This document shows positions 1 to 64,000 of a stretch of DNA of 64,000 nucleotides, piece by piece. The stretch is from the NCBI GenBank assembly GCA_047602405.1, contig JASGHJ010000001.1, positions 640,001 through 704,000 on the forward strand. The letters are read 5' to 3'. The notes under the pieces are model-generated. The model worked only from the letters and a program-made list of their open reading frames with translations, was not told the origin of the DNA and did no database searches. Made by a program: the position numbers and the translations under genes. Origin of the DNA: Anaeromyxobacteraceae bacterium (lineage in GTDB: Bacteria; Myxococcota; Myxococcia; Myxococcales; Anaeromyxobacteraceae). The number at the start of each line of letters is the position of its first letter. Positions within the stretch are counted from its first letter, which is position 1.

Positions 1-2
1 TC

Positions 3-695
3 GACCGGAAGGTCGCGATCAGCGGCAAGGTCTACCAGGTGGTCGGGGTGATGGAGCGGCGCGGCCAGCTCCTCGGCATGAACATGGACGCGAACGCGAT
101 GGTCCCCTACTCCGCGTTCATGCAGGACTTCGGGAACCGCCGCTCGATCAACATCGCGGTGACCGCGAAGCCCGAGGACCTCTCCGGCCTCGAGGACCAG
201 CTCGTCGAGATCCTCCGCCGGGTCCGCCAGGTCCCGCCGGGCAAGAAGGACGACTTCTCGATCAACCGCCAGGAGCAGTTCATCCGCACCTACCAGCAGC
301 TCACCGGGGCCCTCTACTCGGTGGCGGTCGGCGTCGGCCTGATCACGCTCATCGTGGGCGGCATCGGCATCATGAACATCATGCTGGTGTCGGTCACCGA
401 GCGCACCCGCGAGATCGGCGTGCGGCGGGCGCTCGGCGCGCGGCGCTCGACCGTGCTGCTGCAGTTCCTCGTCGAGTCCGCCATCGTGGCGGCCGTCGGC
501 GGCGCGATCGGCACGGCGCTCGGCCTCGGGCTCGCGCAGATCATCGCGCTCGCGACCCCGCTCGCCGCGACCGTGAGCATCTCGGCGGTGTTCCTGGGCA
601 TCGGCTTCTCCGCCGCGGTGGGCCTGCTGTTCGGCAGCTGGCCGGCCTGGCGCGCGGCGCACCTCGATCCGGTGGAAGCGCTGAGGTACGAATGA
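3..695 (+). CDS. ABC transporter permease, MacB/FtsX family (5' partial)
   Basis: Frame is open from the window edge; GGIGIMNIMLVSVTERTREIGVRRALGA and PAWRAAHLDPVEALRYE signatures. Confidence 0.93.
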   Translation, partial: DRKVAISGKVYQVVGVMERRGQLLGMNMDANAMVPYSAFMQDFGNRRSINIAVTAKPEDLSGLEDQLVEILRRVRQVPPGKKDDFSINRQEQFIRTYQQLTGALYSVAVGVGLITLIVGGIGIMNIMLVSVTERTREIGVRRALGARRSTVLLQFLVESAIVAAVGGAIGTALGLGLAQIIALATPLAATVSISAVFLGIGFSAAVGLLFGSWPAWRAAHLDPVEALRYE

Positions 696-1924
696 CCGCC
701 CTCCTCGACACGATCGCGATGGCGCTCGGGACCCTCCGGGCGAACGTGCTGCGCTCCATCCTGACCCTCCTCGGGATCGTGATCGGGGCCGCCACGGTGG
801 TGGCGATGATGTCCTTCACCGAGGGGCTGCGGGTGAAGCTCGGCACCGACTTCGCCCAGCTCGGCGCCGGCGCCTTCCAGGTCCAGAAGTGGCCGGCGAT
901 GAGCTTCGGCCCGCGCGACTGGCGGAAGATCGAGCGCCGCCCCGACCTCACCCGCGAGCAGGGCGAGGCGCTGCGGTCGCTCCCGCACGTGCGGCACGTG
1001 TCGATCGAGGAGTACACGTTCAACCAGCCGCAGAAGCTCACCACGCGCGATCGCGCGACGAAGCAGAACATCGACGTCTGCGGCGGCCTCCCGGACTACG
1101 AGCCGGCGAACGGCGTGACCGTCGGGACCGGCCGGTTCCTCGTCGACACCGACATCCAGCTCGGGCGCCGGGTGGTCTTCATCGGCGCCGACGTGGCCGA
1201 CGCGCTCTTCCCCGGCATGGACCCCATCGGCCAGGAGGTCCGCATGCGCGGCGTCCCGTTCGAGGTCGTCGGGGTCGCGATGCGCAAGGGCTCGATGATG
1301 GGCCAGTCGAAGGACGGCTTCGCCGTCATCCCCTGGCCGGCGTTCGAGCGGGTGTACGGGAAGGCCCGCAACACCAACATCGCCATCGTGGCGTCCTCGC
1401 CCGCCGACGTGAAGGTCGCGCTCGAGGAGGTCGAGGCGAAGCTCCGCAAGCTCCGCGGCCTCGCCCCGCAGGACGAGAACGACTTCGACTACTACACCAA
1501 CGACACCGCGGCGGAGCTGTTCGACAACCTCGCCCGGATGGTCGCCGCGGCGACCGGCGGCATCTGCGCGCTCGCGCTGCTGGTGGGCGGCATCGGCATC
1601 ATGAACATCATGCTGGTGTCGGTCTCCGAGCGGACCCGCGAGATCGGGGTCAGGAAGGCCCTCGGCGCCCGGCGGGCCCGGATCCTGTCGCAGTTCCTGG
1701 TGGAGTCGGTCACCCTCTCGGTGCTCGGCGGCGTCCTGGGCGTCCTGCTCGGGGGTGGGATCGCCCTCGGCGCGAAGGCGATCCTGGACGTGCCGGCGAG
1801 CATCCCCGCCTGGGCGGTGGTACTCTCCCTCGTCCTCACGGGCGGGGCGGGCCTCGTGTTCGGCATCTACCCCGCCGCGCGAGCCTCCCGGCTCGATCCC
1901 GTCGAGGCGATGCGCACCGAATAG
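692..1924 (+). CDS. ABC transporter permease, MacB/FtsX family
   Basis: RSILTLLGIVIG N-terminal TM, periplasmic domain, GGIGIMNIMLVSV motif; ATGA overlap with the upstream gene. Confidence 0.93.
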   Translation: MTALLDTIAMALGTLRANVLRSILTLLGIVIGAATVVAMMSFTEGLRVKLGTDFAQLGAGAFQVQKWPAMSFGPRDWRKIERRPDLTREQGEALRSLPHVRHVSIEEYTFNQPQKLTTRDRATKQNIDVCGGLPDYEPANGVTVGTGRFLVDTDIQLGRRVVFIGADVADALFPGMDPIGQEVRMRGVPFEVVGVAMRKGSMMGQSKDGFAVIPWPAFERVYGKARNTNIAIVASSPADVKVALEEVEAKLRKLRGLAPQDENDFDYYTNDTAAELFDNLARMVAAATGGICALALLVGGIGIMNIMLVSVSERTREIGVRKALGARRARILSQFLVESVTLSVLGGVLGVLLGGGIALGAKAILDVPASIPAWAVVLSLVLTGGAGLVFGIYPAARASRLDPVEAMRTE

Positions 1925-1959
1925 GAGAACGCCGGCGCCCTGCGGCCGGCGCCGGCCTG

Positions 1960-3189
1960 ATGAGCTCGATCCTCGACACCATCGCGATGGCGCTCGGCAC
2001 CCTCCGCGCCAACGTCCTCCGCTCCGTCCTCACCCTCCTCGGCATCGTCATCGGCGCGGCCACCGTGGTCGCCATGATGTCGTTCACCGAGGGGCTCAAG
2101 GTGAAGCTCACCACCGACTTCGCCGAGCTCGGGGCGGGCACGTTCCAGGTGCAGAAGTGGCCGGCGATGGAGTTCGGCCACCGCGACTGGCGCAAGATCG
2201 AGAAGCGGCCGGACCTCACCCGCGAGCAAGGCGAGGCGATCCGCGACCTGCCGTACGTGAAGCACGTCTCGATCGAGGAGTACTCGCGCGCGCCCGAGAA
2301 GCTCACCACGCGCGAGCGCTCCACGAAGCAGAGCGTGGGCGTGGGCGGAGCGCTGCCCGACTACGAGCCGGCGAACGGCGTCCAGGTCGCCGACGGCCGC
2401 TTCCTCGTCGACACCGACATCCAGCTCGGGCGGCGGGTCATCTTCATCGCCGCCGACGTCGCCGACGCGCTCTTCCCGGACGGCGGCGCGGTGGGCGAGG
2501 AGGTGCGCCTGCGCGGCGTGCCCTTCGAGGTGGTCGGCGTGGCGGCGCGCAAGGGGGCGGTGCTCGGCCAGTCCCGCGACAACTGGGCGGTCGTCCCGTG
2601 GCCCTCCTTCGAGCGCGTGTGCGGCAAGAACCGCAACAACAACATCGCCATCCAGGCCACCTCGCCCGAGGACATGCCGAAGGCGATCGACGAGGTCATC
2701 GGGAAGCTCCGCCGGCTGCGCGGGCTCGCGCCGCAGGAGGAGAACGACTTCGACTGGTACTCGAACGACACCGCCGCCGAGCTGTTCAACAACCTCGCGG
2801 CGATGGTGGCCGCGGCGACGGGCGGCATCTGCGGCCTCGCGCTCCTCGTCGGCGGCATCGGGATCATGAACATCATGCTCGTGTCGGTGACCGAGCGGAC
2901 CCGCGAGATCGGCGTCCGCAAGGCGCTCGGTGCGCGGCGCGCCAGCATCCTCCGGCAGTTCCTGGTCGAGTCGGTGACCCTCTCGTTCATGGGTGGCGCC
3001 ATCGGCGTGCTGGTGGGCGCCGGGATCGCCCTCGGCGCGAAGGCCATCCTGGACGTCCCGGCGAGCGTCCCGGCGTGGGCAGTGCTACTCTCCCTCGCCT
3101 TGACCGGGGGGGCCGGCCTCCTCTTCGGCATCTACCCTGCCGCGCGGGCGTCGAAGCTCGACCCCGTCGAGGCGATGCGCACCGAGTAG
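1960..3189 (+). CDS. ABC transporter permease, MacB/FtsX family (close paralog of 692-1924)
   Basis: ATG at 1960 (MSSILDTIAMALG) aligns with the paralog start; same motifs. Confidence 0.92.
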   Translation: MSSILDTIAMALGTLRANVLRSVLTLLGIVIGAATVVAMMSFTEGLKVKLTTDFAELGAGTFQVQKWPAMEFGHRDWRKIEKRPDLTREQGEAIRDLPYVKHVSIEEYSRAPEKLTTRERSTKQSVGVGGALPDYEPANGVQVADGRFLVDTDIQLGRRVIFIAADVADALFPDGGAVGEEVRLRGVPFEVVGVAARKGAVLGQSRDNWAVVPWPSFERVCGKNRNNNIAIQATSPEDMPKAIDEVIGKLRRLRGLAPQEENDFDWYSNDTAAELFNNLAAMVAAATGGICGLALLVGGIGIMNIMLVSVTERTREIGVRKALGARRASILRQFLVESVTLSFMGGAIGVLVGAGIALGAKAILDVPASVPAWAVLLSLALTGGAGLLFGIYPAARASKLDPVEAMRTE

Positions 3190-3214
3190 GCACGAACAGG
3201 AGAAGTCCGAGAGC

Positions 3215-3907
3215 GTGGAACGCGACAAGGTGATGAAGGAGATCCGCGGCTGGACCGTGACGATCCTGGCGGTCCTCGCGTTCCGGACGTTCCTCTACGA
3301 GGCGGTCTACATCCCGTCGGGCTCGATGATCCCGACGCTGCAGATCGGCGACTACGTCATCGTCGAGAAGTGGGCGTACGGCGCCCGGCTCCCGTTCACC
3401 GAGAGTGCGCAGGCGAGCTGGTCGTCCCCGAAGCGGGGCGACATCGTCGTGCTGCTCGCGCCCCCCGGCAACCCGCGCAACGACGACCTCATCAAGCGCG
3501 TCGTCGGCGTGGAGGGCGACACCGTCGAGATCCGCGACGGCTGGCTCGTCGTGAACGGCGAGCCCGTGCCGCGCGAGACCCTCTCCGGCGAGTGCACCTA
3601 CTGGGACAAGAACGAGGGCGGCCCGTGGCGGCAGGAGGACTGCGCCGACCACCTCGAGACCCTGGGCACCCACCGGTTCCACACCTACTGCAAGGCGAAC
3701 GGCCCCTGCGGCGACGACCTCGTGCCGACGAAGGTGCCGCCCGGCCACGTGTGGCTCGCCGGCGACCACCGCGACCGCTCGGCCGACTCGCGCTACTTCG
3801 GCCCGGTCCCGATCGGCCGCATCAAGGGCCGCGCGGTGATGGCGCTCGCGTCGTGGGGCCCGGACGGCCCGCGGTGGAACCGGCTGTTCCACTCGGTGAC
3901 GCACTAA
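3215..3907 (+). CDS. lepB: Signal peptidase I
   Basis: IPSGSMIPTL (catalytic Ser), LIKRVVG (catalytic Lys), GDHRDRSADSRYFG. Confidence 0.93.
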   Translation: MERDKVMKEIRGWTVTILAVLAFRTFLYEAVYIPSGSMIPTLQIGDYVIVEKWAYGARLPFTESAQASWSSPKRGDIVVLLAPPGNPRNDDLIKRVVGVEGDTVEIRDGWLVVNGEPVPRETLSGECTYWDKNEGGPWRQEDCADHLETLGTHRFHTYCKANGPCGDDLVPTKVPPGHVWLAGDHRDRSADSRYFGPVPIGRIKGRAVMALASWGPDGPRWNRLFHSVTH

Positions 3908-5844
3908 GAGCTTTCCCACAATTGCTCAAGCAAGTCGTGGGGCAGACCGGTTCGCCACCGGGCCCGCTCGGACGTGGTCTCCCGTGAGGAAGGCTCATTC
4001 CGGGTTGGGCCCGCGGCCGTGCCGGCGGTTCGCCGAGCCACCGGCGATGAGGCCGGTGTGGACGTCCGCCACGCGGGGCAACTGGCCTCGCGGGCGAAGA
4101 GGTCGTTTGACTCGGACCGGGTGTCTTGCCACCCGAGACACAGGTAGGGTGTGAGGAGGCGCTGGATTTCGGGGCGGGAGCCGTTTGCGGCGGCGTAGTC
4201 GACGCGCGCCGAGTCGGGTTCGCCGGAGAGGTCGAGCACGACGAAGCTCGCGAGCACCGCGGAGACGGCGTCGCGGTCGCCCTCGAGGCGACAGCGCGGG
4301 CAGCGGTGGACCCGGTCGGCGAGGGTCTTCGGCACGCGGGTGCCGCAGGGGCAATGCTGGGAGAGCGCGGTCGTGCGGGTGGGGATCCGGACGACGCCTC
4401 CCTTGGTCTGGGCGAGGCCTGCCACCGCCTTTGCCTCGCGGTCGATGGCCGAGACGAGCAGGCCCGGCGTGAATGCGGCCACGCCGCGGCCCCAGCGGCG
4501 CGCCCACGCGGAGATGTGGCCTTCCTCGGCGAAGATCCGGTAGCCGTGGGTTTGGACGACCTGGGCAGCCACGCGCCTGGCGCGGTCGCGGCGGGCCTGC
4601 ACCCCGGCAGCCGCGCTGGCGACCTCTTCGGCCCGAAGCCGCCGGTGACGGCGCGAGAGCTGGTCGCGCCGGTAGGCCTGGAGCGGCACGCCGTCTGACC
4701 TTGCGATCCTCGGCCCCTGGGGAATGACGTTCACGGGCGAGAGGCCAGCGGCGGCGCGTCGACGGGCGCGCTTCTCTTGCCGCTTCGACAGCCGGTACTG
4801 TTCCTGGTTGGCAGCGCGGCGGGACCGGTCCAGCGCCCGCTGCCTGCGGCGCTCGCGGCGGCGCCGGCCACGGTCGCGCTCCTTCGTGGCAAGGTCGCGC
4901 TCGATCCGCGTGAGGCGCAGGTCGCCTCCCGCCACCTGCGAGGCGATCGTCAGGTTCGATACGTTGACGTCCATCCCCGCGAGGCGGTCAGCCGCTGCGA
5001 CGGCGACCTCCGCCCGGCGCACCCTCGTGGCCGGCGAGACATAGGGCTCCTTCAGCACCATCAGGTGGGCTTCGTAACGCCAACCTCCCCGCGCGTGGGG
5101 CGCCCGGGTGCGGACGAGGTCGACCTTGTGCCAGAGGCTCGGGTCGGCGAGGTGGTAGTCGAGGATGGGTTGGTTGCACGGTGCCGTGGGCAGTCGCACC
5201 GGGAGGACCAGCGAGCCGTCGGCGAGCCCGCTGAACACGAGCATCAAAGGACCTTGGTAAGCCCACCAGTCGACGCGGCCGCCCGGGGCCGAGGGGGCTC
5301 CGAGGCGATGGCCCGCGAGCGACCCGTGCAGCCGGAAGGTCTCCCACTTCCGTGCCGTCGTGTGAGAGCGCGCGCGGCCGGGCAGCCTCCCGAAGTCGAA
5401 CCACCGTCCGACGTGGAGCAGTCCCTGCCGCTTTCCGGTCGCGTCGGGGAACAGGTGCCGCTCCGCCGGCGACCAGACCGAGTCGGCGAGGTGCATCGCG
5501 ATCGCCTTCGTGACGAAGCGCCGGAGGTGAGGTGCCGAGTCCAGAACGGCGTACGCGGTGTGCTCGAGCGCCCCCCGGCTGAGGCCGAGCCGGTCGCGCG
5601 TGCCCGCGACGTCCTGGGCCCGTTCGTGCTTCGCCGCCCAGCAGGCCCGCGTACGGTTCCGGGCCGCCCGCTGCAGCGCCCTCCGCACCCGGTACGCGTC
5701 CGCGAACATCCGCTCGAGCCGCCGACGCTGCTGGGGATCGTGGACGTCGAGCGCGAGCCGCAGGACCGACACGCCGTCCTCGGGCCGGCGTGCCCAGGGC
5801 TCCTGCTTGTTCGGACCGCGGGTCCGCCTGGGTTCGACTTCCAC
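3904..5844 (-). CDS. Large TnpB-like RuvC endonuclease (putatively RNA-guided)
   Basis: RuvC-I LAGMDVNVS, Arg-rich helix, RuvC-II RIFAEEG, Zn ribbon SQHCPCG...HRCPRC, RuvC-III DRDAVSA, in TnpB order; start codon uncertain. Confidence 0.8.
   Translation of the reverse strand: MEVEPRRTRGPNKQEPWARRPEDGVSVLRLALDVHDPQQRRRLERMFADAYRVRRALQRAARNRTRACWAAKHERAQDVAGTRDRLGLSRGALEHTAYAVLDSAPHLRRFVTKAIAMHLADSVWSPAERHLFPDATGKRQGLLHVGRWFDFGRLPGRARSHTTARKWETFRLHGSLAGHRLGAPSAPGGRVDWWAYQGPLMLVFSGLADGSLVLPVRLPTAPCNQPILDYHLADPSLWHKVDLVRTRAPHARGGWRYEAHLMVLKEPYVSPATRVRRAEVAVAAADRLAGMDVNVSNLTIASQVAGGDLRLTRIERDLATKERDRGRRRRERRRQRALDRSRRAANQEQYRLSKRQEKRARRRAAAGLSPVNVIPQGPRIARSDGVPLQAYRRDQLSRRHRRLRAEEVASAAAGVQARRDRARRVAAQVVQTHGYRIFAEEGHISAWARRWGRGVAAFTPGLLVSAIDREAKAVAGLAQTKGGVVRIPTRTTALSQHCPCGTRVPKTLADRVHRCPRCRLEGDRDAVSAVLASFVVLDLSGEPDSARVDYAAANGSRPEIQRLLTPYLCLGWQDTRSESNDLFAREASCPAWRTSTPASSPVARRTAGTAAGPTRNEPSSRETTSERARWRTGLPHDLLEQLWESS
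3907..4145 (-). ncRNA. Candidate omegaRNA/reRNA scaffold overlapping the 3' end of the TnpB-like gene
   Basis: Lies between RuvC-III and the element end; hairpins at 3915-3941, 4023-4035, 4039-4058 and 4118-4135; inferred by analogy with TnpB systems, boundaries unknown. Confidence 0.4.
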
Positions 5845-6694
5845 CTTTTCACTTTAAGCCGAAGCCCTGACAGGCGTTCAGGGCCTCCGAGCAGGCGCCC
5901 TGGACGAAGTGAGCGACGTTCGCGGTTCCAGGGACGTGTCCGTGTCCCTCATACCGACCCACCGACTGCTCACCCTCGCGTCCATGACAGGGCGCGACCT
6001 CGCTCGCCTCCGGCGCGTGCTCCCCGCGTCCAGGTGCCGGGGGCGTCCCTGCTCGAGCTCGCCGCTGCACCGTCTCCTCGTCGCCTGCATCGCGCTGCGC
6101 ACCAACCTCACCCTGCGCGAGCTCGCCGCCGTCGTCGGCCTCTCGAAGTCGACCGTCCATCGCATCGTCGCAGCCTTCACGCCGAGGCTCGCTGGCCTCG
6201 CTCGCCCTCCCGTCCGAAGAGATCGCCGCGAGACCTGGATCGTCGATGGGACCCTCATCCCCACTCGTGATCACGGCCGCGCTGCGAAATCCAAGAACTA
6301 CCGCTGGTCCTGCAACGCCCAGGTGCTCGTGCGCTGGCGAGACCGTCGCGTCGTGGCCACGTCTGCCGGCGGGCCGGGCAACCGAAACGACCCGTTTCAT
6401 TTTCGCGGCTCCGAAATCGAATCGCTTTGCCTCGACCACCGCCGTGTGCTCGCCGACGGAGGATACCGAGGCGTCACCGGCCTTCGCATCCCTGTCTTCA
6501 GGAGCACCAGGATCGTTCGGGATCGCGCCTGGCGCCGCCATCGTCGCCGCCGGGCTCGCGTCGAACACGTCCTCGCTCGCCTCAAAGACTGGCGCGTCCT
6601 GCGCGACCACCGCCGACGCGGCCGCCACCTCGCGGCCACCGTGGCAGCCGTCGCCGTCCTTCACAATCTCAAGCGAAACTTGTGGGACAGCTCT
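3907..6694. mobile_element. IS5-family-like element carrying a divergent TnpB-like nuclease gene
   Basis: Terminal inverted repeats AGAGCTTTCCCACAA (3907-3921) and AGAGCTGTCCCACAA (reverse complement of 6680-6694), 14/15 identical; TA duplicated at 3905-3906 and 6695-6696; encloses exactly two ORFs. Confidence 0.88.
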
Positions 6695-6697
6695 TAG
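5909..6697 (+). CDS. IS5-family DDE transposase (HTH + DDE_Tnp_4 type, ISL2/IS112-like)
   Basis: RTNLTLRELAAVVGLSKSTVHR HTH; VDGTLIP (D), SKNYRWS, GNRND, ADGGYRG (D), RARVEHVLARLKDW (E). Confidence 0.88.
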   Translation: MSDVRGSRDVSVSLIPTHRLLTLASMTGRDLARLRRVLPASRCRGRPCSSSPLHRLLVACIALRTNLTLRELAAVVGLSKSTVHRIVAAFTPRLAGLARPPVRRDRRETWIVDGTLIPTRDHGRAAKSKNYRWSCNAQVLVRWRDRRVVATSAGGPGNRNDPFHFRGSEIESLCLDHRRVLADGGYRGVTGLRIPVFRSTRIVRDRAWRRHRRRRARVEHVLARLKDWRVLRDHRRRGRHLAATVAAVAVLHNLKRNLWDSS

Positions 6698-7428
6698 CCG
6701 GCGGTCTCAGCCTCCCCGCCGCGCGCGAGCAGCCGCTCGAGGCTCCCGAGCACGAGCCCCAGTCCGACCTCGAACTCGTGCTCGTAGGACGAGGCGCGGC
6801 CGTTGCTCCCGGGCGGCGTCCGTCCCCTCACGAACGCCCACATCTCCCGGATGTTCGGGAGCGCGCCAGCCGGAAAGTCCGGCTGCGGGCCGCCGGCGGC
6901 CTCGCGCGCCGAGGCGATCCAGCTGACCTCCTGCAGCACGAAGCCGTAGATGAAGCTGTCGAGGAGGATGAGGGCGTCGTACGTCGCCTCGATCGAGAAC
7001 CCGGCCCCGCGCAGGATGCCGATCAGCGCCTCGAAGATGGGCAGCCGGGCGGAGCCGAAGTCCACCCGCGCCTCGATGAGCCCGGGCGCCCAGGGGTGCA
7101 GGAGGAGCACGCGGCGGGCGGCGCGGGCGCGGGTGCGCAGCGCCTCCTGCCAGGCGGAGCCCGCGTCCGGCACGCCGAACTCCCCCCCGACGAGGTCGAC
7201 GATGCCGTTGAGGAGGTCGTCCTTCCCGGCGACGTGGTTGTAGAGGGACATCGCCTCCACGCCGAGGGCGTCGCCGAGCCGGCGCATCGAGAGCGCGCCG
7301 AGCCCCTCCGCGTCGGCGAGCGCGATCGCCGCGCGCAGCACCCGCGCGCGGTCGAGGGGCGCGCGGGCCGGAGCGCGCCGTGGCGTGCGGCGGGCACCGC
7401 TCCGCGGTCCGGTCTGCCGCATCCCCAT
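6694..7428 (-). CDS. TetR-family transcriptional regulator with TetR_C-type domain
   Basis: ADAEGLGALSMRRLGDALGVEAMSLYNHVAGKDDLL HTH; AGGAGG RBS upstream. Confidence 0.9.
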   Translation of the reverse strand: MGMRQTGPRSGARRTPRRAPARAPLDRARVLRAAIALADAEGLGALSMRRLGDALGVEAMSLYNHVAGKDDLLNGIVDLVGGEFGVPDAGSAWQEALRTRARAARRVLLLHPWAPGLIEARVDFGSARLPIFEALIGILRGAGFSIEATYDALILLDSFIYGFVLQEVSWIASAREAAGGPQPDFPAGALPNIREMWAFVRGRTPPGSNGRASSYEHEFEVGLGLVLGSLERLLARGGEAETAG

Positions 7429-7444
7429 CCGGCCTCCTGTCACA

Positions 7445-7470
7445 CGTACGACGTAAGCTTACTCTGTAAG
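7445..7470. promoter_or_regulatory. Two tandem palindromic putative TetR operators
   Basis: CGTAC-GAC-GTAAG (7445-7457) and perfect CTTAC-TCT-GTAAG (7458-7470) between the divergent tetR and the next gene. Confidence 0.65.
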
Positions 7471-7522
7471 TCGTCCGGAGGCAAGCGTGCTCCGGCCCCA
7501 GCTGCCCCGAGGAGGAACCGAC

Positions 7523-8164
7523 ATGACCGCGCTCGTAGCCCTCTTGCTCGCCGGACAGGTCTCGCAGGTCTCGCAGGTCTCGCAGGTCTCGCAGGTCTCG
7601 CAGGTCGAGGTCGCGTCCGCCGCGCCAACCGCCCCGCATCGCTTCTTCGTCTCGAGCCCCTACCTCTCCTTCACGAACTGGATCGGCGAGGACGTCGGCA
7701 TGTACGAGCTCCACGCCGGCTATCGGCTCACCGACCGCGACCGCGTCGGCGTGAAGGCCGTCACCTGGAAGCTCAACAAGCCCCTCGGCATCCCGGCCTG
7801 GGATCCGGCCCTGTTCGAGAAGAGCGAGTACTACCCGGGCCGCGTCCGGGAGTACGGCGTCGGCGCGTTCTACCAGCGCATGCTCTGGAGGGGCCTCTTC
7901 GCCACGGCCGAGCTCGTGCCGCTCCGGAAGGTGTTCCTGGACCGGCACGGGAAGGAGCTCGAGACGGGCTTCCGCCTCTACGCCTCCCTCCACGTCGGCT
8001 ACCACCTGTCGTTCTTCCGCGACCGGCTGTTCATCGAGCCGCAGGTGCACTGCAACGGGTGGCCCGTCGACTCGAAGGGCCCGGAGGGCTTCCGGCGCAT
8101 GGACGCCCGATGGAACAGCTACTTCCTGTTCGAGCCGAACCTGTACCTCGGCGTGAACCTGTGA
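7523..8164 (+). CDS. Hypothetical exported protein, possibly an outer-membrane beta-barrel
   Basis: GAGGAGG RBS, signal-like N-terminus, aromatic-rich beta-strand pattern ending YLGVNL. Confidence 0.7.
   Translation: MTALVALLLAGQVSQVSQVSQVSQVSQVEVASAAPTAPHRFFVSSPYLSFTNWIGEDVGMYELHAGYRLTDRDRVGVKAVTWKLNKPLGIPAWDPALFEKSEYYPGRVREYGVGAFYQRMLWRGLFATAELVPLRKVFLDRHGKELETGFRLYASLHVGYHLSFFRDRLFIEPQVHCNGWPVDSKGPEGFRRMDARWNSYFLFEPNLYLGVNL
7556..7606 (+). repeat. 9-bp tandem repeat (CAGGTCTCG)x5.7 encoding (QVS)n
   Basis: Five perfect copies plus CAGGTC. Confidence 0.95.
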
Positions 8165-8179
8165 CCCGGGCCAGGCCCG

Positions 8180-8776
8180 CTACGGCGCGGGCTTCGCCTT
8201 CACCACGCTCGCCTTCAGGATCCGCACCGCCGGCGTGAGCGTCTGCCCGTCGGCGGGCGCGGCCTGGATCTTCCGCACCACGTCCATCCCCTTCACGACC
8301 TGCCCGAAGGCCGCGAAGCCCTGGCCGTCGGGGTTGCGCTTCCCGCCGAAGTCGAGCTCCGGCTGCGGTCCGACGCAGACGAAGAAGTCGCTCGTGGCGC
8401 TGTCCGGCTCGGCGCGCGCCATCGAGATCGTGCCGTCGAGGTGCCTCAGGCCCGTCTTCGTCGTGCGCTCGAGGCCGATGGCGGGCCAGCCCTTCGCCTC
8501 CTGCTCCGGCGCGACGCCGCCCTGGATGACCTCGATCTTCACCTTGTTGTTGGGCTGGTTGTCGGGCTTCAGCGTCACCGTCCGGTGGAACCGCCCGCCG
8601 TCGTAGTGCCCGGCCTCGACGTAGCGCAGGAAGTTCTTCGCGGTGACCGGCGCGTGCGCGACGTCGACCGCGAGCTCGAGCTCGCCGAGGCCGGTGGTCA
8701 TGACGACGTGGACGGGCTTCGTCGCGGCGGGGCCCGGGGCGGTGAACAGGATGGCGAGGAGCGAGGCGGCGAGCAT
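8180..8776 (-). CDS. Cyclophilin-type peptidyl-prolyl isomerase, exported
   Basis: APVTAKNFLRYV, FHRTV, VIQGG, GTISMAR, FAAFGQVVKGMDVV. Confidence 0.92.
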   Translation of the reverse strand: MLAASLLAILFTAPGPAATKPVHVVMTTGLGELELAVDVAHAPVTAKNFLRYVEAGHYDGGRFHRTVTLKPDNQPNNKVKIEVIQGGVAPEQEAKGWPAIGLERTTKTGLRHLDGTISMARAEPDSATSDFFVCVGPQPELDFGGKRNPDGQGFAAFGQVVKGMDVVRKIQAAPADGQTLTPAVRILKASVVKAKPAP

Positions 8777-8785
8777 GGGAGGAGT

Positions 8786-9565
8786 CTACCGCGGCCTGGG
8801 GTGCAGGACGGCGTGTACGGCCTGGCCGGCGGTGTGGACCCCCGGGGCGACCTGCTCGATGACCAGCGCAGCCGAGACCGTCATCACGAGCACGAGGAGG
8901 GCCGGGCCCCAGGTCGCCCTCGCCGCGGCGCTCCAGGGCTCCTGCACGAGGGGCCTCCCGCGGATGCTCCGGTAGACGAGCCCGCCGAAGGTCGCGTCCA
9001 GCGCCACCTCAGCGAGCAGGCCCGGAGCCGTCCAGACCAACCAGACCGAGACGATGAGCGCCGTGGCGGTCAGGGCCGCGAGCACCGTCACCACGATCGC
9101 GAAGGCGATCCCCTCGAGGTCGAGATCGAGGTCCGGCACGGGCAGGTCGAAGCCGGAGGACGGAGCCTCCACCTCGACGAGGCCCAGGTCCACGGGACCG
9201 CCCGGTCCGCGCGCACCGCGGAGCGCATGGTTGGCCAGGTCCCACGCGCCGCCGGGATCTTCCGCGACGGCGTCCAGGGTCCGGCCGGCCGCCTCCCCGA
9301 GGAAGCGAGCATCCGGTCCGATCCCGGCCGCGACGAGCAACCAGACGCGCAAGAGCACGAGGAACGTGGCGTAGGCGGCGAGGACCCCGAGCAGCCACCG
9401 GAGCGCCATCCGATCCACGCCGTGATGCAAGAGGAACACCGAGGTCAGGAAGCCCACGGCCGCGGTGAGGGTGATCATCCCGAGCATCGCGAGCCGTGGG
9501 TGTCCGCGCTCCACCCACCGCCGCATCTTCGCGTGCTCCCGGGTCCGATCGAAGCGAAGCGCCAT
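8786..9565 (-). CDS. Hypothetical membrane protein
   Basis: Several hydrophobic segments; start placed at MALRFDR. Confidence 0.65.
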   Translation of the reverse strand: MALRFDRTREHAKMRRWVERGHPRLAMLGMITLTAAVGFLTSVFLLHHGVDRMALRWLLGVLAAYATFLVLLRVWLLVAAGIGPDARFLGEAAGRTLDAVAEDPGGAWDLANHALRGARGPGGPVDLGLVEVEAPSSGFDLPVPDLDLDLEGIAFAIVVTVLAALTATALIVSVWLVWTAPGLLAEVALDATFGGLVYRSIRGRPLVQEPWSAAARATWGPALLVLVMTVSAALVIEQVAPGVHTAGQAVHAVLHPRPR

Positions 9566-9693
9566 CGGCCACCCCCGCGAACCAGCGGACCAGATCGCGG
9601 CGCGGGACGCGAGCGAAACCGGACGCGACCGAAGGGGTCGCGCGTCACTGTCAGCCAACCTCAGTGTGAGGATCGAATTCTCGAAGGTAAGGG

Positions 9694-9762
9694 GTCGAGG
9701 GCCTCCAGGTGAAGCTCGTCCTCACGGACGGCAGCGAGCGCACGGTCGACCTCGCGCCGCTC
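9694..9762 (+). pseudogene. Possible remnant of a DUF2442-type (antitoxin-like) gene
   Basis: Frame reads VEGLQVKLVLTDGSERTVDLAPL, resembling the DUF2442 N-terminus; no intact start, cut off at the ligase stop. Confidence 0.3.
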
Positions 9763-9764
9763 AC

Positions 9765-11423
9765 CTACCCCTCCGCCTCCTCGGCGGCGTCCGTCCCGCC
9801 CTCGCGCTCGCCCTGCGCGAGGAAGATCCGGCGCACGGTCTCGATGGTGTCGGCCTGCTCCACCGGCTTGTCCTCGCGGTAGCGCTTCACGCGCGCGAAG
9901 CGGAGCGCGAGGCCGCCGGGGTAGCGGGTCGAGGCCTGCAGGCCGTCGAAGGCGATCTCGACGACGAGCTCCGGGCGGACGTGCACGACCCAGCCGTCGG
10001 ACTCGCCGAGCGCCATCGAGCGCAGCTTCTCGGTCTGCCAGCGCAGCATCGCGTCGGTCATGCCCTTGAAGGTCTTTCCGAGCATGACGAAGCCGCCGTG
10101 CTCGGGGTCGCGGGCGCCGAGGTGCAGGTTGGAGAGCCAGGCGCTCCGGCGGCCGGAGCCCTTCTCGACCGCGAGCACGACGAGGTCGAGCGTGTGGGCG
10201 CGCTTCACCTTGCGCCAGGCGGCGCCGCGGCGGCCCGCCTCGTAGGGCGCCTCCAGCGACTTCGCGACGATCCCCTCGTGGCCGCGGCCGAGCGCGCCGT
10301 CGAGGAACTCGGTCGCGTCGTCGAGGTCGTCGGTCACGAGCCGGGGCACGCGCATCGTGGCGGGGACCTCGGCCGCGAGCCGCTCGGCGCGGTCGCGCGC
10401 GGTGCGGCCCACGAGGTCCTCGCCGCCGGCGTGGAGGAGGTCGAAGAAGAGGGCGGTGAGGAGCGGACCGCCCCTCGTCTCCGCCCGTTCATCCCGAGCG
10501 TTGGCCCCGCGAAGCGGGTCCGGAGTCGAGGGACGCTCGGGGTGAACGGCTCCAGAGACGTCGCGCCCCCGTCGCCCGAACCGGCTCATCGTGACCTGGA
10601 AGGGCTCGGGCGTGCCGTCGGGCCGGAGCGCGATGGCCTCGCCGTCGAGCACGATCGAGCCGACCGGGAGCCTCTTCACCGCGGCGACGATCTCCGGCAC
10701 CGCGGGCGTCACGTCGCGCAGCGTGCGGGAGAACACGCGTACCTCGTCGCCGTCCCGGTGCACCTGGACCCGGGCGCCGTCGAGCTTCCACTCCAGCGCC
10801 GCCTCGCCGAGCTCGTCGAGCGCCTCGGCGACGTCGGCGGCGGGCGAGGCGAGCATCGGCGAGACCGGCTCGAGGAGGCGCAGCCGGAAGCGCGCGAGGC
10901 CCGCCAGGCTCTCCCCGAGCGCCGCCTCGGCGACCTCGGCGAGCGCGCCGCCCATCATCGCGGCGCGCCGGACCTCGTGGGCGGGGACCTCCGCGGCCTT
11001 CGCGACCGCCTCGACGAGCACGCCCTCGAGGGCGCCCTGGCGGAGCTCGCCGAGCAACAGCCCGGTGAGGAACGCGCGCTCCTCCGCGGTCGCCCGGGAG
11101 AGGAGACCCTCCAGCGTCCGGCGCCGCTCGCCGGCGGAGCCGCCGCCGCGCGCCGCGGCGATCCGCTCGAGCGCGGCCTGCACGTCGGCGAGCTCGAGGG
11201 TGGGCTCCGCGGCCGCGGGGACGGCCTCGAGCGCCGCGCGGACCGTGGCGTGGCCGAGGCCGATCCGGCCCTGCACGAGCTCGCCCGCGAGCCACGCGGC
11301 GCCGAGGCGGCGCTCGCCCGGGCCGAGCGCGCGCAGCACCGCCGCGAGCCGCGAGACCTTCTCGAGGCGCGCGGAGGTACGGGCGACCTCGGCGGAGGTC
11401 CGGGCGAGCTCCTGTAACCTCAC
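9765..11423 (-). CDS. ATP-dependent DNA ligase
   Basis: EWKLDGARVQVH adenylation motif, VLDGE, FFDLL, EGIVAK, WRKVK, ALRFARV; GTG start overlaps the upstream stop. Confidence 0.92.
   Translation of the reverse strand: MRLQELARTSAEVARTSARLEKVSRLAAVLRALGPGERRLGAAWLAGELVQGRIGLGHATVRAALEAVPAAAEPTLELADVQAALERIAAARGGGSAGERRRTLEGLLSRATAEERAFLTGLLLGELRQGALEGVLVEAVAKAAEVPAHEVRRAAMMGGALAEVAEAALGESLAGLARFRLRLLEPVSPMLASPAADVAEALDELGEAALEWKLDGARVQVHRDGDEVRVFSRTLRDVTPAVPEIVAAVKRLPVGSIVLDGEAIALRPDGTPEPFQVTMSRFGRRGRDVSGAVHPERPSTPDPLRGANARDERAETRGGPLLTALFFDLLHAGGEDLVGRTARDRAERLAAEVPATMRVPRLVTDDLDDATEFLDGALGRGHEGIVAKSLEAPYEAGRRGAAWRKVKRAHTLDLVVLAVEKGSGRRSAWLSNLHLGARDPEHGGFVMLGKTFKGMTDAMLRWQTEKLRSMALGESDGWVVHVRPELVVEIAFDGLQASTRYPGGLALRFARVKRYREDKPVEQADTIETVRRIFLAQGEREGGTDAAEEAEG
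10485..10549. repeat. Palindromic REP/RPE-like element inside the ligase gene
   Basis: CCGTTCATCCCGAGCG...CGCTCGGGGTGAACGG inverted repeat (15/16); homologous to 25434-25483. Confidence 0.75.
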
Positions 11424-11752
11424 AGGGTGATGACCTGGTCCACCTTCGCGGGCGCGAGCGCCCTGTAGAGGTCCGGGAAGCAGCCGATCGGCACGCCCTC
11501 GAAGAGGCGGTCGGCGATGTTGCGCTGGTAGCAGCACTGGTCGCAGCCCATGAGCAGCATGCCGGTCTTCTTCGAGAGCGCGTGCAGCCGCTCGCCGGTG
11601 GGGTTGCCGCGGGTGAGCAGGTAGTTGTTGTCGAAGAAGAAGAACATGCCGGCGACCTCGGCCCCGTGCCGGCCCTCCTCGAGCTGGGGCACGATCATCT
11701 TCTCGAGGATGAACGAGGCGTTCGGGGTGGAGAACACGTAGGCGACCTTCAT
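11420..11752 (-). CDS. DsrE-related (SaoD-like) sulfur-relay protein
   Basis: MKVAYVF...GMFFFFDNNYLL...MGCDQCC...IGCFPDLY; 110 aa. Confidence 0.75.
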   Translation of the reverse strand: MKVAYVFSTPNASFILEKMIVPQLEEGRHGAEVAGMFFFFDNNYLLTRGNPTGERLHALSKKTGMLLMGCDQCCYQRNIADRLFEGVPIGCFPDLYRALAPAKVDQVITL

Positions 11753-12144
11753 GCGGGCTCCTGGGCAGGGGTGGGACGGGTGACGCGAGAGAGGGCGTCC
11801 AGGACCGCCGCGGCGACGATGGCCGCGCGGTCGCGGTGGGCGGGGTGGATCCCGCGGACCCGCGCCTGCAGCGCGGCCGGGCCGAGGTCGGTGACGCCGG
11901 CCTCGAGCGCGCGGCAGGCGGCCTCGGCGTACGCGACGAGCGAGGCGCAGACGGTGGCCTGGAACCGGGCGCGCGCGACCCACCCTCGGCCGTCGAGCCA
12001 CAGCCCCACGCGCACGAACCGGTCGCCGGCGCGCGCCTCGCCGAGGACGTGCGGACCGTCGAGGGGCCCGCCGTGGGCGGGATCGGAGAGGAGGTCGCCC
12101 GCCGTGGGGACGGCCGCCCGCGGCGCGGAGGGGTCCGGGTTCAC
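11749..12144 (-). CDS. NifU_N/IscU-like scaffold-fold protein, divergent
   Basis: ARARFQATVCASLVAYAEAAC resembles the IscU F-x-A-x-G-C region; start uncertain. Confidence 0.55.
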   Translation of the reverse strand: MNPDPSAPRAAVPTAGDLLSDPAHGGPLDGPHVLGEARAGDRFVRVGLWLDGRGWVARARFQATVCASLVAYAEAACRALEAGVTDLGPAALQARVRGIHPAHRDRAAIVAAAVLDALSRVTRPTPAQEPA

Positions 12145-12224
12145 CCCCGGGAGTGTGGTGGAGTCCTCGCGCCGCCGCCACGCCCATGTGAATGCGGCCC
12201 GCGGCCGGGGCGTGGCAACCAGGA

Positions 12225-12683
12225 TCAGTACTTCGAATCCTCCGCCTCGATGAGGCGGTAGATCGCGGCCGCGTCGGGCGCGGCCAGGATCGTCTCGCGG
12301 AACGCCGGGTTCTTGAAGATCCGGCTGATGCGCGCGAGGGCCTTCAGGTGCGCCCCGGCCGAGTTCTCGGGCGCGAACAGCGTGAAGAAGAGGTAGGTGG
12401 GCTTGCCGTCGATGGCGCGGAAGTCCACGCCGCCCGGCGCACGGCCGAAGCTCGCGATCAGGCCCGGGAGCCCGGCGACCTTGCCGTGCGGGATGGCCAC
12501 GCCGTCGCCGATGCCGGTCGACCCGAGCTTCTCGCGCTCCAGCAGCGTCTCGAGGAGCTTCTGAGGATCCACCCGCTGCGCCGCGGCCAGCGGCCGGCAC
12601 AGCTCGGCGAGCGCGGCCGCCCCGGTCGCGCCGGAGACGTCCGCGAGCACCGCTTCTGGCCGGAGGAACTCGACGATCTTCAT
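12225..12683 (-). CDS. ptsN: PTS IIA-Ntr
   Basis: EREKLGSTGIGDGVAIPHGK; downstream of rpoN-hpf. Confidence 0.9.
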   Translation of the reverse strand: MKIVEFLRPEAVLADVSGATGAAALAELCRPLAAAQRVDPQKLLETLLEREKLGSTGIGDGVAIPHGKVAGLPGLIASFGRAPGGVDFRAIDGKPTYLFFTLFAPENSAGAHLKALARISRIFKNPAFRETILAAPDAAAIYRLIEAEDSKY

Positions 12684-12800
12684 CGGCGCGAACCCCAGCT
12701 AACACAGGTGCGGACGACCCGGCAAGACGGCAAGCCAGGCTTCGCGCGGGTTCGTGCGCGGGGCGCGGGGCCCGGCGGCCCCGCGTCCCGTGACCGCGGC

Positions 12801-13403
12801 TCAGGCCCGGCCGTTCACCGCCTGCTTCATGGGCGCGGCGGTCCCGGTCCCGGCCTCCAGCAACCCGAGGGTGCCGTCGTCGCGCTTGTAGACGACGTTC
12901 ACGGCCTGGGTCGCCTCGTTCAGGAACACGAAGAAGGTCGAGTCGAGCAGCTCCATCTGCAGGATCGCGTCGTCCACCGACATCGGCCGCGCCTCGAAGC
13001 GCTTGCTCTTCACGACCCGGTGGCTGGGACGGTCGGGGTTCTCGAGCACGTCGAGGACGTCGTGGCGGACGTCGACCGCCTGGGAGGCGGCGAGGGGGAC
13101 CGGCGTCGGGGAGGACTTCCTGGTGGTGATCTTCTCCTTGTGCTTCTTGAGCTGGCGCTCGATGCGCTCGGCGGCGGCGTCGATGGAGGCGTACATGTCC
13201 TCGGACTTCGCGGTGCCGCGCAGCAGGAACTTGCCGGCCTTCAGGGTGATCTCGGCGTGGTGGTGCAGGTGCTCGACGTGGAGCACGGCGTGCGCCTCGC
13301 CGGGCCTGTCGACGTACCGCTGACAGTGCTCGATGCGGCTGCGCACGTGGTCCTTCAGCGCTTCGGTGGGCTCGAGATGCCGGAAGGTGACGTTGACCTG
13401 CAT
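12801..13403 (-). CDS. hpf: Ribosome hibernation promoting factor, long form
   Basis: MQVNVTFRH, DMYASID, PMSVDDAILQM, VVYKRDDG. Confidence 0.92.
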   Translation of the reverse strand: MQVNVTFRHLEPTEALKDHVRSRIEHCQRYVDRPGEAHAVLHVEHLHHHAEITLKAGKFLLRGTAKSEDMYASIDAAAERIERQLKKHKEKITTRKSSPTPVPLAASQAVDVRHDVLDVLENPDRPSHRVVKSKRFEARPMSVDDAILQMELLDSTFFVFLNEATQAVNVVYKRDDGTLGLLEAGTGTAAPMKQAVNGRA

Positions 13404-13682
13404 GAGTTGCTCCCTCAGCCTGCGGGGGAAAATGCTACGGCCGCGCTCCGGCGGATGCTGCTTCCGCCGGCCTCGCGGCCGTTCGATGTTGCCCACGGAC
13501 GGACAACATTCACGTGAGGATTGTAACGCCCTCGAGCGGGCGGGGATCCGCCCCGTGGTCGAAGGACGGGATCCTGAGTGGGTCCACCCGCGGGGGCGGG
13601 TGCGGGGCGCACGTGCACCGACCCGCGGTACGGGCGCTCGGCAGATTGACCGGTTCGGCTCGCGAAGCCGCTCGCGCGCGGA

Positions 13683-15188
13683 CTAAAAGTACTTCTTGCG
13701 CTTCGAGCTCGGCAGGATCCCCAGCACCTCGCGGTACTTCGCCACGGTGCGGCGCGCGATCTCGATGTTCTGGGTCTTCAGGATCTCGACGATCCGCTGG
13801 TCCGAGTGGGGATGGCGCGGGTCCTCGGCGGAGACGATCTGGCGGATGTGGTTCTTGACCGCCTCGGAGGCGATCTCGTCGCCGCCGGTCTTCGCGATGG
13901 CCGAGTTGAAGAAGAACTTGAGCTCGTAGATGCCCTGCGGCGTGTGGACGTACTTGTTGGTCGTGACCCGCGAGACGGTCGACTCGTGCATCCCGATGTC
14001 CTCGGCGACGTCGCGGAGGATCAGCGGCTTCAGGTGCGCGATGCCGCGGTCGAGGAAGTCCCGCTGGAACTTCACGATCGACTCGGTGACCTTGTAGATG
14101 GTCCGCTGGCGCTGGTGGATGGAGCGGATGAGCCACACCGCGCTGCGCAGCTTGTCCTGGATGTACTCCTTCGCGGCGCCGGCCTGCCCGTTCTTGAGCG
14201 CCGCCCGGTACATGCCGGAGATGCGGAGCTTCGAGAGGCCGTCGTCGTTGAGGACGGTGACGTACTTGTCCCCCATCTTGTGAACGTAGACGTCGGGGGT
14301 GATGTACTGCGCGTCCTCGCCGGTGTACGCGCGGCCGGGCTTCGGCTCGAGCTTCGAGATCACCCGGACGGCCTTCACGACCTCCTCGATGGTGATCTTG
14401 AGGTCCTTCGCGATCGCCTGGAAGTTCTTCGACTCGAGGTGCTTCAGGTGACGCTCGATGATCGCGACGATCTCGGGCGTGTCGGCGTTGATGTGGCGGA
14501 CCTGGAGCAGGAGGCACTCGCGCAGGTTGCGGGCGGCGACGCCAATCGGGTCGAGCGTCTGGACCTTGTGCAGCACGTGCTCGGCGAACTCGACGCCGCA
14601 GCCGCACTCGAACGACACGCGGACGATCGGGTCGCGCGGGGTCGCGTCCTCGGTCTCGCCCTCGACCGCCGGCATCTTGAAGTAGCCGTCGTCGTCGAGG
14701 TTCCCGATGATGAACATCGCGACCTGCTCCTCCTCGTGCGTGAAGTGCGAGAGGCGGAGCTGCCAGACGAGGTGGTCGACGAGGTCGGTCTTCTTGGTGA
14801 GGGTGGCCTCGTAGCCGGGGAGCTCCTCGTCGGCGAGGCCGCGGTTCGACGGCGCGGTGTGGCCCTGGAGCTGGTAGTGGTCGAGGTACTGGTCCCAGTC
14901 GATCTCGTTCTGGCCCTCCTCGCCCTTCACCTCCTCGGCGCGTTCGGCCTCCTTGTGCTCGGGCTTGGCCTCGTGCTCGGCGACCTCGGCGGGGCTCTCG
15001 CCGCTCTGGACCGGCTCCTCCTCCGGCTCGTCGGCGCCCTCGAGCATCGGGTTCTCGGTGACCTCGGTGCGGATGAGGTCCACGAGCTCCATCCGCGAGA
15101 GCTGGAGCAGCTTGATGGCCTGCTGCAGCTGGGGCGTCATCACCAGCTGCTGCGTCATCTTGAGGCTTTGCTTCAGCTCGAGGCTCAT
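13683..15188 (-). CDS. rpoN: RNA polymerase sigma-54 factor
   Basis: [24 protein letters not shown], RpoN box [10 protein letters not shown]. Confidence 0.97.
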
Positions 15189-15934
15189 CTCGCTTCCGTC
15201 CCCTCTTCCAGCCTGAACTTCTCGCCGAGGTACACCGCCCGCGCGCGCGGGCTGGCCGCGATCTCGGCCGGGGTGCCGGCCTCGAGCAGCGTGCCCGACG
15301 AGAGGATGTAGGCCCGGGTGCAGATGCCGAGCGCCTCGCGCACGGCGTGATCGGTGATGAGGACGCCGATGCCCCGGTCGCGGAGCGACCCGATGAGGCG
15401 CTGCAGCTCGCCCACCGCGATGGGGTCGACGCCCGCGAAGGGCTCGTCGAACAGGATGTGGCGCGGGTCGGAGAGCAGGCTGCGCGCCACCTCGGCCCGG
15501 CGCCGCTCCCCGCCGGAGAGCTGCTCGCCGAGGCTGTTCACGATCTTCTCGAGCCGGAACTCCTCGATGAGCGCGTCGGCCCGCCTCTCGCGCTCGGCCT
15601 TGCCCTTGCCGAGCGCCTCGAGCACGGCGATGAAGTTCTGCCGGACGGTCAGCTTCCGGAAGATCGACGCCTCCTGCGGCAGGTACCCCACCCCGAGCCG
15701 CGCGCGGCGGTGCATCGGGAGCTTCGTGAGGTCGGCGTCGCCGAGCGTCACCTTGCCGGCGTCGGGCACGACGAGCCCGACCACCATGTTGAACGAGGTC
15801 GTCTTGCCCGCGCCGTTCGGCCCGAGCAGCCCGACCACCTCGCCCGGCTCGACGTGGAAGGACACGCCGTCGACCACGCGGCGGCCGCGGTAGGTCTTCT
15901 GGAGGCCCTCGGCCTTGAGCAGGTCGGCGCTCAC
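15185..15934 (-). CDS. lptB: LPS export ABC ATPase
   Basis: [38 protein letters not shown]. Confidence 0.93.
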
Positions 15935-16542
15935 CGCTTCACGTCCCCCGCGCCCTTCGCCCGGCGCCGCTCCTGGAGCTCGGCCTTGCGCTGCTCGACC
16001 TCGTCGTTCGGCACCGTCACCTGCACGGGCTTTCCGGGCTCGCCCTCGAACCGGACCTCGTCCTCCCTGAGGTCGTAGACGAGCTTCGTGCCGCGCGCCT
16101 CGCTGCCCGCGTCGCGCAGCACCGGGTTGCCCTCGCAGGTGACCCGGTCGCTCGCGCCGTCGAAGACCGCGCGGTCGCAGGTGAGCTCCCGCAGGCCGCG
16201 CACGAGGCGGACGTCGCCGGTGCAGTTCGCGGTGGCGACGCGGTTCGAGGCGTCGGTGCGGACGAGGATCTCCTTGCAGCTGAGCCGCGCGTCGTCGCGG
16301 GTCAGCACCACCGGCGCACCGCGGCTCGAGGCCGCCATCTCGCGCTTCTTGAACCGGTACTGGACGTCGACCGCCTCGAGCACGAGCAGGCCCCCACCGG
16401 TGGTGGCGAGGCGGGCGCCCGGCTGCCTCGCCGCGGCCTTCGCCGCGGCCTTCGCCGGCGGCGCCTTCGGCGCGACGGCGGCCGCCGGGGCGGCGACCGG
16501 CGCCTGGAGCGCCAGCGCGGCGATGAGGCCGAGCACCGTCAC
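15931..16542 (-). CDS. lptA: LptA/OstA-family LPS transport protein
   Basis: Signal peptide, beta-jellyroll-like CEGNPVL...GTKLVYDL; directly upstream of lptB. Confidence 0.75.
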
Positions 16543-17072
16543 CGGGTCCCCGCCTCCTGCGCCTCGAGCCGGACCCCGCCGCCGACCGTGAGGTCGCCGG
16601 AGCGCGGATCCGCGGTGAACCCCTTGCCCGTCAGCTTCCAGGCGGCCTTGCCCGTGCCGTCGACGGCGACCGGCTCCTCGCCCCGGATCAGGGGCGGCGG
16701 GCCGGCCACGTAGGTCGCGGAGGCCGTCCGGGCGGTCGCGTCGGCCCGCTGGAGGACGAGGCCGCCCGAGGCCGTGAAGGTCCGCTCCTTGAGCCTTCCG
16801 TGGCCCTCGGCGGCGGTCAACCGGGCGTCGCCGCCCGACGGGGCCGCGAGGTCCGCGGTGAGATTCCGTGCCAGGAGCTCGTTCGTCGCCCGCCGGTAAT
16901 CGGCGCGGGCGGCCTGCCCGGACGCGCGCAGCGCGCTCCCCCGGTAGACCCTGAACTGCACCCCTTCGAGCTTCAGACCTGGCACGAGCTCCTCGGACGA
17001 CCCCTGACCGCTCTGTCGACAACCGGCGCAGACGAGGGCCATCCACAGCGCCACCCACGTCGACCGGCTCAT
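16539..17072 (-). CDS. lptC: LptC-like LPS export protein
   Basis: N-terminal hydrophobic segment/lipobox-like CAGC, beta-rich body, position before lptA; start uncertain (17072 or 17090). Confidence 0.6.
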
Positions 17073-17115
17073 CCAAGACCGCCAAACCATAGCATTCTTT
17101 CCCCGTCTGATCGAC

Positions 17116-17132
17116 GGGCACACCCCTTGCTA
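17116..17132 (+). promoter_or_regulatory. Sigma54 -24/-12-like motif 1
   Basis: GGGCACACCCCTTGCTA, GG-N10-GC spacing with TTGC. Confidence 0.5.
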
Positions 17133-17181
17133 GTGTTTGTCAAGGCCCCTGGTCTAGGCAGCGGAAAGCTCAGCCTTTTTT

Positions 17182-17198
17182 CGGCATCGACTTTGCTA
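17182..17198 (+). promoter_or_regulatory. Sigma54 -24/-12-like motif 2
   Basis: CGGCATCGACTTTGCTA, GG-N10-GC spacing with TTGC, upstream of the rhomboid gene. Confidence 0.5.
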
Positions 17199-17329
17199 GG
17201 GGTGCCGCTTGCCTTCAGGGCCTCGGATCAGGCAGGCGGCCGGACGGGGTCCCTCCCGGCCGCGAGGGCGGGAGGGTACCACGGGCCAAAACCGAGGGCC
17301 CGCGGCGGGGCGCGGTGTACTTTCGCAGG

Positions 17330-17996
17330 GTGGAAACGACTCCGGGCGTACCCGCCCCGCCGCTCCTCCGCCCGTACACGCCGTGGGCCACGCGGATCAC
17401 GCTCGCGGTCGTGGCGGCCGTGTCGCTCCTCGCCCTGGTCCTGCCGGCCGGCGCGCTGCTCGACCACCTCAGGAAGGACAACGACGCCCTCGACGACGGC
17501 GAGTGGTGGCGCCTCGTGACGCCCGGCCTCGTGCACGGCAACGCGATGCACCTCGCGATGAACGGCATCTTCCTCGCCGACCTCGGCGGCCTCGTCGAGC
17601 GGCTCTTCGGCCCGGGGCGGATGCTGCTCGTGCTGTGGGGCTCGGTGGTGACCGGCACGCTCGCGAGCTACCTCGTGAACCCGTCGCCGTCGGTCGGCAT
17701 CTCCGGCGGGCTCTTCGGCCTCGTCGGGGCGCTCCTCGCCCAGGGGCTCCGGCACTGGCGCCGGCTCTCGCCGGAGGGCCGCAAGCTCTTCCTGCGTGGG
17801 CCGATCGAGAATCGTGCTCCTCAACCTCGCGCTCGGCTTCGCGCTGCCCTCGATCGACAACTCCGCCCACCTCGGCGGCCTCGTGGGCGGCCTCGTGATC
17901 GGGGTGGTCGCCGGCTTCCCGCCGGACGTGCGGGCGCTGCTCGGGGCGCGGCCGCAACAGCCGCCTCCCTTCATGGACCGCTCCCCCCGAGCGTAG
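17330..17996 (+). CDS. Rhomboid intramembrane serine protease with apparent +1 frameshift at about 17810
   Basis: EWWRLVT, HLAMN and GISGG in one frame, SAHLGG in the next; removing one A at 17810-17811 gives a 221-aa ORF. Confidence 0.85.
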
Positions 17997-18003
17997 GGCC
18001 GCG

Positions 18004-18864
18004 TCAGCGGCCCGGAGCCGAGGGGCGGGACGCCCGCGCGATCAGCGCGTCGAGCCCGGGCCACCCGTCCCGGCGCAGCGAGAACTTCCCGGCCGCGTCG
18101 CCCCACCGCTCGCCGGCGGTCAGCCGCGCCGCGAGCAGCGCCGGGTCGCGCACCCAGGTGCCGCCGAGCGCCGTCACGCCGCGGGCGAAGAGCGCGTCCG
18201 GCACGAAGCTCGCCGACGGGCCGACGATGACGAGCTCCCGCGCGCCCCGGGCCGCCGCGAGCACCCCGTCGAGCGTGTCGTTGAGGAGCACCGTGCTCGT
18301 CGAGACCACGGCGTCGCAGCCGGCGAGCCGGGCGGGATCGAGGGTGACGGTGAGCCCCGGCTCCTCGCGCACGAGCTCGCCCTTCAGCTCGAGCACGGTG
18401 AGCCCGATGCCCTGCTCGCGGGCGCGCCGCACGAGCGGCGGGAAGAAGCCGATCATCCCGAGCCGGCCGCCCGGCGCGGCGCCGATCGAGCCGAACGCAT
18501 CGACGGCGGGATCGGGCGTGAACCCGGCGCGGTCGAGGAGGTGCCGGGTGAGCGCGTTCAAGGCCGCGAGCCCGAGCGCCCGCGCCGCGGGATCCGGCGA
18601 GGCGAGGCCCTCGGCGAGCGCGAGGGCGCCGCGCGCCACGAGCGCGCCCGCGTCGAGCGCCTGGAGCCGCGCGCGCGTGTCGCCGAGGAGCACGTAGCAG
18701 AGCCCGGTCGCGCCGCCCTCGAGCTGCACGGCGAGGAACGAGCCGTCCTTCTCCGGCGCGGCGTGCTCCGGCGACGGGACGAGGACCCGCGCGACCGGCG
18801 GCGGCGGGACCGCGGCCGCGATGCGCCGCGCGGCGGCGACGAGCTCGGCGTGGAGGGTGCTCAC
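18004..18864 (-). CDS. DUF364-like Rossmann-fold protein
   Basis: LAALNALT, GMIGFFPPLV, STSTVLLNDTLD, VGPSAS, GVTALGG. Confidence 0.75.
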   Translation of the reverse strand: MSTLHAELVAAARRIAAAVPPPPVARVLVPSPEHAAPEKDGSFLAVQLEGGATGLCYVLLGDTRARLQALDAGALVARGALALAEGLASPDPAARALGLAALNALTRHLLDRAGFTPDPAVDAFGSIGAAPGGRLGMIGFFPPLVRRAREQGIGLTVLELKGELVREEPGLTVTLDPARLAGCDAVVSTSTVLLNDTLDGVLAAARGARELVIVGPSASFVPDALFARGVTALGGTWVRDPALLAARLTAGERWGDAAGKFSLRRDGWPGLDALIARASRPSAPGR

Positions 18865-18957
18865 CCGAACCCGACCGTACCCGTCAGGAGTGGCTCCGCA
18901 CAAGCGCGTACGTGCGCGGCTTCCCGATCCGCGACGCGCTGCCGTGACGCCGAGCGG

Positions 18958-19167
18958 TCAGTCCGCCCAGCTCAGCGCGAGCGCGCCGAGGAGGACGAGC
19001 GGCGTGAGCACCGCGATCCCGACGACCGCGAGCTCCACCCCCACCGCGCCCAGCGCGACGGTCGAGGCGATGGCGAGCAGCCAGGTGGCGTCGCGGGTCG
19101 CGTCGCTCACGAGGCGGGTGTGGTCGTGCAGCCAGACGTGCGAGAGGGACTGCGCGTGAACGCTCAT
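18958..19167 (-). CDS. Small hypothetical membrane protein
   Basis: GGAG RBS, two hydrophobic stretches, 69 aa. Confidence 0.5.
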   Translation of the reverse strand: MSVHAQSLSHVWLHDHTRLVSDATRDATWLLAIASTVALGAVGVELAVVGIAVLTPLVLLGALALSWAD

Positions 19168-19370
19168 GGTCTCTCCGGTCCTCCGTCGAGTGGTGGCTCC
19201 GGCCACCATCACGCAGGGTGATGAGGAAGGGAGGGTGGCCGAACGCCTCGCCTCACCGAGGGCGAGGCCAGGCGCGCGCGCGAGGCCGCGCGCGGCGCGG
19301 CGTCGCCGGGGCGCCGAGGGGGCACCCCCGGAAGGCCCGGGCCCTCCGCGCCGGGATTCGGGGCCCGGCG

Positions 19371-20093
19371 CTACGGGTGCCCGCGCCGGCCGCCGTGTCC
19401 GGGCTCAGCGGCGCCGCGGCCCGGGTGCGGGCGGGGGGCGGCCTGTCCGGGCTCCGCCGCGTGCGGGCGCGGGTGCGGGCGCGGGCCGGCCTGGCCCGGA
19501 CGCGCCGGGTGCGGGCGCACCGGCGCGGGCCGGTGCTCGCCGACGCCGGTGCGGTAGTACGCCGGCGCGTGGGACCAGCCGCGCGGACCCCAGCGTCGCG
19601 GGCCCATCCAGCCGCGGTACGGACCCCACCCGCGGTAGGCGCCCCAGCCCCAGTAGCCGCCGACGCGGAACCACGGCCGTGACCACCACGAGAACGCCAC
19701 GACGCCGCCCGGGCCCCAGTACGGCTGCGGGCCGTAGCCATACACCCACGGTGCAACGACCCATCGCCAGCCGTAGGCCGGGTAGAAGACGAACGCCGAC
19801 GGGAAGAGCTGCGGGTCGCCCGGGATCGCGTAGTACTGCGGCTCGTAGGGCATCCAGAGCCAGCCGTACTGCGCCGTGTAGACCCAGCGGCCGACTGCCG
19901 GGGCCGGCGCGGCGGGGGCCGGCGCGGGCGCGGCCTCGGGCACGGCGGGCGGCTGGGCAGGCGGAGGCGGCGGCGCGTCGGCGGGGGCCGAGGTGGCGGG
20001 CGGCGCGGGCTCGGGCGGCAGCGGCGGCGCACCCTGGGACCGCGCGAGCGCGGGCAGGGCGGCGAGGAGGACGGCGATCGAGACGCGCGACAT
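19371..20093 (-). CDS. Pro/Trp/Gly-rich exported hypothetical protein
   Basis: AAGGAG RBS, signal peptide, GRWVYTAQYGWLWMPY...YPAYGWRWVVAPW core. Confidence 0.7.
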   Translation of the reverse strand: MSRVSIAVLLAALPALARSQGAPPLPPEPAPPATSAPADAPPPPPAQPPAVPEAAPAPAPAAPAPAVGRWVYTAQYGWLWMPYEPQYYAIPGDPQLFPSAFVFYPAYGWRWVVAPWVYGYGPQPYWGPGGVVAFSWWSRPWFRVGGYWGWGAYRGWGPYRGWMGPRRWGPRGWSHAPAYYRTGVGEHRPAPVRPHPARPGQAGPRPHPRPHAAEPGQAAPRPHPGRGAAEPGHGGRRGHP

Positions 20094-20395
20094 GGCGGCT
20101 CCTTCCTTCCGTACCTTCAACACCTGTCGGGGCCGCGTGTCGCGGGGTCGACCCACCCGGGGCTGCGCCTTGGCGCAGCAGGGGGCGGAAGAGCGCGTCC
20201 CCCGACGACCCGCGGCCGGACCGAAGGCGCATCTCGGCTCCGGCCTCGAGGCGTCGCCCGGGGAGGCCTGGCGCTGGACCTGGGTGGAGCCGAACGTGCT
20301 GCGCGCCTCGACAATGTCGCGCCGTCGTCATGCCAAGCGTGCTTCGATGTGCGCTGGCGAGCGACTGCCGTCGTCGGGCTGGAGGGGCTCTCGAG

Positions 20396-20974
20396 ATGAG
20401 CAGCATATCGAAAGACGACAAGGCGCTGGCCAGCGCGATCGCGGCGACCTTCGGTGGAGTCCCGCGGGTCACGCGGTACTACGATGATCCCCGGACCCAC
20501 TCGATCGACATCTTGCGCGCGGTGGACCGCCCGCAGGCGGGAGTGACGAGCTGGTCGACCGTAGGGCTGTACAAGTCACCGCTCTACCTTCGTGACAACG
20601 AGTACCCTGCGCGAGTCGAGATCGTCGGGGCGTGCGGGTCGGCATTCGAGGATTTCGGAAGCGTCCTCGCCACAGCCGCGTTCAACATCGCAAAGGATCG
20701 CTGGTTCTGCGCGCCAGGGGTCATCTTCCCTGACGTCGTCAAGATGTACCGGCCAAGTGGCACGATGCGACACGGCCTGTTCGTACCTCCGTTTCTCTGG
20801 GACTCGTTGCGCACGCTCAAACTTGGCGGTCGCGATGTCGCTTTCTTGCTGCTCGTGCCCATCTCCGAGGGCGAGTGCAAGTTGGCGGAAGCGGAAGGGC
20901 CAGCGCAGCTCGAGGCGCTGTTCGAGAAGGAACAGATCGACATCTTCGACATCGACCGCCCCTCGGCCGTGTGA
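20396..20974 (+). CDS. Suppressor-of-fused (SUFU) domain protein, immunity-like
   Basis: GVTSWSTVGL, RVEIVG, APGVIFPDVV, FLLLVPISEGE, IDIFDIDRPS; GGAGG RBS; visibly more AT-rich codons. Confidence 0.82.
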   Translation: MSSISKDDKALASAIAATFGGVPRVTRYYDDPRTHSIDILRAVDRPQAGVTSWSTVGLYKSPLYLRDNEYPARVEIVGACGSAFEDFGSVLATAAFNIAKDRWFCAPGVIFPDVVKMYRPSGTMRHGLFVPPFLWDSLRTLKLGGRDVAFLLLVPISEGECKLAEAEGPAQLEALFEKEQIDIFDIDRPSAV

Positions 20975-21029
20975 TCTCGACGGCAAGTGACTCATCGCGC
21001 GACCCTCGCGTTTGCAGCACCGAGGAGTT

Positions 21030-21125
21030 CATCGTCCACCGCGGTCGAGAAGTACGGCCGGTCGGTGCAGCTCGTCCCGGCCGGCGGCCCCGACGAGCCG
21101 GGCCTCTTCCCGTACACGGTCGGGC
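21030..21125 (+). pseudogene. Possible DUF4262-like gene fragment
   Basis: AVEKYGRSVQLVPAGGPDEPGLFPYTVG resembles the DUF4262 N-terminal motif; no intact gene. Confidence 0.35.
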
Positions 21126-21274
21126 CATCGAGGCGTCGAGCGGTTGGACGCACGCCGATGAGGAGGCCCGGGAGCGATGGTCCGCGGATTGTCCGTCGGG
21201 TCGGCCGAACGGACGGTGCTCACGCGCCCGAATGACGGCCCGAGTTGCGCCCTCGCGCCCGAGGAAATGTCAGA

Positions 21275-22958
21275 CAGACCTGATTCCCGCTGAGGGGTCG
21301 CGGCGCGGGTACGGCGCCGGCGGCGCTTGAGGTTCCGACCTACTTCGCGAAGGGCACGGCTTTCGTGGCGCGGGTGAGTTCTTCCCCCGGTGGCCGCGGT
21401 TTCCTGATCGGCAAGATCGACGGGCGGATCGGGCCCGGCGATCATCGCCTCCGCGCAATGAGAAGGGGTGGAGCCAAGGCCGGCCCCACCCCCAAGACGG
21501 CCGAACTCGCGCAAACGAGAAGAGGCCGGGAGGCAGGAGATCATGCCGATCACCGAAGCACAAGCCCGGCGTGCGTTGCGGCACGCCGACATCCCCTGGG
21601 ACCGGGAGGTGGACGACCCGCGCGAGGATCCGTGGGTCGTTCACGACCACTACGGTCTGCTCGGCGGCCTCGCCGCCGCGTTCGCCGTGGGCCGGTACCG
21701 GCTGCGGCACGCCGAGAACTTCCTCGCCGATCTTGGCGTGGGCGCGCGTCGCGCGCTCGGCCTCGGCCGGCGGACGCCGAGCGACACGACGCTCTACAGG
21801 CTGCTGGCCGGGCAGGACGCGGCGGGTTTCGAGGAGACCGTCTTCGCCCAGGTGAAGGACCTCGTCGCGCGGAAGGTCGTGAAGCACGACCGGTTCCGCG
21901 TCGGAGTCGTGAGCTTCGACGGCAAGGGCACCTGGTCGCGGACCGACGGCGAGCCGGTCGAAGGCGCAAAGCGGGCGGTCGACGATTTCCACGGGGTGAC
22001 GATCCAGAGCTTCGGCGCGATGCGCGCGGCGCTCACCTCGTCGTCCGTGTGCCCGTGCGTCGGGCAGAAGGTCATCGGCTCCAAGGAGGGCGAGGTCCCC
22101 GCCTTCCGCGAGCTCTTCCCACGCGTGTGCGAGGCGCTGGGAGAGCGCTTCAAGATCATCACCGGCGATGCGGGTCTGTGCGCGCGAGAGAGCGCCGAGC
22201 TCGTGGCCGAGCGCGGTCGCTGGTACCTCTTCACGCTGAAGGGAAACCAGCCTCACCTGCACGGCCTCGCGAGCGACTTCCGCTGCTACGAGATGGGCGT
22301 GCCGCTGGCGCGGACGACGGACCGGTACCGCGGTCACAGCGTCGTGCGGGAACTCTACGCCGTCGACGTCGCGGGCAGCCGCATGGTCGACATCGCCGAC
22401 GCTCAACAGCTCTGGTACGTCTGCCAGACTACCTACGCACCGAACGGCGGGTGCGTCGCCGTCGAGCAGCGGTACTTCGTCACCTCGATCCCCTCGCGCA
22501 CCTTCTCGCGCGGCGAGGAACTCGCCCTCGTGCGCCTGCACTGGGCCATCGAGAACGGCTGTCACTGGGCGATGGACGTCGCGCTTCGCGAGGACGAGGC
22601 GCAGCCCTGCCAGGTGAGCCGAGCGGCCATCGAGGCCGTCAGCTGGCTGCGCATCATCGGCTACAACGCCGTCAGCGCCTGGCGACAGCTCGCACCGCAG
22701 AAGGACCGAAAGCCCATCAGCTGGGAGCGCGCGAAGGAGACCCTCCGCGACGCGCTGGTGCTCGCCGGACGCGATCACCTCGAGCCGCTCTCAGCCGACA
22801 CCTGAACCCACGGCCGGCCGCCGTCCCCCCTCCTCCTTGCGCGCGACAACCGAGAACGTCCCCGGCCCTCGGCCGCTGCCGACCTTCGTCTTCACGTCGC
22901 GGCAGGACCCTTGAACCGGCAGACGTACCTGAACCCCACCGAACGCGGATCAGGTCTG
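21275..22958 (+). mobile_element. ISAs1-family insertion sequence, 1684 bp
   Basis: TIR CAGACCTGAT at both ends; 10-bp direct repeat AAATGTCAGA at 21265-21274 and 22959-22968. Confidence 0.92.
21543..22805 (+). CDS. ISAs1-family transposase
   Basis: DDPR, PSDTTLYRLL, SFDGK, TGDAG, LKGNQPHL, RYFVTS, HWAIENGCHWAMDV. Confidence 0.92.
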   Translation: MPITEAQARRALRHADIPWDREVDDPREDPWVVHDHYGLLGGLAAAFAVGRYRLRHAENFLADLGVGARRALGLGRRTPSDTTLYRLLAGQDAAGFEETVFAQVKDLVARKVVKHDRFRVGVVSFDGKGTWSRTDGEPVEGAKRAVDDFHGVTIQSFGAMRAALTSSSVCPCVGQKVIGSKEGEVPAFRELFPRVCEALGERFKIITGDAGLCARESAELVAERGRWYLFTLKGNQPHLHGLASDFRCYEMGVPLARTTDRYRGHSVVRELYAVDVAGSRMVDIADAQQLWYVCQTTYAPNGGCVAVEQRYFVTSIPSRTFSRGEELALVRLHWAIENGCHWAMDVALREDEAQPCQVSRAAIEAVSWLRIIGYNAVSAWRQLAPQKDRKPISWERAKETLRDALVLAGRDHLEPLSADT

Positions 22959-22993
22959 AAATGTCAGACCCCTGAGCTATACATGCGTTCAGA

Positions 22994-24991
22994 ATGAACG
23001 CGGGACACCCCACTGCCGCAGGGCCTTCCGGGTCGTCACCCGCGGTGGCGTCGCCCGCCGCGGCGCCGCCCACCGGGTCCCCGCGCCCCGCGCGCCGCCC
23101 GCGGGGCGACGACGCCTTCCTCGCCCGCCTCGAGGCGCGCGCGGCCGCGGCGAAGGGCGAGCCGTCGAAGCTCGTCCTCTCGCGTGCGGACGGGAAGCGG
23201 CTCGTCGCGCTCGCGGTGAAGCTGGCCCGCGGGCACGGCCCGGAGGACCTCCGCGTCGGAGAGGGGCTGTGGACGCTCCGGCCTCACGATTTCAAGCTCG
23301 GCTACAACGGCATCGGCGACCTCGCCCTCGACCGGCTGGGGATCGATCCCGCCCACGCGCGGTGGCTCGCCGGCCTCGCCGAGAAGCTCGCCACCCGGCC
23401 GCTCATCCGCGCCGCGGTCGCCTCGGGCGAGCTCTCGATGCGCAAGGCCGAGGCCATCGTGGACGCGGCCGTCGACGAGAAGCTCGAGGCCTACTGGCTC
23501 GGCCGCGCGAGGCTCGAGCCGGTCCGGGAGCTCGAGCGGCTCACGAAGCCGGGGACGAACCCGTACGACGAGGGCTGGCGGGATGTCGTGGCCCGGCTCG
23601 AGGACCCCGTCCACCGGGAGCACGTCGAGTACGCCTTCGAGGTCGCCTCGGTGATCCTCGGCGACCCCGACGCGCCGAAGTGGAAGGTCATCCGGGCGCT
23701 CTGCATGGAGTTCCTCGGGGGTCATCCGGTGCCGGTCGCTCCGGGTGCGGACGCCGGCGAGGGACCGTCAGTTGTGGCGCGTCCGCCCGAGGGACCGTCA
23801 GGTGTGGCGCGTGGGCCGGAGGAGGCGGGGGCTCCGGTGCCCGAGGCCACGGGAACGACGGGAGCGCCCGAAGCCGGACCGTCAGGTGTGGCGCGCAGTC
23901 CGGCGGTTGAACCGTCAGGTATGGCGCGTGCCGCTGCGGCGCGCCTGCCCCCGCCGCCCTGCCCATCGCCCCAGCAGCTCCTCCGCGAGCTCGCGCGGCT
24001 CCAGAAGGCCCGCCTCCCCGACGAGGAGCGGTTCGGCCGGGCCATCCTGCTCGTGCGCGTCTTCCGGGCCTACCGACTCGCAGGCGCCCGGACGTTCGAG
24101 GTCTTCTGCGTCGAACAGCTCGGCGTCGCCCCGTCGACGGCCCGCCAGCGCATGACCCTCGAGCGGAACCTCCGCGCGCTCCCCGAGCTCCGCGAAGCGC
24201 TACGCACCGGCGCCCTCTCCTACGAGCAGGCCCGCGCCGTCGCGAAGGTCGCCACCCCCGCGGACGTCGCGCCGCGCATCGTCGCGGCCGCGAAGAAGCC
24301 CGCCATCGAGACCCGCCGTGAGGTGCAGCAGGAGCTGGACCAGCAGATGTGGCGCGAGGGGACGGTCAAGGCTTCGGTCCCGCGCGACGTGGACGAGCTC
24401 TTCGCCGAGGCCCTCCTCTCCGCCCGGCTGCGCTCCGGGCCGGGGCTCTCCCCCGGGCAGGCGCTCTTCCTCATGAGCTTCCACTTCACCGATGTCTGGG
24501 AGCCGCTCGCGCTCGACCTCGTCCTGAAGGCCGATGAGATCAAGCTCCGTGACGGCGGCCGCTGCCAGGTCCCCGGCTGCTCCCACCCCGCGGAGCACGT
24601 GCATCACGTCCGCTTCCGGTCACAGGGCGGCCGTACCACGGGCACCAACCTCGTGAGCGTGTGCTCGGCCCACCACCTCATCGGCATTCACAAGGGGTTC
24701 ATCCGCGTGTCCGGCACCGCCCCCGGCGGCCTCGTCTGGGAGTTCCTCGGCCGCGACTCCGAGGAGATCGCGCTCCTCTTCCCGGAGGACCCCGCCGAGC
24801 GTGACGAGGGTTCCCAGGCTGGGGCTTCGGTGATGGAGCCCGCCGCTTCGCCCGCCGCTCCGGCCAGAGCCACGGCTCCCTGGCGCAGCGAGGACGGTGA
24901 ACCTTTGGGCTTTCCTACCCGATGCCCTTCGCCTTGCGGATCAGGTCGCAGAGCTCGCGCACCGCGCCGCGGCCACCCTTCGCGGTCGTGA
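22994..24991 (+). CDS. HNH endonuclease-domain protein (DUF222/13E12-like)
   Basis: RDGGRCQVPGC...HVHHVRFRSQGG...NLVSVCSAHH...H; two similar helical modules upstream; 3' end overlaps kdsC. Confidence 0.82.
   Translation: MNAGHPTAAGPSGSSPAVASPAAAPPTGSPRPARRPRGDDAFLARLEARAAAAKGEPSKLVLSRADGKRLVALAVKLARGHGPEDLRVGEGLWTLRPHDFKLGYNGIGDLALDRLGIDPAHARWLAGLAEKLATRPLIRAAVASGELSMRKAEAIVDAAVDEKLEAYWLGRARLEPVRELERLTKPGTNPYDEGWRDVVARLEDPVHREHVEYAFEVASVILGDPDAPKWKVIRALCMEFLGGHPVPVAPGADAGEGPSVVARPPEGPSGVARGPEEAGAPVPEATGTTGAPEAGPSGVARSPAVEPSGMARAAAARLPPPPCPSPQQLLRELARLQKARLPDEERFGRAILLVRVFRAYRLAGARTFEVFCVEQLGVAPSTARQRMTLERNLRALPELREALRTGALSYEQARAVAKVATPADVAPRIVAAAKKPAIETRREVQQELDQQMWREGTVKASVPRDVDELFAEALLSARLRSGPGLSPGQALFLMSFHFTDVWEPLALDLVLKADEIKLRDGGRCQVPGCSHPAEHVHHVRFRSQGGRTTGTNLVSVCSAHHLIGIHKGFIRVSGTAPGGLVWEFLGRDSEEIALLFPEDPAERDEGSQAGASVMEPAASPAAPARATAPWRSEDGEPLGFPTRCPSPCGSGRRARAPRRGHPSRS
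23764..23928 (+). repeat. Four copies of the 18-bp motif ACCGTCAG(G/T)T(G/A)TGGCGCG inside the HNH gene
   Basis: Copies start at 23764, 23794, 23878 and 23911; spacings of 30, 84 and 33 bp. Confidence 0.85.
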
Positions 24992-25526
24992 CGAAGTGCG
25001 CGGCGGCCTTCGCCTCGGGCATCGCGTCGGCGGGGCACGCGGAGAGGCCGACCTTGCGCAGCAGCGGGACGTCGTTCACGTCGTCGCCCATGTACGCGAC
25101 CTCGTCGTCGGCGACGCCGAGCGCGCCCAGCGCGGCGTAGCCCTCGAGCTTGTCGCGCTGGGCGAAGACCATGTGCTTGAAGCGGAGCTCCTCGAGCCGC
25201 TTCTGCGTCGCCCTGCCCGGCCGGCCGGAGATGACGCCGAAGTCCACGTGGTCGCGGAGCAGCACCACGCCGTGGCCGTCGCGCACGTCGAACGCCTTCA
25301 GGGCCTCGCCGTCCGGGCCGTAGTAGAGCCGCCCGTCGGTGAGCACGCCGTCGACGTCGAGGAGCACGAGCTTGATCCGCGCGGCGCGGCGCACGAGCTC
25401 CTGGGGCGGGATGCGACTCCGTGACCCGGAGGGTCCCTCGACTCCGGCCCGGCCGGCGCCGGGCCTACGCTCGGGACGAACGGAGGCGCGAGGCTTCGAG
25501 CTCTGAGGAGGGGCCCGGCGCTTCAC
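24915..25526 (-). CDS. kdsC: KDO 8-phosphate phosphatase
   Basis: LLDVDGVLTDG, FDVRDGHG, YMGDDVND, GGRGAVRELCD; GTGA overlap with kdsA. Confidence 0.92.
   Translation of the reverse strand: MKRRAPPQSSKPRASVRPERRPGAGRAGVEGPSGSRSRIPPQELVRRAARIKLVLLDVDGVLTDGRLYYGPDGEALKAFDVRDGHGVVLLRDHVDFGVISGRPGRATQKRLEELRFKHMVFAQRDKLEGYAALGALGVADDEVAYMGDDVNDVPLLRKVGLSACPADAMPEAKAAAHFVTTAKGGRGAVRELCDLIRKAKGIG
25434..25483. repeat. REP/RPE-like element in the kdsC 5' coding region
   Basis: TCCCTCGACTCCGG-hairpin-ACGCTCGGGACGAACGG matches the reverse complement of 10485-10533. Confidence 0.75.
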
Positions 25527-26347
25527 GGGCGCCTGACCGCCGCGCGGATGGCGAGGACGTCGGTGAGCACGGCGTCGGCCATCGCGAAGTCGAGCGAGTT
25601 CGGGCCGTCCGACTTCGCGACCGACGGGTCCTCGTGGATCTCCGTGAAGAGCGCGTCGATGCCGACCGCGGCCGCCGCGCGGGCGAGCGGGGCGACGTAC
25701 TGGCGCTCGCCGCCGGTGGTGTCGCCGCCGGACCCCGGCAGCTGCACCGAGTGCGTCGCGTCGAGGCAGACCGGCACGCCGAGCTCGCGCATGATCACGA
25801 GCGACCGCATGTCGACGACGAGGTTGCCGTAGCCGAAGGTGGCGCCGCGCTCCATGAGGAGCACGTCCTTCTGCCCGACCTCGGCGCACTTCGCGACGGC
25901 GTGGCGCATCTCCTTCGGGGCGAGGAACTGGCCCTTCTTGATGGAGACGCTCTTCCCGTGCTTCGCGCAGGCGAGGACGAGGTCGGTCTGGCGGCAGAGG
26001 AACGCCGGGATCTGCAGCACGTCGACGACCTTGCCGGCCTGCTCCGCCTGCCAGGTCTCGTGCACGTCGGTCGTGCAGGGGAGCCCGGTCTCGCGCTTCA
26101 CCGCCTCGAACGCGGCGAGCGCCTTCTCGAGGCCGATGCCCCGGTAGCTCTTGCCCGAGGAGCGGTTCGCCTTGTCGAAGCTCGCCTTGAAGACGGCGTT
26201 CACGCCGTGCTTCTCGGCGAGCGCCTTCACCTTGCGGGCGTGGGCGAGCGCCTGCGCCTCCGACTCCATCACGCACGGCCCGGCGATGAGCAGCAGCTTC
26301 TGCCCGTCGCCGACGGCGTGCCCGCCGATCCTCGAGAGCACCGCCAT
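25523..26347 (-). CDS. kdsA: KDO 8-phosphate synthase
   Basis: AGPCVME, KASFDKANRSS, QIPAFLCRQTD, DATHSVQ, SDGPN. Confidence 0.96.
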   Translation of the reverse strand: MAVLSRIGGHAVGDGQKLLLIAGPCVMESEAQALAHARKVKALAEKHGVNAVFKASFDKANRSSGKSYRGIGLEKALAAFEAVKRETGLPCTTDVHETWQAEQAGKVVDVLQIPAFLCRQTDLVLACAKHGKSVSIKKGQFLAPKEMRHAVAKCAEVGQKDVLLMERGATFGYGNLVVDMRSLVIMRELGVPVCLDATHSVQLPGSGGDTTGGERQYVAPLARAAAAVGIDALFTEIHEDPSVAKSDGPNSLDFAMADAVLTDVLAIRAAVRRP

Positions 26348-26350
26348 GGG

Positions 26351-28793
<2,443 letters not shown>

Positions 28794-28804
28794 ACCGGGA
28801 GCCC

Positions 28805-28833
28805 AAACTAGACGGCGCGATCCCCCGAGTCAA
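28805..28833 (-). promoter_or_regulatory. Sigma70-type promoter of the kdsB-pyrG operon
   Basis: TTGACT-N17-TAGTTT on the minus strand just upstream of kdsB. Confidence 0.55.
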
Positions 28834-28988
28834 CGGCCGACCGATGCGGGACGACCGAGCGTACGCGCCGTACCACCTTCGTGCTGCGTGGGCGGGGACT
28901 TGGGGTGCGGCGTGCGGTTCCGTACTTCCCGGTTGACGCGGGGGCGCCGATGGGAGGTGTCCGGAAACCGTGCGTTTCCGCGGCGGCG

Positions 28989-31502
28989 CTACCCCGGCTC
29001 GCCGAGACGTCGCACGCCCTCGGCGGCCTTCACGGCGTCGGGGTGTCGCTCCCCGCTCGTGGCGGCGAGCTGGGTCCGCGCCTCCCGGTAGCTCGCGAGC
29101 GCCTCGAGGCGCTGGCCCAGCCGCTCCTGGATCTCGCCGAGGAGGAGGTGCGCCCGGCCGAGCTGAGGCGTGCGCGCCCGCCCGGCGGCCTGCTCCCGGG
29201 CGGCGTCGAGCGCGGTGCGCGCATCCTCGACGGCGAGGTCGAGCTCGCCCGCCGCGAGCTCCACCATGGCCCGGAGCCGGTGCGCGTTGTGCTTCCCCTC
29301 GCGCGTCACCGCCTTGCCGTCCGGGCCGAACAGCCGCTCCGACGCGCGGCGCGCCTCGAGGACGTTGCCGGTCGCCACCTCGACGTACCCGCGGACGAAG
29401 TGCGCGAACGCGACCTGCGGCACGGCGGGCGGCAGCGTCGCGGCCACGCGCTCCGCCTGGATCGACACCCTGCGCGCCTCCTCGAGCCGCCCCATGTTCC
29501 GCAGCGCCATCGCCGCGCCCGCGCGCGAGTTCGCCTCCTCGGCCGCGACGCCGTTCCGGCGGGCCTGGTCCGCGGCGCGCTGGAAGTTCTCGTACGACGA
29601 GGCGTAGTCGCCGAGCGAGCCCTGCACGTAGGCGAGGTGGCCGACCACCACGTCCGGCGCCTCCCGTGGCGCGAAGGACGCGACCACCTCCTGCAGCAGC
29701 GGCGCGGCGCCGCGGAGGTCGCCCACGAAGATCAGGGTGTCGGCGAGGTCGTAGCGGAGCTGGTTCGCCATCGGCGCCGATCCGAGCCCGCCGGCGCCGA
29801 GGATCCCGAGCGCCTCCTCGAGGTGCGCGATCCCCTCGCGCACGAGGTCGGCCTGGCACTCGGCGTAGCCGAGCCGCCCGACCACGTCGCCCCTCAGCCG
29901 GGGCGAGGGCGCCGGCACGCGCGCGAGGAGCCCGACCGCGTCACGGGCGAGCGCGAGCCCCACCTCGGGCGGCGCCCCGTGCCGCGCGAGCGTGGTGGCC
30001 GCGGCGAGGCAGCCGATGCGCGTCGTGACCTCGAGCGCGGGATCGGCGGCGAGCGCGCGCACGCGCTCCAGGCTCGGGTCCGAGGCCGGCGTGTCCTGGT
30101 CCCACGCGGCCCGCCGGCACTCGGCCTGGGCGGCGAGGTCCCGGTCGGCCGTGCGCGCGAGCAGGACCTGCGCGCGCTCGAGGAGCGCGATGGAGGCGTT
30201 CCTGTCGTCGAGGATGGCCTGGTAGTCGGAGAGCGCGAGCAGCACCAGGGCCTCGCGATCGGGCGCGGTGGCGAACGTGGACCGCGCCTCGGCGGCGGTG
30301 TCGGCGAGCAGCCTCCGGATCGCGGCGACGTCGAGCGTGCCCGCGGCCTGCTGGATCAGGTGGTCGAGCACCTCGCCGAGGGCGGTCGAGCGCGCGAGGA
30401 GCAACCCGGCCCGGTCCCGCTCGGCGACGGCGCGCCGGGCCTGCCAGAGCGTGGTGCCGAGCCCCGCGGCGAGGGTCACGACGAGGGCGGCCGCGGCCCC
30501 GACCGCGAGCCGGTGGCGGCCCACGAACTTGCGCAGCCGGTAGCCCGTCCCGTCCGGCCGCGCCTGCACCGGATTGCCGGCCAGGTGGCGGCGGACGTCC
30601 TGGGCGAACGCGTGCACCGTCGCGTAGCGCTCCGCCGGATCGCGCTTCATCGCCTTCGCGACGATCACGTCGAGGTCGCCGCGCAGCGCCGCGCGCGCCG
30701 CCGGCGGCGCGACCTCGCTCGGCGGCGGCGCGGTCGCCTGCTCGAGCGCGCGCGCGTAGCTCCCGGGCACGTCTCGCGAGAGCCGGTAAGGCCGCACGCC
30801 CGCGAGGAGCTCGTAGAGCAGCACGCCGAGCGCGTACACGTCGGTCGCCACGGTGACGGGGCGCCCCTCGAGCTGCTCGGGGGCGGCGTAGTCGGGGGTG
30901 AACGCGTGCCCCGCGACCTCGGTCGTCTGCGAGGACGACTCGCCCTCGCCGAGGAGCTTCGCGATCCCGAAGTCCAGGAGCCGGACGTCGCCGGCCGCGG
31001 TCACGAGGACGTTCGCGGGCTTGAGGTCCCGGTGCACGACGAGGCGGGCGTGCGCGAGCGCCACCGCGTCGGCCACCTGCAGGAACAGGCCGAGCCGCTC
31101 CCGCACCCCGAGCCGCCGCGCCTGCGCGTGACGGTCGAGCGGCTCCCCGTCGACGTACTCCATCGCGAGCCAGGGCCGGCCCGACGCGTCGACGCCGGCG
31201 TCGTAGAGCCGGGCGATGTTCGGGTGCTCCATGGCGGCGAGCGTGTCGCGCTCGCGCGCCATGCGGCGGTGCAGCCCGGCCGGATCCGCGGCCCAGCGCG
31301 GCAGCTTCAGCGCCACCCGGCGCGCGAGCTGCCCGTCGGCGCGCTCCGCGAGCCAGACGGCGCCCAAGCCGCCCCTGCCGAGCTCCCGGAGGAGGACGTA
31401 CGGCCCCACCCGATCACCCACGCCGGAAGCCGCGCCCGGCTCCTGCGCGGTGGACGTTCCGTCGGGGAGGGTCTCGGGCCAGGGGGCATCGTTCCGGGTC
31501 AC
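28989..31502 (-). CDS. Ser/Thr protein kinase with TM segment and TPR-like C-terminus
   Basis: GRGGLGAV, VALK, HRDLKPAN, DFG, YAAPEQ. Confidence 0.92.
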   Translation of the reverse strand: MTRNDAPWPETLPDGTSTAQEPGAASGVGDRVGPYVLLRELGRGGLGAVWLAERADGQLARRVALKLPRWAADPAGLHRRMARERDTLAAMEHPNIARLYDAGVDASGRPWLAMEYVDGEPLDRHAQARRLGVRERLGLFLQVADAVALAHARLVVHRDLKPANVLVTAAGDVRLLDFGIAKLLGEGESSSQTTEVAGHAFTPDYAAPEQLEGRPVTVATDVYALGVLLYELLAGVRPYRLSRDVPGSYARALEQATAPPPSEVAPPAARAALRGDLDVIVAKAMKRDPAERYATVHAFAQDVRRHLAGNPVQARPDGTGYRLRKFVGRHRLAVGAAAALVVTLAAGLGTTLWQARRAVAERDRAGLLLARSTALGEVLDHLIQQAAGTLDVAAIRRLLADTAAEARSTFATAPDREALVLLALSDYQAILDDRNASIALLERAQVLLARTADRDLAAQAECRRAAWDQDTPASDPSLERVRALAADPALEVTTRIGCLAAATTLARHGAPPEVGLALARDAVGLLARVPAPSPRLRGDVVGRLGYAECQADLVREGIAHLEEALGILGAGGLGSAPMANQLRYDLADTLIFVGDLRGAAPLLQEVVASFAPREAPDVVVGHLAYVQGSLGDYASSYENFQRAADQARRNGVAAEEANSRAGAAMALRNMGRLEEARRVSIQAERVAATLPPAVPQVAFAHFVRGYVEVATGNVLEARRASERLFGPDGKAVTREGKHNAHRLRAMVELAAGELDLAVEDARTALDAAREQAAGRARTPQLGRAHLLLGEIQERLGQRLEALASYREARTQLAATSGERHPDAVKAAEGVRRLGEPG

Positions 31503-31619
31503 GCGCGATCCCTAGCCGCCCGGGAGCCCGTTCACGCGTGGAATCCCGGGGATTCTCCCGAGGGGTTCCCTCGGTCTCCCGTCGCGGGCGCGCCGCGTCG
31601 GTGCGATGAGCGCGGCGCG

Positions 31620-32411
31620 TCACCCTCGCTCGGCGAGCCGGCGCACGGCGAGCCCGCCGAAGACCACCGTGACGCCGGCGAGCGCGGCCGCCGCGATCCC
31701 GGGTGGGATGAAGCGGAACTCGTGGACCCCCGCCGCGGCGAGCGCGAGCTGGTTCAGGTGGAACGCCGGCCAGACGACGACCCAGGGCTCGAGGAACGCC
31801 GGCAGGGGGATGAACAGCCCCGAGAGCCAGAGCATCGGCAGGAACACGAGGTTCGTGATCGCCGGCGCCGCGGAGCCGGAGGCGTGGGCGCCGATGAAGA
31901 GGCCGAGCGCGCTCATGGGGACGGTGCCGGCGAGGAGCGCGAGGCACATCGCCGCGATCCGGGGGCCGGGGAGCGGCAGCGTGCCCGCCACCGCCGCGGC
32001 GGCGACGACGAGGGCCATCGCGAGCGCGGCGAGCACCGCCGCGGTGCCCATCTTCGCGAGGATCACCGCGCCGGCCGGGGCGGGCAGCGCGCGCTTCAGG
32101 CGCAGGAGCCCGCCCTGCCGCTCGAGGGCGAGCCCGCACCCGACGCCGAACAGCCCGGGCATCGTCGCCGCGAACACGAGCCAGCCCGAGAAGAGGTAGC
32201 TCGCGAGCGCAGGCCGCGCCGCCACCGCCCCGCCCGCGATGACCACGCCGAAGAAGAGGTAGATCGGCGCGGGCAGGGCGAGGAACGGCAGGGCAAACGC
32301 CGGCGTGCGGAGCACGCGCAGCGTCTCCTGCCTCCACTCGGCGAGGTAGGCGCGGGCGACCCTCGCGCCGGACATGGGCGAGGAGGGAGCGGGGAGGTTC
32401 GAGGCGGTCAC
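31620..32411 (-). CDS. ABC-2 type permease
   Basis: Six hydrophobic segments, ALERQGGLLRLKRALP, WLSGLFIP; GTG overlaps the upstream stop. Confidence 0.85.
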   Translation of the reverse strand: MTASNLPAPSSPMSGARVARAYLAEWRQETLRVLRTPAFALPFLALPAPIYLFFGVVIAGGAVAARPALASYLFSGWLVFAATMPGLFGVGCGLALERQGGLLRLKRALPAPAGAVILAKMGTAAVLAALAMALVVAAAAVAGTLPLPGPRIAAMCLALLAGTVPMSALGLFIGAHASGSAAPAITNLVFLPMLWLSGLFIPLPAFLEPWVVVWPAFHLNQLALAAAGVHEFRFIPPGIAAAALAGVTVVFGGLAVRRLAERG

Positions 32412-34556
32412 GCGGCCTCCCGGGTGAGGGTGGAGACGGCCTCGGCGAGGCCCGCCTGATGGACCTCGAGGTGCCGGACGCCGGGGTCCTCCGCCAGCAG
32501 GCGCCGGAGCACGCCCTCGGCCTCGGCGACGGTGATCCGCACGCGGGCGCCCTCGCTCACGACCTCGAGCACGCCGGGCCACGCCCGCAGGCGCTCGGGC
32601 TCGAGGCCGGTCACGCAGCGGATCTGGCGGTGCACGGCACGCGCGCGGATCTCGTCGACGCGGCCCTCGGCGACGAGCCGGCCGCGGTGGAGCACCGCCA
32701 CCCGGTCCGCGAGCGCCTCGGCCTCCTCGAGGTGGTGCGTGGTGAGGACGACGCCGGTCCCCCGCGCGACGAGCGCGCGCACGCTCCGCCAGAGCGCCTC
32801 GCGGGCCCCGGCATCGAGGTTCGCGGTCGGCTCGTCGAGGAACAGGAGCGCGGGGCGCCCGCAGATGGCGATGGCGAACTGGACGAGCCGCTTCTGGCCT
32901 CCCGACAGGGCGCCGTACCGCGACGCGGCGAGCGGCGCGAGGCCGGTCGCCGCCAGCACCTCCGCCGCCTCGAGCGGCGCCGGGTAGTAGCTCGCGGCGA
33001 GCGCGACGTGCTCCCGCACGCGCAGCTCGGGCGTGAGCTCAACGTCCTGCATCATGACGCCCACCCGGCGGCGCGCCGCCACGTCGCGCGGCGGACCGCC
33101 GCCGAGCGTCGCGACCCCGCGGTCCGCGTCGAGGAGGCCGAGCCACACCGCGATGGCGGTGGTCTTGCCCGCGCCGTTCGGCCCGAGCAGCGCGAGGACC
33201 TCGCCGGGCCGCACCTCGAGGTCGAGGCCGTCGAGCGCCACGGCCTCGCCGTAACGCTTCTCGACGGCCGCGAGCGCCGCGAGCGGCGCGTCCCGGGCCA
33301 CGGCCCCGGTCGCGGGGGACGGGGCCGGCGTCGCCACCGCGGTGGGCGCGGCGCCGAGCCCGCGCGGCAGGCGCCGGCCCTGGAGCGTCTGCCCGATGAA
33401 CGTGGCGCGGACGAGCCAGCGGTAGCTCGCGAGGAGCACGCCGAAGGTCACCGCGACCACCGCCGGGAACTTCACGCTCCAGGGGAGGGGCAGCGGCGCC
33501 GCGATCACCTGCAGCGCGGCGACGAGCGGCAGGTGCGCGAGGTAGATCCAGTACGAGGCGTCGGCGAGGTAGCGGATTGGCGCGGAGGGCCGGGCCAGGA
33601 AGCGCACCGCCGCCCCCGTGAGGCCGAACGTCCAGCACCAGGCGGCGAGCCCGTAGCCGAGCGCGTAGGCCGCCGTCGCGAACCCCCGCGGCGCCGGGGC
33701 GAGCGCCGGCGTCACCCCGGCGAACGCGAGGCAGCCGGCGGTCGCGGCGACCGCCACGGCGAGGTGCGCGGCCCAGCGGCGCGCCCAGAGCTCGAGCAGG
33801 ACGGCGGCCTGCCGCTGCGCGAGCCAGCCGAAGGCGAGCGCCACGCCGTAGCCGGCGAGCGCGGGCAGCTCCGGGATGACCGACCGGTCGGGCGTCGGGA
33901 TGCCGAACCAGATCACCCAGTCCTCGCGGGCGGCGAGCGCTGTCACGAGCGGGAGGGGCAGGACGAGGGCGGCGGCGCCCGAGCGCGCGAGCCCGCGCAC
34001 CGCGGCGTCGGCCACGCGCCGCACCGGGAGGCGGCGGTCGAGCGCGAGCGCGACGGCCCGGACCCCGAGCACGAGCGCGTACAGGAGGAGGAGCTCGTAC
34101 AGGAACCAGAGGTGGAGGAGCGGGAAGGCCCCGGGGGGCGGCGGCGGCAGCCCGGCGGAGGACGGCGGGGCCGCGCCGAACGTCGCCCGGAGCCCCCAGA
34201 TCCAGACGGCGGTCACCGCCGGGAAGAACACGAGCCACCCCGCGACGAGCGGCACGAGGATCCGCCTCGCCCGGTCGCGCCAGAAGCCCCCCGCCCCGCG
34301 GCGGAGGAAGAGCACCCGCGCGAAGAAGCCGGCGAGGAAGAAGAAGAGCGTCATCCGGAACGCGTGCGATCCGAAGATCAGCACGGCGAGCGCGGCGCTC
34401 GGAGAGCGGTCGGTCGCGGCCCAGAGGCCGGGCGGGAAGCCCGGCAGGAACGAGAAGGCGGCGTGGAAGAGGCACGCCGAGGACGAGCGCGAAGGCGCGG
34501 ACCGCGTCGAGGGCGGGCAAGCGTTCGGACGGAGCGGAGGACGTGGACGTGGACAT
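32408..34556 (-). CDS. Acyltransferase-3 (MdoC/OpgC-like) fused to an ABC ATPase; apparent +1 frameshift at about 34471
   Basis: RLPALDAVRA, then in the next frame FHAAFSF, HAFRMTLFFFLAGFF, HLWFL, YLADASYWIYLAHLP, followed by [20 protein letters not shown]; removing one base gives 715 aa. Confidence 0.82.
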
Positions 34557-34625
34557 GGAGCTCCCCTGTCCGCGCCGCCTGGCGCGGAGGACGAAGGTCG
34601 TGAACGGAGACGGGGTGCGGCGCCG

Positions 34626-35291
34626 CTAGACGAAGTCCGGTCTTCGGGTGGCGCGCCAGACGGCGAGGGCGAGCACCGCGAGCCCCAGCACGAGCTCGGC
34701 GGCGATGATCGCGACGACGTCGGACGACCAGACCGCCACCGCCCCCTCGTGGTGAGCCTTCACGGAGGGCAGCGCGAGCAGGAGCGGGATCACGAAGTTC
34801 ACCGAGATGTTCCCGACGGTGATGGCCGCGGCCATCCACCCGCTCGAGCTCCTCGTGAGCGCGACCGCGAGCAGCGCGCAGAAGTACAGGAAGAGGTAGG
34901 AGAGGAGCGCGATCCAGAACGGGAGGATGCCGTCGGGGAGCTCCGTCGCCCGGATGAGCACCGCCGTCGCGCCGGTGAGCGCGAGCCACGGCACGCCGAA
35001 GGCGATCGCGGTGGCCGCGACCTTCGAGAGGGTGACCTGCAGCGGGTCGACGGGGAGGCTCAGCACGAAGACCAGCATCCGCTCGCGCCGCTCGGCGGCC
35101 ACGCCCTGCAGGACCACGAGGATCTCGAGCACGATGAGGGCGCAGATGAGCGCCACGCCGCCGACGTAGGTCAGGATGCCCCCGCGCGGCAGGAACGCGA
35201 GGGACACCGCGCCGCCCGCGAGCGCACCGGCCATGGCCCAGCGCATGAGGTAGAGGTCCTTCTTGACCAGCGTCCCCACGATCGCGCTCAT
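34626..35291 (-). CDS. ABC-2 type permease
   Basis: LVKKDL start, AERRERMLVFVLSLPV, multiple TM segments. Confidence 0.8.
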   Translation of the reverse strand: MSAIVGTLVKKDLYLMRWAMAGALAGGAVSLAFLPRGGILTYVGGVALICALIVLEILVVLQGVAAERRERMLVFVLSLPVDPLQVTLSKVAATAIAFGVPWLALTGATAVLIRATELPDGILPFWIALLSYLFLYFCALLAVALTRSSSGWMAAAITVGNISVNFVIPLLLALPSVKAHHEGAVAVWSSDVVAIIAAELVLGLAVLALAVWRATRRPDFV

Positions 35292-36187
35292 GGCGCCCTC
35301 CCCTCCCGGCCGTGCATCACCGTCGCGACGAAGATCTCCTCGAGCGTGAGGCGCTGCACCTCCCGCACCGTGGCGCCCGCGCGCGCGCAGGCCGCGTGCA
35401 CGGCCGGCGAGTAGTCCCGGGTGACCACCACCGCGGCCCGCCCGGTCACCGAGGCGTCGACCGCGCCGGGCAACGCGGGCACCGGGGCGCCCGCCGCGGG
35501 CAGGTCGAGCGACACGCGCCGCCAGCGCTCGAGGAAGGCCTCCTTGTCCTGCGACTCGATCACCCGGCCCCGGTCGAGGAAGGTGATGACGTCGGAGATC
35601 TGCTCCACGTCCTGGGTGTGGTGCGAGGAGAAGAGCACCGCGCGCCGCTCGTCGCGGACGACCTCCATGAGCTCGGAGAGCACCTCGTGGCGCGCGACCG
35701 GGTCGAGGCCGGTGGTGGGCTCGTCGAGGAGCAGCAGGCGCGGCCGGGGCGCGAGGGCGAGGAGGAGCGACGCCTTCACCCGCTCGCCGTGCGAGAGCGC
35801 GCCGATGGGCTGGTCCACGTGGAGGTTGAAGCGCTCGAGGAGGCGCGCCGCGTAGGCCTCGTCCCACCCCGGGCGCAGCGCACGCACGAGGCGGATGTGC
35901 CACGCGAGCGTCGCGGCGCCGTAGAGGCGCATGTCCTCGGACACGAACCCCACGTCCCGCTTCACCGCCGCCTGGTCGTCCGGCACCGGGCGGCCGAGCA
36001 CGCGGATCGCGCCGCGGTCCGCGCGCACCATGCCCATCAGCAGGCGGATGGTGGTGGACTTGCCCGCGCCGTTCGCGCCGACGAGCCCCATGACCTGCCC
36101 GGCCTCGAGGCGGAGCGACACGTCCGTCAGGCGGAAGAACCGGTACGCCTTCTCGACCCCGGAGAGCTCGATGACGGGTTCGCTCAC
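35288..36187 (-). CDS. ABC transporter ATP-binding protein
   Basis: GANGAGKST, LSHGE, LLLDEPTTGLD, SSH. Confidence 0.92.
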   Translation of the reverse strand: MSEPVIELSGVEKAYRFFRLTDVSLRLEAGQVMGLVGANGAGKSTTIRLLMGMVRADRGAIRVLGRPVPDDQAAVKRDVGFVSEDMRLYGAATLAWHIRLVRALRPGWDEAYAARLLERFNLHVDQPIGALSHGERVKASLLLALAPRPRLLLLDEPTTGLDPVARHEVLSELMEVVRDERRAVLFSSHHTQDVEQISDVITFLDRGRVIESQDKEAFLERWRRVSLDLPAAGAPVPALPGAVDASVTGRAAVVVTRDYSPAVHAACARAGATVREVQRLTLEEIFVATVMHGREGRAP

Positions 36188-36585
36188 GACTCCTCCTCGC
36201 CGGCGTCCTCGCGGAGCGCCGCCACGCGCCTCAGCTCGGCCCCGAGCTCCTTCACCGACAGCCCCAGCCGCTGGCCGACCTCGACCGCCGCGGCGAGGTG
36301 CGCCTCGAGCTCGCGGCGGTGCAGCTCGAGGCCGAGCTCCGCCCGCTCGGCGACGAACGAGCCCCGCCCCTGCCGCGTGACGATGATCCCGGCCCGCTCG
36401 AGCTCGAGGTATGCGCGCTTCACGGTGATGACGCTCACGCTGAGCTCCGCCGCCAGGGCCCGGATGGACGGCAGCTCGTGGCCGGGCGCCCAGTCCCCCA
36501 CCGCGATGCGGTGCTGCACCTGCTCGATGAGCTGCAGGTACATGGGCCGCTCGTCGGCGTGGGAGATCACGAGCCCGCTGTGCAT
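36184..36585 (-). CDS. GntR-family regulator, YtrA subfamily
   Basis: PMYLQL, LPSIRALA, VSVITVKRAYLELE, RQGRGSFV; short; heads an ABC operon. Confidence 0.92.
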   Translation of the reverse strand: MHSGLVISHADERPMYLQLIEQVQHRIAVGDWAPGHELPSIRALAAELSVSVITVKRAYLELERAGIIVTRQGRGSFVAERAELGLELHRRELEAHLAAAVEVGQRLGLSVKELGAELRRVAALREDAGEEES

Positions 36586-36599
36586 ATCGAATATGCACA
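36579..36599. promoter_or_regulatory. Putative YtrA operator
   Basis: Perfect inverted repeat TGTGCATAT-CGA-ATATGCACA overlapping the regulator start. Confidence 0.7.
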
Positions 36600-36680
36600 C
36601 TATACACGGTGCGCGCGGGGGCGCAACCCCGCCCCGGATCGGGGCCTCGGCGGGGTCTGCCTGTCATACGGTGAGCCCGC

Positions 36681-37334
36681 ATGCCTTCCACTTCGACCTC
36701 CCTGCGTCGCGCCGCCCTGCTCGTCGTCGTCGCCTCGCTCGCGGGTCCGGCCGTCGTGTTCCTCGACGCCGCCCTCCACGGCCCCTCCACCTGGGCGAGC
36801 GCGGCCGCGTTCGTGGCGGGGCACCGGCCGCTCCAGGCGCTCCCGCCGCTCCTCGGCTTCCCGCTGCTCCTCGGGTTCGTGCTCTTCGTGAGCGCGGCGC
36901 GCCGCCTCGACGCCGAGCGCGGCCACCGGGTGGATCAGGGCCCGGTGTTCCTGCTCACCGCGATCTACGGCGCGCTCGTGGCCGTCAACTACGTCTCGAA
37001 CGGGATGTGGGCCCACCAAGCCGGGTCCGAGGAGCTCGGCGCCGTGGCGGCCTTCTCCATGAACAACCCCCGCGCGCTGACGTGGTCCTTCGAGCTCGCG
37101 GGGTATGGCCTGCTCGGCGCGGTCACCTGGCTCGTCGCCCCCACCTTCCGCGAGGAGCCCTGGATCGCCTGGCTGTTGCGCGCGAACGGGGTGGTGAGCG
37201 TGGGGAGCGCCGCGTGGGCCGCGGTCGACCAGACGTGGGTCCTCGCGCCCGCGGGCCTCGTGTTCTACGCCGCCTGGAACCTGCTCGTCGTCGTGCTCAT
37301 GGCGCTCGTGGCGCGCAGGTTCCGGGAGGCCTGA
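36681..37334 (+). CDS. Hypothetical membrane protein
   Basis: About six hydrophobic segments, divergent from the GntR gene. Confidence 0.7.
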   Translation: MPSTSTSLRRAALLVVVASLAGPAVVFLDAALHGPSTWASAAAFVAGHRPLQALPPLLGFPLLLGFVLFVSAARRLDAERGHRVDQGPVFLLTAIYGALVAVNYVSNGMWAHQAGSEELGAVAAFSMNNPRALTWSFELAGYGLLGAVTWLVAPTFREEPWIAWLLRANGVVSVGSAAWAAVDQTWVLAPAGLVFYAAWNLLVVVLMALVARRFREA

Positions 37335-37341
37335 GCCCGCG

Positions 37342-38061
37342 CTACTTCACCACGTCCACCCGCGTCCGCTTCGGCTTCCGGCCGAGGTCGCGCTGCGGGA
37401 TGTCGTAGACGCGCGGCCGGTGCACGAGCGCCTGGCCCGCCTGGACCTCGACCCAGACCGGATCCGAGCGCGCCCAGCCGTCGCCCCACACCCGCACCTC
37501 GTGGCTGCCTGGCCGCACCTCGCGCGTGACCGGCGTCGTGCCCACGGGCGCGCCGTCGATGGAGACCGAGACGCCCGGCTCGTCGGTCACGACGGTGAGC
37601 TTGCCCGTCCCGTCGGGCTCTCCGCGCAGGAGCCTCGGCGTCGCGGCGGCGACGTCGGTCTCGAGCCGCCGCGCCGCGATCGGCACGAGCCGCTCGAAGC
37701 GCGCGAGCTCCTTCCCGCCGGGGACCTCCGCCTGGACGACGACCACCCGGTACGCCGCGCCGGCGAGCGCGAGGAAGCCGCCGACCACGCGGTCCACCTC
37801 GAGCTTCGCCGCCCGCGCCGCGAGGCAGCGGGCGTCGGCGGCGCAGCGCGAGAGCGCCGTGGTCCCCTCGCGACCGAGCCGGCGCTCGACCGCCTCCGGG
37901 CCGTCCACCTGCCACGCGGCGCCCAGGGCCGCGTCGGCCACGGCCTCGGCGGCGCGCTTGCCGGAGAAGCGCAGCTCGTCCGGCGCGTCGAGCGCGACCA
38001 CGGCGAGGCGCGGACCCGGGGTCGCGGCGGCGAGGACGAGTCCAGCGAGGGCGAGGAGCAT
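37342..38061 (-). CDS. PEGA-domain exported protein
   Basis: Signal peptide; GKLTVVTDEPGVSVSIDGAPVGTTP...PGSHEVRV. Confidence 0.8.
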   Translation of the reverse strand: MLLALAGLVLAAATPGPRLAVVALDAPDELRFSGKRAAEAVADAALGAAWQVDGPEAVERRLGREGTTALSRCAADARCLAARAAKLEVDRVVGGFLALAGAAYRVVVVQAEVPGGKELARFERLVPIAARRLETDVAAATPRLLRGEPDGTGKLTVVTDEPGVSVSIDGAPVGTTPVTREVRPGSHEVRVWGDGWARSDPVWVEVQAGQALVHRPRVYDIPQRDLGRKPKRTRVDVVK

Positions 38062-38104
38062 GCGGGAGCACGATCCTCGCATGATGGGCGGGCGCCGTTC
38101 CAGT

Positions 38105-39094
38105 ATGGTGGCCGCGGTGACCGAGGGCGTCGCGAAACAGATCGTGCGGGTGCGCTTCGAGGTGGAGCGCAACTACGCCGGGTGGCGGCTCGACCGGTAC
38201 CTCGCCGAGAAGATCCGGCGGCTCACGCCGGAGCGGATCGCCTGGCTCGTGGAGCACCGGCTCGAGACCGAGGACGGGTCGCGGCTCACCCTGGACTCCC
38301 AGGTGACGCCCGGGCTGCGCTTCGCGCTGCTCCGCGAGTTCGAGCCGGAGCCGGTGGTGCCCCTCGAGTTCGGCGTCGTGCACGACGACGGAGAGCTCCT
38401 CGTGGTCGACAAGCCCGCCGGGCTCCCGGTGCACCCGACCGCGCGCTACTTCCAGCACACCTTCACCGCGCTCGCGCGGGCGCGCTGGCCCGAGCGCAAG
38501 ATCGACCCCGCCCACCGGCTCGACCGCGAGACCTCCGGGCTGCTCGCCTGCGGGACCGCGCGCACGCACACCTCGAGGCTGAAGCGCGAGTTCGCCGAGG
38601 GCCGCGTCGAGAAGACGTACCTCGCGCTCGCGCTCGGCGCGCCGGCGGAGGACCGCTTCGAGGTCGACGCGCCGCTCGCGCTGACCGGCCAGTCGCTCGT
38701 GCGCGTGCGCATGCACGTGACGCCCGGCGGCCAGGAGGCCCGCACCGCGTTCGAGGTGCTCGGCCGCCGCCGCGCCCCCGACGGCGCGGCGGTGACGCTC
38801 CTCGCCTGCAGGCCCGCCACCGGCCGCCAGCACCAGATCCGCGCGCACCTCGCGCACGCCGGGTTGCCGCTCGTGGGCGACAAGATCTACGGGCCGGACG
38901 AGGCGATCTTCGACCGCTTCACCCGCCGCGCGCTCACCCCGGACGACGAGGCGACGCTGCGGCTGCCGCGCCAGGCGCTCCACGCGTGGCGGCTCGGGCT
39001 CCGGCACCCGCGCACGCTCGAGCCCGTCGCGCTCGAGGCGCCGCTCGCGCCCGACCTCGCCCGCTTCTGGGGCTCCTGCACGGAGGGCGCTTGA
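38105..39094 (+). CDS. RluA-family pseudouridine synthase
   Basis: RLDRYL, VDKPAGLPVHP, HRLDRETSG, TGRQHQIRAHL, GDKIYG, QALHA. Confidence 0.93.
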   Translation: MVAAVTEGVAKQIVRVRFEVERNYAGWRLDRYLAEKIRRLTPERIAWLVEHRLETEDGSRLTLDSQVTPGLRFALLREFEPEPVVPLEFGVVHDDGELLVVDKPAGLPVHPTARYFQHTFTALARARWPERKIDPAHRLDRETSGLLACGTARTHTSRLKREFAEGRVEKTYLALALGAPAEDRFEVDAPLALTGQSLVRVRMHVTPGGQEARTAFEVLGRRRAPDGAAVTLLACRPATGRQHQIRAHLAHAGLPLVGDKIYGPDEAIFDRFTRRALTPDDEATLRLPRQALHAWRLGLRHPRTLEPVALEAPLAPDLARFWGSCTEGA

Positions 39095-39453
39095 GCCCCT
39101 ACGACTTCCCCGGCCTCGTCTCCGGCATCGCCGCCTCCCAGCTCGTGCTGTGGGGCTCGGTCGTGCTCCTCCTCGCGGGCCTGCGCGCGCTCCTCGTGCG
39201 CGGCCAGCCGGGCCGCGGCCGATGGGCGCGCGGGCTCCTCGTGGGCGCGCTCCTGCCGATCGCGGCCGGGGTGGTGCTCCTGGCGCTCCAGGAGCTGACG
39301 GATCACCAGCGGCTCCTCGACCGGGCCGGCGTGCCGGTCCTCGCGACGGGCGCGATCCTGGGCGCCGCGTGGGTGACCGTGCGGCGCGCGCGGCCCAGGA
39401 GCGCCGCCCCTCACGCCACGACCGAGGGAGCGCCTCCGGCGCCACCGGCGTAA
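39091..39453 (+). CDS. Small hypothetical membrane protein
   Basis: TTGA overlap with the upstream stop, GGAGG RBS, three hydrophobic segments. Confidence 0.55.
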   Translation: MSPYDFPGLVSGIAASQLVLWGSVVLLLAGLRALLVRGQPGRGRWARGLLVGALLPIAAGVVLLALQELTDHQRLLDRAGVPVLATGAILGAAWVTVRRARPRSAAPHATTEGAPPAPPA

Positions 39454-39539
39454 CGAGCGCATCCTGGGTCGCCTGCACCTCCGGTGCGGGCTCACCGGGT
39501 CGCGTCGCGCCAGGCACCCGTGATAAGGCGTTCGCGCCC

Positions 39540-40964
39540 GTGTCCGGCACCGCCCCAGCCCGCGCCGCCCCGCCGGTCGACCACGCCCGCATCCCGCTCG
39601 CGCAGCTGGCGTGGCCGATCCTCGTCGAGAACGTGCTGCGCACCTCGCTCATGAGCGTCGACACGCTCATGCTCGCCCGCTACTCGGCCGAGGCGGTCGC
39701 GGCGATGAGCCTCGTGAACCAGTTCGCGTTCCTGGTCCAGCTCCTCTTCATGGTCGTCTCGGTCGGCGCGAGCGTTCACGTCGCGCAGAACCTCGGCGCG
39801 GGCCGGCGCTCCACCGCGGAGGTGTTCGCGGCGGCGAGCCTGGCCCTCGTGGTCGTCTTCGCGACCGTGATCTCCGCCGCGATGGCGCTCGGCGCGCCGG
39901 CGCTCGTCCGGGCCTACGGGCTCGCGCCCGGGGTCGCGAGCGGCGCCACGAGCTTCCTCGTCATCTACGGCGGCCTCTCCATCTTCACCGCCATCAACAT
40001 CGTCCAGGCGAGCATCCTCCGCTCCTTCGGCCACGCCCGGGATCCCATGGTCGTGAACGCGGCCTCGCTCGGGCTCGCGGTCGCCGGGAACGCGCTGTGC
40101 CTGTTCGGCCCGGAGGACTTCCCGGTGCGCGGCGTGCCCGGCGTCGCCTGGTCGACCGTGCTGTCGCAGGTCGCGGCGTGCCTCGCCTCGGCCTGGGCGC
40201 TCCGGCGGCGCGGGATCCACCTGCCGCTCCGCGGGCTGCGCGAGGTCCCGGCGCGGGTCTACCGCGCGATCCTCGCGGTGGGCGTGCCGACCGCGGGCGA
40301 GTACGTCTCGTACAACCTCTCCCAGGGCGCCATCCTCGCGATGCTGTCGACGATGGGCACGGACGCGCTCGCTGCCTACGGCATCGCGATGGCGGTGCTC
40401 CGGTACGTCTTCATCCCCGGCGTGTCGATCGGGGCCGCGGCCCAGCTGCGGGTCGGGTACCTCGTGGGCGCCGGGCGGCACGACGACGCCGCGCGCCGGG
40501 TGCTCGTCTACTTCGCGTGGGGGTTCGCCATCTCGGCCGTGCTCGCCGGCGCGGTCTACCTCGCGCGCGCGCCGCTCATCGCCGTCTTCACGGGCGACCC
40601 CGCGGTCGCCGGGCTGGTCGCGGCGGTGCTGCTCGTCGCGGTCGTGCACGAGCCCGGGCGCGACTTCAACACGATCATCATCCCCGCGCTGAAGGGTGCC
40701 GGGGACGTGAAGTTCCCGGTCTACGCGGGGCTCGTGTCGATGTGGGGCATCTCGGTCGCGGGCGCCTGGTTCCTGGGGCTGCGGATGGGCCTCGGGATCA
40801 CCGGCGTCTGGCTCGCGATGGCCGCCGACGAGTGGCTGCGCGGGCTCGCCATGGTCTGGCGCTGGCGCTCGGGCGTGTGGCGGCGGTTCAAGCTGCTCAC
40901 GCCGGAGGAGGAGCTCGGCGCGGTCGCGGGCAACGCGCAGGTGGCGACGGAGGAGGGGCTCTAA
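39540..40964 (+). CDS. MATE-family efflux transporter
   Basis: LAWPILVE, VDTLMLARYS, AQNLGAG, GVPTAGE, ALKGAGDVKFP, GVWLAMAADEWLRG. Confidence 0.9.
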   Translation: MSGTAPARAAPPVDHARIPLAQLAWPILVENVLRTSLMSVDTLMLARYSAEAVAAMSLVNQFAFLVQLLFMVVSVGASVHVAQNLGAGRRSTAEVFAAASLALVVVFATVISAAMALGAPALVRAYGLAPGVASGATSFLVIYGGLSIFTAINIVQASILRSFGHARDPMVVNAASLGLAVAGNALCLFGPEDFPVRGVPGVAWSTVLSQVAACLASAWALRRRGIHLPLRGLREVPARVYRAILAVGVPTAGEYVSYNLSQGAILAMLSTMGTDALAAYGIAMAVLRYVFIPGVSIGAAAQLRVGYLVGAGRHDDAARRVLVYFAWGFAISAVLAGAVYLARAPLIAVFTGDPAVAGLVAAVLLVAVVHEPGRDFNTIIIPALKGAGDVKFPVYAGLVSMWGISVAGAWFLGLRMGLGITGVWLAMAADEWLRGLAMVWRWRSGVWRRFKLLTPEEELGAVAGNAQVATEEGL

Positions 40965-41703
40965 CCCTGGCCCCGCCCGCCGCGCCGGCGGGCGTGGCGC
41001 TCGCGGCGCTCGAGGGCGGCCTCGGCCTTTGCGACGCGGCTGCGCTGCTTCACGGCGAGCAGGTAGTACCGCTCCCGCAGCGCCCCGGCCTCGGCCTCGG
41101 TGAGATCGCCGTGGCGGCCCCGCTCGGCGTGGCGCTTCTCGACCGCCTTCGCGAGCGAGATGGCGGCGGCGACCGAGACGTTGAGCGACTGCGAGAAGCC
41201 GTGCATCGGGATCGCGTAGGTGGCGTCGGAGAGCGCGACCGCCTCGTCGGTGACCCCGCGGTGCTCGTTGCCGAACACGAGCGCGACCTTGCCCGAGAAC
41301 CCGAGCTCGCCGAGCTCCCGCGGGCGGTGCCGGTCGTCGAGGTGGGTGGCGTAGATCGCGAAGCCGTCGGCGCGCAGCTTCTCGAGGCACTCGCGCGTGG
41401 TCTTCCAGCGCGTGACCTCGAGCCACTTGTCGGCGTTCTGCGAGATCTTCTTGTTGCGATCGAAGCCCTTCATCGGGCCCTCGATCACGTGCAGCGTCTG
41501 GACGCCGAAGGCCTCGCAGGTGCGGAGCACGGCGTTCACGTTCTGCGGATCGCAGAACGCCTCCATCACCACCGTCAGCGTGCGGGTGCGGCCGGCGACG
41601 ACCTCGTCGATGCGGGCCTTGCGCTCCGGGACGAGGAAGTCGGGCGCGCCGAGGGCGGGCCGCTCGCCGGCCTCGCCGGGGCCGCGCTCCGACGCCTCCT
41701 CGG

Positions 41704-41707
<4 letters not shown>
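40961..41707 (-). CDS. trmH: TrmH/SpoU RNA methyltransferase
   Basis: DPQNVNAVLRTCEAFG, FGNEHRGV, IPMHGFSQSLNVSVA. Confidence 0.88.
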
Positions 41708-42765
<1,058 letters not shown>

Positions 42766-42785
42766 ATGGACCCCACAGACGCGAA

Positions 42786-42814
42786 GCGCCGCGGACCTCG
42801 TGGGCCCGCGGCGC
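42786..42814 (-). terminator. GC hairpin after rpmA, terminator-like
   Basis: GCGCCGCGG...CCGCGGCGC 9-bp stem; weak U-tract. Confidence 0.4.
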
Positions 42815-42840
42815 CTGAAGTGCTGCTCCGCTCGAACGAG

Positions 42841-43098
42841 CTAGGCGCTCGGCTCGACCGACACGACCTTGCGGTCGCCGCGGGTGCGCGCGTACTTCAC
42901 GGTGCCGTCGATCTTGGCGAAGAGCGTGAAGTCCTTGCCCATGCCGACGTTCTTGCCCGGGTGGACGAGCGTGCCGACCTGGCGGACGAGGATGTTGCCG
43001 GCGAGGACCTTCTCGGACCCGAAGACCTTCACGCCGCGGTGCTGCCCAGGGGAGTCGCGCCCGTTGCGCGAGGAGCCCTGTCCCTTTTTGTGAGCCAT
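42841..43098 (-). CDS. rpmA: 50S ribosomal protein L27
   Basis: [16 protein letters not shown]. Confidence 0.98.
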
Positions 43099-43161
43099 TT
43101 CGCGTGACCTCTGTGTTGCGTTACGGCGTGTTGCCGTGCGGCAGCAGTGTTCGGCGGGTGC

Positions 43162-43467
43162 CTACGCCCGGACCGTGGTGATGAGGACCTCGGTGTACGG
43201 CTGCCGGTGGCCCCGCTTCTTCGTCCAGCCTTCCTTCTTCTTCCGGAAGTGGACGACCTTCTTGTGCTTGCCCTGGCCGACAATCTCGCCCTCGACCGCC
43301 GCGCCGGAGACGACCGGCTTGCCGAGCTTCACGTCGCCCTCGCCGCCGACGAGCAGGACCTCGAACGAGATCTTGCCGCCGACGTCGCCGCCGAGCTTCT
43401 CGACCTTGAGCCGATCGCCCTGCGCGACGCGGTACTGCTTGCCGCCGGTCTTGATCACCGCGTACAT
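43162..43467 (-). CDS. rplU: 50S ribosomal protein L21
   Basis: [14 protein letters not shown]...GHRQPYT; GAGGAG RBS. Confidence 0.97.
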
Positions 43468-43571
43468 CGCCTTCTCCTCGGAATCTGGGGAGGTTTTCAC
43501 CCGGGACGCCCGCCTCTGCCTCGATGAAGCACAGTGCAAGGGCGCTGGTCCGGGGCCTCCGGAAGGCGGGT

Positions 43572-43601
43572 CGTATACGATCCGCGGCGCCCCCCTGTCA
43601 A
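43572..43601 (-). promoter_or_regulatory. Sigma70-type promoter of rplU-rpmA
   Basis: TTGACA-N18-TATACG on the minus strand. Confidence 0.5.
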
Positions 43602-43679
43602 GAAGTCCAGGCAGTACAGGGATTTCGGGCGCTTACCGCGCCGTGTCCGGCACCCGCGGGATCGGCCAGGATCCTGATC

Positions 43680-44150
43680 CTACAGTCCAAAATGGGCGGG
43701 CGAGAGCTTCTTCCAGTCGCAGTACTCGCGGAGCTCCTTCTTCACGAGCCCCCACGTCAGCGCGATCGCGAGCATGTCGTCCGTCCAGCCGAGCGGGACG
43801 AGGAAGTCCGGGATGAGGTCGATCGGCGAGAGCACGTAAGCCACCCCCGCCAGGATCGCGGCGATCGCCTTCCACGGCACCTTGCGGTAGCTGCCCTGCC
43901 AGTAGTCCTTCAGGATCATCCCCAGGAGCCGCAGCTTCGCCCACAGGTTCGCCGGGCCCGCCTTCGCGTACCAGGGCGGCGAGGCGAGGAAGCCCTCCAC
44001 CGCGGCGGCCTTCTCGCCCACCTCGCGCGGGGTCACGTCCTCGGCCTCCCGGGCGAGCGAGCTCGCGGCGGCGTCGCGGCACGACAGGCACTCGGCGTTC
44101 GAGCCGAGGGTGCGCTTGCAGGCGGGGCAGATCGGCTTCGGCTTCGGCAT
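43680..44150 (-). CDS. YkvA/DUF1232-family protein with N-terminal CxxC...CxxC
   Basis: [21 protein letters not shown]. Confidence 0.85.
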
Positions 44151-44193
44151 GGGATCGGAATCCTACCGCCGGCGCCCGCCGCCGGGCAGTGCA

Positions 44194-45108
44194 TCAGCCC
44201 CGCCGGGGCCTGCGGTACACGCCGGGCGGGAGGTCCTGCTCGCCGGTGGGGCCGACGTCGACCACGTCGTGGAAGCGGCGGTAGTCGATGGTCTGCCGGC
44301 CGGTGCGCTCGTCGGTCTGCACGATCTCCCGGAAGCGCGCGTCCCAGCGGATGCGCGGCGCCGGGTAGACGTGCCGCGCGTGGATCATCGAGAGCCGCTG
44401 CTCGTCGTAGCCGTTGAGCGTCACGACGATCTCGGCCTCGCGCGCGGCGAGCGTCGCCTCCGACTCGTTCCGGAGCGGGCTGTCGTGGTCGAGGTAGTGC
44501 ACCGCGGTCCAGGCATGCGTGAAGAGCACCGTGCCGCCGCGCGAGAGCGCGAGGTCGTGCGCGCGGCGGGTGGTGTGGCCCTCCTCGTCCGGCTCGTCCC
44601 AGATGAGCAGCGCCGCGACCTTCGCCTGCACGATGTGGCTCGTGCGCTCGTTCGCCATGCGGAACATGAGCGCGCGCCCCGCGGCCGCCGGCCCCACCAC
44701 CGCGACCTCGCTCCAGAGCACGCGGGCCCGCGGCAAGGAGAACTTGCCGAAGATGATGCCCGCGCCCACGCCGACCTCGAGCCAGCGGACGAAGCCCTCG
44801 AGCGAGGTGATGGTCCCGTTGAGGAGCCACGCCCCGCTGAGCGGCGGCGCGGCCTCGGGCGGCGCCTGCAGCGCGGCGAGGAGCGACGCCAAGAGCGCGC
44901 CGGCGTCGATGCGCTTCGCGGCGAGGAGGAGGTGCGCGAGCGCGAACACCGCCTGCGTGCCGAACCAGACGAGCGCGTACGTGACGACGAGGCGGGTCCA
45001 GGAGCCGGTGACGAGCGTGTGGTAGGCGTCCGCGAGCGGGCGGCGGCGGAGGCCGACCACGCGCGAGGTGCGCGCGCCGAAGACCCGGGTGCTCTCGATC
45101 TCGGCCAT
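44194..45108 (-). CDS. KirBac-like inward-rectifier channel homolog with degenerate pore
   Basis: [57 protein letters not shown]; no TxGYG. Confidence 0.8.
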
Positions 45109-45120
45109 GCCCGCCCGAGC

Positions 45121-47292
45121 TTACCGCACCTCCACCTCCAGCGAAGGCGCCCAGGCGGCCGAGCCGCCGTTCTTCTCGAGGCTGCAGTAGGGCGTCGTCT
45201 GGTCCTGGTAGTCCCACTGCTGGTCGTTCCAGGTGGGGATGCGGTCGACGATCGGCGACTGCCCGACGTAGAGCCCGTTCTGCGCCCAGGTGCCGGACAC
45301 CCAGTTCTTCACGATCGTGGTGACGTCCCAGGCCTGCGCGCCCGCCGCGGTGGGCGCCGGCACCCACCACGAGCCCGCGGCGTAGATCTGCGGCAGCGTC
45401 CGGAAGGTGACGGTGGCCGGGTTCCACGCGGACGCGAGCGCCCAGACCTGGTAGCGGGCGTCGTCCACCGGGTGCGGGGCGAGGCCGCACGGCCACATCA
45501 CGAGCGCCGCGCTGACCACGGTCTTGCCGGCGAGCGCGGCGGTGTCGAAGCGGAGCGCCGTGCCCGCGCAGTTGTGGTGGAGGCCCTGCCCGCCCGGGCC
45601 CACCGTCCAGCTGAAGAAGCAGCCGACGGCGTCGTGGTCGTTCGCGGTGTTGACGAGCTCGTTCCCGGGCACCGCGGTGCTCTCCATCACGAACGCGTCG
45701 CCGGTCGCGCGCAGCACGAGGGTGCTCGAGGTCGTGAAGGTGACGACGTTCGACGGCGGGGAGGAGGCGGTCCCCTTCGTCGCGCGCACGCGGAACCCGT
45801 GGGTGGTCCCGGGGGTGAGGCCGGTGACGCCGGTGGAGGTCACCGCGCCGACCCTGAACGCCTCGGTGAACGGCCCCGCCGCGGCGAGCGCGTAGTCCAC
45901 CGCGTAGCCGTCCGCGCCGCTCGCGGCGGTCCAGGCGAGGGCGGCGGTCGTCGCGGTGACGTTCGAGACCGAGAGCCCCGAGGGCGCGCCGACCGCGGCC
46001 GTGGTCGTGGCGGCGTAGGTCGTCGTGTAGAAGCCCGGCGACCAGGTGCCGCCGCCGACCGGCGACGGCGCGAAGAGCGGCAGCGCGCGCAGGCGGTAGT
46101 GGTAGGTGGTCCCCGGCGCGAGGCCGGTGTCGTCCCACGTGGCGTCCGGCGGCGCGCCGAAGACGTAGTTGCCGAGCCGCGCCACCTCCGACCACGGGCC
46201 CGACGCCGAGGCCGCGCGCTCGATGCCGACGCCGCCGCAGACGTTCCAGGTCCACCCCACCCGCACCGAGGTGGTGTAGAGCGCGGTCGCGCTGGTGCCG
46301 TCGAGGCCCGGGCAGATGACCCCGGCGAGGACGGGGCCGTTGTAGATCGTGACCTGCGCCCAGCCCGAGGGCGACGCGCCGTTCACCGCGCGGACGCGGT
46401 ACCAGTTGCCCGCGAGCGGGAGCGGGGACGGGTCGACGTACGAGCTCGCCCCCGCGGCGAGGGCCTGCGTCGCGCCCCAGGTGCTGCCGTCCGGCGAGCG
46501 CTGGACCTCGTAGCCCGTCTCGTCCGTCGCGGCGTCGGTCCAGCCGAGCCGGATGACGACGCTCGAGCCGGCGAGCTCCTGCGCCGCGGCGAGGCCCGTC
46601 GGCGCGGCGGGGGCGGCGGCCGCGGAGGTGGTGCCGGACGCCGCGGCGGCGTAGCCCGAGACGCCCGCGGCGTTCACCGCGCGGACCCGGTAGTGGTACG
46701 TCTGGCCCGCCGCGAGGCCGCCGTCGTCCCAGGCCGAGGCGTTCGCCGCGGCGGTGCCCACGAGGCCGAACGGCCCCTGCGCGGCGATCGCGCGCTCGAT
46801 CTCGAAGCCGGTCTCGTCGGTGGACTGGTCGGCCCAGGCGACGCGCAGCCCGCTCGCGGAGAGGGGCGACACGCTCACCGCCGCGGGCGGCGCGGGCGCG
46901 GCCGGCGCCGACGCCGGCGGCGTCGCGCTCGCCTCGGCGCTCCACGCGGACGGGCCTCCCGCCCCCACCGCGCGGACCCGGTAACGGTACGCCGTCCCGG
47001 TCACGAGCCCGCCGTCGCTGTAGCCGGACGCGGGGGCGGCGGGGCTCGCGAGCGCCGTGAAGGCGCCGCCCGCGCCGGCGGCCCGCTCGAGCTCGTAGCG
47101 GGTGATCGGGTCGGCCGGGGCGGACCAGCCGAGCGCCACGCTCGTCGAGGAGGTGGGCGTGGCGGCGAGGCCGGTCGGGGCCGCCGGCGGGAGGGCGTCC
47201 GGCGTGCCCCCGCCGCCGCCCCCACCACCGCAGGCGCCCGCGGCGAGCGCGAGGCAGGCGAGGACCGTGAGGGGGAGGGAGGGGCGGGGCAT
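45121..47292 (-). CDS. Fibronectin type III repeat lipoprotein
   Basis: Lipobox AGAC plus Gly run; about five FN3 repeats (APTGL..., YRYRVRAV); C-terminal beta domain ([10 protein letters not shown]). Confidence 0.85.
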
Positions 47293-47470
47293 GGCGGGGC
47301 TCCGAGGCAGGGGAGGAACGCCCTCGACTCTTTCAGGGCCCCTTCCCGCGCGGGAGGGCCGCTGCCCCGAATCCCGCTGGGCCACCACCCGCGCGAGCAG
47401 GTAGGGCCTCGACCCACATCGTGCGTGGCGCACGGCTTCCCGGCGGGTTCCACGCTAGAGTTCCCTCTCC

Positions 47471-48910
47471 GTGTCACCGCCCATCCCCACGATCGTGCTC
47501 GAGCCCGGGTCCGAGCGGCCCGTGTACCTCCAGATCGCGCACGCGCTCATGGCGGAGATCCACCGCGGGCGGTTCCAGCCCGGCGACGCGCTCCCCGGCT
47601 ACCGCACGCTCGCGAACGAGCTCGGCGTCTCGCGCAACACGGTGATGGCCGCCTACCGCGAGCTCGCGGCGGAGGGCTGGCTCGTGGCGGCGCCCGGCGA
47701 GGGCAGCCAGGTCGCGCCCAGCCCGCCGCAGCGGCTGCCGGGCAAGACGCCGTCGAGCGGCGGCATGGGCTTCGACCTCCACCGCGGCCCCGACCCCGCC
47801 GCGCCGGACGCCGCGCGCAACCTGCTCCGCGTCGCGACCGGCAACCCGGACCCGCGCCTGCTGCCCGGGGCGGCGCTCGCGCGCGCCTACCGGCGTGCGC
47901 TCACCGTGAACCCCCGCGGCACGCTCGCGGTGGACGACCCGCAGGGCCTGCCGGCGCTGCGCGAGGCGCTCGCACGGTCGCTCCGCGAGGGTCGCGGCAT
48001 GGCCGCCTCGCCGGAGCGGCTCGTGGTCACCCGCGGCGGACAGATGCCGCTCGCGCTCGTGGCGCACGCGCTCCTCGGCCCCGGCGACGCCGTCGCGGTC
48101 GAGGCGCTCGGCGGGCGCGACAGCTGGGAGGCCTGCGTCCGCGCCGGCGCGCGCTGCCTGCCCGTGCCGGTGGACGCGGGCGGGCTCGACGTGGACGCGC
48201 TCGAGGCGCTGCTCGCGACCGAGCGGCTGCGGGCGGTGCTCGTCACGCCGGTGCGCCAGTACCCGACCGTCGTCGCCCTCGCGCCCGACCGGCGCGAGCG
48301 GCTGCTCGCGCTCGCCGCGCGCCACCGCATCGCGATCCTGGAGTCGGATCACGACTCCGAGTTCCAGTTCGACGGCGCCGCGCCGCCGCCGCTCGCCGCG
48401 CAGGACGCCGCCGGCGTGGTGGTGCACGTCGGCTCGCTCTCGAAGGTCTTCAGCCCGGGCCTGCGCCTCGGGTTCGTCCACGCGCCGAAGCCCCTCGTCG
48501 CGGAGCTGCGCTCGGCGCGCGACGCGCTCGACCGGCACGGCGACCCGGCGCTCGAGCGCGCCATGGCGGAGCTGCTCGAGGACGGCGAGATCGGCCGGCA
48601 CCTCAACCGCATGCACCAGGTCTACCGCCACCGGCGCGACGTCCTCGCCGGCGCGCTCCGCCAGCACCTCGGCGACGCGCTCGAGGTCGAGGTGCCCGCC
48701 GGCGGGCTCGCGTTCTGGGCGCGCGCCCGGAAGGACCTCGATGTGGACGCCTGGGCGCGCCGGGCGCTCGAGCGCGGCGTGTCGTTCCAGGCGGGGCGGC
48801 AGTTCGCGTTCGACGGCGGGCCCGTGCAGGGGCTGCGGATGGGCTTCTCCTCCTACGACGACGCGGAGCTCGTCGAGGTCGCGCGCCGGATGGGCGAGGC
48901 CCTGCCGTGA
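47471..48910 (+). CDS. MocR/GabR-family PLP-dependent transcriptional regulator
   Basis: Gnt[22 protein letters not shown]; aminotransferase domain with [14 protein letters not shown]. Confidence 0.92.
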
Positions 48911-51900
48911 GCACCGAGCTCGCGCCGCTGGACGATCGCCTCGCGCTGAAGGGGCTGCTCGGCGAGGGCGGCATGGGCCACGTGCACCGCGCCTTCGACC
49001 GGAGCCTCGAGCGCGCCGTCGCCGTGAAGTTCCTGCGCGGGGACGATCCGCGAGAGACCGAGCGGCTCGTGCTCGAGGCGCGCCTGCAGGCGCGGGTCGA
49101 GCACGAGAACGTGGTGCGGGTGCATGCCGTCGGCACCCTCGGCGGCCGTCCGTGCCTCGTGCTCCAGCTCGTGGAGGGCCGGACGCTCGCCGAGCTCGCG
49201 ACGGGCCTGCCCCTCGCGACCCGGGTCGAGCTCGTGCGCCAGGCGGCGCTCGGGCTCCACGCCGCGCACCAGCAGGGGCTCGTGCACCGCGACGTGAAGC
49301 CCGGCAACGTGCTCGTGGAGGAGGGCCCCGGCGCGCCGGTGGCGCGGCTCGGGGACTTCGGCCTCGCCCACGGCGAGGAGGGCGGGCTCACCCGCTCCGG
49401 GTTTCCCGCCGGCACGCTCGAGTACATGGCGCCCGAGCAGCTCGCCGGGACCGGCCCCGCGGACTTCCGCGCCGACGTCTACGCGCTCGGGGCGACGCTC
49501 TACGCGGTGCTCGCCGGGAGGCCGCCGTTCGGCGCTGCAGGGGGCCTGGCCCCCTCCCCGTCGGGGCACCTCGCGCGCGGCGCCGGGAGGTCGGACCCCT
49601 CGAGCCTGCTCCGCGGCATCCTCTCGCAGGACCCGCCGCCGCTCGGCGCCGCGGCGCCCCCCGAGCTCGCCCTCGTCGCCGCCCGCGCGATGGAGAAGGA
49701 GCCCGCGGCCCGCTACCCCTCCGCGCTCGCGCTCGCCGAGGACCTCGGCCGCTTCCAGCGCGGCGAGCCGGTGCTCGCGCGTCCCCCCTCCCTCGGGGAG
49801 CGGGCGGCGAAGTGGGCCCGCCGCAACCCCGCCGCCGCGCGGGCGGTGGCGGTGGCGGTCGTGGCGGTGCTGCTCGGGTTCGGCTGGGCGGCCCTGGCCG
49901 AGCGCCGCGCCGGCCTCGACGCGCTCGAGGCGGCGCGGCTCGGCGCCGATGCCCAGCGGATGGAGAGCGCGCTCCGGGTCGCGCACCTCTCCCCCGCGCA
50001 CGATCTCTCGCCCGTCTACGCCACCATCCGCGCCAAGGTGGACGAGCTCGAGCGCACGACCGGCGCCGCCGGCGCCGCCGCGCGGGCCTTCGCGGTCGGC
50101 CGCGGGCTCCAGCTCCTGCGCGCCGCCGAGCCCGCCCGCGCCGCGCTCGAGCAGGCCTGGTCGCTCGGGTTCCGGCGCCCCGAGGCGGCGCTCGCGCTCG
50201 GCCTGCTCGACGGCGAGCGCTACGCCCGCGAGCGCCAGCAGCTCCCGCGCATCGACGACGCGCGGCGAAAGGACGCGTGGATCGCCGAGCTGCGCGCGCG
50301 CTTCCGCGAGCCCGCGGTCGCGCGCCTGCGGCTCGCCGCGGCCTCCACTGCCGCCGACCGGGCGCTGCTCGAGGCCCGGATCGCGCTCGTGGAGGAGCGC
50401 CACCTCGAGGCGGCGACGCTCGCGCGGCAGGCCCGGGAGGCCGGCGCGGATCCGCTCGAGGCGAGCACCCTCGAGGGCGAGGCCTTCTTGGGCCGCGCGC
50501 TCGAGCTCTACGAGGTGCGGGACCTCGACGGGACCCTCGCGCCGCTCGCGCAGGCCGTGACGGCGCTCCGCCGCGCCGCGGAGATCGGCCGCAGCGCGCC
50601 GCGGCCCAGGCTCCTGCTCGCCCAGGCGCTCATGCACGAGCAGACGGCCCTGCAGCAGCGCGAGCCCGTCCGGAAGGACCGCTTCGACGAGGCCCTGCGG
50701 GTGCTCGACGAGGGGCTCGCGCTCGACGCGTCGGACCCGGAGCTCCTGGTCGCGCGCTCGGAGATCGTCGCCGAGCAGGGCCGGATCGCCCGGCAGCTCG
50801 GCGTCGACCCCGGCCCGTTCCTCGTCGAGGCCGTGCGCGCCGCCGACGCCGCGACCCGCGCCGCGCCCGCGGACCGCAGCGCGTGGGAGCGCCTCGCCTG
50901 GGCCTGCCTGAACTACGCGCGCGAGCTGCGCGACGCGCGGTACGAGGTCGACTGGGCCTGGGAGAAGGGGATCGCCGCGGCGACGCGGGCGGGCGAGCTC
51001 TCCCCCGGGTCGAGCGTGCCGCCGTCGCTCCTCTCCCAGATGCACACCGACCGGGCCGAGACGACCGAGATCCGGGGCGGGGACGCGCGCGCCGACATCG
51101 ACGCCGCGCTGGTCGCCGCCCGCCGGGTCGCCGACATCGGCGACCGCCCGATGGTCTCGAAGGTGCTCCTCGGGCTCGCGCTCCGGCAGGACGCGACCTC
51201 GCGCTGGTCGCGCGGCGAGGACCCCGACCCGCGCTTCTCGGAGGCCGTGCGGGTCATGGGGGAGGCCTGGAGGTACTCCGAGGGCCAGGCGGCGCAGGCC
51301 GGCCACGGCGTGCAGATCGCGGTCCTCTGGGCGGAGGCCGCGCTGCTCGAGGGGCGTGCCCCCACGGCCGCGCTCACCGCGGTCGTGCCCTGGGCGGCGA
51401 CCCTCGCGGCCCGGGTGGACTCCGACGCGATCGCCGCCGCGCAGCTCGCCGAGCTCGCCACGCTGCAGGTGCAGGCGAAGGTCCTCGCCGGCGAGGACCC
51501 GGCCGGCGACCTCGCGCGCGCGGTGCCGCTCGTCGAGCGGGTGGTGAGGTCCGGCGTGTACCCGCCGATGCGCGGCCGCCTCGCGGAGCTCGAGCTCCAC
51601 CGGGCGGCGTGGCTCGCCGCCCACGGGGGCGACCCGGCGCCGGCGCTCGCCGCGGCGAGGCGGCACGCCGAGCTCATGAAGGTGGCCGACCCGTCCCTGC
51701 CCGACGGGTGGCGCCTCGAGGTGGAGGCCGTCCTCGCGACGCCGGCGCCGGGGGAGGCCGAGCTCGCCCGCGCGCGCGCCGCCTCCGAGAAGATGCTCGC
51801 GCTCACCCCCGCCGATCCCCGGCTGCTGGCGCTGCGCGGCCACGTCCTCCTCGCGAGCGGCGACCGCGAGGGGGCCCGCGCCGCGCTCGCGAAGGCCGAG

Positions 51901-51954
51901 GAGCGCGGCGCCCGGCTCGCGTGGACGAGGACGCTGCGCGAGAAGCTCCGCTGA
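48907..51954 (+). CDS. Ser/Thr protein kinase with TM segment and long TPR-like region
   Basis: [33 protein letters not shown] overlap with the MocR gene. Confidence 0.9.
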
Positions 51955-52063
51955 GGTCCCGCCGCACGGCGCGCCCGGGCGACGACCCGCCGGGCCCTGC
52001 CCGGACCGCGGCGGACCGGGCGGGTGCCTCGCCCGGACGCCGGGTCGTGTTGACCTTGGGTGG

Positions 52064-53449
52064 ATGCGGTTCCCGATCTCCGGCCTGACCCTCGCGCTGC
52101 TCGCCTGCCACCCCGGCTCGAGCGGCTCGGGAGGGTCGGGCCTCGTCGCCGATCCTCCCCTGCCCGGCCCCGACTGGACCCAGTTCCGCCGCGACCCGCA
52201 CGGCACCTCCGCGGCCTCGGCGCCGCTCACCGCCGACCAGGCCCGCTCGCTCCACGAGGTCTGGAGCCACCCGACCGCGGCGAACCTCTGGTCGCAGCCG
52301 GTCGCGCGGGGCGACACGGTCTGGGTCGCGCTCGCCGGCCCGGGCGGGATCGTCGCGCTCGACGCCGCGACCGGGGCCGAGCGCTGGGCGCGCAAGATCG
52401 AGGCGGTCGTGCAGGCCGACTGCGGCACGCCGGAGCGGCCGGGCACCTGGGGCGCGCCCGCGGTGGACGGCGACACCGTCTACGTCGCGGCGGCGGACGG
52501 GGACCTCCACGCCCTCGACGCCGGGACCGGCGACACCCGCTGGAAGGCCCACGTCGCCGACCCGACCCCGCACGGCGAGCTCATCGAGACCTCGGTCGTG
52601 CTCGCGGGCGGGAAGGCCTGGCTCGGCGTCGCCTCGACCGCGCACTGCGACCAGATCCCGGGCCGCCTCGCGGCCGTCGACCTCGCGACCCACGCGGTCT
52701 CGCAGCGGACGCTCGTTCCGGACGGGCAGCGCGGCGCGGCGGTCTGGGCGAGCCCGGCGGTCGAAGGCGGGCGGGTCTACCTCGCGACCGGCAACGCCGA
52801 GGGCGACCGCACGAAGACGCCGCTCGCGCAGGCGGTGGTCGCGCTCGACGCCGCCAGCCTCGTGCCGCTCGCGTCCTGGCAGAACCCGACCGCGCTCACG
52901 AACGCCGACTTCGGCGGCGCGCCGACGTACTTCGTCGCCGGCGGCAAGGCGATGCTGGCCGCGGCCGCGAAGGACGGCTGGGTCTACGCGTTCGACGCCG
53001 CGCGCATCGGCGACGGCCCGGCCTGGAGGCGCGAGGTCGCGACGGTGGACCCGGCGCACCCCGACGCGGGCGGGGATCCCCTGGCCGGCTTCGGCTCGAT
53101 CGTGCCGCCGGCGTTCTCGGGGGGCCTCCTGTTCCTCGGCGGCGGCCGCACGCCGGGCGGCGACCCGGGCTCGGTCGTCGCGGTCGATCCGGGCACCGGC
53201 GACGTGCGCTGGACGCGGGCGCTGCCGGGGCCGGTGCTGCAGCCCGCGGTGGCTGCGGGCGGCGTGCTCGCGGTCGTGACGACCTGGTTCGACGACCGCG
53301 GCTCGACGCTGCAGCTCCTCGACGCCGGCACCGGCGAGCCGCTGAAGGCGTTCACCTCCGGCGCGCCGTCGCTCGCGCCGCCGACCTGGGCGGGCGGGGC
53401 GCTGTACTGGGCGACCATGGACGGCGTGGTCCACGCGCTCAGGCCTTGA
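52064..53449 (+). CDS. PQQ-like beta-propeller lipoprotein
   Basis: LLAC lipobox; repeated ALDAxTG..RW blades. Confidence 0.85.
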   Translation: MRFPISGLTLALLACHPGSSGSGGSGLVADPPLPGPDWTQFRRDPHGTSAASAPLTADQARSLHEVWSHPTAANLWSQPVARGDTVWVALAGPGGIVALDAATGAERWARKIEAVVQADCGTPERPGTWGAPAVDGDTVYVAAADGDLHALDAGTGDTRWKAHVADPTPHGELIETSVVLAGGKAWLGVASTAHCDQIPGRLAAVDLATHAVSQRTLVPDGQRGAAVWASPAVEGGRVYLATGNAEGDRTKTPLAQAVVALDAASLVPLASWQNPTALTNADFGGAPTYFVAGGKAMLAAAAKDGWVYAFDAARIGDGPAWRREVATVDPAHPDAGGDPLAGFGSIVPPAFSGGLLFLGGGRTPGGDPGSVVAVDPGTGDVRWTRALPGPVLQPAVAAGGVLAVVTTWFDDRGSTLQLLDAGTGEPLKAFTSGAPSLAPPTWAGGALYWATMDGVVHALRP

Positions 53450-53451
53450 GC

Positions 53452-53886
53452 TCAGCCCAGCTCCGGGTACAGCACGTGCTCCTCGCGGTGGATGCGCTGG
53501 CGCAGGTCCGCCGCGAGCCCTCCGAGCTCGCCGGCGAGCTTCAGGGCCTCGCCCTCGTGCTCCAGCCGCGCGAAGAAGGCCTCGACCCGCGCCCCGAGCT
53601 CGACCGTCTCCCGCTCGAAGCCGTCGAGCAGGATCCGCAGGTGCGGCCGCGTCCTCGCGAGCTCGCGGAGGCGCGGATAGAGCAGCGCGTCCTCGCGGGC
53701 GAGGTGTCCGACGAGCAGATCGCGCAGGGCCCGGAGCGCGTCGCGCCCGGCTGGCCGCCCCGGCCCGGAGCGCCGGAGCTCGTCGAGCGCGGCGAGGATG
53801 GTGCGGTGTTCTTCGAGGAGGAGCGGGATGTCGAGCGACACGGTTCCCCCCGGGGAGCCCGCGAGGGCCAGCGTCGAGTCTGCCAC
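53452..53886 (-). CDS. Hemerythrin-domain protein
   Basis: EEHRTIL, HLAREDALLYP, IHREEHVLYP. Confidence 0.75.
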   Translation of the reverse strand: MADSTLALAGSPGGTVSLDIPLLLEEHRTILAALDELRRSGPGRPAGRDALRALRDLLVGHLAREDALLYPRLRELARTRPHLRILLDGFERETVELGARVEAFFARLEHEGEALKLAGELGGLAADLRQRIHREEHVLYPELG

Positions 53887-54089
53887 CCCGGTGCTTCAGG
53901 TCAACGGGGTGCGCCGAACCCGGAGCGTGCGCCGCGGCCTCCCGGCGGGCGGGACCGCACCGTGAGGCCGTGCGGCCGTCACCCGCCCGGCGGACGGGCG
54001 CGGGTGGCCCAGGCGCTTTCGCGGGAGTGGCCCTCCCGGGGCGCCACGGTTCGCGGCACGTTCGAGGCTCCCCTGCCTCCGGGAGCACC

Positions 54090-56388
54090 ATGTCCGCACG
54101 CCGAACGATCGCGCTCGCCCTCACCTTCGCCCTCGCCGCCTGCGGCGGCGGGGGCCCGAAGCCGCCCGTGGACCCCGGCGACGGAGGAGGAGGCGGGGGT
54201 GGCGGTGGCGGTGGGGGAGGCGGCGGGGGTGGGGGCGGCTCGGGCCTCGAGCTCGACGCCGCCGTGGTCGACGACGTCCGCGGCATCCTCGGCAGCTCCG
54301 AGCTGGGCCTCGAGCCGGAGCTCATCCTGCGCTCGGCCCTCGCCCACGCGGGCTTCGACCAGGTGAACGAGCTCGGCGTCGTGCAGTGGGAGGCGGAGGC
54401 GCCACGCCAGGGCATCGTCTTCGAGTGGACCGACGCGGAGCTCGTCGCGGCCGGGCTCGCCTCGGGCGCCCGCGTGCCGCTCGACGACCTCCTCGCGGGC
54501 TGGGGCGCCCTCTCGCCCGCGCTCACCGCCGACGTGCTCCGCCCGAGGCTCGTCGCCGACCTGCGGGCCGCGGCCACCAGCACGGATCCCACGCGCCGGT
54601 ACTGGGCCCAGCTCATCGCGCAGCTCGGCCGCGCCTCCGACGCGCCGTTCGACCTGCTCGACCCGGCGGTCCCGGGCTCCTCCGCGCTCGATCCGGCACA
54701 GGTCGCGCTCCTCACCTACCGCTTCCAGGCCGAGGTCTGGCGCGAGGGCAAGAAGGCGGCGGGCGGCGGCTTCGCGCCGGCGCTGCCCGTCCTCTTCGCG
54801 GCCGCGGCGGCGACCCCGCGCCCCTGCACGATGACCGACACCGAGTCCACCGTGATGGACACGGCCGCGCTCGCCGGCTCGACCTTCTTCGGCGAGCTCA
54901 TCGGCGAGATCGGGAAGGCCGTGCCCGGCGTCGAGAAGGTCGCGAAGTACGGCGGCCTCGCGAACTCCGCGCTGACGGTGGTGAAGTTCCTCTGGACGCT
55001 CGCCGCGCTCGACGCCCGCGTCACCGCGGACACGAGCGGCATCGTGCGCAACTGGGACGGCACCGCCTACGGCGACGAGGCCACGCTGACCGCGGCCTTC
55101 CGCTACGACACCGGCAACGCGCAGGCCTTCAACTGCGTGCGCCCGGCGCTCAACGCGCTCGGCCTCGACTTCAGCCTCCCGCAGGACGGCCCGGTCGCGA
55201 ACGCCCGGGTGGACTGGGAGATGTTCGCGGTGAAGGACCGCAAGGGCCCGGGCCCGATCGTCCGCTACCAGGCGGGCAGCGTGCCCCTCGGCCGACGCAC
55301 CGACGCCGACGGCAAGGACGCGATCACCCTCGAGGGCACGAAGAAGGACCCCGCCCTCACCGGCCGCATCGCCCCCGACCACCGGCTCGTGCAGGTCGCG
55401 GCGAAGGTCGCGCTCAAGGACACGAAGATGTGGCAGGACATCCAGGACGCGGTGGGGAGCGCGCTCGCCGGCAACCCCGCGTCGATGATGCTCTCGGCCC
55501 TCACCGAGACGCTGCTCCGCATGAACACCCTCGTCTTCGCCGGGCGCTACGGCCTGCCGGTCGAGGATCACCAGTCGCTCGACGGGATCGTGATGCGGGT
55601 CGAGCTCGCGGGCTCGCTCGCGGGCTCGAATCCGCTCGAACGGCCAGGGACAGGAGACGCTCGACGCGACCGTGAGCCTCGTGGAGCGCCCGGCCCCGTC
55701 CACCGCCGGCGACCCGCTCGTCTTCCTCATCCTGAACGGCGCGCCCGGGCTCGCCGCGAGCTACCTCTCGGAGAACGGCAAGCGGGACTTCCGCTACCGG
55801 GGCGCGCTCGACGTGCAGGATCCCTGCGCGTGCGTCGAGGGGCTCCAGCACCGGGTGGACGACGCCGCCTGGAGCTCGGTCTGGGTGACCGACGACACGC
55901 CGCGCGCGCTCCTGGCGACGATGCAGCCCGACGGCAAGTTCGAGCTCCGCCTCGCCATGAACGGGAAGCCGGGCACCGGCCGCCACCACGTGGCCTTCGA
56001 CGGCTGCGGTTCCTCCGGCACGATCGACGAGGCCATGGGGGGGCCGGTGTCGATCGGAGACCTCGTGATCACCGGCCAGGTGGATCCGACGAAGGCCGCG
56101 GGCACGATCGAGGGGAACTGGAGCGGCACCGTGGACATCCCTCGGCCGGCGTCGCTCGGCGGCTTCTGGGTGAACGGCGCCCGGCAGGACGTGCTCCACG
56201 CGGCCACGACCGTCGAGTACGTGTTCTCGTACACGAAGCAGGTGCTCAACGCGCCGGGGGCCTCCCCGCCGCCTCCGCCCGCTGCCTGGGCGGCCCGGTC
56301 CGCGTCGACGACGGTGCGCTGGGTCCCGCGGGAGCCGGAGGCGCGCGCGTGCTTCGCGCCGGGGCCGGGCGCACCGACCGTCGATTGA
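54090..56388 (+). CDS. Large hypothetical lipoprotein with poly-Gly linker; apparent +1 frameshift at about 55629
   Basis: LAAC lipobox; 19 consecutive Gly codons (54183-54239); removing one A at 55629-55630 joins it to ORF 55672-56388 (765 aa). Confidence 0.7.
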
Positions 56389-56433
56389 CGGAGGTCAGCG
56401 TCCGCAGCCATCGTGCCGGGGGAGAGTCCCGGC

Positions 56434-57804
56434 ATGAGGCCGCACGCGCTCGCACCCGCCCTCCTCGCCCTCGCCCTCGCCGCCTGCGGCGGCGCGGGCG
56501 GCGGCGGGACCACGCCCGACCCGGGCTGGGCCGTCCTGCCGATGAACGACGGCGCCTCGGGCTGGGAGCCCTGGGTCTACCGCGCCGGCGAGCTCACGCT
56601 CCTCGCCGACCTCCACGCGGGCACGCCGTCGTCGCTCCCCGGCGACCTCCGCGTGCTCGGCGACCGCGCGGTGTTCTGCGCGAGCACGGCGGCCGGCCGC
56701 GCGCCCTGGATCACCGACGGCACGCCCGGCGGCACGCGCGCGATCACCTCGGCGTCCGGCGCCGGCTGCGGCGCGCTCGCGATCGTGGGCGCGCGGGCGT
56801 ACCTCGCGTGGGACACCGGGGCGGGCCTCGAGCCGTGGGTGACCGACGGCACCGCCGCGGGCACGGCCTCGCTCGGCGAGCTCGCCGCGGGCGCGTCCGG
56901 CTCCTCGCCGCACGGCTTCGCCGCGTGCGGCGCCCTCGTCTGCTTCGTCGCGCAGGACGCGCAGGGCCGGCACGCGCTCTTCGCGACCGACGGCACCGCC
57001 GCCGGCACGCACCCGCTCACCGATCCGGCCGCCTGGAACGGCGAGCCGCTCGGCCTCACCACGGCCGGCGGGCGCACGTTCTTCACGGCGAGCACCGCGG
57101 CGGCGGGCCGCGAGCCGTGGGCCTCCGACGGCACGGTGGCCGGCACCGGTCAGGTCCTCGACCTCGCCCCGGGTCCGGCGGGCTCCTCGCCGGCGGGGTT
57201 CACCGCGCTCGGCGGTGCGGTCCTCTTCGAGGCCGACGACGGAGAGAGCGGCCTCGAGCTGTGGCGCAGCGACGGCACCGGGGCCGGCACCGCGCTCCTC
57301 GTGGACCTCTGGCCCGGGCCGGAGTCCGGCGATCCGCACGCGCTCGTCCGGTTCGGCGAGCGCGTCGCCTTCGTCGCCCGCGACGAGGACGACGGCTACC
57401 AGCTCTGGACGAGCGACGGCACGGCGGCGGGCACCGCCGAGGTCGGCGTGATCAGCCCCGGCGGCTCGCGGATCACGGAGCTCGCCGCGCACGGCGGGCA
57501 GCTCTGGTTCTCCGTGGACGACTACGTCCACGGGCCGGAGCTGTGGACCTCCGACGGCACCGCCGCGGGCACCCGGATGGTCGTGGACGCGGTGCGCGGC
57601 GGGGACGGGACCTGGCCCGTGCCGCTCGAGGTGCTCGCGGGCGCGGGCGTCGTGGCGATCGTCGTGCCCACGCACGACCTCCTCTACGCGGCCGACGACG
57701 GGACGCACGGGCTCGAGCTGTGGCGGAGCGACGGCACCGTGTCCGGCACCGGGATGGTGGCGGACCTGTGGACAGGGCTGCCGCCGGGGATCCTCGTGCC
57801 CTGA
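56434..57804 (+). CDS. ELWxxDGT-repeat lipoprotein
   Basis: LAAC lipobox; repeated ELWRSDGT/EPWVTDGT units. Confidence 0.88.
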   Translation: MRPHALAPALLALALAACGGAGGGGTTPDPGWAVLPMNDGASGWEPWVYRAGELTLLADLHAGTPSSLPGDLRVLGDRAVFCASTAAGRAPWITDGTPGGTRAITSASGAGCGALAIVGARAYLAWDTGAGLEPWVTDGTAAGTASLGELAAGASGSSPHGFAACGALVCFVAQDAQGRHALFATDGTAAGTHPLTDPAAWNGEPLGLTTAGGRTFFTASTAAAGREPWASDGTVAGTGQVLDLAPGPAGSSPAGFTALGGAVLFEADDGESGLELWRSDGTGAGTALLVDLWPGPESGDPHALVRFGERVAFVARDEDDGYQLWTSDGTAAGTAEVGVISPGGSRITELAAHGGQLWFSVDDYVHGPELWTSDGTAAGTRMVVDAVRGGDGTWPVPLEVLAGAGVVAIVVPTHDLLYAADDGTHGLELWRSDGTVSGTGMVADLWTGLPPGILVP

Positions 57805-57852
57805 GCGGGGAGGGCCTCGCCCGGGGACGAGGACCCGCGTCACGGCCGCCGA

Positions 57853-58872
57853 TCACCCCGCCAGCGCCGCGAGCCCCGCCGGGTACGGCGCCTTCACGAC
57901 GCCGCGCTCGGTGACGATCGCGGTGACGAGCTCCGCCGGCGTGACGTCGAACGCCGGGTAGCGCGCCCGGACGCCCTCGGGGGCGATGCGCTGGCCGTGG
58001 ATGAGCACGACCTCGTCGCCGCCGCGCTCCTCGATGGGGATCGCGCCGCCGCGCGGGCAGGCGAGGTCCACGGTGCTCCACGGCGCCGCGACGTAGAACG
58101 GGATGCCGTGGTGGCGCGCGAGCACCGCGAGCGCGTACGTGCCGATCTTGTTCGCGACGTCGCCGTTCGCGGCGATGCGGTCGGAGCCGACGACCACGCA
58201 GGAGATCTCCCCGCGCTGCATGAGCCAGCCGGCCATGCCGTCGGTGAGGAGCGTCACCGGGATCCGGTCGCGGTGGAGCTCCCAGGCGGTGAGGCGGGCG
58301 CCCTGGAAGAACGGCCGGGTCTCGTCGGCGAGGACGCGGATCGTGGGGTCCGCCTCGAAGGCGGCGCGCACGACGCCGAGCGCGGTGCCGTACGCCGCGG
58401 TCGCGAGCGCGCCGGCGTTGCAGTGGGTGAGCACCGTCGCCCCGCGCGCCACGAGCGGGGCGCCGAGCGCGCCGATGCGGCGGCACGCGGCCTCGTCCTC
58501 GTCGCGGATCGCGTGCGCCTCGGCGAGGAGCGCGGCGGCGCCCGCGTCGAACCGCGCCGACATGCGCTTCACGGCCCAGGCGAGGTTCACCGCGGTGGGG
58601 CGGGCCTTCACGAGGTGCTCCGCGGCCTCCCGCAGGCGGGCCGGGCCTGCGCCGCGCCGCGCGTCCACCGCGAGGCCGTAGGCGGCGGCGACGCCGATGG
58701 CGGGTGCGCCGCGCACGGTGAGATTGGCGATCGCGGTCGCGACCTCGTCGGAGGTGGACAGCTCGAGCCAGCGCTCCACGGCCGGGAGCCGCTTCTGGTC
58801 GAGCAGGCGCACGTGGTCGCGCGCGTCGTCGTAGAGCACGGGCCTGAGCGCCCCGTCGTCGAAGTTCGTCAT
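57853..58872 (-). CDS. mtnA: Methylthioribose-1-phosphate isomerase
   Basis: [43 protein letters not shown]. Confidence 0.95.
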
Positions 58873-58903
58873 GGTGCCGTGGTCCCCTGGTCCCTGGTGT
58901 CCG

Positions 58904-59131
58904 CTACCCCGGATCGCCGCCGCTCCCGAGCCCGCCGAAGAGCCGCATGGCGAAGTAGCCCGCCGCGGCGAGCGTGAGCGCGAAGCCCGGCCAGCGGCCC
59001 TCCTTGGCGAGCACGCCGGCGACGACGAGCGCGCCCACGAGCGCGATCCACAGGAACGCCCGCGTGGGTCCGCCGGTGTTCCCCGCTCCGGAGGGGCCCG
59101 CGCCCCAGCCTGCCCACTTGGCCATTCTCAT
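58904..59131 (-). CDS. Small hypothetical membrane protein
   Basis: Two hydrophobic segments, co-oriented between gatB and mtnA. Confidence 0.5.
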
Positions 59132-59208
59132 CCCTTCGACGCTGCCGGGGTGGGGCCCCGAGCCAGCTCCGCTGGTCGGGGCGGGGGGCGCCGAGCCCCC
59201 CGTGACAT

Positions 59209-60700
59209 TCAGTCCCCGAGCTTCTTCCGGAGGAGCGCGTTCACGACGGCCGGGTTGCCCTTACCCTTCGTCTGCTTCATCACCTGCCCGACGAAGAAGC
59301 CCATGAGCTTCTTGTTGCCACCGCGGTAGCGCTCCACCTCGGCCGGCGCCGCGGCGAGCACCGCGTCCACCGCGGCCTCGAGGGCGCCCTCGTCGGAGAC
59401 CTGCGCGAGCCCCTTCGCCTTCACGACCTCGGCCGGGTCGGCGCCGGTCCTGAAGACCTCCTCCAGCACCTGCTTCGCGCCCGGGCCGCCGATCGTGCCG
59501 GCATCGAGGAGCCTCACGATGGCGGCGAGCTGCGCGGGCGTGAGCTTCCACGCGCCGGGCTCGAGCGCGGCCTCGTTGGCGAGCCGGGCGAGCTCGCCGT
59601 TCATCCAGTTCGCGAGCTTCTTCGCCGCCTCCGGGCCGCCGCCCGCGTCGGCGAGCGCGGCGTCGAAGAAGTCGGCCCCGCGCCGATCGGCGACGATGAG
59701 CCCGGCGTCGTACGCGGAGAGCCCGAGCGCCTGCTGGTACCGGGCGGCGCGGGCCTTCGGCAGCTCCGGGAGCTCCGCCTTCACGCGCTCGAGGAGCGCC
59801 GCCGGCACGATCATCGGCGGGAGGTCCGGCTCCGGGAAGTACCGGTAGTCGGGCGCCTCCTCCTTCGAGCGCATCGAGCGCGTCTCGCCCCGGTCCGGGT
59901 CGAAGAGCCGCGTCTCCTGCACGATCTTCCCGCCGCCCTCCAGGATCTCGATCTGCCGCTTCTGCTCGAACTCGATCGCCTGCTTCAGGAAGCGGAACGA
60001 GTTCATGTTCTTGAGCTCGCACCGGGTGCCGAGGACCTGGGAGCCCTTCGGCATCACCGACACGTTCGCGTCGCAGCGCAGCGACCCCTCCTGCATGTTC
60101 CCGTCGTTGACGCCGAGCCAGACGAGGATCGCGCGGAGCGTCTTCAGGTACTCGACCGCCTCGTCCGCGCTGCGGAGGTCGGGCTGCGAGACGATCTCGA
60201 CGAGCGGCGTGCCGGCGCGGTTGAGGTCGACGCCGGAGGCGCCCGGGGCGACGTCGTGGACGTTCTTCCCGGCGTCCTCCTCGAGGTGGATGCGGACGAG
60301 GCGGACGTACTTCTCGGCCGCGGTGCCGTCCTCCCGGGAGCCGGTCGGGATGGTGAGCCCGCCGCCCTCGCAGATCGGCAGCTCGTACTGCGAGATTCTG
60401 GTAGCCCTTCGGCAGGTCCGGGTAGAAGTAGTTCTTCCGCGCGAAGACCGAGCGCTGCCGGATCTCGCAGCCGAGCGCGAGGCCGGTGCGCACCGCGAGC
60501 TCGATCACCTTCTCGTTGAGCGACGGCAGCGCGCCCGGGAGCGCGAGGCACACCGGGCAGACGTGCGCGTTGGGCTCGCCGCCGAACGCGGTGGAGCAGC
60601 CGCAGAAGATCTTGGTGTTCGTGAGGAGCTGGGCGTGGACCTCGAGGCCCAGGACCACCTGCCAGCCGGCCGCATGGCCCGGAGCGGGAGGCGACGCCAT
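59209..60700 (-). CDS. gatB: Asp/Glu-tRNA amidotransferase subunit B; apparent +1 frameshift at about 60396
   Basis: [22 protein letters not shown] | [22 protein letters not shown]; removing one base gives 496 aa. Confidence 0.93.
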
Positions 60701-60702
60701 GG

Positions 60703-62217
60703 CTACGCGACCTCCGGCGGCGCGGGGAACGTCCCCTGCTCGCGCTCGAGCGCGCGGGCGGCGCGCAGCAGCGTGGCCTCGTCGAACGGCCGGCCGACGA
60801 GCTGCAGGCCCACCGGGAGGCCCGTCGCGGCGTCCCTCCCGCAGGGCACCGAGAGGCCGGGCAGCGCCGCGAGGTTCGCCGTGATGGTGAAGACGTCGGC
60901 GAGGTACATCGCGAGCGGGTCGGCGGCCTTCTCGCCGAGCTTGAACGCGACCGATGGCGCGACCGGGCCGGCGACGACGTCGCAGGTCCGGAAGGCCTCG
61001 TCGAAGTCGCGGCGCACGAGCGTGCGGACCTTCTGCGCCTTCAGGTAGTAGGCGTCGTAGTAGCCCGCCGAGAGCGCGTAGGTGCCGAGCATGATGCGGC
61101 GCTTCGGCTCCGCGCCGAAGCCGCGCTCGCGGGACTGCTCGTAGACCTCCCGGAGGCCCATGGGCTTCTGGGCGGCTGCGCCGCCGGCCTCCCTGGCGCG
61201 CAACCCGAACCGGATGCCGTCGTACCGCGCCAGGTTCGACGACGCCTCGGCCGGCGCGATGAGGTAGTACGCCGCGATGCCGTAGCGCGAGTGCGGCAGC
61301 GACACCGGGACGAGCGTCGCGCCGAGCCTCTCGTAGGTCGCGAGCGCCGCGCGCACGGCGGCGGCGGTCCCGGCCTCGAGGCCGTCGACGTCCAGCCACT
61401 CCTTCGGCACGCCGACGCGCAGCCCCTCCGCGCCGCCCTCGAGGTTCGCGAGGTAGTCGTCGACCGGGCGCGCGGAGGAGGTCATGTCGCGCGGGTCGTG
61501 CCCGGCGATCACCTGCAGCTGCAGCGCGGCGTCCTCGACCGTGCGGCCGAACGGCCCGACCTGGTCGAGCGACGACGCGAACGCCACCACGCCCCACCTC
61601 GGCACGCGGCCGTAGGTCGGCTTCACGCCGACGACGCCGCAGAAGCTCGCCGGGAGCCGGATGGAGCCGCCGGTGTCGGAGCCGAGCGCGCCGAACACCT
61701 GCCGCGCGGCCACCGACGCGGCGCTGCCGCCCGAGGAGCCGCCCGGCGTGCGGGCGAGGTCCCAGGGGTTCCGGCAGGGCTTGTACGCGGAGTTCTCGTT
61801 CGACGAGCCCATCGCGAACTCGTCGAGGTTGAGCTTCCCGAGGATGACGGCGCCGGCCGCCTCGAGCCGCTCGACCACGGTGGCCGAGTACGGCGGCACG
61901 AAGCCCTCGAGGATGCGCGAGCCCGCGGTGGTCTCGACGCCCTTCGTGAGGAGGATGTCCTTCACCGCGACCGGCACGCCGTCGAGCGGGGAGCGGCGCC
62001 CGGCGCGCGCGGCCCGCGCGTCGGCCGCGTCGGCGGCGGCGAGCGCGCGGTCGGCGGTGACCGCGAGGAAGGCGCCGACCTTCGGGTCGGTGGCCTCCAC
62101 GCGGCGGAGCGCGGCCTCGGTGAGCTGCCGCGAGGTCACCTCGCGCGCGGCGACCTTCCGGCCGGCGTCGGCGAGCGTGAGCCCGAGCAGCGTGGCGTCT
62201 CCGGGGAGGCCGCTCAC
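60703..62217 (-). CDS. gatA: Asp/Glu-tRNA amidotransferase subunit A
   Basis: [38 protein letters not shown]. Confidence 0.96.
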
Positions 62218-62507
62218 TCGATGATCCTCGGCACCTTGAACGCCGTGCCCTCGCGCGCCGGCGCGTTCCCGAGCGCCTCGTCAAACGAGAGCCCGGGCCG
62301 CACCGCGTCCTCGCGGAGCGGCGCTGCGTCGCCCGCCGCGAGCGCGTGGGTCATCGGCTCGACGCTCGAGACGTCGAGCTCCGACAGGACGGCGACGTGC
62401 TCGAGGATGGCGGAGAGCTGTCCCTGGAAGACCTGCTCCTCCTCCGGGGAAAGCTTCAGCCGGGCCAGCGCGGCGATGCGCCGGACCTCCTCGAGCGTGA
62501 GCGCCAT
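62214..62507 (-). CDS. gatC: Asp/Glu-tRNA amidotransferase subunit C
   Basis: [18 protein letters not shown]...FKVPRII. Confidence 0.95.
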
Positions 62508-62516
62508 GGGAGCTGC

Positions 62517-62828
62517 CTACTTGAACCAGTTCAGGATGGCGCTCATCACGCCCGAGTGCTCCGGCTTCTGGAGGTGCTCGAGCTCGCCCTTGTCGAGGAA
62601 GACGCCGTTGCAGGAGAAGCAGACGTCGACGTCGATGCCGCGCAGCTTCACCTCGTGCAGCTCCATGCCGCACTTCGGGCAGCGCATCCAGTGCATCGCC
62701 TTGAGGCGCGCCTGCTCGGCGGCCTCGGTGTCCTTCTTCACCTGGACGGCGAGCTTGCGCTTCTTCTCGGCGTCCTCCCGGGCGAAGTACTCGTCCTCGG
62801 TGTTCGACGATCCCTTGAAGTCGGCCAT
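62517..62828 (-). CDS. zf-TFIIB-type zinc-ribbon protein
   Basis: EDEYFARE, MRCPKCG, DVCFSCNGVFLDKGELE. Confidence 0.85.
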   Translation of the reverse strand: MADFKGSSNTEDEYFAREDAEKKRKLAVQVKKDTEAAEQARLKAMHWMRCPKCGMELHEVKLRGIDVDVCFSCNGVFLDKGELEHLQKPEHSGVMSAILNWFK

Positions 62829-62831
62829 CTT

Positions 62832-63998
62832 CTATCTCCTGAGCTCTTGGAGGGCGTTCCGGGCCACGGGAGCCTCGTCGCCGTCGGGGTGAGCCTCCAG
62901 ATACTTCTGATACTGCGCGATCGCCTCGGCGGTGCGTCCCAGAGAGCGCGCGGCCTCGGCCGCGCCCAGGAGCGCATCGGCGTGCTGCGGGTCGGCCCGG
63001 AGTGCCTCCCGGAACGCCCTCGCCGCCGACTCGTACTGCTCGAGATCGAGATAGCACAGCCCACGCCCCGCGAGGGCGTCCGCGTTGTCGGGGGCGGCGT
63101 CGGCGGCCCGCTCGTAGAGGTCGAGCGCCTTCTCGGTGTCGCCCTTCTCGCGGAGGCGGTCGGCCTGGGCGATGAGCGCCTTCGGGCCCCTCGGGGCGGC
63201 CTTCTCCTGGGCGGGCGGCGGCGCGGCGGGCGCGGGCGCCGGGGCGGCGGCCTCGGGGACCGGGGCCGGGGCGGCGGCGGCGGGCGCCGGCGGGCTCGGC
63301 TTCGGCGGCTCGGGCGTGGGAGCCGGGGCGGGCGCAGGGGCCTGCGCGGCGGGCGCGGGCTCGGGCTTCGGCCCCATGCCGAGGAGCGCCTGGACCGGGG
63401 CGAAGAGCCCGGGCACGAGGATGCTCGCGCCGCCCGCGATCACGACGAGGGCGCCGAGGACGAGGAGCGTGTTGCGGACGGCGTGGCCGCCCCCGAGGGC
63501 CGCGCGCTCGTCCGCGTCGAGGTCCGGGCCCTGGTGGTCGAGCGTGACGTCGAGCGGCGCCGGGGGCGTCTCGAGCGCCGCGGCCATGCGCGTCGCGGTC
63601 TTCCTCGCCACGGGCGGAGGCTGAAGGGGCTTGCGCGGCGGCTGCTGCGCGGGGAGCGCGGTCTGCGTGGCGGCGCGGTCGGCGAGGTCGACCACCTCGA
63701 AGAAGGTGTCGAGCTCGTGCATCTCGGCGAGCTTCTTGTAGCTCTGGCCCGGCGGCGCGACCTCGTCCTCGCGGCCGACGCGCCGCTCCACGATCCACTT
63801 CTGCAGGGTCTCGCGGTCGCGGCACGGGAAGGTCTCGCCCGTGAAGAGCCTCACGCGCCACTCGGTGGCGGGGTCGTGGGCGGCGGCGACGGCCTGCGTG
63901 CGGCGCCCCGCAGCGGAGGCCGGCACGGGGACGCCCGCGAGGGTGCCCGGCTTCACGGGGACCGTCACGACGAGCTCCTTCTTCTTCACGAGGAAGAC
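62832..63998 (-). CDS. Membrane-anchored TPR protein with Pro/Ala linker (5' partial)
   Basis: Frame is open to the window edge; single TM, PA-rich linker, C-terminal TPR repeats. Confidence 0.8.
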   Translation of the reverse strand, partial: VFLVKKKELVVTVPVKPGTLAGVPVPASAAGRRTQAVAAAHDPATEWRVRLFTGETFPCRDRETLQKWIVERRVGREDEVAPPGQSYKKLAEMHELDTFFEVVDLADRAATQTALPAQQPPRKPLQPPPVARKTATRMAAALETPPAPLDVTLDHQGPDLDADERAALGGGHAVRNTLLVLGALVVIAGGASILVPGLFAPVQALLGMGPKPEPAPAAQAPAPAPAPTPEPPKPSPPAPAAAAPAPVPEAAAPAPAPAAPPPAQEKAAPRGPKALIAQADRLREKGDTEKALDLYERAADAAPDNADALAGRGLCYLDLEQYESAARAFREALRADPQHADALLGAAEAARSLGRTAEAIAQYQKYLEAHPDGDEAPVARNALQELRR

Positions 63999-64000
63999 GT

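What the first reader, a model, noticed from the sequence alone, without database searches (positions are those of the whole stretch)
3887..4145. Candidate omegaRNA ending at the TIR, with a guide taken from the lepB flank
Seen: after RuvC-III the minus strand is rich in hairpins (CGGGTG/CACCCG 4118-4135; CACCGGC/GCCGGTG 4039-4058; CGGCG/CGCCG 4023-4035). An imperfect stem-loop at 3915-3941 includes part of the left TIR, and I see no counterpart at the right end. Known: TnpB guide RNAs overlap the gene 3' end and take their spacer from DNA flanking the element end. Inference: the guide would be about TAGTGCGTCACCGAGTGGAA (reverse complement of 3887-3906), targeting the empty site ...GCCGGC-TA-GTGCG..., which differs from the occupied site (...GCTCT-TA-GTGCG...) immediately 5' of the target. 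High GC makes chance hairpins likely.
Basis: inference. Interest (0 to 1): 0.72.

Follow-up and report, generated by a model that had tools for sequence, protein, structure and literature searches.

The report
Guide RNA of IS5-borne TnpB nuclease
A cut-and-paste jumping gene carries an RNA-guided DNA-cutter gene whose end holds a conserved, base-paired RNA structure that is likely its guide RNA and is predicted to aim the cutter at the element's own empty landing site (CTAG); the pairing of such genes was known, but the guide's shape and target can now be tested.

Summary
Window 3907-6694 is a mobile IS5-type element (15-bp TIRs, TA duplication in a CTAG target; six copies in this genome) with a TnpB whose RuvC triad is intact. 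Across 47 homologous ends, conservation runs from about 4137 through TIR, TA and one further G, then collapses at 3903. A 64-pair structure is 92% paired in 39 sequences, 34 pairs with double changes; third codon positions are as conserved as the others, so the constraint is not protein. A pseudoknot joins the first hairpin loop (AAGA, 4127-4124) to UCUU (3909-3906), which includes the first base of the duplicated TA; it is kept in 47 of 47 ends, with a double change on two branches. In the ISDra2 register this puts the guide start at 3903 and predicts TAM CTAG, one base from the occupied TTAG. Three of the four hairpins named hold; 4023-4035 does not. No transcript or cleavage was tested. DDE-associated TnpBs were published in 2023; I found no description of their omegaRNA or TAM in the searches run.

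The parts
3904..4137 (-). omegaRNA scaffold (about 234 nt), overlapping the tnpB tail, the TIR, the TA duplication and the fixed target G
   Evidence: conservation rises from 0.28 to 0.78 at 4137; 64-pair structure; covariance model ends at 3904 in held-out loci
4118..4135 (-). first hairpin; loop GCAAGA holds the pseudoknot strand AAGA (4127-4124)
3906..3909 (-). 3' pseudoknot strand UCUU: last three TIR bases plus the T of the duplication
   Evidence: 47 of 47 ends complementary to their own loop; A-U to G-C double change in 4 sequences on two branches
4033..4115 (-). 5' domain: long-range helix 4115-4110/4038-4033 closing hairpins 4104-4061 and 4058-4039
3946..4026 (-). long interrupted stem: 4026-4022/3950-3946, 4017-4007/3965-3954, 4002-3999/3972-3969, capped by hairpin 3992-3979
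   Evidence: strongest covariation: 3991:3980, 4001:3970, 4025:3947
3913..3943 (-). terminal stem-loop that takes in the inner half of the TIR
   Evidence: its five basal pairs are 81% paired with no double change
3884..3903 (-). predicted guide (length not known; 16-20 nt assumed), from the lepB 3' end, antisense to lepB mRNA
   Evidence: first variable flank position is 3903; register by analogy with ISDra2; inference
3904..3906 (+). target C and left TA duplication (TAG on the minus strand; also the tnpB stop codon)
3907..3921 (+). left (omega-side) TIR, 15 bp, with a private change at 3913
3904..5844 (-). tnpB, 646 aa ORF; about 565 aa folded core, D292/E440/D525, C4 zinc finger; tail runs through the RNA
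5909..6697 (+). IS5-type DDE transposase, 262 aa, ending in the right TIR plus duplication
6680..6694 (+). right (transposase-side) TIR
6695..6697 (+). right TA duplication and target G
3215..3907 (+). lepB signal peptidase I; its stop codon lies at the left junction and it supplies the guide
6694..7443 (-). TetR-family regulator gene; its stop codon lies at the right junction

Best explanation
The region 3904-4137 is a conserved structured RNA at the end of a TnpB-carrying IS5-type element and is likely the TnpB omegaRNA, predicted to use the flank from 3903 as guide and to cut empty CTAG sites so that the element would be restored or spread. Shown: element ends, CTAG target with TA duplication, intact RuvC triad, Cas12f/TnpB-like fold of the model, RNA-type conservation and covariation, complementarity of the loop to the 3' end. 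Inferred: transcription from the tnpB mRNA through the TIR into lepB; the scaffold takes in the duplicated TA and the fixed G (UCUU pseudoknot strand at -6 to -3, A at -2, G at -1, as in ISDra2); TAM = CTAG, the transposase's own target; the occupied junction reads TTAG and would be spared by one base; a cut at an empty allele (after precise excision, or on an incoming or sister DNA) would be repaired from an occupied copy.
For: Six copies in this genome, each with a different flank, two 99.9% identical. Orthologous sites without the element show a single CTAG in 5 of 10 comparisons, CTAC in 2, a different sequence at the window's own site, 2 not alignable. Fixed C before TA at the far end in 27 of 28 (the exception is a register shift), fixed G after TA in 47 of 47 (45 of 45 where the search did not require it). 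92.4% of 2490 cells paired against 81.8% shuffled and 34-40% slid; 34 of 64 pairs with double changes. In a tree-aware test the 11 best of 29,646 column pairs are all canonical pairs in predicted helices, 7 with E < 1. Codon-position identity flat (0.68/0.63/0.71) and pN/pS 0.92-1.13 in the RNA, against 0.68/0.72/0.51 and 0.60 just upstream. G-U cells outnumber A-C cells 156 to 75, favouring the tnpB strand. Model built without them finds 6 of 8 actinobacterial ends full length, ending at the TAG; none in 8 TnpB-free IS5 loci. Pseudoknot: 47 of 47 omega ends against 17 of 28 transposase ends of the same elements; 0 of 31 ends of TnpB-free relatives end in TCT. Precedent for the register: ISDra2; fixed flank bases and TSDs in the scaffold of IS607 TnpB and Fanzors.
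Against: No transcript, binding or cleavage data. The pseudoknot's one varying pair is not significant alone in the tree-aware test (E 17) and rests on two events; two of its pairs never vary. The omega ends were located with a motif that contains the pseudoknot strand (3 mismatches allowed), which favours agreement. CTAG targeting predates TnpB (26 of 31 TnpB-free ends have G), so the fixed G does not by itself prove it is scaffold. The covariation null is home-made, and sequences are related. Cut-and-paste excision need not give a clean empty site; the review read calls the benefit of TnpB to DDE elements uncertain. The window's own empty site was not found in a relative.
Confidence: 0.8

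Rival explanations
1. Same omegaRNA, but the scaffold ends with the duplicated TA as in Fanzor1; the guide starts with the fixed G at 3904 and the TAM is CTA.
For: TSDs form the scaffold end in Fanzor1 and Fanzor2*; the G is fixed by the transposase even without TnpB, so it could be a constant first guide base.
Against: ISDra2 has two unpaired or non-canonical bases after the last pseudoknot pair, which here are A and G; IS607 TnpB moved its fixed flank base into the scaffold.
Confidence: 0.25
2. One reading: scaffold ends at the TIR, guide starts TAG (3906), TAM lies in the flank upstream.
For: In IS200/IS605 the scaffold ends at the element boundary.
Against: The T at 3906 is paired in the pseudoknot; only one upstream base is fixed.
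Confidence: 0.04
3. The conservation reflects protein coding in the open tnpB tail or DNA sites for the transposase, and the hairpins are a by-product of high G+C.
For: The frame is open to the junction TAG in 33 of 47 ends; single-sequence folding is only z -2.1.
Against: pN/pS near 1, flat codon positions; compensatory changes; no such structure at the transposase end or in TnpB-free relatives; Mycobacterium ends change the whole first stem but keep the loop.
Confidence: 0.03
4. The RNA guides TnpB but the complex binds without useful cutting at the donor site, for example silencing, or acting on the flank gene's transcript (the guide is antisense to lepB).
For: Structural neighbours include Cas12m; benefit of cutting to a DDE element is unclear.
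Against: D292, E440 and D525 are each present in about 50 of the 53-58 homologous proteins that cover them; transposase-less copies keep an intact tnpB and RNA.
Confidence: 0.1

Closest known systems
DDE-transposase-associated TnpB branches DDE-1 to DDE-6 (Altae-Tran et al. 2023, PMC10691335; section 9, passages and the one supplementary PDF read); named ISL2, IS630, IS1031 in the review PMC13565253 (section 20 and passages read)
   Same: TnpB inside inverted repeats with a DDE transposase; solo tnpB copies with the same ends; tnpB 3' end near the element end; recent mobility.
   Different: What I read gives no omegaRNA structure, guide register or TAM for these branches. Whether this family is one of DDE-1 to DDE-6 could not be tested: the paper's additional data files are not held.
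ISDra2 TnpB omegaRNA (PMC10097598; passages read)
   Same: RNA overlaps a dispensable-looking tnpB tail; pseudoknot between an upstream loop and the 3' end, last standard pair at -3.
   Different: Y1 transposase, no TIR or TSD; 116-nt core against about 234 nt here; 408 aa against about 565 aa core; scaffold ends at the element boundary.
IS607 TnpB (ISXfa1), Fanzor2* and Fanzor1 (PMC10711439; section 25 and passages read)
   Same: Fixed flank bases or TSD taken into the scaffold; pseudoknot kept in IS607 (tested) and Fanzor2* (predicted); TIR forms part of the scaffold.
   Different: Serine recombinase or eukaryotic transposons; Fanzor1 lost the pseudoknot. Here a bacterial IS5-type element would absorb both the TSD and one further target base.
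TnpB-free IS5-like elements of Streptomyces (one annotated as IS1373 family)
   Same: Transposase about 42-50% identical, same TIR core and 5-base terminal spacing, TA duplication, mostly CTAG target.
   Different: No tnpB, no match to the RNA model, different last three TIR bases.

Membership tests
TnpB omegaRNA | Lies at the tnpB 3' end and runs to the element end | tested here: met
TnpB omegaRNA | Conserved secondary structure with compensatory changes | tested here: met
TnpB omegaRNA | Variable flank directly after a conserved scaffold | tested here: met
   information falls from 2.0 to 0.03 bits between 3904 and 3903
TnpB omegaRNA | Pseudoknot between an upstream loop and the scaffold 3' end | tested here: met
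   47 of 47 complementary, double change on two branches; not significant alone
TnpB omegaRNA | Expressed, bound by TnpB, directs TAM-dependent cleavage | not testable with these tools
   needs RNP sequencing and cleavage assays
TnpB/Cas12 RuvC nuclease | TnpB/Cas12f fold with RuvC D-E-D triad and C4 zinc finger | tested here: met
   model pLDDT 94.8; Foldseek best hits Cas12f, Cas12m, TnpB, E about 1e-10 to 1e-7; triad conserved; Pfam and NCBIfam hits below their cut-offs
IS200/IS605 or IS607 | Y1 or serine transposase, no TIR, no TSD | tested here: not met
   DDE transposase, 15-bp TIRs, TA duplication
IS5-type insertion sequence | DDE_Tnp_4/HTH transposase, short TIRs, short TSD | tested here: met
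   NCBIfam IS5 model hit is below its cut-off; subgroup not assigned by any search
DDE-1 to DDE-6 TnpB branches | Placement in one of the published tree branches | not testable with these tools
   alignments and loci of that paper are not held

The most novel reading that the evidence does not exclude
A bacterial cut-and-paste element has rewired a large TnpB so that one four-base word, CTAG, is at once the transposase target, the nuclease TAM, the end of the guide scaffold and the stop codon of both element genes; TnpB tells empty from occupied by a single base and re-cuts donor sites sealed cleanly at the TA (the host has Ku), giving a prokaryotic parallel to the Fanzor solution that keeps the pseudoknot, and an untested nuclease family with a rare palindromic TAM.
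Probability: 0.4. Interest if true: 0.7.

Novelty: new variant of a known kind. Interest (0 to 1): 0.52.

Why it matters
Whether and how TnpB serves cut-and-paste (DDE) elements in bacteria is stated as open in a 2026 review. This family gives a defined scaffold, a guide start and a TAM prediction that one depletion assay can test, in an element that is recently mobile and spread over Myxococcota and Actinomycetota. It would also add a divergent, roughly 565-aa RNA-guided nuclease with a CTAG TAM. The general arrangement is already published, which caps the surprise.

Tried and rejected
Rfam: no match in the region. Viral contigs: no relative. Sequencing runs: no RNA holder listed, all shares under 0.1, none laid; this says nothing on expression. 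Promoter scan: none found. Single-sequence fold of TnpB was poor (pLDDT 39.8) and was replaced by the alignment model. The window's own empty site: 29 lepB orthologues examined, none carries the element; many end in CTAG but the closest ends differently, so no exact empty allele. Insertion at host stop codons: 5 of 6 copies have a long frame ending there, but so do 65% of all CTAG sites; no enrichment. Guides have no close second CTAG-flanked match in the genome (0-2 hits with 2 mismatches in 12 nt). A 3- or 4-bp duplication was rejected: the two junctions share only TA. Left out of alignment A1 (9 of 48 ends): one truncated, one internally deleted, one duplicate, six divergent actinobacterial ends (used as held-out test; model missed one and found one only partly). 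Literature: seven searches found no omegaRNA or TAM for an IS5/DDE-linked prokaryotic TnpB; subscription papers and the additional files of PMC10691335 were not visible. PMC11423790 was searched for four terms with no hit.

Full report
The element. Window 3907-6694 is bounded by 15-bp inverted repeats with TA on each side. It holds a 262-aa DDE transposase on the plus strand (DDE_Tnp_1, DDE_Tnp_4; weak IS5 model hit) and a divergent 646-aa ORF on the minus strand with weak TnpB hits. An alignment-based model of the first 565 residues is confident (pLDDT 94.8) and matches Cas12f, Cas12m and TnpB structures; D292, E440, D525 and the zinc finger are conserved. The genome has six copies with different flanks plus one fragment; four lack part or most of the transposase but keep tnpB and the RNA, and two are 99.9% identical. 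Relatives occur in Anaeromyxobacter, Kofleriaceae and other Myxococcota records and in Nonomuraea, Streptomyces, Euzebya and Mycobacterium, with the same divergent gene layout where annotated.

The target. Every copy reads C-TA at one end and TA-G at the other. Of ten comparisons with orthologous sites lacking the element, five show a single CTAG, two CTAC, the window's own site differs, two could not be aligned. TnpB-free relatives have the same TIR core and mostly the same target (26 of 31 ends), so the preference is older than the tnpB capture.

The RNA. I collected 48 distinct 3' ends; five further hits lacked a motif match, three cut short by a locus end and two Streptomyces loci with a divergent TIR that also ends TCTTAG. 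Identity falls to 0.28 at 4152-4138, rises to about 0.8 at 4137 and stays high to the end; codon positions are equally conserved and pN/pS is near 1, unlike the RuvC-III stretch upstream. For 39 ends, RNAalifold gave 47 pairs, 28 with double changes. A refined 64-pair structure is 92.4% paired against 81.8% shuffled and 34-40% slid; it was derived from this alignment, so it leans towards it. An independent all-against-all covariation test with a parsimony-based null ranked 11 canonical helix pairs first among 29,646, three above every null value. A covariance model found 6 of 8 held-out actinobacterial ends full length and nothing in 8 TnpB-free loci.

The 3' boundary. Conservation continues through T, A and G beyond the TIR and vanishes at 3903. 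The loop of the first hairpin (AAGA) is complementary to UCUU at 3909-3906 in 47 of 47 ends; four ends on two separate branches change both partners. The equivalent bases at the transposase end fit in only 17 of 28, and no TnpB-free end of 31 has TCT. This pair is not significant alone, and the motif used to find the ends favours agreement. In ISDra2 the last standard pseudoknot pair is at -3, followed by two scaffold bases (PMC10097598, passages). The same register here gives A at -2, G at -1 and guide position 1 at 3903, the first variable base. IS607 TnpB and Fanzors likewise move fixed flank bases or the TSD into the scaffold (PMC10711439, section 25 and passages). Empty CTAG and occupied TTAG differ at one base.

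Mechanism. Shown: mobility, target, intact nuclease, RNA-type constraint. Inferred from established TnpB biology (review PMC13565253, section 20 and passages): the RNA is made from the tnpB transcript, loads TnpB and directs a cut at empty alleles, repaired from an occupied copy. How a cut-and-paste element leaves a clean empty site is not shown; end joining at the TA is one route and the genome has a Ku gene; homing into incoming empty alleles is another.

Unexplained. The tnpB frame stays open through the whole RNA and stops at the junction TAG in 33 of 47 ends (5 stop earlier, 9 run past) although the tail peptide is unconstrained. Selection against read-through into the guide is a guess.

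Known work. TnpBs with DDE transposases and inverted ends, and solo copies with the same ends, were reported in PMC10691335 (section 9, passages, supplementary PDF). Seven literature searches found no RNA structure or TAM for them. Two earlier notes of this scan describe what may be the same family; they are not independent evidence.

Verdict. Real omegaRNA candidate with strong comparative support, corrected guide register, function untested; a new variant of a known kind.

Noticed in passing
window 21275-22958: A 1.68-kb insertion sequence with a 447-aa transposase-like ORF; a 99.6% identical copy sits between tnpA and tnpB in the element copy at G000:C2:797490-801975. Family not determined.
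   Followed up: partly
window 3904-3907 and 6694-6697: The element landed on the overlapping stop codons of convergent lepB and tetR; both genes keep a stop (TAA) made with the TIR, and both element ORFs end in TAG made with the target G.
   Followed up: yes
window 3913: The window copy has a private change in the left TIR (1 of 47 ends) that breaks one basal pair of the terminal stem but not the pseudoknot.
   Followed up: partly
L079:592-800 (G000:C2:2661892 onwards): A one-ended relic with the TIR and the last 85 bases of the RNA joined to a piece of the zinc-finger coding region.
   Followed up: partly
G000:C2:797490-801975 and C2:2144174-2146377: Two copies have a one-base loss in the RNA-overlapped tail, so the tnpB frame runs past the junction; the nuclease core is unaffected.
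   Followed up: partly
order of G302: The tnpB was found in 24 of 147 genomes of that order against 7 of 301 in the window's order and 3 of 401 in the actinomycete class sample.
   Followed up: no
window 39-3189: Tandem near-duplicate ABC-type permease genes upstream of lepB; label from the sequence's look, no family search run.
   Followed up: no

Follow-up and report, generated by a model that had tools for sequence, protein, structure and literature searches.

The window analyzed here, a stretch of 64,000 nucleotides from the genome of an Anaeromyxobacteraceae bacterium, encodes a TnpB-like protein of unusual size, and the question that this locus raises is what such a protein does with no CRISPR array next to it. 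The most plausible answer is that tnpB belongs to an IS5-family transposon inserting into CTAG and is likely to encode an RNA-guided nuclease that would cut the vacated CTAG, with the subsequent repair restoring the element.

Organization and target of the element

The tnpB gene and the gene for an IS5-family DDE transposase are arranged head-to-head, and both are enclosed by 15-bp terminal inverted repeats, between two host genes:

3215..3907, plus strand: host signal peptidase I gene lepB (PF10502, E 1.8e-42); its stop codon TAA is made by the element end
3904..5844, minus strand: tnpB open reading frame, 646 amino acids; the TAG of the target site serves as its stop codon
3905..3906, plus strand: apparent TA target-site duplication, tnpB side, based on the single-CTAG empty sites; C at 3904 completes CTAG
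3907..6694, no strand assigned: IS5-family (DDE) insertion sequence with tnpB and the divergent transposase, 2788 bp
3907..3921, plus strand: terminal inverted repeat, tnpB end, 15 bp; mismatch with the other end at 3913
5909..6697, plus strand: IS5-family DDE transposase, 262 amino acids from the first GTG, with D113, D183 and E219; the target's TAG provides its stop codon
6680..6694, plus strand: terminal inverted repeat, transposase end, 15 bp
6695..6696, plus strand: apparent TA target-site duplication, transposase side, based on the empty sites; G at 6697
6694..7443, minus strand: host TetR-family regulator gene (PF00440, PF02909); its stop codon TAA is made by the other element end

The genome contains six copies of the element, with the same ends and unrelated flanks. 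The lepB and tetR genes are adjacent, with no element between them, in genome G010 and in a contig from sequencing run X1. Of eight orthologous empty sites, five have a single CTAG, and two of these (L094 and L096) are clean on both sides; CTAG is absent from the remaining three, among them the ortholog of this copy's own site in G010. The single CTAG at empty sites points to duplication of TA, which implies that CTAG is the insertion target; a zero-base duplication with shifted ends would be indistinguishable in sequence from a TA duplication. Duplications of three or four bases were rejected because the left and right junctions differ at such length and the empty sites have one CTAG.

Elements of the IS5 family typically have short terminal inverted repeats and a 2–4 bp duplication at a preferred target, and the 15-bp repeats with a TA duplication inside CTAG conform to this description. 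Assignment to IS200/IS605 or IS607, which have a Y1 or serine TnpA, no inverted repeats and no duplication, was rejected in view of the DDE partner, the repeats and the TA duplication. The substitution at 3913 may weaken the terminal repeat of this copy.

The transposase has an N-terminal HTH and matches above the cut-offs to DDE_Tnp_4/DDE_Tnp_1 (PF13359, 36.7 versus 24.8 bits; PF01609, 41.7 versus 23 bits). It has 1580 homologs, and most of those listed contain PF13613, to which this protein scores 22 bits, under the cut-off of 27. The best NCBIfam match is NF033581, at 47.6 bits versus a cut-off of 140, with the subgroups ISL2, IS1031 and IS427 considered. The true start is probably near residue 10–14, because the relatives are ~249 amino acids long. 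A scan for sigma-70 promoters found none. The initial annotation did not include the divergent transposase, the inverted repeats, CTAG as the target or the RNA scaffold described below, all of which explain the lack of a CRISPR array.

The TnpB protein and its predicted guide RNA

The minus-strand reading frame that the initial annotation described is real: 772 of the 7985 scored candidates are homologous to it at E<=1e-3, and the core has codon-type GC and a median dN/dS of 0.29. At 50% identity, the clade has 779 representatives (E<=1e-3), many of which are fragmentary. The motifs noted there, after ~290 residues ahead of RuvC-I, are all in place, with GMDVN at 290, FAEE at 438, CPC at 498, CPRC at 515 and DRD at 523. 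The conserved acid of FAEE is its first E (E440), and at least 90% of the relatives have D at position 441. The protein and the RNA predicted to accompany it are laid out as follows:

4138..5844, minus strand: folded TnpB core, residues 1–569, with WED/REC, RuvC D292/E440/D525 and a C4 zinc finger at 498–518
3904..4136, minus strand: predicted omegaRNA scaffold, 233 nt, overlapping codons 570–646 and the terminal repeat
4124..4127, minus strand: loop AAGA, 5' strand of the predicted pseudoknot, pairing with UCUU at 3906–3909
3884..3903, minus strand: predicted guide of this copy, in the flank past the element end and antisense to the lepB 3' end

The AlphaFold model (pLDDT 90.2, pTM 0.82) has the WED-REC-RuvC-TNB fold of TnpB, and the motif register agrees with that of solved TnpB-family chains. 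In the structure comparison that the initial annotation had proposed as a check, ISDra2 TnpB (8exa) is closest by VIA-align, with Z 16.2 and an rmsd of 3.6 over 333 residues (model range 23–539), compared with Z 12–13.6 for Cas12m and Cas12f. The catalytic triad is conserved in nearly all loci (D292 in 146/147, E440 in 140/140, D525 in 132/132), and the four cysteines are near-invariant across ~140 loci. All curated cut-offs for TnpB are missed (NF040570, 27.5 versus 100 bits; IS607_TnpB, 26.6 versus 350; IS200_TnpB, 13 versus 425), and the PF07282 match is weak (25.1 bits, below the cut-off of 26.3). On this evidence, the protein is a divergent TnpB clade outside the curated family models, as had been suspected. 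Public records for Euzebya and Mycobacterium plasmids label clade members merely ‘transposase', and with scores below the curated cut-offs, such a large clade is easy to miss. A single-sequence PDB search returned coiled-coil noise only, and no relative was found in viral contigs.

Compared with ISDra2 TnpB, the protein has 238 extra residues, of which ~64 (as estimated from the model) are in REC, 61 between RuvC-I and RuvC-II, ~21 at the N-terminus and 74 after RuvC-III, the last being mostly read-through over the predicted guide-RNA gene. Thus, the expanded recognition lobe that was initially proposed accounts for part of the enlargement. A conserved insertion in the core, at about residues 345–397, is located on the surface. 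The suggested programmable nuclease is plausible, with the triad intact; its presumed compactness does not hold, ~570 folded residues and a predicted 233-nt scaffold being less compact than ordinary TnpB.

The tail of ~120 residues described initially is present, with 121 residues after DRD, but only residues 526–569 fold. Because residues 570–646 are disordered in the model, the dN/dS of these last 77 codons is ~0.95 compared with 0.29 in the core, and the region contains covarying helices and a likely pseudoknot, the last 77 codons appear to behave as RNA rather than as protein, and a protein domain in this region was rejected. The tail frame is open to the final TAG in 76 of 104 full-length loci, so that some selection on translation of the tail is possible.

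On sequence evidence, a structured omegaRNA is predicted to extend over the 3' end of the gene and the element end, as in other TnpB systems. Compensatory changes are seen in 27 of the 48 scaffold pairs, and the RNA model matches 31 of 31 distant actinomycete loci. The scaffold is likely to end in a pseudoknot that, like the one in ISDra2, stops two bases short of the flank. All four of its pairs are kept in 93 of 100 scored loci, 24 of these as AAGG/CCUU; this compensatory change represents about two events, with one double-changed pair reached in 66 of 500 shuffles and the double-changed pair broken in 2 of 100 loci. An additional 3'-terminal hairpin was left out of model R1, most of its inner pairs being poorly supported (58% paired, alignment A3). 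The search for stand-alone omegaRNAs found none, all six matches in the genome being at tnpB copies, and Rfam yielded one sub-threshold snoRNA match, taken as chance. A search of sequencing runs listed no RNA run; the best DNA runs share 5–7% of words, and the four examined contain relatives' contigs only.

Conservation ceases after TTAG at the tnpB end, and this position fits the ISDra2 geometry (PMC10097598), hence the prediction of the guide, which differs at every insertion site. The tnpB end reads TTAG in 109/111 cases and CTAG in 0/111, and the other end reads CTAG in 16/60, with the left-end CTAG cases drawn from few lineages. The predicted TAM is CTAG, but the pseudoknot alone also accounts for the invariance of the T at the tnpB end, so that the asymmetry of the ends is no proof of this TAM.

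A proposed role at the excision site and its rivals

Under the reading that we consider likely, the last 233 nt would be transcribed through the element end into the flank, yielding an RNA that consists of the scaffold, the pseudoknot, AG and a guide copied from the flank. The transposase would excise the element by staggered cuts in the TA duplications, by analogy with its PIF/Harbinger relatives, and rejoining could regenerate CTAG; precise excision is taken here from a eukaryotic relative in yeast, as described in the cited part of PMC4561436. TnpB would then meet the CTAG TAM beside a perfect match to the guide and cut, and recombination with an element-bearing copy would restore the insertion. 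The occupied site, which reads TTAG, would be spared.

A recent review argues that a guided nuclease may bring little benefit to cut-and-paste elements, as their excision by itself produces a break (PMC13565253, section 20). This doubt favors the explanation under which an active guided nuclease is a hitch-hiker on the IS5 ends and transposase, favoring mainly itself with no benefit at the excision site; such self-favoring could proceed via tnpB-only copies and via cutting of incoming element-free alleles. The transposase is indeed often lost while tnpB remains intact: it is absent in three of the six long copies in this genome, and no transposase match is found in 26 of 28 Micromonosporaceae/Streptosporangiales loci. 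The tnpB-only copies have the same ends as the full element, and two of them differ at 2 of 2204 bases, which indicates recent movement without a transposase of their own. However, a divergent IS5 match is present in 85 of the 123 loci with enough upstream DNA, and outside the Micromonosporaceae/Streptosporangiales, 83 of 95 loci retain the transposase in a fixed divergent layout, which recurs in the annotated Euzebya and Mycobacterium plasmids; the distances of the two genes correlate (Spearman 0.755, 37 loci, 0/999 permutations). Moreover, a nuclease that cuts element-free alleles would be doing, in mechanistic terms, just what the restoration of the element requires of it. We consider the hitch-hiker scenario rather unlikely.

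It is improbable that the protein is an RNA-guided DNA binder with little or no cutting, that is, a Cas12m-like repressor or roadblock with an Arg-rich insertion for tight binding. The top Foldseek rank belongs to Cas12m2 (E 1.2e-10, tied with AsCas12f), the size and Arg content are similar to those of Cas12m, and DRD is followed by AVS/VSA-type sequence instead of NAA. Nevertheless, the near-invariance of the three acidic residues and four cysteines argues for catalysis, VIA-align gives Cas12m Z 12.0, below the value for ISDra2 TnpB, and a guide that is new at each insertion site is ill suited to a fixed regulatory target.

The stable two-gene unit and the conserved surface insertion in TnpB would also be compatible with a TnpB–RNA complex that steers insertion by the neighboring transposase, in RNA-guided transposition or homing. 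We regard this as very improbable given that the nuclease site is intact, unlike that of Cas12k, that different copies have unrelated flanks past CTAG, with no preferred bases, and that, apart from a single site with three mismatches, no CTAG-adjacent near-matches to the six guides of this genome were found.

An orphan type V CRISPR effector using crRNAs from elsewhere, to which the size near that of Cas12m and the weak PADLOC matches to Cas12f and Cas12u2 (C-terminal region only) might point, can be practically dismissed, since the window contains no array (crude 16-mer spacing scan, with 10 spots of short repeats in the rest of the genome), in agreement with the initial annotation, no cas1 turned up in a genome that is 98% complete, the four loci flagged among 150 scanned all consist of tandem or REP-like repeats, and the gene has its own predicted scaffold fused to the transposon end and moves as an IS.

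Relationship to known systems

The pairing of TnpB with DDE transposases is already published in outline: the cited parts of Altae-Tran et al. 2023 (PMC10691335) define branches DDE-1 to DDE-6, and those of the review (PMC13565253) name ISL2, IS630 and IS1031; these parts give no RNA structure, TAM or activity for the DDE-1 to DDE-6 branches. As in these branches, TnpB lies beside a DDE transposase in an element bounded by inverted terminal repeats, its 3' end is at most 250 bp from the element end, and copies with tnpB alone share the ends. It is not DDE-6 (IS630) and is unlikely to be DDE-5, placed in the cited part of PMC10691335 among the rearranged-site branches and having TA 8 bp from the end, because the present element has a canonical triad and TA directly next to its end.

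With ISDra2 TnpB of IS200/IS605 (PMC10097598; PDB 8exa, 8h1j), the protein shares the fold, the D-E-D triad, the C4 finger, an omegaRNA over a disordered C-terminal tail and, as predicted here, a pseudoknot two bases before the guide. The two differ in protein size (646 versus 408 amino acids), scaffold (~233 nt versus a 116-nt core), TAM (predicted CTAG versus TTGAT) and the mobile element itself, with a DDE transposase, inverted repeats, TA duplication and divergent gene layout in place of Y1 TnpA. Cas12m and Cas12f are similar in fold, and Cas12m in size, but here the triad is intact, the guide is predicted to come from the transposon flank, and neither an array in the window nor cas1 was found. 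Fanzors of eukaryotic DDE transposons (Harbinger, Mariner and others; PMC13565253, sections 15 and 20) are likewise enlarged TnpB-family proteins in elements with terminal inverted repeats, in which the TAM includes the 5' duplication and the RNA scaffold contains the 3' duplication, as predicted here; in contrast to Fanzors, this protein is bacterial, with the RuvC-II glutamate in the canonical place, and in contrast to Fanzor1 (PMC13565253), its RNA has a predicted 3' pseudoknot.

A broader generalization can be offered tentatively. Possibly, a Harbinger-like IS5 transposase and a TnpB that is both enlarged and catalytically intact form a single unit that has spread across phyla as a widespread bacterial lineage, with CTAG serving as the insertion site, the stop codon of both genes, the last scaffold bases and the TAM; scarless excision would allow restorative homing by a cut-and-paste element, and the conserved insertions might extend guide-target checking, as the Cas12 and Fanzor1 enlargements do.

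As a tool, the nuclease would add a CTAG TAM, albeit with the lesser compactness noted above. Whether and how a guided nuclease helps cut-and-paste DDE transposons is left open in the 2026 review (PMC13565253, section 20). In the locus described here, both genes of a recently mobile element are complete, its ends are mapped, its target is defined, and the scaffold, guide and TAM are predicted, which turns this question into a direct experiment. If the proposed role is correct, this element would be a bacterial counterpart of the Fanzor-bearing DDE transposons, with a nuclease that recognizes a CTAG TAM.

Anatomy of the element and its target site

The tnpB gene belongs to an insertion sequence with the following features (window positions):

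3904-3921 and 6680-6697: 18-nt inverted repeat with one mismatch
5909-6697: transposase ORF between the repeat arms, divergent from tnpB, with DDE_Tnp_4 and DDE_Tnp_1 matches above cut-off

The best NCBIfam match of the transposase, 'IS5 family transposase' (NF033581), is below the cut-off, the catalytic motifs are D113, D183 and E219, and the stop codon of each gene is the final TAG of the respective repeat arm. The 64-bp gap between the divergent genes contains a short inverted repeat (5868-5886), and a promoter scan found no full promoter; a TAAAGT hexamer 6 nt upstream of the tnpB GTG may mark a leaderless promoter, and TAGGAT-like hexamers occur at a similar position in relatives.

The genome that holds the window (G000) carries six long copies of the element and one fragment, with shared ends and unrelated flanks, and only in the window copy are both genes intact. 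Two copies are tnpB-only (2204 bp each) and differ from each other at 2 bases. In another copy the transposase is intact, tnpB is frameshifted and 1680 bp have been inserted, and in L088 (G000:C2:2703862-2703976) small inversions together with a deletion have rearranged the transposase gene, with tnpB intact. The nearest named relatives are Anaeromyxobacter, which makes a host of this type probable. The window also contains a 1680-bp element (21279-22958), which we take to be ISAs1-like, whose transposase gene (21468-22805) has DDE_Tnp_1 and DDE_Tnp_1_assoc domains; another copy, 99.6% identical to it, sits within the tnpB element at G000:C2:798302-799981. The window's 1680-bp element is directly followed by a 665-aa ORF (22994-24991), in which an HNH domain scores at the cut-off near the C-terminus and a ParB-type HTH matches weakly.

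The insertion point is the shared end of the convergent genes lepB (3215..3907, + strand) and tetR (6694..7443, - strand), each of which takes a TAA stop from the element ends (3904-3907 and 6694-6697). These genes adjoin without the element in a second genome, G010, and in one contig of sequencing run X1, and in run X3 loose ends fall at precisely positions 3904 and 6697. Orthologous empty sites were sought for ten insertions (six G000 copies against G010, and L022-L025 against G000) and found for eight, five of which have a single CTAG (L093, L094, L096 and the orthologues of L023 and L025); the others are one CTAC and two diverged sites, including that of the window copy. Left junctions are mostly CTAA and right junctions mostly TTAG, which is most simply explained by a TA duplication within CTAG and places the element at 3907-6694 with 15-bp repeats. 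An empty CTAG would hold the overlapping TAG stops of lepB and tetR, so that neither protein would be altered by insertion. The junctions display no base preference outside CTA/TAG, and CTAG is scarce in this genome (1073 sites versus about 4700 expected). Among the neighboring genes, three tandem paralogous ABC-permease genes, presumably MacB/FtsX-like, lie upstream of lepB (39-3189), and an unannotated 225-aa ORF contains in its N-terminus several in-frame copies of a perfect 9-nt tandem repeat (7547-7606).

The large TnpB protein

The 646-aa ORF of the initial annotation (5844..3904, - strand) was confirmed, with the motifs noted there at residues 290, 438, 498, 515 and 523. Scoring of 7985 candidates yielded 772 homologues, the best 120 of which have 62-96% identity and lengths mostly of 630-680 aa, and 779 representatives at E<=1e-3 came from an index-free search in which residues 1-553 were the query. 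D292, E440, D525 and four cysteines are invariant in 111 aligned proteins, and over 150 DNA loci the triad is retained in 146/147, 140/140 and 132/132 cases, respectively. Known family models match only weakly, all below cut-off; in a profile search, the D, E and DRD motifs align with their counterparts in solved TnpB-family chains.

The AlphaFold model has a pLDDT of 90.2 for residues 1-569 and <50 for residues 570-646. In VIA-align the model lies closest to ISDra2 TnpB (Z 16.2, rmsd 3.6, 333 residues), followed by ISFba1 TnpB (15.9), Fanzor2 (13.7), AsCas12f (13.6) and Cas12m (12.0); in Foldseek the top hit is Cas12m2, with which AsCas12f is tied. Compared with ISDra2 TnpB as described in PMC10097598 (408 aa, REC 13-116, D191/E278/D361, with a disordered, dispensable tail at 376-408), the protein has 101 more residues ahead of RuvC-I (by estimate from secondary structure, roughly 21 at the N-terminus, 64 in REC and 17 in WED/linker), 61 more from RuvC-I to RuvC-II, then 2 and, beyond RuvC-III, 74. 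The middle insertion (about 345-397) includes the invariant residues R343, N346, Y350, Q356, R362, G377, R379 and D394.

The tail as a predicted omegaRNA

Comparative sequence evidence indicates that the tnpB tail is an RNA gene, the predicted omegaRNA. Pairwise differences by codon position in 34 distinct sequences are 0.26/0.23/0.51 in the RuvC core and 0.30/0.31/0.29 in codons 570-640; net frameshifts number 0/33 in the core and 9/33 in residues 601-646; and the median dN/dS versus the window copy is 0.29 for the core (75 loci) and 0.95 for the tail (74 loci), in pairs that are not independent, with dS in the tail half that of the core. For 29 sequences, RNAalifold predicts 48 pairs, 27 with compensatory change, and in a 61-pair version 85.8% of the cells are paired, compared with 33-42% when slid and 74.7% when shuffled; the single-sequence fold has a z of -2.75. 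An RNA model from the 29 sequences locates the same place in 31/31 actinomycete loci outside its training set and matches three plasmid loci (one weakly), and its matches in G000 are the six tnpB copies only. Against this interpretation, the frame is open through the final TAG in 76/104 full-length loci.

A pseudoknot is predicted, in which the first hairpin's AAGA loop would pair with the UCUU that lies at the element end. Among 100 distinct loci scored (eight more lack a loop call), 66 have AAGA/UCUU, 24 AAGG/CCUU and three a G-U pair, three break one pair and four appear to be mis-calls; the pseudoknot pairs in 29/29 sequences of the RNA alignment A3, in which its double change is a weak signal by itself (66/500 shuffles). 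In ISDra2, the standard pairs of the pseudoknot stop at -3, two bases short of the guide (PMC10097598); applied here, this spacing would have the guide begin directly after TTAG and would make CTAG the TAM. When occupied, the site is TTAG at the tnpB end, as in 109 of 111 distinct ends, the other two being a mis-call (TTAG when inspected) and a TCAG, with CTAG in 0/111; the other element end (n=60) is CTAA in 40, CTAG in 16 and different in four. The G000 fragment, which is not counted here, ends in CTAG on its tnpB side and has lost most of the scaffold. The invariant T is predicted by self-protection and by pseudoknot pairing alike, so that these ends do not separate the two causes.

Family distribution and proposed mechanism

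The family tallies comprise 150 loci (the six G000 copies, 64 loci on genome contigs and, of 165 metagenome matches, the best 80), with L012-L021 excluded partly against double counting. A divergent IS5 match is present in 85 of the 123 loci that include the N-terminus and 400 nt or more of upstream sequence, namely 83/95 outside Micromonosporaceae/Streptosporangiales and 2/28 inside, where most loci are tnpB-only elements that measure about 2.1 kb and are bounded by CTA...TTAG; three of the 12 loci outside without the match are tnpB-only with an end nearby. In Dactylosporangium and kin (L050-L084) such elements are numerous within each genome; their left ends are degenerate (CTAG, CTAC, CTAT) and their pseudoknots are AAGG/CCUU, and in L066 (680-1020) a REP-like palindromic repeat, in four copies spaced by about 87 nt, lies 3 kb off a tnpB element. 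The tnpB and transposase pairwise distances are correlated (Spearman 0.755, 37 loci), which shows shared history and does not demonstrate co-adaptation. The element is present in 4/151 genomes searched of the host's order; five plasmid records match, two with the divergent pair, where TnpB is labelled only 'transposase'.

Altae-Tran et al. 2023 (PMC10691335) describe six branches of TnpB associated with DDE transposases, in which the elements have inverted repeats and solo copies are moved in trans; the present clade may be one of their DDE-1 to DDE-4. A 2026 review names ISL2, IS630 and IS1031 as partners and debates the benefit of TnpB to such elements (PMC13565253). PIF/Harbinger elements, placed in trees with the IS5 family (PMC12730594), are reported to excise precisely via staggered cuts within the duplications (PMC4561436). 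The literature searched, which covered few subscription papers, yielded no experimental study of an IS5/DDE-type TnpB element.

The data establish the anatomy, mobility, target, triad and RNA-like conservation of the element. Transcription would run from the scaffold into the flank, TnpB would cleave next to a CTAG TAM, and the cut would be repaired from an element-bearing copy; precise excision would be the step that gives TnpB its use to the element. Less likely readings are a hitch-hiking TnpB, a protein that binds but does not cut, guided insertion and an orphan Cas12. Judged from its sequence, the window locus is a real, intact IS5-type cut-and-paste element with a large TnpB and a predicted RNA, of a kind already known.
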